Positions 1 through 64,000 of a stretch of 64,000 bases of DNA are shown here, piece after piece. Numbering within the stretch: the first letter of the stretch is position 1; the number at the start of each line of letters is the position of its first letter. Under the pieces are notes generated by a model. The model searched no databases. It was not told the origin of the DNA and saw only the letters and a list, made by a program, of their open reading frames with translations. Made by a program: the position numbers and the translations under genes. Source of the DNA: Tricharina praecox (taxonomy: Eukaryota); the NCBI RefSeq assembly GCF_024521635.1, contig NW_026250409.1:1178001-1242000 (forward strand). The letters are read 5' to 3'.

Positions 1-3000
1 AGCGGAAGCGGGGGGCACGGGGGGAGGATCAATGATTTGTTTGGATGAAACGTGGAGTCTTGGATTCAGGATTCAGGATGCACGCGACCACCGGCCAGAA
101 AGCCTTGGAATGCTCCCAGGGTTTTCAGCAGCTACATAGATATCGCAGTTCAGACAAACAGACAGTTCTTCCAACAGTAAACTGCGTGGTCTGCTCGGTT
201 GTTATTTTCTTTGTGGGACGGGGGAGAGGGGGATGGGGGGCATTTACATAAACCAACAGTCCCCCAGCTGCTTCTTGGCGGATGCGCTGAGGCTGTTGAA
301 TGGTAGTTAGCTATGAGGTCTGTATATTAATGGCGGGCAGGTCACAGAACGAAGGGACTGCGCCATCCATATGGTATGGTCGCTTCCACTGCCGCTGCCG
401 GCCTCTGGACTCATGTATGTAATTACCTACAATGTGGAGCCACCTATGTACCGTAGATTAGCTGTTGGATTCCAGCGGAATAGCCGTCAACCCGCACTCC
501 AACCGTCGAACGGGCCGGTTGACGTTGTTGTTGTTGTTGTTGTTATTGTTGTTGTTGTTGGGGACACTGTGTCATTCATTCCTCACCCTGACTCCGCCGC
601 CGCCGCTCACCCACTGACTTGGAGCCGTACATACATTGTATTTACTTATGTAGAGTACATAACACTATATCTGTAACCACCGACACCCGCCCCACCCCAC
701 CCCATCCATGTCTGGGCTTAATATCCCAATCGAGCACACTATTTCTCACTGATCCCGGTGCATATCCTTTCGCGGTGAAGTGGTCATTCCGCACTCGCAG
801 GCGGAAGCAACCACAGCTACCATACCTGCTCTAACCTACCCGGCCGCCCCCATCCTCCCTTTGTTTCGGCAGCAATCCTGGATGAAGCCGTAGTATTTTC
901 ACAGCTGCGGCTGTTGGTGGAATCCTCGTTGCTAGAGTACATACCATGATCGAGTGTCGCGATCGCGATTAACCTCTGACATCTGGTACATATACCCATA
1001 GTAGGTAGAACACCCAGCCTAAGTACCGTATGTAGCCCGCTATATGTGCTTCTGATCAAAGGATCGATGTCCGCAGTCTGCCGTACCGCAAACGTTCGAC
1101 CGTTGACATCTCGCATACGAACACTCAGCACCGGGATAGAGTAGAGCAGAGTACAGTATCTACACTGCGAAAGCCCACCTGCACCCAGCAGTAACTGACC
1201 GTCCCATGTGACGGCCCCGTCCCATCTGCGGTCCACCAGCCAGCTCGCATCGTCGCAGGCCAGGGCAGGGAGCAAAAACCCCACGCTTCGGTTCAGGACA
1301 TATGTCCGTCCATCCATCACCCATCGCAGGAGACCGTCGGTAGGAAGTAGTTGAGGCTTCATGCTTGCTTTTTTGCCGTCGGGCTGATATCCATGGTCCA
1401 TGGGTGCACAGTAACAGTGCGGGTACTCTACCGTGTGCGATGATTGATCTCAGCCCCCCTCTTTCCATCCCATCCCATCCCATCCCTGGGCGTAAAACGC
1501 ATCGGATGGATCATGGAGTGGGAGGGATGAGTGGGATAGATACCGTAAGCCATGATGACTTTGCCACCAGGTTCATGACGGCTTCTGTCCTGTCCAGTCC
1601 GCATCGCTGGTATCAGGTATCGATGCGGCCGTGCCCACTGCTCACTGCCCACGCTTCTGGTCTAGTGAGATGTACATAACGGCCCACTATCCTATCTGAC
1701 GGCCACCGGCGGGGAAGGAGCAGAATGGACAAGTATATGAGACCATCGACCGCAAACGGCCGTACATATCATACAATATAAGTGGTACAGGCGAGTGACA
1801 ATATCGAGTCCAAACCTTAACTTCTTCATCCTCGTCGTCCTCGTCGTCGGACCCGAGTTTGTCCGTCCGTGGGATAGTTACTCTAACTACAGACTTGGCC
1901 GTGTATAAGGCTGGAGCTATGCATATACTCTACCTAGTACTGCGCTGCTAGAGCCGTCCGGAGTTGCACGTCGAAACCTCGCTCCCTGAGCCCTCCCTCA
2001 AATCTTTGTGCATACCGCCACCACCACCGCCTCCACCACCTCGACAACCACACACACACCTTCCAGCCGGACGCCCTCCCCACACCCACAGACGCACACC
2101 CTCTGCCCCTCCCCGCGCGAGAATCTGCGAGACTCTGCGAGAGTGCGAGAATCTGCCGAATATTCACTTGGCAGTCGCCCCGACCGGCGACCGGTGACGT
2201 TTTCGGCGGCCGCGGGCAGGCAGGACTAGGTGCTCTACTCTACCGCACGTCTGTCTGTCTGTAGAGTACGTAGCGTGGAAAGCGTCGCATAGGTAGCGTA
2301 GCGTCGTGTGGAGTGGAGTGGAGCATGTTGAAGTTGCCGCAGTCAGCGCTGGTAGTTATGTCTGATATGCACGGTATGATATGTATGTCTGTACTGCACC
2401 AACATAGCGGGCCGGTTTGGAATCTTCCCTCTCTTCGCTCTTCGCTCTTACCTCTTACCTCTTACCTCTTCCCTCGCGCCCCATCCCCCATTCCCACTCC
2501 CTCCCACTCCCCATTCTCTCATAAACTGGTGCAGCACAGCAGAGTAGATCTTCCGAATTACCTCCCCCCACACACACAGAGTTCCCCCAACAGAGTTACC
2601 CCCTCAAAGAGGATTGCGCCAATCCACGTCTGCCGTGCCCCACCATTGCACCACCACCACCACCACCACCACCACCACCACCACTTCGACGCACTGAGAC
2701 TGGGAAACCGAGCAACTGAGCACACTTATAGAGTAATTCCCACCACCACCCACCACCCACCACCAACCCGGCTGATCCTTCCCTCCCTTCCCTCCCTCCC
2801 TCCCTCCCGCGTATTTGCTTTGCCTGACTCTGCTTAACTTTGGCTTTGCTTAACTTTGCTTTTGGTTTTTGCGGGGGGCGGGGCCGGGGGGCGGGGCGGG
2901 GGTATGCGAGGAATGTGAACGGGATGGGATGGGATGGGATGGGATGGGATGGACATATGGGAGTGGGAATGGATGGGAATGGGGGTCCAAGCGTATGCGT

Positions 3001-5211
3001 ATGCGGTATGCATGTGTGTGGAGGAGAGAGGAGAGAGAGCAGCAGAGCAGAGGAGAGGAGAGCATAGAAGAGCATGGCATAGAAGAGTAAGCGCCGTCAG
3101 CGCCGGCGTGCGTCTCACCGCTCAAGTACTCACCGCGAGCTGTTACTGTCGCTGTTATCCCTCGTATGCACAGAGCAGTGGAAAAATTGATGCTTTGATT
3201 GACTGATTGATCCGAAATACCTATACACAGTATTGTCTTCCCCCCACAACCCAACCCCCCCTCCCCTTCGCTTCACCCTGAAGAATCGAGAACCAAGTCC
3301 TGCCCGCAAGCAAGCAACGCAACACAAATCCAGCGCCGCAAATCCAGCCAGCAAGAAAATAAAATAGTATCAAGATTCGAAACAACACAACACAACAAAC
3401 TGCGCAAACCCGCTCAAAAGCTCAAAACAGAAGAAGTAGTGGTCAACGATAAAAAAACAAAACAGTAGATAAAAGAAGAAGAAAAAAAACATCTTGGAAA
3501 ATCCAGTCCCAGTCCAGTCCGATCCAGTCCAGTCCAGTCCAGTCCAGTCGCCATAGTTACCATGCTACCATGCGCACCCCCCGCCCCCGCCCTGCCCCCC
3601 GCTCTTCGCCTTTGATGCACCAAAAACCTCGCACAACCCAACCCAAACCAAACCAAAAACCTCATACAAAACACGAAACCATACAAAACAAAACCATACA
3701 CAAAACAAAACTTTAAAAAACACCGCTTGATGAGAGGGGGGGAGGGGAAAGAAACAACGCCGAGTTCATTTATTTCGCAGACACGAAAAAACGGAAAAGC
3801 AATCCAGCAAATCCAGCAAATCCAGCAAGCAGACAAGCACGCACGCAGACAAACAAAGTCCAAGTCCAACCAAGAAAGTAAAATACCTATAACGTATCCG
3901 AATCCCGCAGCATACAGACAAGCAAGTAAAGAGAAGAGTCCCCGGCCCCAGTCCCGAACCAACCAGCCGAACCCCCCCCCCCCCCCCCCGAGAAAAACAA
4001 CCAAATTCCCAAAAACAGAACGCAGAACGCAGAACGCAGAACGCAGACCCAGTGACACCTAAAGAGCAGGACAGAATAGAATAGAATAGAAAACAGAATA
4101 GAAATCCAGCGACCCCAGCATGGGGACATACGCATACGCATACAAGTGACAGATAGACTGACAGCGGCCAAGAAGATACCTAGACAAAGGAGACCCAGCA
4201 ACCCCCCCCCGCGCCCTCCAAGGCGGATGAACTTCATCATCGCTCAAACCCAACCAACCCAACCCAACCCAACCCGATAAGATAGACATGTACGATGTAC
4301 ATACATATCGGGTGCTAATAGTGATGGATGGATGGATGGATGGAGCGAAGAAAATTAGTTTGTGGTTGTGGTTGTTGTGGATGTGGTTGTGGTTGTGGTT
4401 GTGGTTGTGGTTGTGGATGTGGTTGGATTGGGTGTGTCGTGTCCGCCGCAGACCGGTGCAGGTACTGTACATCTTCCCCTTCCCGTCCGTCTTCTCCAAC
4501 CGGAAAGTTTTCTTCAGCTTTTTTTTCTTTCCAAAGGCAAAAAAAAAAGAAAAAGGAAGAAAAAAAAAGAAAAAGGAAGAAAAAAAAGAAAAGATGAGAA
4601 AAAAAGAAAAGAAAAAAAAACAAGCGCGTGCGTGCGCGACGGACAAGTTCGACGGCCCCAATATAAAGTTAAATCCTGCCCCCAATCAATCGGCTAAAAC
4701 CAACCCCAACCAAGCAGCAAATTGACATCCCGCCAAAAGAAAAAGAAAGAAAAAAACAAATAACTGAAAAGAAAAAAATGTGGAGGGAAGCATGTAGATC
4801 GATCGCATGAAGGGAGTAAGCGACACCAGCAAGCAGCAGGCAGGCAGGCAAGCAGCGCAGCGAGCCGGTAGATCCAGAAACAAAAAAAAATGCGGGAATG
4901 AAGGTGAAAAGAAAAAACAGCGGTAAGTAAAAAAGAAAACTCCAAACAATGTTTGAACAGATGGACGCAGACAACACCAGGTATAAACTCTCCAAAATGC
5001 GCAGCAAAATGAAATCCAGAAAATAAAAAGAAAAGAAAAGAAAAAAAGTAGCAGACAATCCCGGAAAGAGGACTCAGAAACCAGCAAACAATGACCCCAA
5101 ATCGACCAAGTGCAAACTCCGCTGCGGTTAAAACGGTGAAAACCGTCCGTGATGAGCTTTCCCCCCGCTCCCAAGCCTGTTGTTCTCCGAGAAATATGAC
5201 CCGCACAGGCA

Positions 5212-6416
5212 TCAGTGCTGGAACTTGCGATTTAGGTGGTACTTTGCGATGTGCGTGTGCATATTCATGGGATCATCGTATATCATTCCTAAGCCCGGCT
5301 GCCCCATCTCGTTCCCAGGTCGCAAAGGTGGGAGTTGCTGTTGCTGTTCGTACGGGGATCCCACCGATCCATCATCATCCTCATCCATATGCGAGCCGTC
5401 GCCATTGAAGCCGTAACTGGGATCGCCGTTCGAATGGCTTGACCCGTTCGGCGAAGTTATCGGCATGTCTTGGGCAGAGTGTTTCCCGACGGATCCGTCT
5501 GCAGCCTGCACCTTCTTGGAGCCCAACTGAATCTTGCGGTCCTTGCCGCGTCCCTTGATGCCCCGATTCGAGTTCTTGTATAGCTCGGCAAAGTATTCGA
5601 AGAGTTCGCGGTCCGCCTGGGAAATTTCGTCCGGATTACGGAGAGCAGCGAATCTCTCGGTCAATTGTCGCAGGGCCGAGGAGTGGAATTTGTTCTGATG
5701 GGACTATGGACACCAGGAAGGGAACGGTTAGCGACGACGATCCGGCAACGATGTGTGCCGAAAGTACCTTAAGATTTCCCAATTGAGTGAACTGTTTGAG
5801 GCAGTTGTCCAGCTTGCAGGTGAAAGGCTTCGCGCCATCGTGGACAATCTTGTGTGCCCGAACGTTCCCTCGCTGGGCAAACTTCTTGCCGCAATAATCA
5901 CACGAATAAGGCTTCTCGCCTGTGTGTCTTCGCTCGTGGGTCTATTCCAAGCAGTCAATATATAGTCGTTGGGACTCGAATTGTCTGATGAGCCGGTGAG
6001 ATGGCCCACTGGAGGAAACTGCGTCGACTGACCTTAAGATTGCCTAGCTGCGAGAATCTCTGACCACAACCAACTTCACTGCATTCCTAAGAGCGAGAAG
6101 CCAAATCAGTACCGCCCAACCATTTGTTGTCTCAAGGGGAAGACGAACAAAAGGTTTATCTCCGGTATGAGCTCGCGAGTGGATGTCGAGATGAGTCTTC
6201 TGGAAAAAGCTCTTTCCACATCCCACTACGCTGCACTCGTATCTCTTCTTTTGCTTCGGTGATTTCTTCTCATCCCTTTTCCCTTCTTGAGGGCTCCCTG
6301 CCTCACTCCTCGTCAACATCTTGTTCACGTTTGTACAAGGTATCTGGTGAATTTCGGGGGTCGAACAGACTCGCTGTTGTGGTGGCGGTGGTGGTGGGGG
6401 AGGCTGTTGAGGTAAC

Positions 6417-6457
<41 letters not shown>

Positions 6458-7618
6458 TTGTTGTAGCTGTTGCTGCTGCTGTTGCTGCTGCTGTTGCGGT
6501 AGCGGTTGCGGTTGCTGTGGTGGCCACCCGTTGTGAAAGCCACCAGTGAACCCATTTCGTTCTGTGGCGAACCCGGATTCGGTCTTGATCGGTGCTCGGT
6601 GCTGTGGGTATACCGGAGACGGTGATTTCTCGTCCTTCTTTGGCTGCCGAGACTGAATGGCCTTCATCAAGTTGTCCACATCCGTCTGGAAGTCCACCTC
6701 CCTGTCCGGGCTTTGGATCTTCGACTTCCCCACCAGATGAGTGATCGAATCCGGTTTCTGCACCGGCTTTACGGGTTGAAGGGAAAGCAGTTGCTCTGGT
6801 GATGGTTCCTGTTGCTGACGGTGATTCTGCTGACCCTGTGATGACTGACGTTGCTGCTGTTGAAGCTGCTGCTGGTGCTGTTGAAGCTGCTGCTGCTGCT
6901 GTTGCTGGTGCTGCTGCTGCTGTCGTTGCGGCTGTTGATGCACTTGATGCTGTGGGTTTTGCTGCTGCTGCTGCTTCAGCTGGAGTTGTTGCTTCTGGAG
7001 CTGCGGCTGCTGCAGTTGCTGTTGCGGTGGCACTGGCTGTGGATGACCTTGACCTCGGTGTGCCTGAGCTTGCTGTGGTGTCTGCTGGGGAACGTGCTGT
7101 TGAGCAGGCTGCTGGAGCCCGTGGTGATGAGGCCGCTGTGGAGGAATCTGGGATTGTTGTGGGGCCGGATGGTAGGTGTAGGCGGGAGCCTGTGTTGGGA
7201 CTGTCGGTTTCGGGTTCGACACCCTCATGTTGGCCGCACTTCTTCCCAGCTGTCCCGGATCTCGGGGAATTGATTGTGCCGAAATCCCACGGGCTGCCAG
7301 GGCCTGTGGGGACTGCTGGAGCGACTGTTGATGAGCGCCGTGATGGTGAGAGTGCTGCTGCTGCTGCGACGGAGGAAAGCTTGCTGGTCCATATCCCGGT
7401 GTTGCGTGACCAACCACCTGATATGGCTGAACTTGCGACCCGAACCCATATTGGCCGCCTCCGTACGGGTTGAAGTTACCCATCTGGTCTCCCATGTGGT
7501 CGGATACATAGGACTGCCCTTCCATGGGCATCTGCGGAGCCATGACGCCTCCTCGAGGAGCTGCTGATGAGGACGAGGCCGAGTGATCGTTGCGATAGAC
7601 AAGCCCAGAGATATCCAT
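5212..7618 (-). CDS. AZF1: AZF1-like C2H2 zinc-finger transcription factor with a long Q-rich N-terminus (4 fingers). Exons 7618-6149, 6086-6033, 5941-5768, 5703-5212
   Basis: Spliced translation gives [83 protein letters not shown]...[24 protein letters not shown]...[25 protein letters not shown], the Azf1-family signature. The GT..AG introns keep frame. First in-frame ATG is at 7618. Confidence 0.9.
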
Positions 7619-10600
7619 GACACCAGTGGCAGCAGACGTATTCTCACGATGATGCCACGCAGAAGCCGGTGTTGAAGCTGCCACTAGCGTTACTACTGTT
7701 ACCACTGATACCGCCAGAGTTGCTGTTGAGTGGTTGGCCGGAATATGTGTGTTTTTTGCGTAGACGGGAGTGTTTTGCTTCTGCTGGGAGGGGAGGGGGG
7801 TGGGAGTAGGGGGGGTGTGGTGGTGGGCTGCTTGCTTGTTGCTCTGCTTGGGATGGAGATCCAAGAAGGTGAATCAAGGTTGTCCTGGTCCTGTGTGGTT
7901 GAATGGAGGGGCGGGCTTAGATGTAATAAGCAAACTGCTGCCGTGAAACTGCTGGCGCCTCGCCGGGAATGCAGTTTTCGGTAGAAGGTGGTGCTGGTTC
8001 TGCTTCTTCAGAAAGGTCCAGTAAATCGGGTTCCTGTATGTATGTTTCGGTCCGCCGCCGGCCGGAGGTATTTGACACACACGGCCGCGTCTGTTGAAGC
8101 TGGTGTTCCCAACTTATGTATTATCGAGCAATAACAGGTCTCGTCTAACGGATCCCCCACACCCAATGCTAGGGCTAGTTAATGGGGATGCGCCTTTGAG
8201 TTTCTCGTGAACTGGGGGGGGGCTGGAGGGACACTAGGTCTCTGGGTGGAGGGCAGCAGTGTGGAGGTGGGTGAGGGACAGAGGAGGCGACTGAGCGGCC
8301 GTGGTCCTGACTTTCTTGGGAGTACCTTGTGCCAGAGCGTTGTATCTAGATACATGGAACGCAATAGGGACTCGGACCGGACTAGAGTAACCAGGTCCCA
8401 GGAGGGCCAGGTGACGAGGCAGCGTTTTTTTTCTTTCTTTTTTTCTTTTCTCCTCCCTCTGTGTCTCTCGGGGCGTGGGAGCAGAGCCCCCTGGTCAAGA
8501 TGAGAAGAAAAAAAATAAACTACGAACCTAACCAGGTCGGCGAATATTGATATCGTAAAAATAATTCCTCAGTTGACGGGCTGGGGAAGATCAACGAGAT
8601 CACTGGGAGGCAGGTACCCCAAGAAGAAGTAGCGGCGGCGGCACCGGCAGCAGCAGATGATGGGGTGACAGTGCGGAAGGCAAGTAGCTGAGGCGGAAGG
8701 AGGAGAAGAAGAAGAAGAAGTGGCCGTCAGGCTGGTAACGTCAGGACCATGCGAGTAAAATGGATGGGGCAGTTCGGCAGGCTTAGGGGGGAGGGGGAGA
8801 TGGTTTGGTACGGGTTGGGACGATGCTCCACTGGGTGGGAGTGTGGATCTTTGCGGGATCGAGAGGGAGGTGAACTATGGGTGGAGGGGGTATAACAGGT
8901 ACGTAGTAGGGGGGCCGTGGTTTGTGCGTGTTGTTTGTTCTCCGACAATCGATATGGACGCGCCTCCGCTGTGAGGGCCGAGTGCAAGATCAGCGTCAGT
9001 CACCGTTTTTTTTGGTGGTGGTGGTGGAGGAGGAGGAGAGAAAGGTGGGAGGTCCCAACCGAACAAAATTCTGGGGAGATGGGTAGGGACTCGGACTCGG
9101 ACCCAAGTTCATTCGGTACTTAGGCGGAGAACCTAAAGTGGGGGCAGGCAGGCAGACAACAGCAGTAGGTAGATCGATATCAATCCAGACTCTTGATCCT
9201 CCCTCCCGGAGCCTCTCTCAAATGGCAGAACGGCCATCCCTAGATAGGCATCCCTTCTTCCACCTTCACCGACTCCGACTCCTTCTCGTCTTCCTCGCCC
9301 TCGCCCTCGTCCTCGCCCTTCCCTCGCCTTCACCCTCCTCTGCTCCTCCTCGTCGGCATGGGCTCCTACTTATCATCCCCGTCACCTCGAGCCCACCCGA
9401 ACTCGGCTGCCCCGTCCTCGTGCCGATGCCACAGCGCCCCGCCGCCCGCCCGCCTGTCTCCATGTTTCCGTCCATCTTGCAGACTCCATCTGAGCAGGAT
9501 TCCCCCAGGCCCAGCCCGACCAGCGCCTCCGCTCCGAACGTCAAACATGCCGAACAAACGAGACGGATAACCGTTTTTCTGGGCTTCTATCTAATACACT
9601 TTGGTCATCCACACATCCATCGTGGTTGTTTATTTCCGACGGCCTACTGAGATCTTACATCCCCCTCGCGGCCATGTCGATTCCTCGCTAACTGGGAGAC
9701 CTGGAACTAGCTCCAAGAATTGGTGGCCATGCACCGAGGACTAGGTAAGAACAAGGTCTCACTCTCCTGAAATTGAGAGGGAGCTGGCAGGAGCGCCTCT
9801 AGCCTGCTTACGGTAAAGAACCAACACACACACCCACACACCCACGCACACCCACACCGCGCAGCTGGGGCATACGCACCCACACTCATCACCACCACCA
9901 CCATCATCACCACCACACGCTTCCTCTCATGCTGATTCCTCACTCGGCACTTTCCTTGTTGATTTTCGCGCGGATCCAAAGAAAGGCTAGCCCGGGGGAG
10001 AGGGAGACGGGAGAAGGGAGGTCGGCCGGAGAGGTGAGGTGAGAGTGAAAACGAAAGAGAAAAAAAATAGGGAAAGGGACTGGACCGGGCACGCAGAGAG
10101 TCAGACCGCCGCAAAAGTCCCGTTACCGTCGCCCTCCCCCTTCCCCTCCCCCTTCCCCTCAAACAGAACTGCAAGAATAATGGTAGCGGTCCAGTGCCGG
10201 TCCCATGTCGCATGCGAACGAAGCGCGAAGCTCGAGCTGAGAAGCGGAGGGTGCATGGAACAACTCGGCGAGATCAGGCCTAGCGTGATGGCGGTGAAAT
10301 CCTGGTCGGCTCGCCCCCTCCCCGTTGGTCGGTTGTTGTTGGCGCGCGCAGGTCGGGGAGGGGGGGAGGGCGCGCATGGGGTTGGTTTCCAAGACAAATC
10401 ATCGGGACCCAGACGGGGAAAGAAAAGAAGGGAGGCATGGTGCGGCATATCAAGCGAGGCGGAATAAGATCTACGCCGGCATTCTTCTCCATTCCCACCG
10501 CTGCTGGTTGATGGGACCTATGTACCTCCCCTACTTGGTAGCAGCCCACCACTTGACGTAAAGCATGGCGAGCATGGAGAGAGCATGGAGAGTATGGAGA

Positions 10601-13600
10601 GTATGGAGAGCGGCATTCCGCAGCGCAACTCTGGTCCTCGGACACATTGCGTTCCCGACCGAAGAGCCGTGAGCAAATGCGCTGGCCGTCTATGTACCGT
10701 GGCTGTCTTGCTGTCTGGCTATCCCGCTGTCTGGCTATCCTGCTGTCTTGCTGTCTAGCCGACTGCTAGTAGCTGGGGTTTCTGGCCTGGTTTTCCGACC
10801 GGACCGGCATGCGTAGAGTACGGAGAGGGAGAAAGAAAGTTCGTCCTGTCCTGTCCTCACCTATAGGTGGCAGTGAATATAACTCAGGATGTATTGCACA
10901 TACCGCTCAAACCTACCGACCCAAAGCGACGGGTTGAGCAAAGAAGCACAGCAGCAGCAGAAGCAGCATCATATATCTCTAGACGAGCATCGAATTTCTA
11001 CGGCATGTGCAGGCAGATATCCCGGCCGAAATCCCGTCGCAATTATGTAAAGCGTAGCATCGCCCACGGCCACGGCTGGCGCTCCACGGCAGAGCTGGGG
11101 GGCGCCGGGTTGAAGAATTTCGTGGAGGGGTGCTTGGGTAAGAGCAAGTAGCTGAGTAAGTCGATATGTGTGGCCCATGTGTCGTGTGTGCTGTGTGCAA
11201 TGTGTTGTGGGTTACGGGCTGTGGGTCGTGGGTGGTGCTGCTCGCTGCGGAGGGGGGCTGAGTGGTAGTAGGCGAGCGGTGTAACCCGCCAGGGCACTAA
11301 ACCGCTTTTGAGGCTCAGAATAGGGCTTCTGAGAAGCCGACGATCGCTCTCCCGGCATGATGGGGGCACTTCTGCTCTACAGAGCAGCCAAGCAGCACGT
11401 TCTTCGTCGTCTTCACGCACGTTCCCAAATCAGGTTTAGGAATCTGTCTCGCCGACATAGTCTGTGCGACTGGCTCGCTTTGGCCCGTCTGGATGAGGTT
11501 TGGCCGTCCGGCCATGCACCCACAGTCTGCTAACTACATGTTCGCTCGGATTCGGTAAAGCCACTCCCTCCTCCTCCTCGTCCTTCTCCTCCTCGTCCTC
11601 CTCGTGATGTGGCCTCTCAGTGGTGGCCCAGTTCGAAATTAACCGACCGATCCTCCTGGGAACCGGCTGGTCACGGTGGCCGGTCAGCCAGCTGGTGGAA
11701 CTCCATGTACCAAGGTACTCTCGGTACTCTACTCCAGGTACAATGGCGTCAATCCTACAGCAGCAGGAGCATGAGCAGCATGAGCACGAGCAGCAGCACG
11801 AGGGGCAGATGGTTTGCAGGAGTTGGGATCCGGTACCCAGTAGATGCGAAGCAGAATTGGAAACCCCCTATTGTTATGCGGAATCTCAACTGATGTGGTG
11901 CATACATAACCTTCCCTACCGTAGGTATCCCTCCAAGTGCTATCGGCAGCACTCCGTCCTTCCCGTCCTTCGCCCGCTGCATATCGGGAGCGAACTATAG
12001 AGTAAGTAGAAAGATACGATACTTTACTCTACTGTATTTACTCTAGTAACTGACTATTGCTGACCCCTCCCCGTGCCAACCCCCCTTTCGACGACGCCGT
12101 GTAAGCCATCGTGTTCGGAGGTATGTAAACGATAAAAGCCATCCGCTTATTGGTGGTGACATTTCCGCAGGATGCCGTTGGTTCCTTTTTTTCCCTTTTT
12201 TTTCTTTTTCTTTCTCTCTGTCTCTCTCACTAACTATTACCGAGCGCCTGGCACAGGTACAGTTACTCAAGGCTGCTTGCCTGGCTGCTTGCCTACCTGG
12301 ATAACCACAGCCGGACTCTGTGTCCGGCATATCGTGGCATGTTTGGAACTCGAGATGTGTGAAAGCATCGACTTCAACTCGGTGTCAGGTACCTGCTCAC
12401 GTATTTACCTATGTAACTGCGGAATATCCCGGGGTACCCTACACACCGCCGTCCGATTCGCCCTTCACTTCACTTTTCGCCTGCACTGGTTGCACACACG
12501 TGCGCCGTGCGTTCTTGATATACGTGTACCACGACTCCTGGACGGCGACATAGGTTTGCGTTCAATATCTTCTATCTACTCTCTACTGGATGACGATAGA
12601 TAGATATCAATTACCAAGAGTCTCCAGCCACGAGCAGCAGCAGCAGCCTTATCCACTGCGCCTACCCCGAATCCGACGCGAAGAAAATCCCATCCCACAC
12701 CCACACTCACCCCCCACGCCGGCGCGCCGGCCGGGTGCTAGCTGCTGCCTCTGTCTGTGGATCGTTACTCGCGCAAATCCCCGGATACGTACGAGTGGCA
12801 CGGGGAATGGGGGAGGAGACATGGTAATAAGAAACTCAATATCAACATGTGGGTGCCATATCCTCGGTGCGGTGTGCTGCGGCACGGGCATCCCAGCAGC
12901 AGCGAGGCCCATCAGTCAGTCAATCAAGCAGTCAATCAATCAATCAACCATTCAATCAAAAAAAAAAGTCAACGCCGTCGGCGGTCCAGTCATCCAGTCA
13001 TCCAGGGCCATCTCGAAATCTTTCCTCCTATGGGGCCCTCTCTCTCTCTCTCGTGCTCCCTCCCTCCCTCTCTCCCTCCCCGCAAACTCACTTCCGGCGT
13101 GGGCGGGCGGGGGGCGGGCGAACCATGCGAACCAACATACATATGGATGGATGCCATACATACGACCACAAACTTTGTTATCCTATCCAGCCAACCATCC
13201 AGCCAACCATCCAGGTAACAGCGCAGATTACAGATGGCCATGGTTAGATCTCCAAAGTCCGCGCGGGCCGCCCGTTATATCATACTCTAAATAGAATCCA
13301 TTTGTTGTTTTTTTTCCCTCGTTTTTTTTTCTCTTCTCTTCCAAACAGAAACGGGGGCCGAATTGAGGGAAGGGATGGGGAGGGGAGGGGAGGGAATATG
13401 TAATGTAATGCCATGTAGAAGCACGCAGGCAGGCAGGCAAGAGCAGGCGAGAAGTTGGGGCTGAAATTGGAGCTGGTTTCTAATGCAGCCGGTGGCCGGC
13501 GGCCGCTTATGGGGTCCTTCCTCCGCCATACCGACATCCAGCGATACGGCACCATCTTGCTGCCGCTGCTAACTAATACTTCTTCCTTCCCCACTCCCCA

Positions 13601-16600
13601 CTCCCCATTCCCGGGTAGGTGAGCATCACACATCCCACATCCTACATACATCACACATCACACATGCCGCCGCCTCCCTCCCGTTCACCACATCGCCTCG
13701 CCTCACGTCCAATCACGACAAATCACTCAGCATCTCCACAATTCTCCACAGATGCACAGTTATGGTAGGTAGAGTACTACATACCATAGTCTACAATGGG
13801 ATAACGTAGATACTTGCTATTTATGTAGAGAAATACCTGAGTAAGTAGTGTGCGGAATTACATAAGACCATCCTCCTGCTCCTCCTCCAGGCTTATTTTC
13901 TTTTTTCCTCCTTCTTTTTTCTTTTTCTTTTCATAAGGGAGTCGCGCATCTCGCCTACCCTACTACCTACCCTACCTACCCTACTGCTTCTTTTTTTTTC
14001 CACTGCCGTGGGCAAGGGAAGGATGGGAAGATGGGGGAGGGGGAGGGAGGGGGGACAGCCTCTCCTGTGGAGCAGTCTAATTCCAGTCTGCATGCTGCAA
14101 CAAAAAGCAAATGTAAGAAGAAAGAAAAAGCGAGCGCAGTCTGGGGAGTCTGAGCAGTCTTAGCAGAGCAGCCTGAGCACTGAGCAGTGCACAAGGAAGG
14201 ATGGATGGACTGGCATGGCAGAGCAGAAGGAAGGATGGACGGGCACAGAAGGACGGGCATGAGAGGCATGGGAGGCATGAGAGGCATGGCATGGCATGCA
14301 CGACGAACCACACAACCACCCATCTGCGTATCCCGTGCAACCAAACCAGTGCAACCAAACCAGTGCAACCAAACCAGTGCAACCAAACCCACGCAGCCTA
14401 ACCCACCGCCATCCATCCAACCCATCCACCAGCCAACCCATCTAACCAGCCAACCAGCCCGCCGCGCCGCCGCGCCGCCGCCGCGCCGCGCCAGCGCCCC
14501 ATCACATCACATCACATCACACAGACCACACAGACCACACACCCACCTGCACACACACCCACCCTCACACCCACCTGCACACACGGCAACCCCACCAGTA
14601 CCACCCACCACTCCCACAGCACCAGTACCACCACTGCACCACCACCACTGCACCACCACCACTGCACCACCACCACTGCACCACCCACATCCCGTCTTTA
14701 TTTTTGCGGGGCTTTTTCCCCAGGTGGGTGTGCACTGCACCACCACCACCACCACCCTGCACAGTGCAGTGCACCTAACTGTGGGTGGGTGGCCGCCACC
14801 ATATGACAAAAAAACGAAACGACTGACTAGCGTAGCCGCAGTAGCAGCGGGAAAAAAAAAGAAATAAAAAAAGGGAGGGAGCGAGATGCAGCGTAGAGGG
14901 AGGGAGATGCAGCATAGATGGATGGATACGCGGGCAGGCGCCCTCCATCACCCTTCCCTTTTCCCATGGACATAGCTATGGCTACCTATAGGGGAGCCTG
15001 GAGGGTCCTAGCGGTAATGGCGAGGTGAAGGTGGAGGTGGAGGTGAAGGTGGAGGTGAAGAAGGACAAAGAAAGGCAAAGAAAAGCAAAGCAACTGGATC
15101 GGTATGACAGAGTGATACCGGTACATATCTGCGATGGATGGATAGATATTGCCACATGGTTTCTGCTCACCACTTGTATCTCACCACTGAATCTCACCGC
15201 CGAGTCTCATCGCTGTATAGGCGGAGGGAGGGGGGAGGGCGAGTGAGGCCATCGATAACGACGACGACGACGTCGTCGTACGGCACAGGCTGGCCAGCCT
15301 CGCCCGTTCTCGCCGGCCCGTGAGTGAGTGAGTGGGTGAGTTCATGCGCATTGTTGCACGCCTCTGGGTCTGCTCGGATCTGATCTAGAACTATGCACAG
15401 TGTCTTTGTCAGACACTCGGAGTTATCCCCAACACCAGCAACAGCGAAAAATTGTCAACTTCTGGGGACAGCACGGTGCAGTACATATCCCCCTTCGCTC
15501 CCCAACTTCGCTCCCTACCGCTGACTAGTTGAGCCCCCGAGATACATGCATACATAGACTTGCATACGATACATACATACGATGGCCTTGGAGGCTGGAG
15601 GCCGGAGGTTGGAGCCAACACCAGCCGCAGAAGTCCGAAGGGCTGGTCTGAGCCAATAGAACACGGGCTGTTGGCGATCCTCGGAGTCCGATAGATACGG
15701 TAGATACGGCACCCGCCATGGCACCCACCATATGAAGGTGAAGGTTTTGAAATGAGCTGAAGCATATCGATAGGCTTGTCCGTAATGACCATACATCGGG
15801 AGACTTAGGTCTGATGTCTGCAAGCGCCTCTCTCTCACGTCTCTGTCTCTCGGAATCCCGGCGTTGCTCGTCTAGAGTGCAACTCGGTCTTGCACCTAGG
15901 TATCAATTTCTATTCTACCTATGCAACAAAGAGTAGGTACTGCCCCAGACCAGTGTCCCCGCCCCGCCCCTCGCGCCTTTCGATTCGGACCGGCCCGTTT
16001 GGACGGCAGAGTAGAGTCGAGCAGGCCAAGTGTGGTCGTCCCTCTGTGCTCGGTCGCTCTCCGCTCTCCGCTCCACGCTTTAGTTAGTTTAGTCGGGAGC
16101 CATCCCACACGGTTACGTATCTAGGTAGCACCGTACCATGGTTTCAACTTTCAGGCCGACTGCTAGAGTAGAGTACTAACAGACTGCTCGTATGATTCCG
16201 AGCTTGCCTTCACCCTTCACTTCTGCTACTGCTGCTAACCAACCAACTAACCAAACCAAACTAACTACCGATGGCGCAAAAGTCTAAACTGCAGATGTTT
16301 ACCTACTCCACCACCACACGTGCTGCCTGCCTGCCTGTCTGCCCCCCATCCATCCCCCATCCTCATCCTCCGCCCATCCCAATTCCCCCCAATTCCCCCC
16401 ATCCTTCATTCCCGCTACCTCCCTACTAACCAACTAACCCCCCCTCCACCACCCCCCAATAGTCGAATTAATACCGCACCGTAACCTTGACTGACCGCCT
16501 ACGGAATCTCAATATCCGAGAACAGAACTGCAATGGAACGCTCGCCGAAAGAAAAAATTGAAGAAAAAAACTGCTTCAGTTCCATCCAGGACCGGACCGG

Positions 16601-17267
16601 TAGATACTGCTGCTCCTAGGGCCTGGTTACCCGCGGCTTAACAGCGCGGATGGAAATGACTGCGAGAGTGAGAGAGAAAAGAGAGAAAAATAATGATGAT
16701 AATGACGATAATAACAGCAGTAATAATAATAATCACCATCAGCGGCAATCTCCCCCCGGATGCGCTCCAGCTCTACTCTATCTGTGTACTCTACATACAG
16801 CAGGCAGGCAAGCAGGCAGAGGCAGGCAGGCAGAGGCAGGCAAGCAGGCAGACAAGGCGGGCTGCATGCATGCACAGCATATCAACGACCGTCGACGACC
16901 ACCTAAAACCCCAACCCAACCCAAACCCAAACCCAAGACCGAAAGAAAGAAGGAAAAAAAAAGAAAGGAAGAAAGAAAAAAAAGTGTGGGGAAAGACAGA
17001 TTTCGATTGCGGAGATGATTGACGCCCGTCACTCGACGACTCGACGACTCGGCCCGGCAGCGGAGACCGAGCCACTTTCATCCATAGAGCTTGTACTCCA
17101 ACGACAACACGCCGCCGGCGGCTGCGTGGTAACTATGCGGCATACCTGCGCTGCCGCTTAACTAATATCGCTACACACACATCAACATCCATATCGATAT
17201 CGACCACGCGGGCGGGCGGGTGGGCTTGGGGCATACACGTATGTAATGTGATGTATGTAATTCTGTA

Positions 17268-17330
17268 CGCTGCACATACGCTGCACATACGCTGTACATA
17301 CGCTGTACATACGCTGTACATACGCTGTAC
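17268..17330. repeat. 11-bp tandem repeat (CGCTGYACATA) x~5.7
   Basis: Read directly from the sequence. Confidence 0.85.
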
Positions 17331-20300
17331 TCTACACGCTGTACATATGTAGGCAGAGCACACACGCTGTGCGCATCTACCGGTACTCTACTCTACGTGG
17401 AGATCTCCAAGGGGAAACAATTGCGGGGAAAGCTGAGAAAGAAGGATTTAACGCTTTCCAGAACTCCGAGACCGCATCAGTCGGTCACAACTCTCCAGCA
17501 CCGTTGACCTCGAAATACCGCATACGGATCTAATCTAGAGGACTAACTCTCTCTCATGTCTCTCTAAAAGAAAAAGAAAAAGAAAAGGCCAAAGACTGGG
17601 TCCGCCACTACCACTACCACCATTACCACTACATACCACCACCACCACGCCAAAGATGGACAGCGACGACGACACGGCGACGACACAGCTTCAACACTAA
17701 ATACTTCTTACCCCAATCTGACCTGTACCAGACTTACTTACTTACTCATCGTCACAATTGGTTGGGCTGCGGGACCCTTCACACTCTTTCTTTCTTTCCG
17801 GCGGCATCTGCGCATTCACTTAACTCTAGATACTGGGGGAAAATTCTGCTACCGTCCGTATCATGCATGCGGCGAAGTTGGAGGGAGCGAGGTCTCGGAT
17901 ACATTCAACATCCATCCAGTCACGATGCCAATCGGCACCTAGTCTAGGACTCTCTCTCTGACCTTGACCTCCTCCGACCTCCCTCCACCCCCTCGAAGAC
18001 ATACACCTCACTGCTCTTCCTCTTTGGAGAATCCACCAGCACATTAATACCTCACCTACGACCGCCAGCAGTAACAACAAACCGTCAGCAAGCAGCAAGC
18101 AGCAGCACCACCACCACGTGCCAACGGCCAACAACAAACCGACTGACGACATCACCCAGGCCATCACTCGGGCCTTCCAGCCCCCCCGAACCTCCCCAGA
18201 CCTCCCCCTCCCCTTCTAGATCAAACACCTCCGCCCCAACCCCGGGGAACCACCGCTTTCGTTCGTTTTTCTACCCCACAAATCGACACGCCACACGTCA
18301 TTCGGCAGACGAAGCGTAGATCTAGAGTGCCCGCCGCCGTCGTCGTCCCTTCCATCCATGATCCCCCCCTCCCCCTCCCCCGGATTATGACGCAAGGCTG
18401 CGTTGGCCCCCGCTGTAGACGAACCTTCTTTCCACATCAGCAGAAAACACCTTTGCCGTTCTAGACCCCCTTCCAGCCCCCAGCCGTTCGAGGGGGAGGA
18501 GGGGATATGGCGTCATACCCTCCCCTCCCCCATTTCTCCTTCCCATCTCCCCAGACCCCAATTCTAGTACGGCCTATGTACGGCCCTTGAACACCTCTGC
18601 CTCCGCAAGAGACAACACTACTGTAGGTACCCACCTCACACCCCACACCCCACACCCCGCCTTGCCCTGAATTTGCTTTACTGACCCGGGCCGGCTCACA
18701 GGGTCGCTCGATCACTCACTCCCACTCCCACTCCCTCGAACGGACCGGAACATACAGACTTAAGCTTCCGGAACGAAGGGGTCCGCCCCACTACTCCTCC
18801 TACCCCCCCTACCCTCCCCCTCTTCCTTCTGCTCCTCCTCCTCCCCCTCCTGGTGCTCGCCGGGCTCGCCGGGCTGGACCGTTGGCAACATCGTCACATC
18901 ATACCATGCCACACCATCATACCATCATAGCATGCCTACGTATGAGGAGGGTGAGGGGGAGAGAGGGGTGGAGAGAGGGGTGGTATATTAACCGTTATAT
19001 ACTCTATATCCCGAGGCTTCCGGGAGCCGCTTATTTCCCGCTTTCCCGTTGACTGTTTGACTGAGACGTGCGGTTACCAGTTAGTGGTAGTCAAGAGGGT
19101 GATGGCATGGTGCATCACTCGCTCACTCGCTCACTCGGCTCGTTTGCTTTGCTTTGCTTTGCTTTGCTTTGCTTTGCAGTCATCATGGTAGATGACTAGC
19201 CCCACCAACCCAGCCCCACCAACTCCCGTGACCACCATGGCATGGTCACCACCCTGAGGTTAACATGTACCTGACGATGACAGACGACAGCTGGCCTGAA
19301 ACTAAAAGTCCCAACCAACCCCCCATACCTTCCCGCTCGCCCGCCTGACATGGCCAACTGGTAATAGTACCACCGGGGTAGACAATAGTAGGGGGTAATA
19401 GTAATAGGTACCGGGACCACCAAAGTATCACGCGGTCCCCCAGTGTAGTGTAGTGTAGTAACAGCCCCCCATCCCCCGCCTTCAGCCCTCAAACTCAGCC
19501 TTCGGCCTTTCGTCACAGTGTTGTGCAGCGCAGACCAGGGACAAGGGCTGCGCAGGGACAAGACAAGGTGAAGAGCAAGGACAGCGCAGGGGAAGGGGAA
19601 GGACAAGTGGAGTGGGAAATGATCCGCCTGTCAAGACTCGAGAGCCGAGACTCCAGGGATCCGAGGATCCGAGGTGGTGCCGCTTGTATGTACCTATATG
19701 TAACCATTTGTAACGACGGTAGGAGTCCTACAGTGTCAAGTGTCCAGCCTTTTTTCGTCCCATCACGATAGATATCACGATACTATACTAATCACGATAC
19801 CCATCACGATATCATATTACACCCATTATCTATATGATCACGACATCGTTCCGCGGCGGCCGGGTAGGGGGGGGGGGGGGCTTTTTCTTTTCTTGCTCCC
19901 TTTCCTGCTTTCTTTTCCTGGGTTCTTTGCTTTTTCTGATGAGATTGGGCGGGGATGCCTAAGTAGCGATCGCGAGTTCCAGCCCCAGGTGGCAGGTGGC
20001 TGGAAGTCATTGATGGATTATGGATGGGAACTTGGGAAGACTCGGGAAGAGAAGGGAGTTGGAACTTGGAGCATGGTGAGGCTGAGCGTTCGCACGAGAC
20101 GAGATGAGACGAGACGGGGGGAAGCCGAATAAGATGTGACGATGTCCCACCCCGCAGCCAGGCCGAACGCTTACCGGAAGCTGCAACGCTGCGCACCATA
20201 GGTAGGTAGATAGTACTGGCAGAGCATGCTTTTGTCCGTTGATCGGACGGGTGCACGGGGCCTAGCTAGAGCTGCCAGTGCTGATCCCCTCCTCCCCCAA

Positions 20301-20982
20301 TCCACGCTCGTTGGTTTCGATCACGATGCGTATATAAGTAGCCAGAGGAGCCAGAGGAGCCCCCTCCACGTACAGCAGGGCAGTATGGTGGAAGCTCTGC
20401 ACCCAGTTACTACTATATACCTACTCGAGTACCGTAGTTGCCTACCGTATCCACCAGCAAAGCGCAGAGCTTAGAGCGCAGAGTGTAAAGCGCAGAGTGT
20501 CTGTCGCCACCCCCTCGGACTCGGGAGCTCGAGACCTTTTTCGGCCCCAGAATGGCTATTAACAGATGGACGAGCCAAATGAACGAGCCAGACGGTCGAG
20601 CCAGACGGATGAACAGACATGCGTAAACCCCCCGCCAGCCGGCTGGGTGTGGGATATGCTAGAATTTAGATGTGCCGGATGTACTGAATCTGCTGGATGT
20701 GTGAGTCGTGCGAGTCGTGAGTGAACGTGAACGTGTTCCCCGATCCCGTATTCCCACGTCTCGCCATCTCGCCTCCTCCTGCGCACATGGCGTATCTACA
20801 CCCCCACACTGCTCAACCTAGCCAACCCACAGCCTCACTCCCCCTTCCTCGGTGATACCCCCCACCTCACAGCCGGTACGCACAACCGGTACGCAGTGCG
20901 CACCCCACAACGAAAAAGCCCCAGCTTTCGAACCCAGGGCCCGGGGGAGTACTATAGTCCCGTGCTGGTGGATATCGCCCGC

Positions 20983-21060
20983 CTACTCTACTCTACTCTA
21001 CTCTACTCTACTCTACTCTACTCTACTCTACTCTACTCTCTCCTCTCCTCTCCTCTCCTC
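20983..21060. repeat. Compound pentamer microsatellite (CTACT)n followed by (CTCTC)n; one of many SSRs in the window
   Basis: Read directly from the sequence. Confidence 0.85.
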
Positions 21061-22284
21061 TACTTGGCGGCCGCTCAAGAAATCGGGAAACATCGAGAAG
21101 AGATCGGGAAGCTATCGGGATTCAGGATTCGGACAGGAAACGTGGCGATACTACCTATAGTTACATTGAGTAGGTACTTCCACATACTGCAGCCAAAGAA
21201 CGGGATTAAAATCAACACCGACGTCTAAGTTCCAATCGTGTCCTGCAGCAGGAGGGATGGATAACTATATAGTAGACATGGTGATCTAAACTCAGCTCGC
21301 TGTCAGAAACAACGTAGGTATGCCGCAGCCTCGATATTCATCGGCGGTGGGTGTTCACTGTTCACGCGGTACGTTAGGTAGGTATTGTGAAGCCGCCGTG
21401 ATCTGCGCGGATAAGCCACCCACTTGGTTCCTATGGCAATCTCGATGGCTTTAGATGGCTACGATTGCCATGAGCCGTGGAAGCCGGTGTGGACACCCGA
21501 GTACGGTGTTAGGTTATCCCTCCAGTGGCCACTGAACCTACCGGAGGAGTAGGCGAGTGCGGGGTCGTGAGTGGGCGAGCAGCCAATATTCGGTGAGCGA
21601 ATACCTGGGTACCTACTGCGTGAGTCGCACCCGAGGGACTACAACAAGTTGGGAGTTGGGGTGAGTGGCCACTCTTCTTCTTCAACCTTCACCACCTGGA
21701 ACCCAATTCACCGTTCACCGATACCGTATCATCTACGCCAAAACTCTGGAGCCTGAAGCCTGAACCCAGACGGTGATCGAGAGAAAAGAATCCGAAGACA
21801 TTTAACCCGCCCAGCCATAGAAAACACAATGACACAGTGACACAGCGACAGTCAGTCAACACTAGACCAAAAAAAAGAAACTTGAAAACAAAGTAATTCT
21901 GTTTCTGCTTCTGTTTCTGCTTCCGTGCCTTCTTCCATTGGAAAAGAAAAAAAAGAAAGAAAGATAGAAAGAAGAAAGAGAAAAGAGAAAGAGAAAAGAA
22001 GAAAAAAGAAACCCGATAGGTACCCCACTACACCGCACATCCAGTTCCTTACATGAGATATCCTCGAAAAGAATAAAAGCAAAAAAGAAAAGAAATAGAA
22101 GAAAAAAGCGGAATCGAAAATAAAAAAGAAATAGAACCACCCTTTAAACCCCCCATTCTCTTCCCGTCCCCCCACGACCCACGACCCCCCGTGTCCCACT
22201 ATCCCACCCCGTTTCTCCATCTCTTTTGATCTCGATCCGTGAAAAGAGAAGCAGAAAGAAAGAAAATCACCCAGCACCCAATAA

Positions 22285-25225
22285 TCAGAGAAGACGCTCG
22301 CGGTAGGGCTCGTAACTGAAACAGCCAGAAAAAAAAGCACGTCAGCATTGAACCTTAACTAGCAGCAGCGGGATGGCATATGGAATGCATGACGGGGTAT
22401 GCGTGGGGGTGCGTATGCATCTTTTTGTGGGGGTAGGGTGGGTGTGGGATGGGATTACGAGGCAGAGACTAGATCTGCGCATTCACCACCGTTTGCAGTT
22501 TGCGGGGTAAGGGGATGCCAGGCAGGCAGGCTCAGGGAAGAAAGAAAAAATCCATCCGAGAGAGCATGTGACGGCGGCATCTCCAAAGTGTTGGGAAAGC
22601 TGAAGGGGGAAAGGGAGTTGGGTGGCACTAACCTCCAGATACGAGCACGCATATCGCCGCTTCCTGTTGCGAACAGTCCACCTGTAGGGCTCGGTGCAAC
22701 TGAGATAACTGATCAATGACACACAGCAACGGTTAGCTGACCTGCTAGATACCTTGGAGGCAGAGGAAGAAGCAATCAAAGATGCACATTGACGCGGATC
22801 TGTCCGAGCCATTGCGAAACAGATCTGCATCGTATGCAGACAAACTCTACGGTCGAGATCACGAATGACATGGCGGCATGTAACTATTCGCCTCCCGAAT
22901 CCTCGAATAAAGCGGCAAAAAAAAAAAAAAAAACAAGGAGGGAAAAAAAAAAAAACAGGAAATCTCGAGAAACCCGACGAATGGCAAGACTTACCGGAAT
23001 TCTTGTGACCCTGAAGCATAAGTTGAGCACTTGCGGTGACGGGATCCCAAAACTGCACACCGCGATCTTTCGAGCCACTGAGCACCCATTTTCCATCAGG
23101 AGTCAACGCTACACTGAGCACAAAGTCCTACCATCAATCATGTCAGCACCGCCACCAAACGATTTTTGAGTACCTACGTGCTGTAGCACGATAGATTCCC
23201 TCCATCACGGGCAATGAAATATAACTAACCTTGTGTCCCTCAAAGGTCTTGGTGCACTTGCCACGAGTGGTACCGGTGATGTTGGGCACGTTTCTTGTGG
23301 TGTGCAATTCCCACATCTTAATGGTCTTGTCCAAACTGCCCGAGACCAACTCTCGGCCGTTGGGGGAGAATGCTACACTATAAACACTATCCCGGTGGCC
23401 GTCGGGACCTTCCAGTCTCTCAATCAGATATCCGGTATGCGCATCCCAGACCCTCACGCTCTTGTCGAGAGAGCCGGCCGCAACCAGTTTTCCGTCGGGA
23501 GATATGGCAACAGTCGTGACACCGTCTTCGATGCTCAGAGTGAGCACGTTCTGACCTGAGTCGATATCCCACACCCGTACGGTTCTGTCACCACTGCCGG
23601 AGGCGATATGCCGACCGTTGCGGGCAAAGTCGAGGGAGTAGATGTCTTGCTCGTGACCGTGGAAGGTATGCCGTATCACACGGTTTTGAATGTCCCAGAC
23701 CTATCGGCAGGTGTTAGTCGTGACCGCCAACTTGGAAACGCGCCGAAGCCGGAGTCCCCCTCTCCCTTCCACTTACTCTGATCTGCTTGTCTTCGGCACC
23801 GGTAGCCAGATACCTTCCGTCGGGGCTGAAGCAGACACTACGGATGTACAAGTCACCGTCCCTGTCTACCGTCTCGTCCTGCAATTGCGTAACCTTGTGG
23901 CCAGTCTGGACGTCGAAGATTTGAGCGCTGCGATTGCAACCGGTAGCGATGTACTTTCCATCCTGACTGAATCGCACACAGCAGACCACACTGTGGTGCT
24001 CGAGTGTGTGAACCAGGTCGACATCCAACATCCGCGGTACCCTGGGGTTGAAGATCGCAAACCAGTCCGATCCTTCCTTCTTCTGACCCGGAGGCATGTG
24101 ATCGAGATTGAGATCGGCAAGGTTGTTGCCGACCGACGGTAACGCGGGCACGGGACTAGGGCGGGCAACCTGCGGAGACGCGCGAGGATCCTGGTAGGGA
24201 CCTTGGGACTGGTTCTGCTGTGGTGTACCGGGACCTGGAGGCGGGCGAGAGCGCTTCGCACCAGGAGACGCGGTCGGCAGGGGCGGCTGTGTTCCGTAGC
24301 CTGCGGGGGAAACTGTCAGTTTGACGCGCGCTGTGGACGGCGATGGCAGGTGAAGTCTATCTCACCGTTCATGAACGATCCTTGTGCGTACCCCGGGACG
24401 GGCTGGGGCTGTTGGGGAGGTTGATTGGGCGGCAATTGCTGGACCGCCACCGGAGGCGGCGGTGGGATATGTTGCTGCTGTTGCTGTTGCTGCTGCTGTT
24501 GCTGGTCCTGAGGTTGCGGGGGCGCGAGGCCCGGGCCATTTTGACCACCCTGACCCGACATTATACCGCCAAAGAGATCCCTGGGTCCGTGCCCTATGGA
24601 AGGAGGCGCTGGCTGCGGTGGTGGCGCACCACCATGACCGTGGGCGCCGCCACGCGCATCCAATTCACGTGTGAGTCGTGCGATTTCGTCCTCGTACCTA
24701 CAGGAGCGCGGAATCGGGCCGTGTTAGCGATGCACGGTTTCCATTGGGTCGGGTCGGTGGGTCGGCGGGCGGGCTGCGCTTGAGTTCCGCGCGTGCGCGC
24801 GAGTGATACGTGCAAGGTTTGGGAGGAAGGGGGGATGAGGGAAGAAGGCGCACTTTTGTTTCATAGCGGTATGCGCAGCCTCGAGCTGGAAGACCGTCTG
24901 CCTGATCACGTCCATCTCCTGGACCTGCTGCTGGACTGAAAGTGAAATCACGTTAGTATTCTGATTCATCAAATGCGATTCCAAAATGTTCATCACTTTG
25001 GGCGCATGGCGGTTGAGACGCCAGACACCATCGCGACGCGCGACCAGACGGGAAAAAAACTGCCGTCCCAAGAGTGAACACGTAAAGGAGCAACATACTT
25101 TTAAGCTCATAGTCCCCATTCCGAACTTGCTGTGTTTCGAACTCGGCCCGTACTTGATCCAACAGCTCATTAAGGCGGGACGGCGCGGCTACCATCCCAC
25201 GGTGAGAATTATACATCCCTGACAT
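22285..25225 (-). CDS. TUP1: General transcriptional corepressor Tup1/RcoA (Tup_N domain, Q/P linker, WD40 repeats), 8 coding exons, ending ...[18 protein letters not shown]
   Basis: N-terminus [14 protein letters not shown]...[11 protein letters not shown]40 motifs [66 protein letters not shown] and [13 protein letters not shown]. Canonical introns; the last exon 22315-22285 follows a GCTGAC..TTTCAG acceptor. Confidence 0.95.
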
Positions 25226-25488
25226 GACGCAAGGGAAGGCTGTTCGAAAGCGTTATCTTTGGTCGATAAACACTCGAGACTCGCGTGTTGTTTTCGTCGG
25301 TAGCGATTTTTCGGTGGTTGTGGTTGCGCTGAGGAGGAGGAGGTGGTGGTGGAGGAGACGAGCTTGATGACAGGTGGTTTTCCTCAAAGTTGTCGACAAC
25401 GCGCGAACGGACCGAAGATCGTGCGCACCCTGGTTCTGGAAAGATGGCACGGGCTCGGATACGAGTGCTGCCAAGCGAAACGATGTTC

Positions 25489-26041
25489 CTGCAAGTCGCA
25501 ATTATCTGTTAGACTAGCCTACTCGCACGCGTCGTCAAAGTCGTCTTTCGTCCTTTGTCTTTCGTTCGTGAAGAGGGTATGTCGCAAAAGAGCGTGAGGA
25601 GGGCAAAAGTTTATTTCTCGACGAAGAAGCCAAAGGTGGAGCTGAAAAGGGGAAAAGTAGCAGGGGGGGAAGACGCCCTGTCGAGGCAGCAGCCTCGAGG
25701 ATTGCGGGGGAAGAGGACGAACGGAACGGAGCGGAGTGGGGAGAAGGGCGACTACGGTATGGAGATGGGATATCAGGGTGGTGTGGTGGTGGTGGAGGTG
25801 GAGATGGTGAAGGCGGAGGTGAGAAGTTGGTGATGGTTGGTTGGGTATGAGTTGGGTGGATTGGGGGGTGGGGACGGGATGATGGTGGTGGTGGTGGTGG
25901 TGGTGGTGGTGGTGGATGGGGGTTAAGGCTGCTGCGCAGCGTGTTGCGGGTGTTGCTACTATCGATGCTGCGTTGCGGCGGCGGATGATGGGATTGACAG
26001 GGTAGAAAACAAAAAGAGCCAAGTGTGGGTGCGGTAGGTAC
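25489..26041 (-). other. Putative 5'-UTR intron of TUP1
   Basis: Minus strand reads TTGAAG|GTACCT at 26041, then a CTAAC branch point and TTGCAG| acceptor at 25489. The same GTACCT donor is used by DER1 intron 1 in this window. Confidence 0.55.
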
Positions 26042-27303
26042 CTTCAAGAAGCGACAGCAACACAGATGAGGAACAGCCGAAGAAGAAGTTGTTTGTTTTT
26101 TCCGGCACCGACAACGAGAGGAGCGGCGCGCAGTTAGCGAGCGAGTGAGGGCGTGTGCGTATTCGATCCGATGTTCGGGATACGGGAGTCAAATGCGTTT
26201 GTTCGTACGCGGACGTTGGTGGCGTTCGTTCGTTCCGTTGGCGTCGTGGTGGATGGATGTCTCGGGAGCGTGGGGAGGTAGTCGTTGACGTTTTACCGCG
26301 GGAGGTTCCTGCGGTTGGAAGGTTTGGTCACCTTGTGGTGATGATGTGAAGAGAAGGAGGAGGGGGGAGGGGGTGGAAGAGGTGGAAGAGGAGGAGGAGG
26401 GGGGGGAGGTGATGAGGTGTTGGTGGGTTAACTATTGTTATTTGGGGAGAAGGTGTCTAAGACTAGGTTTGGCTTTTGGTAACGGGAATCGGCGAAGGTT
26501 AGGAAGGAAGGGGGGGGGGGGGGGGGGGGGATGGATACCTAGTGGCAGAGGCAGTGGTAGCGGAGGATGGGGACGGGGGGGTGAAGATGATGCGTGGAAG
26601 CACGCAGGCAGTAGGCAGGCAGGCAAGCGACAGGTTTCGTGAGGCGGCGGCGGCAACTATGGTGATGGTGTATAGAGTGGACTACCGTACTTACTTTTGG
26701 GACCATGCGGGACCGGTGCCGGGACTAGGAAGAGGACTCTAGACACTCTGGAGACTCTAGAGAACTGCCCTCTCGGCGCGGACACGAGAGGAAGAGTTGC
26801 AGAACGGACCTACCTCCCACCTACCCTGGATCGGATCGAATCACTAGTACCGGTCTGTACAGAAGAAGAGGGAGACGACCGAAGAACAACGAAGAACGAA
26901 CAAGCAAACATATCAGTCCGTATATGTACAAGTAGAGGCCACATCGAGCACCGCTGCACTGTACGCAAGACGCAGAAGTCAGCAGCAGCAACGAGCCCAT
27001 CCATCCACTCATCCATCCATCCAGCCATCCACCATCCATCCACCACCCATCCATGGAGAATGTGTATACCCGCCGCGCATGCAGGGATTCCCATTGCCCA
27101 CAGACTTCGGCATCAGGGTTAGGGGAGCAGCGGTGGGCCACCTCTGGCTGCAGCAACGCTACACACAGTACGCTAAACAGTAGCTGGCAGGTCATCGTCC
27201 GCCATCGATGCCAGCCGGCAATTCCTTCTCCTCCTCTTCCTCGTCCTCCTCCTGGGTTCGCATCCGTCCCAGAGTACTAACAACCAGACGGCCGAGCAGT
27301 CGG

Positions 27304-27453
27304 GGACGACCCCCAGCAATAGACGACTCCCAGCAATGGACGACTCCCAGCAATGGACGACTCCCAGCAATGGACGACTCCCAGCAATGGACGACTCCCA
27401 GCAATGGACGACTCCCAGCAATGGACGACTCCCAGCAATGGACGACTCCCAGC
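27304..27453. repeat. 17-bp minisatellite (GGACGACTCCCAGCAAT) x~8.8
   Basis: Head-to-tail copies without spacers; the first two units each carry one substitution. Confidence 0.95.
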
Positions 27454-27723
27454 CAGAGGGTTCCTCCCCCCCTCCCGCCGGCAGCACAAGCTGCTGCTGC
27501 TGCTGCTGAGACTCGGATCAACGTGTATCCAGTCCGGGACTCGCACGACAGGCCACAGCTTTTCGTTCGTGTTCACAGTTCCGGTTATGACGGTAACACC
27601 GACCGACCGCACCGACCGCACAGTCCACCCTCCAGCAAGCCAAAGAAAAGCATGTCAGCACCTAGTAATAGTGTGGGATATAAAGCACCAGAACGTTCCC
27701 CTCCGCAGAGCACATAGACTCAG

Positions 27724-28125
27724 AGCCTATTCTGGTGCCAGCTGCATTTTCAAGCCTTGAGTTTATGACGGATTGAAGGTTAACTGGAGTATGTACCTGC
27801 CAAAGCTGCAGCTGCAAACTCTCATCTCCCCCGATGACCCGTTCGGCAACCCAGATATTCATAATCCATCAGCACGCCATACTTTTTTCTGACTATGTAC
27901 GAGGCTATATATGCTGGTATTTAACTACTGCTGGTTGTCCGCAGAGTTCGTTTGTATTCTGGCTCAATCAACAGTATGCAGTTTCTCCATTGTTAACTTG
28001 GGCTGGTGTGCTCTACCGAACGCTCACCCATCATCGCCTGGAAAGTTGAAACTGGGGGTTTCAAACTGCTTCTCTCTCAGTTTTGCGTGGTAGATTCGTA
28101 ATGCAGTTGACAACCGAACTGGGCC
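27724..28125. mobile_element. Non-autonomous foldback DNA transposon (MITE), copy 1
   Basis: Colinear similarity along its whole length to 46880-47252. Degenerate TIRs AGCCTATTCTGGTGCCAGCTGCATTTT ... TAATGCAGTTGACAACCGAACTGGGCC. Direct repeat TAGACTCAG at 27715-27723 and 28130-28138. Confidence 0.75.
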
Positions 28126-28907
28126 TAGGTAGACTCAGTAAACTGTACCTGGAACAGCCGATACGTCGGGCCTCACTGCCATTACGAATTATAGGCGCAA
28201 GGTGAGGCACCACTTACCCTCACACCCGAGTACCGTACCCGAGTACCGTACTCGAGTACACGCCCCGTTGGTGGCCACTGACCAGCCCGGGCAACTTCCG
28301 CGCCGTCTGCTATATAACTGCTGACAGCCAAACCTCTCTACCATGTATGTACTTTGTATATACACCCGCTGCGGAAGTTGGAAGTTGGAACGGGAGGCCA
28401 CAATACACACCCCCCACCCCCACCAGCCACCGCTAGTTACAGTACTCCAGACTCCAGTTGATAGTCAGCGGCCGGTGCAACCGCACACACGCAGCGCAGC
28501 GCCGCAGAACTCCCGGATGACTCGCTCACCTGCATACAGCATTGGACCGTACCGTACCGTATTGGAATGAAAGGAAACAAGAAGGAATAACTACAATGCC
28601 AAGACGGGGTGCGGCGGCGGCGGCGGCGGCGGGAAGTGGCGGCGGCAGGATGTGGCTGGAGGTAGCTTGCTTGATCTGATCTGGCGACGGGCTGGTTCGT
28701 CATGTACGACTCACGGCTCATGAGAACCCACGGCAGGGCTGAGGACTGGGCATCTTGGTGGTTATGTACATATGGCACTTGATCTTTGCTAGGCTCAATA
28801 TACCACACTAATCTTACCACGTTTATAGTTATAACCTTTAGAAGTTTACAGTACCCCACGTAACACCTTAACACCTTAACACATAACCTTCCAAGATCTG
28901 ACGCTGA

Positions 28908-29027
28908 GCCCTGCTGGTCCCGGCCCTGAAAGTCAAGCTGGTTCTGATCCTGATTATTCAGTTGGTTTCGGCCCTGATAATCTAGCCGGTTTCGGTCCTG
29001 GTAGCCAAGCTGGTTCTTGCCATGATA
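28908..29027 (-). repeat. Degenerate 24-bp tandem repeat x5, translating as Q/N-rich octapeptides
   Basis: YHGKNQLG/YQDRNRLD/YQGRNQLN/NQDQNQLD/FQGRDQQG within ORF 28437..29135. Confidence 0.8.
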
Positions 29028-30571
29028 GTTCTGCTGATCAACTTCCTCCTGGTCGTCGTCCACGAATCGAATGGGTTGACTCTGTCTCCACGAGCCAGTC
29101 GATCCTTCTGCCTCACTTTCGAGATTCGAGACCAACTACCTTGTATCATACACCCTCGCACTTCCTTCGAGTTCCAAGATACGGTACGGTACCTATGCCA
29201 GTGTCAAGACTCCCCGAGTGAAACTATCGAGTACCTAGTCCACCAGAGAACTGCTTGGCCAGCGTGTTCAGCATGCCGGTAAATTGTTCCATAATTCCAT
29301 AGCTCCATGGATCCGTAGTTCCATAGGTAGTATCATAAACCTTATATAAATCTACCTCCCCCGCCACCGTTCTGGTCCCCGTCCCCGTCCTCCGCTTCAA
29401 CTACCAGTGCCAGTACCAGCCAGGTCCGCACAGCTGCTGGCTGGCTGGCTGGCTGGCTGATTGAGCATTCGCCAAACGCAGCGTTCCCAGTGCATACCTT
29501 CCTACCCACCTGGACACTCACCACCAATTCACCAAACCCGCCAGTCCGTCAGTCCGTATACTACGGCATACATGCAGCCAGCATCGGCACCGACAATCCC
29601 TCAGGAAACCACGCCCACCTACCTACCCAGGTACCCCGCGCCGTCATCATGGTCGAAGTACACATCCGCAGTTGCTCCCCCACGGGCCACGGGGCTGCGG
29701 CAACCCCCGAGTCCCACCTCCTGTAGAGTATTTAAACCTTCGCTGCGTCAATGCGTCACTGCGCCCTACCTGTAACCCGTGGCGAAAGCCTATGTATGGA
29801 GCAGCAGCAGGAGCAGGAGCAAGCTTGGATTTACAGGGTAAATTCCACCGCTCAACTCTGTTCCACACGGTTCAATACCCCGCGGTGCGGGTGGGCGGGC
29901 GAGCGTCCAGGGACGTGTAGACGTCTTGGGGGATATGCCCAGGCCACAGCGTAGTCTCAACGGTCCCAACGGTCCCGACGGAACGCACGGTGTGTTCGGC
30001 GGTCCGAACCGGGGACTGGGAGCACTGCGCGGATCAGACTTCCCCGTGTGGTGTGGAAACTACGTGGACGGTAGATGGGTGAAAGTGTTTATACCCCTCT
30101 TCACCCCGCCTCCCCGAATGTCCTGGAACAACGGTAGAACAACAGTCTAGATTCTCAGAGGAGGCCATAGATAATCACCTGTTGCTGATGAGTGATTCCA
30201 CTCTCCCCCCCACCCCGCCATATACACGAATAAATCGCCAATCCTATCCCAAAAAAACCTCCCAAACACCAAAAAGAACAAGAAGAAAAAAGAAGAAAAA
30301 GCCACTGAAAAAAAGCCAGCTATATAGATGTAAGCCGAAGCCTCCCGTACTTGTATGACATGTAGCCCCAGCACCGCCGACACCTATCAAAGCCACAGAA
30401 AAGAAGAACCAAGATACCTTCACAACTCTCGAACAGAAATCCCAGAAAAACGCCGCCGCCGTGCCAATTTCCAAACACCGTACAAAGGTATAGGAGGTAT
30501 AGGTATATCGAGAAAAATGTGCCGAATCTACGGTACGCCAGATGAATCTCTACCGGTGATCGCGTATTCGC

Positions 30572-31690
30572 CTACCCGAGCGAGCGCTTGACTTTCTCAT
30601 AGACCAAGAATGTAATGCACGTTGCTGGTAGTGTGCGCGCGACATTGGCTCCAAGGCTGCAAGTAAAGCAAAGTAGTCAGCTTCCGCAACCTCAAGACAA
30701 ACATGGACTCTCACTCACCCCTTGTAGAACCCACGGAGTCCCTCGCCCTTCCAGATCTTTATCGCGACGTCTCGGGGACCGTTGTAGCCTTTGTCCACAT
30801 TCTGCGTCCGGGTCTGGATCACCTTGAGGGGGCACGAGAAGATGTACGCTGCGGACTTGCCTGTGCCACTACACATGATGAAGTCCGTAGTGCCCAACTC
30901 GGAGCCCTTCTGCGCAAGCCGCCATTCCTTGAGTCGCTCGTAAATCGTGAACTGTACGGACCCGTGGCCGACGGCGAAGAGCGCGGGCGTGAGCCCCTTG
31001 AAGAGACCGCGGACACCACTCTCGGCCAAGATGTTTTTCAGGCCGATCAACATCGAGGGGTACTTGTCAGAAGGCGAGGCGGCGTTGGCTAGCATCCGGG
31101 TTTTGATGATCCATAAAGGATTGGTGAGGATAGTGGTCACCACACCCGCGGCGCTAGAGGCGACGAAGTAATCGGCCGAATCCAACTTGTTACCGTAGAA
31201 CCGAGTTTTTATATCGCCATAACTACACCCAACACCCATCAGCATAAAGAATTCAGAGGAGGAACGGGGAACGGGGGGGACCCACAACACGAAGTACAGC
31301 GCCCAACCAGAGGCGTTACCGACCATGTTCACCGGCAATCCGCGATACAGACCGCCAAAGAAGCCCTTACCCTCGTGGAGATACAAGTGCTTCAAAATCC
31401 TGTAGGAGGCTCCAAATCTGCGAGACTGGTTCGAGCTGTCGGCTGCGCAAAGTTAGCGATGCGCCGCAGACGTCGGATTGAACTGGGTTGAGCGAACCTT
31501 GGAGGCGCGTCTTAACCGTGTCCAATGGGTGTCCTATCACCGTTCCGCAGGCTCCAGCGCAGAGACCGGCGATCGTGTCGGTCACCACCGCCGGGAAGCC
31601 GAGGCCTTTGCGAGGAGTAGGAGGTCCTTCAATATCTCCGGGCGGCGGCGGCGGAGGGAGTGTGTCGTTCTGGCTCCCGATGGAAGCCAT
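30572..31690 (-). CDS. Mitochondrial carrier family protein, FAD/folate (Flx1-like) subgroup, 4 exons
   Basis: Three carrier motifs PLDTVKTRLQ, PLWIIKTRML and PLKVIQTRTQ, plus GLYRGL, GLFKGL and GFYKG|LG segments. Ends ...CITFLVYEKVKRSLG*. Substrate assignment is an inference. Confidence 0.85.
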
Positions 31691-32321
31691 GTTGAGCGTT
31701 GATATGTCGGTTGGTGTCGTTGGTTGGTGGTTTAATGGTGTTGCGGATTATGGAGGGGTAGTGGAAGGAAGGAAGGAAGGAAAGAAGGCGGGGCGCGATT
31801 GTTGGTTAAGCTGGAGGAGAGCCTCGACACTCGGCATGCGAGGGTCCCGACGGTGATGCGGGCTCGGCGGCGACTCGTGAAGCGGTTGAACGGGCGGGTG
31901 GGGCGGCCATGGCCACGACGACGGGATGCTGCGAATGCGGGAGTGTGCGCGGGCGGGCGGGCAGGCAGAGGAGCGATGTCATCGCCATCGGTAGTTGGCT
32001 TAACCGAATCGGTACCACGGCCACTGCCCACCCATGGGTGGGATGGGCCATGCAATGTGCATTCCCGGCCCCCGTAAGCGCGGTAGAGCAGATTTTCGAG
32101 CAGGCAAAATCACCGCGAGCTCGGGGGTCGGAAACGAGTTACACAATGGGGTTGGTTTGGATGACATTCGTATATATTCTACACTGCTATGGCCATCCAT
32201 CTCGCCGTCCGGGCCAGGCCCGCCTTCGGAAACCACACATTCAATTCCATGATAGTCGTACAAGAAGCATTACTCTAGCCCCGTTCCCCTCCATCCCCAA
32301 TTTTCAGCACATCACTGGCGT

Positions 32322-32608
32322 CTAAGCCAAAGGCGAGATGAGACTGCAAAACGGCCGTCTATTAGCTGCGCCCGCCAGACAAGAAGGACGGGGACATATG
32401 TACCGAATCAACGCAGGCTTGGGCTCGCTCCGAGTGTAGCCAAGGTAGATGATGAGGGGCAGGTAGCCGTAGTGGATAGCGACGCGCGAGAGGTCAATGA
32501 TGCGGGAGATTCTCTCCTACAGGCACATTAGCATTCGTTCGGCGTCGCTTTGAGGAGGAGAATTGTGATTTCCAAGTAACGAACCTTGGTCTCTTCGGAA
32601 AGCTGCAT
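32322..32608 (-). CDS. TOM7: TOM complex small subunit Tom7 (52 aa). Exons 32608-32585, 32516-32404, 32343-32322
   Basis: Splicing two introns (GTTCGT..GCTAAT..TAG and GTACAT..GCTAAT..CAG) gives [52 protein letters not shown], with the [12 protein letters not shown] Tom7 signature. Absent from the ORF track. Confidence 0.93.
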
Positions 32609-32833
32609 GGCGATGTCGGTTCGTGTGGGGATTTTGGTGTGGTGGAGTAGAGCTGCGTGGGGCACGATCGATGAACAAGCTGTGTCTTTCGGAAAGAAGA
32701 AATCTTAACCAGCAACCCGAGAACATGTGACTTGAGCCTCCTGCGGCTCTCCCGCACAGTCCTCGGTTTCAATCTCTCCGCATACGTCACAAATCCAGTG
32801 GTTCAATCCACCCGACCAAAAAAGAAACAAAAA

Positions 32834-34123
32834 ATGGTCGAACTCTGTCCGCCAGCAGCACTTGGTCCCTTGCCTCCTCCTCTACAACTATCGCCGCAGC
32901 CACCGCCGCCACTTTTCAATCGCGAGGATTCACGACCGCCAGCTCAACTACAGACAACGCCGATACCACAATCACAGGAACAATCCTCCCTTATCATAAC
33001 CCCAGACCACATGCCCCAGGGTTTGTAGTTCCTCGTCATCCCCATCCTTGTGCTCTCGGGGCGAGCATGCCGATTAACCGGCAAACAGAAATCCACATCT
33101 CACTCGCCGAATATGTTGCTCTAACCTCCGGGCGGACCTCCTCCAAGTGCTCCTCTCATCCCATCTATATCCTCGGCCTTACTGACCCCCAGCAGCTGGT
33201 CCTTCGCTCACGGTCTCCTCCTCGGCCAGCTCAGCGTTCTATTGTTGACGATAGTCTTCATCCGCTTCTTCATCTTCGGTCCGACACCGTCGACGCCTCC
33301 GCCGCCCAACCGGCGCATCACCAAGAAGCGATCGTCCTTGCTTCGCGCTCCCCCACCGGCGACCATCGGCACGATCCTCAACAAAACATACTACAACGTG
33401 TCCTCGCACCAGCCCGAGTCCCTCGACTGGTTCAACGTCTTGATCGCACAAACGCTCGCGCAATTCCGCGCGGACGCGGTAGCAGACGATGCTTTGCTCA
33501 ACTCTCTGCGCAGCGTTCTCAACAGCGGGAAGAAACCCGACTTCTTGGGCGAGGTGACGGTGTCGGAGGTTGCGCTGGGCGACGAGTTCCCGATCTTCAG
33601 CAACTGCCGGATCTCGCCCTCGGAGGATGACCCGGGTCAGCTGCAGGCCCGCATGGACGTCGACTTGAACGACGTGCTCACGCTGGGGATCGAGACGAAG
33701 CTGATACTGAACTGGCCGCGGCCGAAGGTCGCGGTGCTACCCGTCGCCCTCGCAGTGTCCATCCTGCGCTTCTCAGGGACGCTGCAGATCGCGTTTATTC
33801 CTAGCCCCGAGGGCAGCGGGAATTCGACCACGCTGGCGTTCAGCTTTCTCGATGATTATAGACTCGATATCAGCGTGCGCAGCTTGCTCGGGAGTAGATC
33901 GAGACTGCAGGATGTGCCCAAGATTGCGCAGCTCGTCGAGAGCAAGCTGCATCAGTGGATCGATGAGAGATGTGTCGAGCCGAGGTTTCAGCAGATTGTT
34001 CTGCCAAGTTTGTGGCCGAGGAAAAAGACGACGAGGGAGCAGCAGAGGGCCGGCGAAGAGACGGACATGCTCGAGCTTGCGCCGGATGGCGTCAGGAGGC
34101 GGAGGGGGACTATGAGTGGGTAA
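32834..34123 (+). CDS. MMM1: ERMES subunit Mmm1 (TM anchor + SMP domain); 5' exon structure and start (32834 or 33011) uncertain
   Basis: [24 protein letters not shown] segment, [37 protein letters not shown] and [38 protein letters not shown]. Confidence 0.92.
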
Positions 34124-34433
34124 TTTGCCGTGATGTGAATGGTTATGTTGACGAATGATGATGAGACGGTCTTTTTTCTTCTTTTTTTTGAACACAATTC
34201 CTCCGTATCAATAAGACTGGCTAGATGGAATGATCAACTTTTTTTTTGTAAAAGTAGGTGAAGGACAAGCAGCATCCATAGCACAGTTCAGTCCCACTCG
34301 ATGCACATCCACAACGGCAAAGAGCCGATACTGCCTAAAAACAACCATAAACACTAGTACAATCACCACCATTTCAACAAATCCAACAATCAGATATCTA
34401 TCCTACAGTACCCTCACGCGAGACCTATCCATG

Positions 34434-37315
34434 TCAACCCTCCATCTTGACCTCCATCTTCATATCAACCTCAGCCTCAGCCTCATCCTTAGCCTCAACC
34501 TTAGCCTCAACCTCAGTCTCGTCGACATCGGCCATCTTGACCTCCACATTCCCATACCCATTCCCATTCGCGCTCTTATTGATCTGCAACGTGCCATCCT
34601 CGCCGACCTCAAACATCCTCCTGAACGCGCGTAGCCAGCCCTTAGCCCACCACTGAACCCAGACACGGTTCTCTCCGTTGGCACTCTCGTCCTCGTCCTT
34701 CAGCAGAGCCAGCTCGCCGAGGCGCTTCTCGACCTCGGAGAGGATTAGCGCCTGCTCGGCCTCCGCATTCGTCAGCGTCTCCTCAAACTGGTCAATCTGT
34801 TCCTTTGTCACGCCTTCGGCGCCAAGCACACTAGGCTTCGCGGCCACGATCTGGCGGACACGGTTGTTAACCTTGTTGATAGTTGTGGCGACCATTTCCC
34901 ACGCGTAGGTCTTTGCGAGCGCCTCGGGGCCGGCGTCGTACAGGACCCACTCGACTACGGAGATGGGCGCGACCACAGAGTAGTTGAGGAGCTTGTCGAC
35001 TACGTTGGCACCGATACCGGGCTGGTCTTTCCAGTAGCTTAGTACTGAACCTACGATTTGTCGGCGCGCATCGGGGTGCTCGAGGCCTATCGCTAACAGC
35101 TTCTCTTTGCAGCGCTCTATGCAGGAGAGAACGTGTGAGAGGGATTTAGCACCGATATGGCAGATACAGGTAATATATGCATCGCGGGCCAGTGCACGGG
35201 GGTCGGAGGCATCAGCAAGACCCTTTTCGGCAGCGAGGTCAGCGATGATTTGGATCATCGGCTCGATTTCTTCCTCTTCTTTGCGTTCGCTGACGGCGAT
35301 GAGGAGGGCCTTTCCTTCGGTCTTGAAAGGGTTTTCTATACAACTAGTCAGCAGTGGCGCCTCGGATAAGGCGCGAGCATACACATACCAGTCAAGTCGA
35401 ACTTGAAGACAGGCTGCTCCTTCTCCCTCTCCTCCGGAATGAGCTCCTTGAAGGCATCCGGCAAAGTTCCCTTGATTCTCGTGGCAAAACTCAAACGAAT
35501 CTCCTTCTCTAACGATCCCAAGATGAAAGCCTTCTTCGGGTGCACATCGGCGAAGTTGAGATGCTCGCTCCATTCGGTCCACTTCCACGTGTAACCAAAG
35601 TTACTCAGATGGTGCGAGAACCAGTCGGTAAACCGGTTGATCAACTCGATATCGATGATCTCTAGATTTCGGTACATGAACCTGATGGCTCTTCCCAAGC
35701 TAGGCGCAATTGCGGCAGGAGCGAGCTTACACAGCTCGGTCAGGATTGAGTGGTAGTACACCAGCTTGTGAACTGGGGTAGGCAGTCTGAAGAGCTGGCT
35801 GAAGATGGCATCGACGGCAACGTCTTCCGGCTTCCAGGAGGAGAGTTGGTCGCCATTTGCGACCTCGGTAACGCGGTCGTAGGGAGTCGCCCGTTTGATG
35901 AACGATTTGGGGTTGAAGAAACAGTCTACCTCGATCAAGAATCGAGAAACGGACATCCGGTTGCAGTCGAGGATGTTGATGGTGTCGACGATGGCGTCGC
36001 GGAACAAGCTGCTGGCCAGGTCGCCTGGAGGTGGGACGGTCTCAATGGGCTGGTCGGCAAAGACCGAGAGGTACATGTCTGGGAATAGCAGGGACTTGTC
36101 CACCGGGTATTCGTCGGGAATCACAAGTTCAGGGAGATCGTGGGCTGTCCCCGAAGCTGCGATATCGTTCCATGGCGTTGGCAGACACTGTATGGTGGTG
36201 AAGTCGTTGTCCCTTACACCGGTCAAGAAGAGGTTCAGATTCAACGTCAGAGCCCGTGCCATCTACAACCGACGTCAGTACCTACACTGCGGAAGCAAGG
36301 GAGGGCGTCTTACGTGCTGACCTTCGAATCGAGGGTCATTGTATGGTGCTGTGTTGCCAGCGAAAGGGTCGAAGAGACTCTGCATGGGTGCTTTGATGAG
36401 CGTAAACCTATCGAGCTTCTCGAGCAAGGCGGTCGCGATCGACTCGTCAAAGTCCGACGTTGAAACAATCGCATACGGGATGGTGATCAAGATGATGTAA
36501 AGAATCTCCAGCAGCAATCCCTAGGAGCCTGTCAGCCACCTTCCGTTCAGCCCCCAAGCTCGTCCCAAACAAACCTCATTCCCTTCACCCTCATACGAGG
36601 GGAGCTTCTCGGTGAGCGCGTCCAGTATCGGGCCGACACCTGGTTTACCACACATGTCTCCCAGACACGCAAAGAACCGCAGCCTAAGCTTAACCCTCTG
36701 GAAGTCGCCGATCTGTAGCTCCCTCTGCAGCGCCTCCGCCATATTGTCGATGACCGCCTTACCGGCCTCTTCGCTCTCGGAGTTCGCGACTCTGACGATC
36801 GTGGCTACGAACGGGATCTTGAACGGCTGCTCGACAACACTGTACACACCCTCAGTCAGCCCCCAATCCATCCTTCCTTCCACCATTCCCCGGCGATGGC
36901 TGTAGCAGTAGTCGTAGGGGGGACAATAACCTACAGATCATGTAGACACTGCACATATCCCTCGCGGAAATCCTCATCCGCGAACCCGGCGGTGAACCCG
37001 GTAGCAATGTTCTTGATCGCATCCTCAATTTTGACCAGCGGCGATTCGGCAATCTGTATAGTCTCGCGCTTCAACCGTTGCAGTGGATCTTCGCGTTCGT
37101 ACCGGCCGCCGCGTCCGCCGCCGCCACGGGGATGGTCTCCATCGGCTTCCTCTGGACATCCACAACGAATTCAGCACTTGACTTGCTTCGCACAAGGGGG
37201 CCACGCAATACAAAAGCAACACAAAAGCAACACATCACATACCAGACCGATGCCGTCTCTTGGGCGCCCTTCTGTTTCCGTCTCTGTTATTTCCGCCGCG
37301 GTAGTAGTCCCCCAT
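34434..37315 (-). CDS. STO1: Nuclear cap-binding complex large subunit (Cbp80/Sto1/NCBP1), multi-exon
   Basis: N-terminal basic NLS-like PKRRHR, then VVEQPFKIPFVA, WKPEDVAVDAIFSQLFRLP..HKLVYYHSILTELCKLAPAAIAPSLGRAIRF, WFSHHLSNFGYTWKW and IGAKSLSHVLSCIERCKE. Confidence 0.9.
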
Positions 37316-37612
37316 TTCCGTCGGTTTGGCTGGGGCGGTTCGGGTGGTTCGGGTATTCTCGTGACGACGTTGCTTCGTGTCCGGTGTGCAATTGCGATTG
37401 ATTCCCCAGGGTCTCCTTTGGTAAACTTTTCTCTCGAGTTGTGGGTGCAGACTGGTGTGGGTGGTGTGTGTGTGTCCTTCGCGTCGTTCACGTCTAACGA
37501 ACTAACTAATCGGCAGAGCCCAATCATTCGCTCACCGTCTTGGCGCGAAAACCTAACCCCAACTTGGAGATCCCAGCGAAGCGAAACGGAACATCAAAAA
37601 ACCCCCACCACC

Positions 37613-38051
37613 ATGACCGCCGACACCTTGCCCATCACCGTGGAGTTCAGGTATCACCGTCCCGATGCTGCCCGTGGGGTTGCCGGCCGGTCTGCTAACC
37701 ATGGCTACACAGCGGCGGATTGGAACTCCTCTTCGCCAACAAGCGCACGCACAAGCTGCAGCTGCCAGCTGTCGACCCATCCACGGCGTCCGCAACAACG
37801 ATCGCGTACCTCGTAGACCACCTATCCACGCTGATGGCGGACTCGCGGAAGGAGCTATTTATTGTCGATGGAACAGTGTATGTCCCAACCAATCAAGCTA
37901 CGGGAGGAAGGGAAAGTACTGAGATAGCGGAAGGCGGCCGGGGATCCTGGTGCTCATCAATGATGCCGACTGGGAGCTCGAGGACGAGGAGCGGTATGTC
38001 CTCCAGGCTGGGGATACAGTGCTGTTTGTATCCACTCTGCATGGTGGCTAG
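37613..38051 (+). CDS. URM1: Ubiquitin-related modifier Urm1, 3 exons
   Basis: [20 protein letters not shown]...[48 protein letters not shown], with the C-terminal LHGG. Confidence 0.95.
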
Positions 38052-38563
38052 AATACATCATTGCTTGCTTGCTGGCCGTGTGTAGTGATCGAAACAACCC
38101 CCGCCTGAACCAATAGTTTGATCATCGTTTGTCACCCGCTCGGCATAATTGATCGATCCACCCGTAGGCCTTATTACGGCGCTTGGTAACGTGCGCCTGC
38201 TACATGTGCATGTTGTATCTACGGATGGGATCAATTGTCAGTCATCACTGCCCAAGCAAGAAACAAAAGGTGTGCGAGTTCAGTATTGAAGATCTAGAGG
38301 GCGGCCAAGCACTACATTACCCCCCTCAGCCTACCCCATCCACCGAGACCAGCACAACCATCCAGGCACCATCTACTTAATGCAATGAACCACAGCGCGC
38401 ATACCATACTTCCCACCAACACGAAACTCACCGCCGTCCCTCGAAAACCCCGTGATCACCGTAGACATCCATGATCCATCCATCCCTCACTTGCCGAACG
38501 CCGCATGCCACGTCGGGGCTTGCAAGGCACCCTGACGGTAAACTAGCCGCCATATTGAGATTC

Positions 38564-38700
38564 TCAGCCTGGTCTGGTGCACTTGGAACCAGTGCTGTTG
38601 CACCGCTGACACGTCTTCCCGCGAAGCACTTTTCCATCATGGCGTTGATCTCGGAGAACGGACGACGTCTCGCACGTGAGTGCGCCGAGACTCTGCGGCC
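38564..38700 (-). pseudogene. Possible decayed Zn(II)2Cys6 DNA-binding-domain relic
   Basis: One frame reads TCETSSVLRDQRHDGKVLRGKTCQRCNSTGSKCTRPG*. The second half (CxxC-x6-C) is intact; two of the first three Cys are missing. Confidence 0.2.
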
Positions 38701-41700
38701 CGCTGCCGGATGCGTCCGGGTGGATGCGAGGCGCCCCCCGATGCTCGGGTTCGCAAAGTCGGGGAGGTCTTACCGCTAGGTGGAGTAGCTAGAGCGGAGG
38801 TGATGACGATGCAGAGGACCGAGAGGATACTGAGGTAGATACTTACCCACCATGGAATCGGTTCATCACACGATATCACTCGCTCAACTTCCACTTGGTC
38901 CACTCCCGGAAAAAACCACCTCACCACGGGAAGTTGGTGGCCGCCATAGTCTAGTAAAGGCCGCATGCGACAATAAATTGATTTTCTCTTTCTCTCCACC
39001 TAACCACCTGATATTTGGTGAGAGTACCGCAAGACAGAACCAAGAGATTCCGTATCATACATACGTTCACCTGTAAAACATCGTACCTAACCCTTCTCAT
39101 CTAGTCTACCGGATTCCCACCACCTAAGACGCAATACTATCCTAGTTATCCCACTAGATTCAGCTCGGAGGATCCCACTATCTTGGAGTCCGAGGCGGTG
39201 ACACTCCATCCTGACACTGTGGCAGTACGGATTTTGAACGAGTACATTACCGCCGCACGGACTGCTATTGAGGTGGAATTGATAAGCTGGAGTAGGTACC
39301 TATGCAAAATGTAACTAATGACCATCAGCCAGACCGCCAGTCCGCCAGTGGACAGTGCGATGAAACGCACGCACGCACCGGGGGCCGGTAAGGTAATGTA
39401 TGTACCGATGCGAGAGCCATGAATTTAACAAGGATAGGTAGCATTACAGTACCTACCAGTATATCCAAGGATGCATCCGGTACCAAGGTATGTACGAGGG
39501 GGGGAAACATCGTAAGTTACCTAGGGAGTACGTGCTATGCAAGAATCGTAGCCCAGATCTACGTACCGTCCTTCAATCTTGGAAACTACTTTCGTCCAGC
39601 CGAAAATGGTCAATCGTCATCTCTCTCCCTCGGCCGCCAGCCAGTGAAGATCTCGAGACGGACGTCGGACGGATAGGCGGATACCGGTAGGTACCGTAGC
39701 ACCGTGTTGTATGTTGCAGTTAACTACTTAACTCCCAGGCCAGATCTTGGTCCACTCGCCGTTCTTGTGATTTCATCGTCCCGTGTAGGTGGAGTATATA
39801 TCCAGTACCAATCAGATTTCAAAAGAAAATGAAAAGCCTTGCCCTGGTCAGCGCAGACCGTTTCGATCCAATCCAGAGCTCCAGGCGGAATGCTGCGATC
39901 CATAGTGTAACGAATCACCAACCCCCTGAAGTACTTCTAGCCTAGTCTTTCCCCTCCGCGACACGATAAACTCCCTCTGACTGGACTGGGGAAACACCCG
40001 AGAGCCAACCACAGAACCAGAATCAGAACCAGCGGCCAGCGGACACTACAACCGATCCATCACCTCGCACCTGTATTCGTACATCCATCGGCAACTCACA
40101 GACGGGGGGGACCACAACCCACACAACCAACACACTCCCCTAGGTGATTCCCTCTGGCAAGCAAGCAAGGGAGTTGGAGCCCGCGCGCACCGTCCCTCCT
40201 CCAGCGAGTGACCGATCGCACACGCACAGTACCACTCCACTCCACACGTATCCATGTGCAGATCTGCCGTCACTTACTTACTCTACTTACACACCTACCT
40301 ACAAGCCCATCCGTCCACACGTCCGCTCGTACCATACGTCCAGCCCAGTCCAGTCCCCGCCGTAGGGGACGTAGGGGAGGTATGTACTCTACATACAGAC
40401 AAAACCCGGTTTTGCAGAAAGTCAAGCGTGCCGTTGGTTGCGATTTGGTTACTCCAGCTTTCAACTGCCGTATGTAGATACGGTATGGGGACTCGTTGGC
40501 TGCGTACACACCTACTACTACTACATACAGCTACCGGTACCACGGAGCCCGGTCCAGCCGGTTGCACTACCTAACTAATGTGATACCGTGATACCTACCG
40601 TGTGGCCGGCCAGTGCCGGTTGTATGTGTATGTTTTGTTTTCGTCCTTCTTTTTTTCTTCTTTTCTTTTCTTTTCTTTTCTTTCCTTCGCAACCACAGTG
40701 CGGCGGAATGCTCCTCCTGGCTACTACCGGTATAACTATCATGTAATTCCGAGTGCCTGGCTACCACCGGTTCAGGGTCCAACCAACCAACCAACCAACT
40801 CGGGATACTGTAGAATCCTCGAGCAGTACCGTAGGATGTATGGATGTATGGATGTATGGATGTATGACGTGCGAGTAGAAGTGCGCTGTATGTAGGGTAC
40901 GGGGTTAACTACGGTCAAGAGTGGGCCAGGTGATAATTCGGAAACTCGAAGCCAATGTATGCTTTTGCTCTGCTTTGCTTCTGCGCCTGCGCCTGCATGG
41001 CATGGGCATGGGCGATCATCCAGAAGCAAGCAAGCAAGCAAACCGGCCAACGAGCACACGAGGACAGGGGGAAGAGGAGGAGGGAGGGGGAGGGGGGAGG
41101 GGCTCGGTGATATGGCTGCTGCGGCGGCGACGGCGGCGATGGTGATGGTGGTGGTTGTGGTGGTTACTACTGGCCATGTATGTACGCACGCACGGCCTCA
41201 CTGCAATCCAATCCAACTGGGAGCCGGGAGCTGGGAAGCTGGCTGACTGGTGGACCCTTATTTGAAGTGCGAGTGATCCTATCGATACCCACTTACCTAC
41301 ATATCGCCTGTATCCGTATGTAAGCCTGGTACGAGTATATATGCGGGTCACTTTTTAGGTAATCCATTGATCCTGTTATCTCCTCCGCGAGCTGTTGTAA
41401 CTGCTGTTATTCGGCTGTCTTGCCCAGGCTCCAGCCAGTTAGGTACAACCGGCCGGCCAGCCAATGGATGTGCTCGAGTACGGGAACACTTGCTCCACCC
41501 TCTCCGCTCCCACACACACACACACACACACAAGAGAAGTCAATGGCCGAGTGATCCACCGTATACCGTATACCGTATACCGCAGTTAGTTACCTGCAAA
41601 ACACGTTGCACACTCTAACATAACACCCGCCGTCAATCTCAATCCCAATCACTCAAGAGTAGAGTAGCCGCGAATCCCCAACTATCTGCTAGTAGATTGC

Positions 41701-44700
41701 CAGAAGCAATATGTCCCACGTGTGTGTTTGTGTGTGTGTGTGTTGACAGCAACGGGCAGGGAAAGAGGTCGAAGCTTCGATTCCTACTAGTATGGTCCAT
41801 AGCAGCCGCGACGGTCCGAATCGAAACGATGATGGTACCGTGCAGATTGTCAGCTAGGGGGGAGGTGTGCACTGTGCACGACCCTTTCCCGCCGTCCCCG
41901 CCGCCGCCGGCCGCGGGAATTGGAGAAAGGTACATGTCAGCGGTATTTTTTTTTAATACCACAACACCCACCCACACACACACACACATTTTACACACAC
42001 ACCTGCAGAGGGAGAAGGAAAAGGAAAAGGAAAAAAATCTTTACACATGATACACGTCACAATTAAAGCTCCGGCGGCGGCGAACGAACGAGTGAGGAAA
42101 CATTGCATTGCTTGTTCCCGTTGCATATTGCTGTGCACACACTGCAGTGGACAGGGCCCTTGAGGAATCGGGGATTACGGAGGGAATCAGATATGTACAG
42201 CCCCCTTTGCTCGACTCAATTGCCTGTGCCTGGAGGAAATGTCCGTGCTCTGGAGCAGCATCGGGAAATGATCATCAGCAGCCAATTGTGTTCCTGAGGT
42301 CTGGGTGAATCGTGATGGGTACATGGTACGTATTCCGCTTCCGGAGCTTGCGCGAACCCAGACTTCGGCCAAACAAAAAACAACAACAACGACAAAAAGC
42401 TCCCACTGTGCTGTGCGCCCAAGGCCCCAAGTTAAGGTAAGGGTACACCACGCATTCCGATTAGCGAAGGATCCAGCACTACAGCAGCTGCATTCGCCCA
42501 GCCCGGCCCAGCCCAGCCCGAGAAGTCTCTACTTGCTGAATTCGCTCGTCCTCAAGAAGATGAAGAATCTGCCGGGTGCTCACACTGCATTTTCGTTTTT
42601 TTACATATCGCTTTCATCCTATTGATCCCCATTAGTTAGCGTCCAGGCCGAGTGCCCGCCGCCGCCGCTACCACCACCACCACCACCACCACCACCACCA
42701 TCGTGCTAACTAGCCTCCGAGTACATAGTAGTAAACGGTTGAACGGTTCAACCGTGGGTTTATTGATTGTCCAACTGGTGGCGCGGGCCAATCAGATGGC
42801 GGGGCAACTAATCGGTTCATCTAATATCACGGCACCTCGAGCTCCCATTCGCAACCACCGCCACCTCAGCACCACCACTACCATCCGTTGAACGTTGAAC
42901 TTCGAAATTAGATGGCTCCATTTACCGTATGTGGTCCAGCGGGCCATCGTCCTTCGGCTCTTTCTGATTCTCCCGCAAAGCCGCAAGCCGCTGTCTCACA
43001 GCATTCATCCCAATCAATTCCAATCAATCCAATCCAATCCCGTTCGTCAATCCCATCCGTCAATTCCACTCGTCAACCCATCCATTCATCCAAATCACAT
43101 CCTATCCCTCCAAGTTCCGCGCAATATATCAGGAGCCTTAAGAGGGGGTGAGAAGGGGGAGATCAGCCGAGTACCTACTTCTTAACTATGCAATGTTTTT
43201 GTTTTTTGCCACTTACCAGATATTCGGGATCTCAATCTTCAGGCTCGGGCTGTGACCAGTGCCGTGGCCAGTGCAGTGACCAGTGTGCACCGTGGGCTTG
43301 GACTTAGTCTTGGAGATGGGCTGGAGCGGAGTTTCACCGATTTGCACACAGGCTTGAGGCGCATATACGGTGAGACCGACTGAGCGGGTGTCAATTTCCC
43401 GGACACATCCCCAACTACCGTAGGACCTTTGCATGTGTGTGTGCGTATGAAGATTCGTGTGTGTGTGTGTGTGTATACCGCACCGCACCGTACCGTACCC
43501 GCCACACGGTCGTCGCGGAGGCGAGGCGAGGCGAGGGGCAGCTGGCGACGGAGAAGGCTGTACCGGAGGCCGTTGACCGCAGGCCGCGGTGCTGTGGTTC
43601 GTCATCATCCCCCCCCCCTCCCCGGTGACAGGATTATACCCAGGGACTCAGCCGGCTGAGATACGTATATAGAGTAGGTACACGAGTGCTCGCCAGGTCT
43701 AGGCTCGCACGAAACCCGTTGCGCGTGCCATATGACATCGGTATGATATGAGCCTTGAGGGCGGGGGATGTTGCGTGAGGGGGAGGGAAACGAAGCAAGG
43801 GCTGGATGAGACGGTTGGTTGCCAGTTGGTACCAGGTATATCTACGCCGGATGTCACGCGTACGCCCTACGGGAGGCGTTGTGAAGACTGAACGGCGAAG
43901 AGAAGGTGGTGCCGAGCGAGGGCTCGATCGGATCAGCCGCAACCGCTGAGGAGGAGCTTGGCGATGCCGGAGAGTGCAGTGTCCGTGTAACCCTCCTGTT
44001 TCAAGCGTGAACGCATGGCCGGACATCTCGGACTTCATGTTTCATCCTGGGATGCGTCATTGATCCTCACTCGGATTCGTTGGACGTCAACTACGGCACT
44101 CTGGTTGGCCCAGAGATGTAATCGCCGTTGGTTACCCCTCCAGCACTATGGTACCTACTCTACCGGCAACTTGTGTAGCGGACCCGGGAACGGCAGCAGT
44201 TACCCATTACAGTTCCCGCAACCGCAATAGCTGTCATTGCCAGGCACATAGGCGGCAAGGATGCAAGGAACAGATCCAGCGAATAGGATCCTATGTCTAT
44301 CCCGAAACGAGGGATGGGCGCTGCCCTGGTGGGCGGAGTGGGTTTCAACTTTCTCTGCGACGGTCATGGCAAGATTATCTAGATGAGATCAGATAAGCGG
44401 TGGTGTACTAACCAGTAGTCTTCGATGCTCCCAAAACATGTACAGTAGCGAAATCGCTACGACACTCCCAGAAGAAGCCATAGGTAATGAGCAGTACCGG
44501 CACTGGTATCTACATATATGTACCTAGCAGGGCACTTTTCATAGGGCTCGGATGGCGTTGCCGCCGATCTATACTAGGTATACTACCCAGGAGGTAGGTA
44601 CCGTACCGAGTAGTGCAGAGTTTCGACATGGAAGTGTCACTCCGGTACGTACCTCGTATCATACCAGCCGTTTCACTTCCTCCCGGGTCCCAGCCGATAC

Positions 44701-46879
44701 ACAGCAACGTACCTTGAATTCTTACCTATTGCCCTTCAAGCTTCAGGCTTCGTCAGCACAGGATACAGGTCGTACGTACAGGTACCGTAGCCCCCGCAGC
44801 CCGCCTCCTCGCCTTCCCGCCGCCCAGGCCCTCGCAGGTGCCGGGCACGCGGTGTCTATGGCTACACAGGTACCTACTACTGTACAGAGCGTCGACGGTC
44901 GATTTCTGCACAAGGGCACTGTGGAGCGAGCACATCTGCCGCGCGCGTGTGTGTGTCGCGCGCGTGTGGAGGGGGCGAAGGGGGGGAGAGGGTGGGGGGG
45001 GGGGGGGGGGGGGTTGGTGCTTGAACGCCGTCAGCTACGGTACCCAACCCGCCAGTACTCTAGTTCCACCACCAAGCCAAGTACCATCTGTGGCATGTGC
45101 CCCATGATCGTCAATCGCACTCCACCTACCTACCGCCGCCGCCGCTGCCGCCGCGGGACCGTGGCATGCACAGGTCTGGGTGCAGTCCAGTCGACTCGAC
45201 ACTGCATGCGAATTGCATGTTGTCGGAACTCGGCCGAGCCTCCGAGCCTCCGAGCCTCCGGCCCTCCTTGCACGGAGCAGCTGGGATGGCGGAGGGCAGC
45301 AGAGGGTGGCGGTGGTCCCGATACCTGCGTGCGACTCGGCGGACTCAGAGTGTGCCTATCGCGATGGCGGCGCTTAACGGGGCGGACATATTGCTAGGGT
45401 TGGTGGATATATACTCTCTTTGTGTGCGTGGATAAGTGGTTCGGGGCTCGGCCGCTCGGGTGGCTTGACGACTGGAGTAGAAGTGGAATATGCGATGGCC
45501 AAGCGCGTTTGGTGCGGAAGATGCAGTTCGGTATTGTTTATACCTCGCTGGTGGGAAATATACGACACGACACGGTACTATATCGTACCATTTACCGTCC
45601 ATTCACCCAACAGCTAAAACCCAATCGCATACCTACTATAAGAGAGTACCGGTGGGCAAAACGTTGAAGGAAGAATACTATCTAGCCAGGGAAGGCGACT
45701 CAAGACGACCTTCACTGAAGTGTGCGGTGATAGTTATCCTGCGATTAGTTTCTATACCAGGTATTGATGGAAGCTCACTCTGCCATTCTATTGGCTGAAC
45801 GCCAAACGATGCCCAGTAGGCAAATCCTATGTATGCATCGAGCTCCTCTCAGGCTCTCACACCAAGAACCCTTGCATACGGTATAACTACGGTACGGTAT
45901 AATCCAGCAGCATTCATGGTGGTAGTGGGAGGAGTGCGGCAACTGCAGCTCCAAGAAGCAGCAGCAGCAGCAGCAGCGGAGATCGCGGCTCGCACATATC
46001 CCACATATCCATCCATATCCATCCATAATGTGGCACCCATCCCCTGCAACTTCAACTGCAACTGCAATAGAGCAGCACTCTTGAGTCTTCAACGAAACCT
46101 GATGATTTTATTTGCCTGCCTGTTGCCTTTTGCCTCTTGCCGCCACCACCACCACCACCATTAGATACATACCCCTGCCGTTACGGTCCCGTGCTTATGT
46201 TTTCTGGCACATGGCGAAGATGAAGCCCTCGCTTGAGGAAACCCTACATATCATACATACAAGGAAAGTGTGGCTCTGTCGTCATGTCTGCGCGAAAACG
46301 GTTAAGTGGGGGGGAAGGGGGGGGGGGCAGAGACTCAGAGAGAGAAGAATTGCCGGGAAATAATAAACCCAGCCAACCGCCACCACATCGATTGCACGTC
46401 CAAGAAGGAGGAAGCAGCGGATGTGGATGTGGATGTAGTTACCAGCACCAACAAGCACCAACCAACCAGCGCCTGGGAACAAGGTCTACCGTCTGACAAA
46501 CATGGCGCAGGGTCGACGCAGTTGAGCTTTTTCGGACCTTCCTCTATGTATATAGAGTACGATACTTCTTGTCTACCCGTGACTCGTGAGTGCACACGTG
46601 GGATGTCGATGTCGATGTCGATGTCGAGGGATGGCCGCGAAAGGGAATTCATTATTCAGCCTCTTGGCAGCGCGTTGAACGTCTTTCATCACACATCACA
46701 CATCACACGTCACATCTCGTACAAAGAGAAAAAGTCTGTTTTTTCTTTTCTTTTTCTTTCTGGAAGCGTTTGGCAGCTTTGACTCGCATTGGATGGCAGT
46801 AGGAATATACCGATTGGATAGAACTATATTCCTAATACCTGTGGTTGTTTAGGGCATTCGAGTTACGGCTCTACTATAA

Positions 46880-47252
46880 GGCCTGTTCAATTATCAACTG
46901 CATTTTCAAAATCCGCGGTTTTGACGAGTTGAAGGTTACCAGAGCTGCAGCTGCAGCTGCAAACTCTCAACTCCCGAGTCCCCTGATGACCCGTAACCCG
47001 TTCGGCAACCCAAATATTCAACGGCACGCCACACTTTTTTCCGACTTCGGGGCTACGCTGGTATATACTGGTGGTTGTCTGTAGAGTTTATTTGTATAGT
47101 TGTGGCTCAGTCGATAATATGCAGTTTCTCGAGTCGTTAACTTGGCTTGCGGTGGTGTGCCGAACGGTCACCCTGTCCGGAAACTCGGGGTTGCAAACTG
47201 CATCTCAATCTTGTGTGGTAGATTCAAAATGCAGTTGACAACCGAACAGGCC
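46880..47252. mobile_element. Non-autonomous foldback DNA transposon (MITE), copy 2
   Basis: 30-bp TIRs with 4 mismatches: left GGCCTGTTCAATTATCAACTGCATTTTCAA, right reverse complement GGCCTGTTCGGTTGTCAACTGCATTTTGAA. Inner inverted repeat CCGTTCGGCA/TGCCGAACGG. Flanks are TAA and CAA. No transposase. Confidence 0.8.
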
Positions 47253-50163
47253 CAATATATAACGAGTGAAGACTGTATTTAATTCTTACGGAGTCACGGT
47301 AAGTAAAAGAGCCATAGATATGGTGGTTCCAAGCAGCCACAGCACTACAGCACCGCCGCCCGTCCTGTGCATTGGATTCTTCTAACGAATGAATGGATGT
47401 GCATACAATTTTCGATGGCAGACCTGCAGACCTGCAGGATGCAATCCGTCGCAGACAGGTGAAGCCTATATCTAAATAAATCGCTGCTCTTGCAAGTTTC
47501 AACCGATGGCATTGGATGCTCGCCAACGGACCGAGAAATAGTCCGTCCCGTCCGTCCCGTCCGTCTTTGTCATTACTCGACACCGGACCGGACCGACAGA
47601 GGTCCGATTGACAATCCAACCTCGTGGCTCGTGCCGGGAGAACGGCGCCGAGTACTGTACTGCACTGCATTCCTTGCTATTCCCACGGGCCCGAAGAACT
47701 GAAGAACTCGAGACCCGGTGATGCTCATCGTAGTAGCAGCAGCGAGTATGCCGAGTACGGTAAATGTCTCCCATGATCTCAGTCACCATAACCCCCCGAA
47801 AACCCCCATAACCCCCATAACCCCCATAACCCCCATCAGTCCAAAAAAACCCCGGCAGCACCGAAAATCACTCCCTTCCTCTGCACGTGATGGCAATGGT
47901 GGTGACCAAGTTCTAACAGTGCATGCAGCAGCAGCCTTCGAAATTCACTTGAGTTGTAGAGTACCAGAACAAGTTGTGCCAGTCAGGCCAATCACGCAGC
48001 GTAGGTAAACTTTCTTTTGTTTTGTTTTCTGTTGTTTTGTTTTCCCTTAACGATACCACTCTAACCAGAACTGGCCGCTTAAATGTTGGAGCTGGAGTTG
48101 AAAGTCGCAGTTGAGACAGTCAAGATCGATGCAGGCAGATTTCAAAAAGAAAAAGAAAGAGAAAAAGAAAAAGAAAAAGAAAAAGAAAAAGAAAGAGAAA
48201 AAGAAAAGGCTGCAGCATGTCGAGGTCTCGAGATTCGTCCAGATCCGTCGAGATTCGTCGAGATTTGTTGAGATTCGTTGAGCGCCGTGGCTTGGATGTG
48301 CTCACATTGTGATGCGCAGTATGTAGAGTAGGCAGAGGCAGAGGCAGTTTGGAGATACATACAGAATACAGATACCTACGGTACTCACAGCGCCAGTACC
48401 GTTCATACCGGTACCTATGAAGCGTGCACGGGACATTGCAGCGCTGCAAGAGAAAGCTGAAGAGAAAGTGCGTGATGAGAGGAGTCGATGGATGAGGGCC
48501 GCACGGGACGGGACGGTCGTGCCAAAGAGAGAGAAAAAAAATAGAAGAAGAAAAAAAGAGAAAATAGCCATGGGACGATATGAGGTGAGGTGAGATGAGT
48601 TGAGTTGAGGTTTCTCGTGGGCCCGCACGGCGCACGGCGCACTCTCAGCTCCAGAGCTCCAGGATGCGGTACTCTACCATGTAGCCAGCTTACAAGGGCA
48701 CAGCAGCAGCCAGCGGCGCCGGTGGAGTTTTTTTACCCCCCTCCCCCCCCTCCCCCTCCCCTCCCCTCCCACGGTCCACCCCCCACCCCCCTCCCTCCCT
48801 CCCTCCCTCCCTCCCTCTCCCCCCTGTCACCGATAGCGATAACAAGGGGCATCAGCAGCAGCAGCGCAGGAGCAGCAGCGCAGGAGCAACAGCAAACGGC
48901 GGTCTGTTGCTTTGCTTTGCTCTGCTCTGCTCTGCTGACGGCGTGACGACGTCCGTCGTCCGCTGCCATCCACGATCCATTTGCGTGATCAATCATTTTA
49001 GGGACATTTTTAGGGCGGCGGCGGCGAATCAAATCGCAATCGAAGTGGAAGTGGAAGTGAAGTGGTCTGTGCCTTGTCTGATCTGATCTGGATTTCTGGT
49101 CTGAAGCGCACAACCGCATCCACCGTACCGCACAGCACCGAACGAGGAATTATTTATGAATGCTCACACGCTAGGAATGAGCGCGTGACACCCAAAACAG
49201 AACTTTCCCGTCTACCGCAGCAGCAGAAACGGCAGCAGCCACCATCGCGACCACCACCACCATCGCAACCAGTGACCAGTGACCACCACCTCCACTACCA
49301 ACCATCGCAACGACCACCACCACCACCAGCTCCTCCTCCTTCCTCCGCCAAAAGTGGAAACTGGGGAGTGATGATGCTGCTGATGATGTAAGGCATGATG
49401 TCCGAATCCCCCTCCCCTCTGCCGGCGATGACGATGAGAGAGGGAGGGGGGGGGGAGGGACATCGCATCTCTCCGATCCCCATCGATTCACTCGAACATA
49501 TATTCCCAGAGTAGCCTGGCCGGCGCCACCATCACCACCACCACCACCGCGTCGGGCATCCGAAGCCCGTTCCCGGAGAGCGATGGCCGGATGGGCTCGA
49601 TGGGCTCGATGGATACGGTTTCGCGCCGCCGCCTTTTGTGTCAAGTACGGATGCCTGTGGTCCACCACCACCACCACTACCACACCGTGTGTGTTGAAGC
49701 TTCTGTCAGTTTTCCATGATTCCCATCCCATCCCATCCCATCCCACCCCCCCACTCCACAGTGGCGCTTAGGCTTGGCATGGCCTTGCTTTGTCCCCAGG
49801 AGCCCGGGGTTGTTTGATGGATATATATCTGCGCATAGCATAGCATAGCATAAGTAGTGCTGCGGGATTCGCACTGCGGATCAGTGCCAGGTAGGTAGAT
49901 CCTCCCTCCCAGACAGAAGTGTTTGTTTCCCCGGGGGGTCGGCAGGTTGTTTTCTGCTTTCCAGGTTCGGGGGTGGCCACGGAGATACTTTGGCTTTCAG
50001 AGAAGAGGGGGGGATTTCGTGTCCGACGCGGAGAAGAGTGACTTCGAGGCAAACCCCCCCAGATTCGAATGCTGTTTGAGGTGGTGGGGCATGCGCAGGA
50101 CGCGGTAGGCTTGTGTGCGAGTGTCTTTGATCGAAGGTTAGCCCTTATCCAGATGATCTAGCA

Positions 50164-50197
<34 letters not shown>

Positions 50198-52705
50198 CAT
50201 CATGACGGCAAACCGTAGCCTTGTGGGTTGGATGCCGACAGCATTCTGGCCGAGTAGGTAGCTGAGAGGGACTGAGCGAGTGAGTGAGTGAGTATTGATG
50301 TCGCCCGCCTGCCTGTCCGTTGGTTGGTGGTCCTGGTCCTGGTCTTCCTTGCGATCGTCTTCGCTCAACCCATCTCGACAACGCCCTAGATACCTTGCCC
50401 GCCGCCGGCGGCACCCTGCATTCCAGATCGCAACTCTCTCATCAGGAGAGGGGCAGCAGCGGACGAGTTCGCTTTTATACCGGGCTTCTGTTTTTTTTTC
50501 TCCTTCATTTCTTTTCTTTTTACTTTTTCATCTTTTCCCGTTGAGGGACAAAATCAACAACCGCGGGGCACAGGCAACAGCCACGGCGAGCGAGCGAGCA
50601 GCGGAACCGCTACAAACGGACTAGTATTTAGTCGGACCGCCGTATTCTTGCCAGAATCCCGGACTTGACAGAAATGGAGGGGGAAGTGATATGTCGGGGT
50701 GGGGGGAGTGGTTTTTTCCCGTCTCTCTGGGCGTCAGTTGTGTAGAGTACATGCTCTACACAGGGAGGAGGTGGTTACTGACTTCTCGACATGCGCCTTT
50801 AGCGGTGGAGGTGGAGGTGGAGTGGTGAGTGATAGAGTAGAGTACATAGAGAGCGTTAACTAGTGGGTTGACCCCTCCTTGTAGTGTTGTCCCTCGAGGT
50901 CGACTGGCGGTCAGTCTGGCGGTCAACCGTCGCTCCCTCGCCCGGGCTCCATCGTCCGGCCTTTCCATAAGCCCTTCTCTCGTTAGGCCGGCCTCGCTGG
51001 CATCATGCTACCTACTCTATGTAAGTAAGTGAGTACTTTGTTCGCGGCCAAACGTAAGAACAGCGAAGCCAAAAGCTGCGTAGAAAGAACGAGAACTGGC
51101 AGGCCAGGTGAGAGCTGGTCGACCACAACCAACTCCACCACCACCTGCCCCCCCTCGTTCTGGTCGTGACGCTTTGTTGCCCACGTCTGCCCCCTCTCCG
51201 ACTCCGATACATACTGCCACCGACTTCCCACTGCCACTTCCACTGCCGCCATCACCTCACCCTGCCCACCGCGACATAGACCCACGTACCACCGTATACC
51301 GTCGGACCCAAGCCGCTTGAGTTGCATGCAGCACAGCAACTTGCTTTGATCTATTCGAACTCCTCTGCGTGTGTCCGGATCGTTCCCTCGCCCTCTCGCT
51401 CGCTCGTTCGCCCACTTCCTGCTCGAGCCCATTTCCAGCCACCTCCGACTACCTCCTCCTCTCCCTCCCCCTCCTCTCCTCCTCATTCCTCTCCTTCCTC
51501 TTCTCTCGCTCACAGTCCCTCCACCCCCCCCTCCAATCCTCCGCGATCTGTATTCTTCCACCACCACCCCCAAACTAGCCCTCCCTCCATCCCTCCCTCC
51601 GCTCCCTCCTCTTCCTCCCTCCCTCCCCTTCCTCTCCGCCTCCACCCCCCCCACCCCCCCTCCCCCCCTCCCCACCCCGCCCCCTCCCGACCCAAACTTA
51701 GCCAGCCCCTCGGACAACACCACCGGACAGCCCACGCCAACCTTAACCCCACTACCACCAAACGTACCCACCTCCGGTGACCGCCTGCTACCCCCCCCCT
51801 CACTACCCTAACACCCAGCACAACCACCACAACCACAAACCCCGTCGCCGCCGCCGCTCCCGCCGCCGCCGCCTGCCCCCCACTCGCTCATTCGTGTCCC
51901 TTCTGCTACTGTTGCTGCCGTTCGTCCGCCCTTCCTCCGACTGGACCCTTCGTGCGACATCCCGGCTTGTAAACTATCGGACGGTCGCTAGCCTCTGTGG
52001 GCACGTTCGCTTCGCTTCCGCTTTTCCCAAAACTTCTCTCCAACTACTTGATATCCAGTGCGGCTTCTGGTCGCTATTTCTCGAATCGCCTTGTCGGGAT
52101 CTTATAGTATATCTGTTGTTCGGCAGCCTTTGAAGGTCTGGTTTTTACGTCGAGTCGGTTCCAAGAGCCCTTCGTCCTCCGGTTACCTCTACGACTAGCG
52201 AACCGCCGCCCCACCCCTCCCTCCCCCCCCCCCAGCCCACCTCTCAACCCACCTCTCATCCCACCAGCAACCCTCCACCACCTCCACCTCCTCCCACTAC
52301 CACATCCACCTCCACTTCAACCAACCCCTCTCCCCACGAACGTCATCGAGTAACTGTTTGTCCCAGCTCTCCGTGTCGGTTATCTAGTGGTTGCTAGGCA
52401 GGAAAAAAAAGAAATCTGCTCGATACTCGGCACGATCGTTTGGCTTCTGGGCTCCTACCGGCACACGTCCCTGTTCTCCAATCCATCCACCTTATCGGTT
52501 CCTTGCTTCTTCAAACAACAACCACCACCACCGCTTTAGCTTCTACCATCGCCTCCTCCTCCTCCACTACCTTCACCTCCACAACCACTAACATCACCAC
52601 CACCACCACCACCACCACCACCATCGGTCTTCGTCCCGCCCTACGCATCGACTTTCATCAACCTTCAACTCAACGGTAGCAACAAGTGGTCAGCGGGCTG
52701 TCATC

Positions 52706-54427
52706 ATGTCGCAGAGTAGACCTGCACAGTTCTCGGGACTGCGGATGGGGGGTTAGTTCGCCGATCCGTCTGATTGCTCGCTCGCGAGGCTATGATGCTC
52801 ATGGATTCGGATTTTGGGACTGACTTGTGCTGCTGTCTGCGTTTAGAGGTCATCCGTGAAAAGGTACAGGATGGTGCGACGGGAGAGACGCGAGAGATTA
52901 CGTACACTCAATGCAAGATCGTCGGGAACGGTTCCTTCGGTGTTGTCTTCCAGACCAAGCTTTCTCCATCCGGCGAGGATGCCGCCATCAAGCGAGTGCT
53001 GCAGGACAAGCGATTCAAGGTATGCCATCTCTGGACAGTGATGGTGATGGTGATGGTGATGGTGATGGTGATGGTGATGGTGATGGTGATGGTGATGGTG
53101 ATGGTGATGGTGATGGTGATGGTGATGGTGGTGATGAAGATTCTGGATGCGTGTGTTCCGTCTGCTAACTCCTTGACCCGTCCCCTCTTTAGAACCGTGA
53201 GCTACAGATCATGCGTATCGTGCGGCACCCGAACATTGTGGAGCTTAAGGCCTTCTACTACTCGAATGGCGAGCGGGTCCGTTACCTATTTCCTGATGAA
53301 ACATGCACGCATATGATTCGTCGAGAGATTGCTAACTTCGGACCCTAGAAAGACGAAGTCTACCTGAACCTCGTCTTGGAATTCGTCCCCGAAACGGTCT
53401 ACAGGGCTTCAAGGTTCTTCCACAAGATGAAGACCACCATGCCCATACTAGAAGTGAAGCTCTACATTTACCAGCTGTTCCGATCACTGGCATACATCCA
53501 TTCGCAAGGGATCTGCCATCGGGACATCAAGCCTCAGAACCTCCTGCTCGACCCCTCTACCGGTGTGTTGAAGCTCTGCGACTTCGGGAGTGCAAAGATC
53601 TTGGTCGAGAACGAGCCCAATGTGTCGTACATCTGCTCGCGCTACTACCGTGCCCCCGAGTTGATCTTTGGCGCAACTAATTACACGCCCAAGATCGGTC
53701 AGTGGACACACCCCCTCCTCTACAACAATTGCGCCTGTGCCCTCCCACTGACACCAACACAGATGTCTGGTCAACCGGTTGTGTGATGGCGGAACTGATG
53801 CTCGGCCAGCCGCTCTTCCCCGGAGAATCCGGAATCGATCAACTCGTTGAGATCATCAAGGTTCTGGGCACGCCGACACGGGAGCAGATCCGAACCATGA
53901 ACCCGAACTACATGGAGCACAAGTTCCCTCAGATCAAACCGCACCCCTTCAACAAGGTCCGTCCATCCAACCAGTGCCTCCACTGCGGTCGCTAGGTATT
54001 GACGGGGTGAGATATCTAGGTCTTCCGTAAGGCGTCGCCGGATGCGATTGACTTGATTTCTCGGTTGCTTGAATACACGCCCACCAACCGTCTTTCCGCG
54101 ATCGAGGCGCTGACGCACCCGTTCTTCGACGACCTACGCGATCCGAACACCAAGCTCCCCGACTCTCGTGGTCTCCACCCTGGTGTTCTTCGGGATCTGC
54201 CACCCCTCTTTAACTTCAACAAACATGGTACGTAATAGCCTGAGCTGCCTCCCCCGGTCGTCAAAATCCCCAGGTTGACTGACCACTTTATAGAGCTTTC
54301 TATCATGCCCGAGCTGAACGATAGGCTGGTACCGGTTCATGCTCGTCAGGCGTTAAGCGAGTCGGGGATAGACTTGAATAATTTCACGCCAATGTCGAAG
54401 GACGACATGATGGCGAAGCTAGACTGA
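52706..54427 (+). CDS. GSK3: Glycogen synthase kinase 3 (Rim11/shaggy family), 7 coding exons
   Basis: [111 protein letters not shown]...MMAKLD*. Confidence 0.97.
53038..53136. repeat. (GTGATG)n hexamer microsatellite (~16 units) inside GSK3 coding intron 2
   Basis: Lies between the GTATGC donor near 53020 and the GCTAAC..TTTAG acceptor near 53192. Confidence 0.95.
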
Positions 54428-56112
54428 GCCGCCGTGGTTCTCCTGGTTTTATCGGTCTCCTTTGGAAGTTTTTCCGTTCATTGAAATGCTTTTTTTGTTT
54501 CCCTTTACTTCTCGTGGCAAATTCCGTTTGTTTGTTTTTCTCGCTACACCGGGCTTTGGCGACAAAGAATGGCTGACGGCTTACGGCACATTTGAAACTG
54601 GGTGGCATCTGTTTTCTTCGAGTTGCATTGGGCAGATGAATGGAGGGGATGGGAAGAGGAAAGGACTTTTTAAATGCGAGAGAAAGGGTTTCGTTTGGCT
54701 GTAGGCTTTGATTGCTTCGTTTTGTGTGTAGTCCTCGTCGTTACGAATTGCAATCGCGTCTTAGGGGCACAAACACGCCGCTTCTTTTTTTCTTTTCTTC
54801 TTCTTTTATTCTTTTTGTTTTTGTATACGGTGTTTCCTTCGTTTTCTTTTCCACTTACTTTCGTTTTTCTTTTCTCCTTCCTGTCTGTTGCCTTTGAACC
54901 AAACCGGGTGGGAATCGGTGGTGGTGTTTGGGTTACGAACGGATTCAGAAGGTTTAAACGGGCTTATGCTGTATGTGTGTCGTCGTCGTCAGTGAGTTTT
55001 TTTTTTCCGAAAGTATGTGCAACGCCTTTTTTTCTTCTTGTTCTTCTTGTTCTTCTCTTCTTCTTCTTGTCTCTTTCTCCTTTCTCCTTTCTTTTCTCTT
55101 CTCCTTTCTCCTTTCTCTTGTGGCTCAGGGGTGGGGGTGTTTTGTTGGTTATGGATGGGGATGGGGGATGGGCGGAGGGAACGATTTGGGGTTGGGGCTT
55201 GGGGGGTTAAAATTTGAATTCAGATGTTCTTTTATCACTACTTGGTGGGAGGATCCGTGGTGATGGTACGATGGTGGAGTGGAGTGCAGTGGAGTGGTGT
55301 GGTTTTTTTCCATTGTTTCCATTGTTTGTATTATTTTGCTTGATCATACATGATGTGTGTACTTACTCGTGTTCAGCCTACCTGCTTCTTACTTACCTTA
55401 TGTACTTACTTACCGTTGTAAAACTACTTACTTATGATAGCATGATAGCAATGTATTGTACTTTTTATTTTCTTTCTCCGGTGGTGAGGGTGACTGATGA
55501 GTGATATATCGCGCACTGGCCACGAATCCCCAGAGGCGGTCGGGACGGGGCCGGGGCCACAGTACAGCCACAGTCTCTACAGCCAAAGGGACTATCTAAA
55601 GGCGCTGGGGATTCAAGCTGCTGGAAGATTTCTGTAGACAAAGCTTCTGGAGAGGCGTGTTCACTGCTGGGTTTTCTCATACTGTACCTACTGGCAAAGA
55701 CGGTCATGAAGTATCACTCCGTACTCGGTACTCATAGTCCTGGATTGCAGCTGGAAAACAATCAATCGATGTTGATGTTGAGAGTTACGGCCACTATTCC
55801 ACTACTCCGAGACCGCATCATTTCATGATCTCGATGAGCCCCATAGCCCAACAGCCGGGACTCGCCATATACTAGTAGTATCATGCCGACCGTCGGATGG
55901 TCACCGACTCACCGGCGGTCGCCAATCCGCGAAGCAAATATTCCAAGAGTCAAGTCGCGACTACACAGCAACCACCTTCGAACGACACGATAGCCACGAT
56001 ATCACCACCCCAGCAACACGACGAAACTGGTATCATTCAATTTCCTACCCCCCAACGAACGTGGACTGCCGAAATCCTCCCTCACAAGCCCCCATTCCGC
56101 GCCTCCTACGAG

Positions 56113-56812
56113 CTATGTAGAATTTTCCTTATTCACAGCCGGCGTCTTCTTCCCACCGATCGGCGGAAACTTAAAGCTCCACCCCTCTCCCCGCTTCCCT
56201 TTCACCCCTTGCCCCTCGCCCCTCTCCAGATCCCCTTCCTCGACTACACCCTCCGCCTCGACAACGCCCCACGTCAGCGCGCCCACATGCGGCTGCACGT
56301 TCCAGCCGAAGCGGACGGTAGCATTGCGCTCCAGGAAGCGTCCGCCAATGTCGTTGATGTTGTATTTTGCCTTTTCGTTGCGCAGCGACAGCCGCGAGAC
56401 GGAGGGGGTGGGCAGGATCGCGTCCCAGATGATTACTTCGTTGTCCGACTGTACGTGGGTTCTGGTCAGTAAAGTTATGGGAGGGGGGGGATGGGGGGGT
56501 GCGTACGTGCTTAGTGCGCTTCTCGTCGCCGGCGTAGGAGACGCTCAGCCAGGCGAACACCTGCTTCGTGTTCCAAGTGTAGAGGGATCCCAGATCCGCG
56601 TCCAGATCGAAAGTGATGAAAGCATATTCCTGCTGCTTTGACGAGTAGTAGTTTGGACGGCCCTTGACGACGCGGACCTTGACGACGTCGACGGATGCGG
56701 TGGGAGATGCCGGGTAGAGCAGTACGCTGAGCGCCGTGAGGATCCCCACACAGAACGCGACGGTCGTGAAGAAGCCAAAGACGTTTTGAACGCGCACTTT
56801 GGAGGCGTGCAT
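56113..56812 (-). CDS. SPC3: Signal peptidase complex subunit Spc3 (SPC22/23), 2 exons
   Basis: MHASKVRVQNVFGFFTTVAF..FDLDADLGSLYTWNTKQVFAWL..|SDNEVIIWDAIL..KYNINDI..FGWNVQPHVGALTWG. Confidence 0.93.
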
Positions 56813-57469
56813 CGTGAATGTGGTGGTGGTTGTTGGTTACGGTGAGAGGTGGACGGAGCTTGAGGACAGGTGGGTTTAGAGCATGTGTGGCTTCAGTTAG
56901 TGGGATGACACAGGGGAATGCTTGCGGTTAGTAGCTGAAATTATCCGATGCGAGTCGTCAATTATCACTCGTTCCCGAGTGTTGAAGTCAACTACAAATT
57001 TAGTGACAGGATTGCGTCGCTCGGCTATTAAGCCCATAATCGAGAGGATAGGATCAGCAGCGAGCCTACCGTAGCAGCCGTCGATGATTGACAGTCTGTG
57101 ACCATCCGGGACAAGAGCAAGACTACCCATTGAAGACATTGGATTCATATCGCGTACATAGCCCATATACGCCTAAGGAAACCCAATGCCCAAGAAACTC
57201 CAGGATATCAAGCCCCTACAAATAAGCAAATCACACATTATTCCCGAACGAAAGTCGGACGCTCATTCAATCCCGCCCATCCCCTACGCAAGCACAGTGT
57301 AGATCGCAAACAAGCAAAAAAACCACGATTGAAGAAACAATCAAGAGAAACAGACAAGAGAAACCCAGTTTATGTGAACACCTTAACACCTGCGATGCCG
57401 ACTCGTTTCGAAAAAGAAAAAAGGAAAACCCGACAATCGTTGCAGCATTATTTCGTTCATTACGAATGC

Positions 57470-59359
57470 TTACGCGATGTATTCGCCCTTGGCATTGGTG
57501 TTGGCAATCTTGATCCTCTTGCTCTTGTTGTTGTAAGACTCAGGAATGATCTTTGTCTTGTCAGCCGTATTCCTCACAAAATTGGCATGATTGCAAGGTG
57601 CTCACCTCAACGATCTCATTCCTGGGGAAGACCAAGCTGGGGATATCTTGGGTGGAGCAGGCCATCAGATATCCGTAAAGGACGCGGAGAACGCTCTCGT
57701 GGGCAATGATCAAAAGATCATTTTTCTCACGCTCCAATTCAAGGATGATGGGCTCCATGCGAACCGCCAAGTCATGGTAACTCTGCGAAAAAATTAGTCA
57801 AACTAGTTCTATCGGGTTGAAGATACAGGATGTCCATACCTCACCCCTCGGATACCTGTGATGGTAACTGTCCTGGAGGTGCTCCTCCCAATGGTCAGGG
57901 TAGTTCTTCCGTAGATCCGCATCGCTAAGCTTCCCCGCATCACCGGGGTTAAGCTGCGCCAACTGGGTCTTCTCCCGGATAGCAAAGCCCAAGTCCTTGA
58001 GGGGGGACGCAGTCTGCACGGTCCTGCGCCTGGTGCTGGTCCAGATGGTAAGACGCCGCAGTTCGGTCTCGCAACCTCCCTGCTCCAGGAACTGCTGGTG
58101 TTCCTGCTCACGGTGTCCCATGAGCGCATCGGCAAGACGCTTGGCGTACTTTTCACCTTCCTTGGACAAGCCAGCATCGGCCTTGTAGGAGTATTCCTCA
58201 TCGGAGCTTCCGGCACGCGCGAAGTAGGTCTTCCTGGACTTGATGTGCAAGTTCATCAGGTAAAACACAATGCGGTTGGGAAGATACCCAAACCGGCAAT
58301 TGTTGACATGATAACGCTGGCCAGCATTGATCATCTGGCGTCGCTCAGATCAGAATTTGCGCCGCTTGATGGATCAAAGTCGCTTACCTTGATGTAATTG
58401 AGATCTTTCTCTGCCATCGTCTCAAAATGCGGAATCTTGGCGTTCATCCTGCTGATGTAATGCGCCACCGCTTCGTCGGCGTTCCAACCAGCATACTGCA
58501 TAGTGAATTAGCATAGGTCTTTACGGACAGGTGAATTTTGTTGCTTACATCCGGAGATGAAATCTTGACGCTTCTCACGTTCTCCTCGATGATCGATTCA
58601 TCGTCGACGTACGACTCGATGAAGATGGTCTGGATCTCATGCTTGGCGAACTCCTTGGCCAGCTGCCTACGTCCCTCGGCGAGCGGATTGACAGCATCGT
58701 AAATCGCGATCTGACCCTTCTCGTGGTCGAAGAAGTGGTAAAGATCAAGCCTACACTTCTGGAGGATGGTCTGACGCAGCTTGACAGCCTCGGCAGAAGC
58801 TATAGGGAAACCGGTCAACAAAGAGTTTTTGCTCGCAAACATCATGGGAAACCATACCGTTGACGAAAAAGTAGTCATGAGGAACGTCCTTGCCGGGTCC
58901 CATATGCGCACGACGGTAATCACCGAGGTGGAAGGCGCGGGTCTTGACACCGAGCCTGCGACAGTCTTTAGCGAATGCGCGCAATATTACGGACCATGAC
59001 ACTTACCATCTCAGGTATCTCGTAAGCGCGACAGTGACGTGCCTGCATTCCCATCAGCTCCAACCAACCAACACATAACCCCACATCTCCCCGCGCCTAG
59101 AGGAAACATACGTCTTGCCCCTGGCGGGAAGTCCAACGGTTACGATAGCGATCTTGCCGGAGTGGAAAAGACGGCCTGACTCGGTAGCGTAGAGCTGGGC
59201 AGGCGCCATGGTCGAGTCATCGAGCTGGAGGTCGTGAATGGCGTCGATATTCACATTCGACTGGCGACGGTGGCGCAGGATGTTCGTAGCTCCATTCTCG
59301 ATGTTGTGGCTGTAGTCATTGGCAAAACCATGCCAGTCAGCAACTTGCGCGTTCTCCAT
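57470..59359 (-). CDS. 6-phosphofructo-2-kinase/fructose-2,6-bisphosphatase family protein (YLR345W-like clade), multi-exon
   Basis: APAQLYATESGRLFHSGKIAIVTVGLPARGKT P-loop, FHLGDYRR, RSVKISSPD|Y and FYLMNLHIK, then a histidine-phosphatase-like C-domain YHHRYPRGE|SYHDLAVRMEPIILELERE..IIAHESVLRVLYGY. Confidence 0.9.
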
Positions 59360-59671
59360 CTTGCAGTGTTGTGGAGTTTGAAAGTGAAGGTGGTGGCGAT
59401 GACGGTGGGGAGTGCAAGCAACCAGCTTGTAGGGAACGAGTGTGCTGCTAAGGAAAAGCGGGTTTCACTAGAGGTTGATGGCGCACTAGTAGCGACGAAA
59501 CCGGGGTTATGACGAATAGCGGGGACACGGGGGGGGGTGATTGTGTTTGCGTATCTCCGTAGAGTTGTCGCTGATGTGGGTGTGCAATTTGAGGTAGGTG
59601 AGGGTAGCAGGGCACGGCAGCGAGGGGGTGTGGAATGGGGGGTAGCGGGGGGAGAGAGGGAGGGGGTTCAA

Positions 59672-60111
59672 TTACGAGTAGTTGTCGTCCATTTCGTAAA
59701 ACAGCTGGTTGAAGACCTCGTTGAGGAGTTCGGGGCGCGGCAGATAAGAGGCGGGAGTGAGTGCGATAGTCGTCTGCGTCTGCAAAGAGGTGAGCCAATG
59801 AAACGGGCAGTCGGTCGTGTCAGGTACGGTCTGTGCTTGATCTGATCGCCGAGTTGTTCGGTGGTGGTGATGGTATCGGTGCAGCTCAAACGAGACGACC
59901 CTGCATTCCACAGCGTAGCGGAAGCGTCGCGATCGCGATAGAGGGTATATGTTTGTGTGATCTGTTTGACCGGACGCCGGATCGCCGAATTTGACTCGAT
60001 GATGTTTTCGTTTTCGCGAAGACAGCCGGGTGGGAACTTGGAGGAACTTACAGCGATGGCCAACTCTCCATTCTCCTCTCCCCTCATGCTCGGTTCGATG
60101 TCGGCTGTCAT
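59672..60111 (-). CDS. Putative spliced upstream ORF (55 aa) in the PFK-2/FBPase-2 leader. Exons 60111-60052 and 59779-59672
   Basis: ATG at 60111, phase-0 consensus donor GCT|GTAAGT at 60051, GCTCAC..TTTGCAG acceptor at 59780. The join gives MTADIEPSMRGEENGELAIATQTTIALTPASYLPRPELLNEVFNQLFYEMDDNYS*. Confidence 0.6.
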
Positions 60112-60615
60112 GGCTTGAGTTTCGGATGACGCTTATCGCGGTTATTCTGGCGCGGCTGTGCTTGAAGAACTTGGAGGGTGAAGTATGATCGGTGACGAGT
60201 ACTCTAGAGGATATGGTTGGTTGAGGTGGCGGCTATTGGATTTATAGACGCCGCACAGACGCCAGCAGCGTTTAGCCGCTAGCGCCAGGCGCAAGACAAT
60301 CACTCATCCCGCTTAGTAAAGCAGGGAACTAAGCACCCATCCCTACGCTACGCCCCCGCAGCGAAGCCGACAGAACGGGAACAGTGTCGAAAAAAGTTGA
60401 CTTCGGAGACCACAATCATCCAGCTCGCTTTGCTTCACCCTCTTAATCGACCCCCCGTACGGAACACCCCACCATACCCACCATCCACCTCGCCGCCTCC
60501 ATCCACATCACCCCAATTGCCTGTTGAGGGTTCCCCGGCATCGTAGGACCATTACTGACATCACACGCCGGACTCTTTGTTACCGATTTCCCCCACGCCG
60601 AATTGTACCGAAACA

Positions 60616-61979
60616 ATGTCGTCAACGATGGCTGATTCAAACCCCCTCGCCTTCCTTTCCGACAACCCGATATCCGCTGCCCTCGGCTCTCTGCAAGGCT
60701 CGTTCCGGGAACGGAGGCAGGCTTTGGGACTGAAGAACCCCGGCACCGTCGAGAACGTTTCGCGAGAGGTTCTGAAGGATGTGTTTTTGAACAACCACAC
60801 GTTTTCGGGCATGCGGGCGGATTTGATGAAGAGCTTCAGCATGAACCCAGTGTTCCAGATTTCGCATGCTTTCACCATGGGTGCCCAGGGAATGCCGCCC
60901 TACACGTTTGCCGCCGTCTTTGGAAACGATAAGGTTGGTGATCCCCCCACCCGCCCCGCATCCACATGCCCGCGCATATCTGGGTGCGTGGCAGAAGCAA
61001 TGGGATAAGAGGCTGTGTGTGCCGATTCTCAACCCCTCGGATCGGATCTCGATTCCCCGCAATTCCGTGGCGGGCACATGGGCGGTTGCGAGTTTTACTA
61101 CATTACGTCAGTGAAGCTAACCATATATGCATAGACTTTCATGCAAGCCACCGTCGACAATGACGGCCAAGTGGGCGGTCGCTTCAACTACAGATGGCTC
61201 CCAGGTGTGATCTCGAAGACCAATGTGCAGCTCGCCCCCGGCAGCACCCCTGGCCAGTCGGTCTTTACCACTGACGTCGACTACACCGGCGCCGACTTCT
61301 CCGGCTCGATCAAAGCATTCAACCCCTCGCTTCTCGACGGCGCCTTGACTGGTATCTTCATTGGCTCCTATCTCCAGGCCATTACCCCACGACTCTCGCT
61401 CGGTCTCGAATCGGTTTGGCAGCGTCCCGCCGCGTCACACGGCCCCGAGACCGCCTTGTCATATGTCGCGCGATACGTATCGGACGACTGGGTTGCGTCA
61501 ATGCAATTCCAGGGTCAGGGAGCTCTACAGGCAACTTTCTACAAGAAGATTGCAGACCGAGTGGAGGCTGGTGTTGACTGCCAGCTGACGTTCGCCGGAG
61601 GAATGGCACGGGGCGGTGGAGGTGGAATGATGGGCGGTGTGCGAAGAGAGGGCATCACCACTCTTGGTGTTAAATATGATTTCCGGAACTCTACTTTCCG
61701 CGCCCAGGTGGATTCGCAGGGAAAGCTGAGCTGCCTGCTCGAGAAGCGGGTTGCACCCGCTGTCACTCTGACCTTCTCGGCTGACATGGACCACGGCAAG
61801 GTAAGTTTCGTTCCTTGCAATGGCGGAAGAGGGCAGTGAAGCTAATGATCGATCTGTAGAATGCTGCCAAGGTTGGTCTTGGTGTGTCGGTCGAGGCTGC
61901 TCCCGAGGACCTGATGGAGATGCAAGAAAGGGCTGCGGCCGCAGGCGAAGTGCCCAGCACTCCCTCCATGCCCTTCTAA
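60616..61979 (+). CDS. TOM40: Mitochondrial import channel Tom40, 3 exons
   Basis: RRQALGLKNPGTVENVSREVLKDVFLNN..GMRADL..NPVFQISHAF, YTGADFSGSIKAFNPSLLDG..TGIFIGSYLQAITPRLSLGLE, KYDFRNSTFRAQVDS; ends SMPF*. Confidence 0.96.
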
Positions 61980-62728
61980 ATGTTTGCATAACGTGCCACT
62001 CTAAAAAGAAATGTCTACACCTCGTACCTTCCATCATCAATCCATATACCACATCCACTTATGACATGCGGGGGGACGAGAACGAGGTAGACGGCAGTGG
62101 GGTGGAGCAGGGAGGCGGGAGACGAACAGTGTCTAGTTCGAAGAGTTATACGTTGTTACTCTACGGCAATGTCGGACGATGAATGATGCAGCCGCATGGT
62201 TGGGTGGTCAGGTTTTCTGTTTCTCTCGCTTTTCTCTATTCTTCTACTTTTCTCTTTCTCTGCTTCATTTCCCGGTCTTACTAAAAGCCACTTCTTGGTA
62301 TTCTTTCGGCTTTCTCTCTTCGGTGTCTCTTCTCTCTTTCGTCTGTATATGGCTTGTAGATCGGGAGATAGAAGCCGTGGTTCACATTTGTTCTCGTTGT
62401 CCATTTCCTCCTGGTTATTTTTGGGGAAGAAGCTACCTCGTCGGATGCGGCGATTGTATGTATATAAGTGAGTAGAGATTAGGCCGGGACAGGCAATTGT
62501 ACTTGTATATTTCGTATCGAGTCCACATCATCCTGCCTCATCCCGCCCCCTCAGTGACACGGCAACAAACAACCAGGATCACCTTCTGCTAGTTGACACG
62601 CTTACACCAATTGGGGTCACTACGTCTCGAGAACCCGAAACACCAAGCAAAGAAAGAGGCCACCTTGTACGGGGACCTGAGCTCTTCTTCTCCACCGACA
62701 CACCCCCACCCTCATCGAACCACCGACA

Positions 62729-63593
62729 ATGGCAGAACTCAACACCCTCGAGCAATGGTACTACGACGTCCCCATCGTCACGCGCGTGTGGACCACCGCC
62801 GCCGTTGTCACCTCGGTCCTGGTGCAGTGCCAAGTCGTCACGCCCTTCCAGCTATTCTTCAGCTTCGGGTCGGTCTGGGGGAAACGACAGGTACCTTACC
62901 CGCGCCCGCAATTCACTCCTCCTGCGGGACCACTAACATGACATGTGCAGTACTGGCGACTTCTCACGACGTTCCTATACTTCGGCCCGCTGTCGCTCGA
63001 CTTCATGTTCCACCTCTTCTTCATGTCGCGCTACTCGCGCAACCTGGAGGAATCGTCGTTCCGCGGACAGACCGCCGAGTTCGCCTGGCTGCTGTTCTAC
63101 AGCGCCACCTCGCTGATCCTGCTCTCGCCCTTCACCTCCATGCCCTTCCTGGGCTCCCCGCTGTCTTTCAGTCTCGTCTACATCTGGGCCCGCAGGAACC
63201 CCAGCGTCCGGCTTAGCTTTCTGGGCCTCTTCGTTTTCTCCGCCCCGTACCTGCCTTGGGTCCTCCTCGGGTTCAGTCTTCTGCTGAATAACAATCTGCC
63301 GAAAGACGATCTCTTGGGGATCGTGGTGGGACATGGTATGCCTCCGCCCCTCCGCGCCCCTCCCCGCCGTCCCATGGCTGCAGATATACTGATATTCCGC
63401 AGTGTACTACTTCTTCTCCGACATCTACCCTCGTATCCGCAACGGTGCGCGTCCTTTGGACCCGCCAATGTTCTGGCGGCGCCTATTTGCGGGCGGCCGG
63501 GCGGTAGCCATCCCGACGAGGCAACCTGCGGGGGGGGACCATGACCAACACGACGACCAAAACGAGCTGGAACAGGTACTGCGCAATGAGTGA
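62729..63593 (+). CDS. DER1: Derlin (Der1-like ERAD membrane protein). Exons 62729-62890, 62951-63335, 63403-63593
   Basis: VPIVTRVWTTA..Q|YWRLLTTFLYFG..SRYSRNLEESSFRG..VYIWARRNP..APYLPWVLLGFS..GIVVGH|VYYFFSDIYP. Confidence 0.93.
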
Positions 63594-64000
63594 AGTGAAG
63601 TAATGCGAACGGAAATGTGGCGCGGTTTTTCATACGATAGTACGATGGAGTTTGGGGGCGTTCTGTACTTCTAATTTTTCACTTTACTTTCCTACTTGAT
63701 TGATTGATTGGTTGATTGATTGATTGCGTGCTGCGCGCTGGAATTTGCGGGCGGCCGGGCTGGTTTGGCTGTGTGTATGATATGATACCTCGGGCTGGAG
63801 GGGTGTAGACGTGTCAGGACAGATCTGAAATTGTGGCGGATAGATTTGCACGGTATTGCCATTGCCTTCATATTACATATCATCTGCTACCTAGGCATTT
63901 ACACCAGTGGAGTGAGTGGGTGTGATCAATGTTCATATGTATTTTCTGCATCTGATGGATATATCATAGATGAATGTATGGATGAATGCCCCTGGAAGGT

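Follow-up and report, generated by a model that had tools for sequence, protein, structure and literature searches.

The window analysed here, a stretch of 64,000 nucleotides from Tricharina praecox, contains a PFK-2/FBPase-2 gene that ends with a TAA at 57472-57470. Coordinates are window positions and all features lie on the minus strand (Table 1). The enzyme PFK-2/FBPase-2 sets fructose-2,6-bisphosphate levels. A Pfam search placed the 6PF2K kinase domain on exon 58797-58549 (PF01591, E 3.7e-20), with weaker partial matches on two other exons, and the orthologues also carry PF01591. The FBPase-2 domain His_Phos_1 was recognized on exon 58334-57840 (PF00300, E 8.2e-12) as a domain match. With both of the family's domains detected, the gene can be assigned by sequence to the bifunctional PFK-2/FBPase-2 enzymes.

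RNA evidence comes from the assembled contigs of two public runs of two studies, X1 and X2, for which the run type 'RNA' is a guess. The contigs show no base differences from the window. We take them as cDNA because all eight introns of the gene are removed exactly at GT..AG. The eight joints have GT..AG ends on the strand of the gene and together restore a single frame of 486 amino acids. Record 5 of X2 is one contig of 2135 nt, which shows the 59676/59309 joint and five more outright; the two remaining joints also lie on this contig, whose listed pieces do not include the short exons at these joints. Both X1 (mean word depth 366) and X2 (639) have one contig with the joint from 59676 to 59309, which reads CT..AC on the plus strand, equivalent to GT..AG on the minus strand. 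The intron removed at this joint is the longest, as the other seven introns of the gene measure 51-69 nt. Run X3 had no contig matching the window, and X4 had a single contig of 205 nt covering 58654-58912 only.

Two RNA forms differ 5' of the common exon. The spliced form is found in both X1 and X2, and a collinear contig retaining the intron is found in X1. Contig depth in X1 was 34 for the collinear compared to 366 for the spliced form, and X2 had no collinear contig. The resulting ratio of roughly 10:1 is a rough figure for the conditions of two runs, as neither levels nor the starts and ends of transcripts can be read from contigs.

Table 1. Features at the 5' end of the PFK-2/FBPase-2 gene in window coordinates.
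Feature	Position	Strand	Remarks
PFK-2/FBPase-2 remaining exons and introns	57470..59309	-	seven GT..AG RNA joints
Collinear intron-containing RNA contig, minor form	59280..59686	-	X1 record 2, depth 34
Collinear N-terminal coding stretch	59310..59359	-	MENAQVADWHGFANDY, then bases 1 and 2 of the Ser codon
Intron of 366 nt, GT..AG, holding the collinear ATG 59359	59310..59675	-	skipped in X1 and X2
CTGAC, candidate branch point	59336..59340	-	26 nt before acceptor 59310; putative use
Conserved intronic block CCCCGCTATTCGTCATAACCCCGG	59501..59524	-	near-identical in L001 and L003; mostly kept in Wilcoxina-like L004
Donor GTAATT with TAA 59674-59672 inside	59670..59675	-	RNA joint 59309/59676
5' exon of the dominant PFK-2/FBPase-2 mRNA	59676..60058	-	collinear contig cover, 0 differing letters
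First in-frame ATG of the RNA-supported exon	59690..59692	-	second ATG of the modelled mRNA; opens the 486-aa ORF
First-pass intron 1	59780..60051	-	retained: collinear cover in X1 and X2
Six-codon uORF, MQGRLV then stop	59886..59906	-	first ATG of the modelled mRNA
First-pass exon 1 (ATG 60111)	60052..60111	-	predicted; RNA contigs end at 60053/60058

The region upstream of the collinear ATG at 59359 had been interpreted by a first-pass annotation as a spliced uORF of 55 codons with a stop inside a splice donor. The sequence elements of this proposal are all present, including the ATG at 60111 opening 20 codons, GCT/GTAAGT at 60052/60051, the CAG ending at 59780 and 35 more codons leading to TAC TCG TAA, with the TAA at 59674-59672 and the GT of TC/GTAATT at 59675. 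The donor overlapping the TAA is also functional, as the X1 and X2 contigs use it. An in-frame stop following a phase-2 GTAA donor is in itself unremarkable because the donor sequence dictates the TAA. The predicted acceptors fared differently. The TTAG ending at 59448 is in frame with ATG 59359 (90 nt including two donor-side bases, counted on the sequence), but the X1 and X2 contigs have no joint to 59448, 59468 or 59486, and the sole joint from 59676 goes to 59309. The acceptor at 59310 lies 50 nt inside the collinear ORF. The anticipated in-frame fusion is hence right about the removal of the stop and the joining of the frame to PFK-2, and wrong about the acceptor and about ATG 59359, which is excised and not extended. 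An out-of-frame, repressive layout through 59486 or 59468 has no RNA joint either. The junction codon is TC/C (Ser), through which the upstream frame runs on into the enzyme. A free 55-aa uORF or micropeptide is therefore not what the dominant RNA encodes, as its stop is spliced out.

The 5' exon is covered by record 3 of X1 (59676-60053) and record 5 of X2 (59676-60058), and spans both the proposed first intron and the C-terminal half of the proposed peptide. No joint from 60052 to 59779 was found among the X1 and X2 contig joints, and the contigs run through the segment predicted to be spliced. Sequence upstream is uncovered at 60054-60570 in X1 and 60059-60434 in X2. The contigs give no sure transcription start, and their ends are a weak hint of a 5' end near 60055. 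The ATG at 60111 lies beyond the ends of both contigs, which do not prove a 5' end. The exon starting with this ATG is poorly conserved, with a gap of 32 nt in the related locus L001; the ATG is aligned in L001 and is GTG in L003. The predicted intron shares 82% nucleotide identity with L001, and the lengths of the indels between the two are not divisible by three.

Searches with the peptide revealed no relatives of it as a free-standing uORF or as the conserved-peptide uORF that had been suspected. The 44-aa collinear reading had no matches in a protein search. Another search gave four weak matches only (E 4e-5 to 8e-4, 35-41% identity), which sit inside proteins of 615-1630 amino acids with no orthologue among them. 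A free spliced uORF acting as a three-way splicing switch on PFK-2 translation is thus very improbable, even though its sequence elements exist, its donor is used and a collinear form occurs in which the TAA would be read. The proposal is largely refuted in X1 and X2 by the absent acceptors, the retained first intron and the uncovered upstream ATG. Furthermore, the dominant frame does not stop but enters the enzyme, the peptide matches are non-orthologous, and the ORF of the collinear RNA counted from the first covered in-frame AUG has 6 codons and not 55. The region is very probably a 5' exon spliced in frame onto PFK-2/FBPase-2. The first-pass annotation had itself foreseen that dominant in-frame splicing would make the region an N-terminal exon, albeit through 59448 and not 59310.

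Translation of the dominant mRNA would probably start at the ATG at 59692, which places the residues M-D-D-N-Y-S before the junction. The ATGGAC at this position is kept in L001 and L003, as is GACTACAG, and the donor region TCGTAATT is identical in both loci. The acceptor is conserved too. The 486-aa product is 91.7% identical over 483 residues to P0003 from a close relative, and shares 85.8% with P0005 and 82.8% with P0004 over about 480 aligned residues. The MART... start of P0004 from Pyronema was considered as an upstream-exon form and dropped, as a protein alone cannot show this. The leader preceding ATG 59692 has about 366 nt and contains one six-codon uORF. Both L001 and L003 have the ATG and TGA of this uORF at matching positions, with a variable peptide between them. 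Depletion of ATGs in the leader was not significant (1 observed, 3.7 expected, P 0.12). We consider the 5' exon model as a whole, including a translation start at 59692, to be reasonably probable.

The collinear N-terminus is intronic in the dominant mRNA, with ATG 59359 and the first 16 codons removed. This N-terminus (M..V.DWHGFA.DYS) is conserved across the Pezizales at loci L001-L009 and has a dN/dS of 0.17-0.56 over 17 codons. The motif DW[HYF][GDN][FL] was found in 9 of the 120 orthologues listed, and all six named ones are Pezizomycetes. That a conserved collinear start falls inside an intron is a contrary twist of this locus. P0003 has 495 amino acids on a contig of 1609 nt. We take a contig of this length to be spliced cDNA, which implies expression of the collinear form in a close relative. 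Everything from Ser-His-Asn on is common to both N-terminal forms, including the conserved RRQS stretch. The first-pass annotation saw no CTRAC branch point, but the CTGAC at 59340-59336 is a candidate ahead of the RNA-supported acceptor. This CTGAC falls within the A-D-W codons of the collinear form and is kept in L003 and L004, with TTGAC in L001. The conserved block at 59501-59524 may be a proximal promoter or leader element. No ATG was observed in the intron upstream of 59359 compared to 1.9 expected (P 0.15), which is not significant.

Conservation of the collinear N-terminus across Pezizales genera raises the question of whether the spliced form is a by-product. The functional mRNA would then be collinear and driven by a proximal promoter, with the DWHGF N-terminus, and the upstream exon would be functionless read-in from a shared Tom40/PFK-2 promoter region. 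The upstream exon is alignable in the closest relatives only and the intronic block is shared with L004, both of which speak for a by-product. We nonetheless give this explanation very little credence, because the spliced form predominates among the contigs of X1 and X2, X2 lacks a collinear contig, and the donor, ATG and frame are kept in L001 and L003. The spliced product is also a complete in-frame enzyme.

The 5' exon carries weak signs of coding upstream of ATG 59692. The peptide frame has dN/dS values of 0.23, 0.63 and 0.39 in three pairs over 21 codons, compared to 0.84-3.02 in the other two frames, and is the lowest of the three frames in every pair. Counts by codon position between the window and L001 (4/3/7) are a weak signal. 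A profile was built from 42 N-terminal peptides of upstream exons in other Pezizomycotina, after the RPE(L/I) motif was noticed. The profile peptides share this motif 13-23 residues before the same junction, and the window peptide has it at 21. The window peptide scored 8.7 bits, which was reached by 1 of 5000 shuffles and none of 2108 window pieces. In a blind six-frame scan of the window, the match was not significant (E 1.5; among 2190 pieces it ranked third by E-value and fifth by domain score). The impression of a protein-like C-terminal half is thus weakly backed by dN/dS and the profile match, but not by the blind scan. The profile identified no equivalent exon outside L001-L003 within 1.5 kb upstream of 76 of 80 loci, the other four having too little upstream DNA, nor within 3 kb upstream of L004, L005, L008 and L009. 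A match at L072 was rejected as an upstream exon, as it has no donor. The peptide is alignable only in L001/L002 and L003, where it is also fused through the same donor.

The peptide might consequently be translated within the enzyme as part of a longer N-terminal form starting upstream of 59692. Such a start could be ATG 60111 with the first intron removed, giving a 55-aa extension and hence a usual N-terminus made of three exons. It could also be a near-cognate codon in the open frame of the unspliced leader. A long transcript of this kind would have to be missed or under-represented in the X1 and X2 RNA, as these runs show the proposed intron covered collinearly, no 60052/59779 joint and no cover of ATG 60111. 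L001 and L003 retain the intron signals GTAAGT, CATTGGCTCAC and YAG. The ATG exon of L001 joins in frame, and in L003 a +1 indel is present and a second ATG restores the frame. The sole near-cognate codon kept in all three sequences (the CTG of Y-L-P) has a T at -3, which counts against this start. In the window, the 185 codons preceding the donor are free of stops in this frame, an openness equalled by only 4 of 5000 shuffles. The long open frame is not common to the relatives though, with 43 codons in L001 and 66 in L003, and the segment 59779-59747 shows no codon bias and is frameshifted in L003. The dN/dS values, the profile match with its RPE(L/I) motif, the retained intron signals, the ATG exons of L001 and L003 and the open frame in the window favor a longer form, but the profile was built after the motif was noticed, was not significant in the blind scan and finds no upstream exon in Wilcoxina-like L004 or Tuber-like L005-L009. 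A longer form appears rather doubtful, and we retain it because of the weak coding signals upstream of ATG 59692.

Under the 5' exon model, the GT overlapping the TAA at 59675 is joined to the AG at 59310, and the intron with ATG 59359 is lost. The dominant mRNA encodes a complete enzyme of 486 amino acids, for which AUG 59692 is the first in frame, with six residues ahead of the common part. If the intron is kept or transcription starts within it, the TAA would end the upstream frame after six codons and the enzyme would be made from ATG 59359 with the N-terminus conserved in Pezizales. A single splice or promoter choice would thus select one of two N-termini on an otherwise identical enzyme. 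By translation, the two forms encode different N-termini and the same catalytic core. Use of the AUG by ribosomes and a regulatory difference between the forms are what we infer, and a proximal promoter may exist. A broader interpretation, which we regard as unlikely but worth stating, is an old splice-coupled start-codon switch in the orthologue group of Pezizomycotina. Translation may include the upstream exon with its short RPE(L/I) motif, spliced on at a phase-2 junction of fixed position, and a second, lineage-conserved N-terminus may lie at the 3' end of the intron, of the DWHGF type in Pezizales and the MDTLL type elsewhere. With the intron kept, the stop in the donor may reduce the upstream frame to a short uORF. 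Splicing may then set both the N-terminus and translational efficiency, for example by carbon source.

Conserved-peptide uORFs, such as the fungal arginine attenuator peptide, are regulatory ORFs in the 5' regions of metabolic genes. The ORF studied here has the same kind of location, but in the dominant mRNA it does not end upstream: splicing removes its stop and makes it the N-terminus of the enzyme. No conserved free peptide was found. The ORF is neither a separate reading frame in the mature leader nor conserved as a separate ORF, as a regulatory uORF would be. The fungal TPP riboswitch of the NMT1 type controls splicing of a 5' intron with decoy uORFs. The resemblance lies in a long 5' intron, with the choice of start codon depending on whether this intron is spliced out or kept. 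In contrast to the riboswitch, no Rfam family matched 59200-60450 at E up to 1, and the intron folded no better than shuffles (z = -1.37). A riboswitch or structured RNA in the intron or leader was rejected, with no Rfam aptamer and unexceptional folding.

The closest precedent is the set of alternative first exons of mammalian PFKFB1, by analogy of the same enzyme family with alternative N-termini on common exons. As far as described in the consulted parts of PMC4178209, the liver, muscle and fetal mRNAs of PFKFB1 have their other exons in common and are distinguished solely by the first exon spliced to them, and the first exons encode short, differing N-termini (32 compared to 9 amino acids) in a regulatory region. 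PFKFB1 has established separate promoters and a phospho-serine in an alternative exon, whereas the RRQS here is in the shared exon and promoters are putative. The second N-terminus is also encoded within the intron, abutting the acceptor, and orthology of exons is not implied. Most Ascomycetes have three PFK2/FBPase-2 genes of little-known function according to the sections consulted of PMC9721465, which treat separate genes and not alternative 5' exons of one gene as found here. Neither full-text searches of the literature nor these sections yielded a description of alternative 5' exons in a fungal PFK-2.

An alternative 5' exon adds no new class of mechanism. The findings correct the gene model, as collinear predictions (MENAQ...) miss the form dominant in the RNA seen here. 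The annotated N-termini of Pezizomycotina orthologues fall into several types, and do so even inside the genus Botrytis. This suggests unrecognized isoforms or a systematic problem of annotation. The tissue-specific regulation of mammalian PFKFB1 resides in its alternative first exons, as reported in the parts consulted of PMC4178209. A fungal counterpart would provide a handle on how glycolysis is tuned in filamentous fungi.

Two public runs of two studies (X1 and X2, whose label as RNA is a guess) contain 56-63% of the region's words, and their contigs were placed on 57200-60800. These contigs match the window with zero mismatches save one absent C at 59529, and show eight joints at which every skipped part is GT..AG on the gene's strand. 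Because eight introns are exactly removed, the contigs were treated as cDNA. Seven of the joints correspond to small introns (51-69 nt) in the enzyme gene, whose exons downstream match Pfam 6PF2K (E 3.7e-20) and His_Phos_1 (E 8.2e-12). The eighth, between 59676 and 59309, leaves out 366 nt and occurs at contig depths of 366 (X1) and 639 (X2). The donor that the first-pass annotation had located inside a stop codon is therefore real, and it is used in both runs. The TAA stands right behind this phase-2 GTAA donor because the donor's own letters spell it. The acceptor is a CAG at 59310, and none of the acceptors proposed earlier (59448, 59468 and 59486) is used in these contigs. This CAG lies 50 nt downstream of the supposed main ATG at 59359, which is therefore intronic. 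An earlier search for a branch point further upstream had found none that was clear; a CTGAC exists at 59340-59336, 26 nt ahead of the actual acceptor. The spliced contigs run collinearly from 59676 to 60053 (X1) or 60058 (X2), and the 'perfect' intron postulated at 60051-59780 is therefore still present in both. ATG 60111 is without cover, and contigs cannot show starts. The contigs of the two studies stop at most 5 nt apart, which hints weakly at a 5' end near 60055; in comparison, the starts of the Tom40 contigs from these runs, 60571 and 60435, differ by 136 nt. Another X1 contig (59280-59686, depth 34) stays collinear across the 366-nt intron, and none of this kind was found in X2. The missing C, within a C-run of the collinear X1 contig, is a strain difference or a homopolymer assembly slip. 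In a soil metatranscriptome (run X4), one contig of 205 nt on 58654-58912 is at least 99% identical to the window and has the intron 58800-58857 removed; this or a near-identical organism was therefore transcriptionally active in that sample.

Features of the divergent Tom40-like/PFK-2 spacer; all sequence elements of the first-pass annotation are present in the window
Feature	Position	Strand	Basis or distribution
Proposed upstream ATG	60111	-	read from sequence
Proposed exon 1 end	20 codons to GCT/GTAAGT, 60052/60051	-	read from sequence
Proposed intron 1 end	CAG ending 59780	-	read from sequence
Proposed peptide exon	35 codons (TQTT...DDNYS) ending TCG TAA; TAA 59674-59672	-	
Donor	GT of TC/GTAATT at 59675	-	read from sequence
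Six-codon uORF MQGRLV	59886-59906	-	RNA-supported leader
Conserved block CCCCGCTATTCGTCATAACCCCGG in 366-nt intron	59501-59524	-	window, L001, L003; largely kept in L004
Tom40-like (Porin_3) gene, divergent upstream	60435-61008	+	

Joining the exons by script as in the X1/X2 contigs yields an mRNA piece of 2097 nt. Its first ATG (59906) opens only the six-codon uORF, and its second (59692) opens an ORF of 486 aa, of which about 480 residues can be aligned to orthologues at 91.7% (P0003), 85.8% (P0005, Wilcoxina) and 82.8% (P0004, Pyronema) identity. The junction codon is TC/C (Ser) in the frame of the 55-aa peptide proposed earlier, and the 'uORF' frame therefore continues in the main RNA form as the enzyme's own beginning. 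In-frame fusion to PFK-2 thus holds, through the acceptor at 59310 instead of 59448. The TAA is read solely in RNA that retains the intron, where the first covered in-frame AUG opens an ORF of six codons. A free 55-aa uORF is not borne out, since its frame forms no ORF apart from the enzyme's in the main mRNA and a conserved free peptide was not recovered, and the three-way switch is unsupported, its acceptors being absent from the contigs. Overall, the earlier observation is partly confirmed and its interpretation partly supported: donor and in-frame fusion stand, and acceptors, first intron, free uORF and switch are unsupported. The result is a gene-model correction together with a plausible alternative-N-terminus arrangement. 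The leader uORF has its ATG and TGA at the same position in the close relatives L001 (MQGLLF) and L003 (MQGHLY) with a varying peptide; with three close relatives only, this conservation is not significant.

Pfam places a Tom40-like Porin_3 gene upstream from about 60616. It lies on the strand opposite to PFK-2, and the feature therefore falls within about 1.25 kb of intergenic DNA between divergent genes, of which about 376 nt (60059-60434 in X2) is a gap without RNA contigs. This neighbourhood is kept in the metagenome loci L001-L004. The metagenome scan confirmed 135 relatives, of which 80 were kept, with three useful groups: L001 (identical to L002 over the aligned part), L003 and the Wilcoxina-like L004. 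The whole spacer is alignable to the window in L001 (73% identity) and L003 (78%), and in L004 near the start at ATG 59359 only. Conserved among the window, L001 and L003 are the donor TCGTAATT, ATGGAC (59692), the acceptor region, GTAAGT at 60051 and CATTGGCTCAC..YAG ahead of 59780. The upstream exon is unalignable in the more distant L004, though the block 59524-59501 is largely kept; it may serve the collinear form as a proximal promoter or a leader element. Identity between the window and L001 is 82% in the proposed intron 1, 79% in the peptide exon and 68% in the first part of the 366-nt intron. The proposed intron 1 carries indels of lengths not divisible by three, and the pattern is explained by a conserved non-coding leader no less well than by an intron. 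The leader also has a palindromic ATCGCGATCGCGA (59927-59939, minus strand), which L001 and L003 share with the window unchanged and which could be a protein-binding site.

The collinear reading from ATG 59359 has counterparts elsewhere. Of 900 candidates in the protein search, 879 reached E <= 0.001, and the closest orthologues among the matches listed are Pezizomycetes. An N-terminus of the DW[HYF][GDN][FL] type, resembling MENAQVADWHGFANDYS of the window, opens 9 of the best 120 of the 879, including Wilcoxina, Tuber, Geopyxis and Rhizina, and loci L001-L009 also encode the DWHGF type. Over 17 codons of this N-terminus, dN/dS is 0.17 (window vs L004), 0.26 (L003 vs L004) and 0.56 (window vs L003). 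P0003 (495 aa) derives from a 1609-nt contig that is probably cDNA-like because an eight-intron gene left unspliced would not fit into this length, which suggests that the collinear form exists in a close relative. The stretch removed as intron from the main RNA of the window therefore also codes for a conserved protein N-terminus, and the collinear start is probably real too. Within this stretch, the codons for A-D-W and Y-S also contain the CTGAC and the acceptor CAG, and the AG within the Ser codon is kept in 9/9 loci L001-L009 (about five distinct sequences). Four loci of distant Pezizomycotina (L013, L014, L044, L074) have a frame upstream of ...TAE/D... that is closed within a few codons, directly behind a branch-point-like CTRAC and a YAG, which suggests an intron at about the window's acceptor position; the junction may therefore be old. 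Annotated N-termini of the 120 orthologues (P0003-P0122) comprise 36 of MDTLL type, 44 with a loose RPE-like upstream peptide, 9 of DWHGF type and 31 others, and types differ within Botrytis (P0030 vs P0033 and P0038). The mixture may reflect either unrecognised isoforms or inconsistent gene models.

The peptide upstream of ATG 59692 may also be translated, from a start further upstream, with evidence for and against. Over 21 codons (59746-59678), dN/dS in the peptide frame is 0.23, 0.63 and 0.39 in three pairs, against 0.84-1.31 and 1.86-3.02 in the two other frames, but codon-position counts give a weak signal, and 59779-59747 lacks a coding pattern and carries a frameshift in L003. In many orthologues from Pezizomycotina, the N-terminus comes from an upstream exon with RPE(L/I) 13-23 residues before the same junction (the strict motif in 19 proteins among the orthologues listed), and the window has YLPRPEL 21 residues ahead of it. 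Against a profile of 42 such peptides the window's 35-aa exon scores 8.7 bits, matched by 1/5000 shuffles and 0/2108 other six-frame 35-aa pieces. However, the profile was constructed only once the motif had been noticed, the match is not significant (E 1.5) when all 2190 six-frame pieces are scanned blind, and no such exon was detected in L004-L009 or other loci scanned. For the peptide itself, a word search among 5.8 billion proteins found no relatives, and 1.84 billion representatives gave four matches (E 4e-5 to 8e-4, 35-41% identity), all within proteins of 615-1630 aa. An upstream start would need either ATG 60111 with removal of intron 1 or a near-cognate codon. The first route is frame-compatible in the sequence of L001, and in L003 via a second ATG only, but is without RNA support in X1/X2. 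For the second, the frame into the donor (59676-60232, minus strand) stays free of stops for 185 codons and has no ATG ahead of 59692, a length reached in 4/5000 mononucleotide shuffles, but spans only 43 codons in L001 and 66 in L003; its openness may be compositional, the strand being C-rich.

Most likely, a single decision separates two forms: the 366-nt intron is removed, or a start site inside it is used. The first form would have a long leader with one tiny uORF and make the enzyme from ATG 59692 or further upstream. In the second, the upstream frame would be halted at the donor-embedded TAA and the enzyme would start at ATG 59359 and carry the conserved N-terminus of DWHGF type. Both would share everything from Ser-His-Asn on, including a conserved RRQS stretch that presumably resembles a basophilic kinase site. 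Start-codon use and any regulatory difference between the forms are what we infer. The arrangement does not qualify as a conserved-peptide uORF, given that its frame runs on into the enzyme in the main mRNA and that the protein searches found no conserved free peptide, and no riboswitch was found at the leader or intron. Its closest precedent is mammalian PFKFB1. Most Ascomycetes have three PFK2 genes of little known function, according to PMC9721465. Alternative 5' exons of fungal PFK-2 were not found in the open-access literature searched, that paper included. If the RPEL-type exon and a second, intron-encoded N-terminus were an old regulated pair across Pezizomycotina, the interest of the finding could rise.
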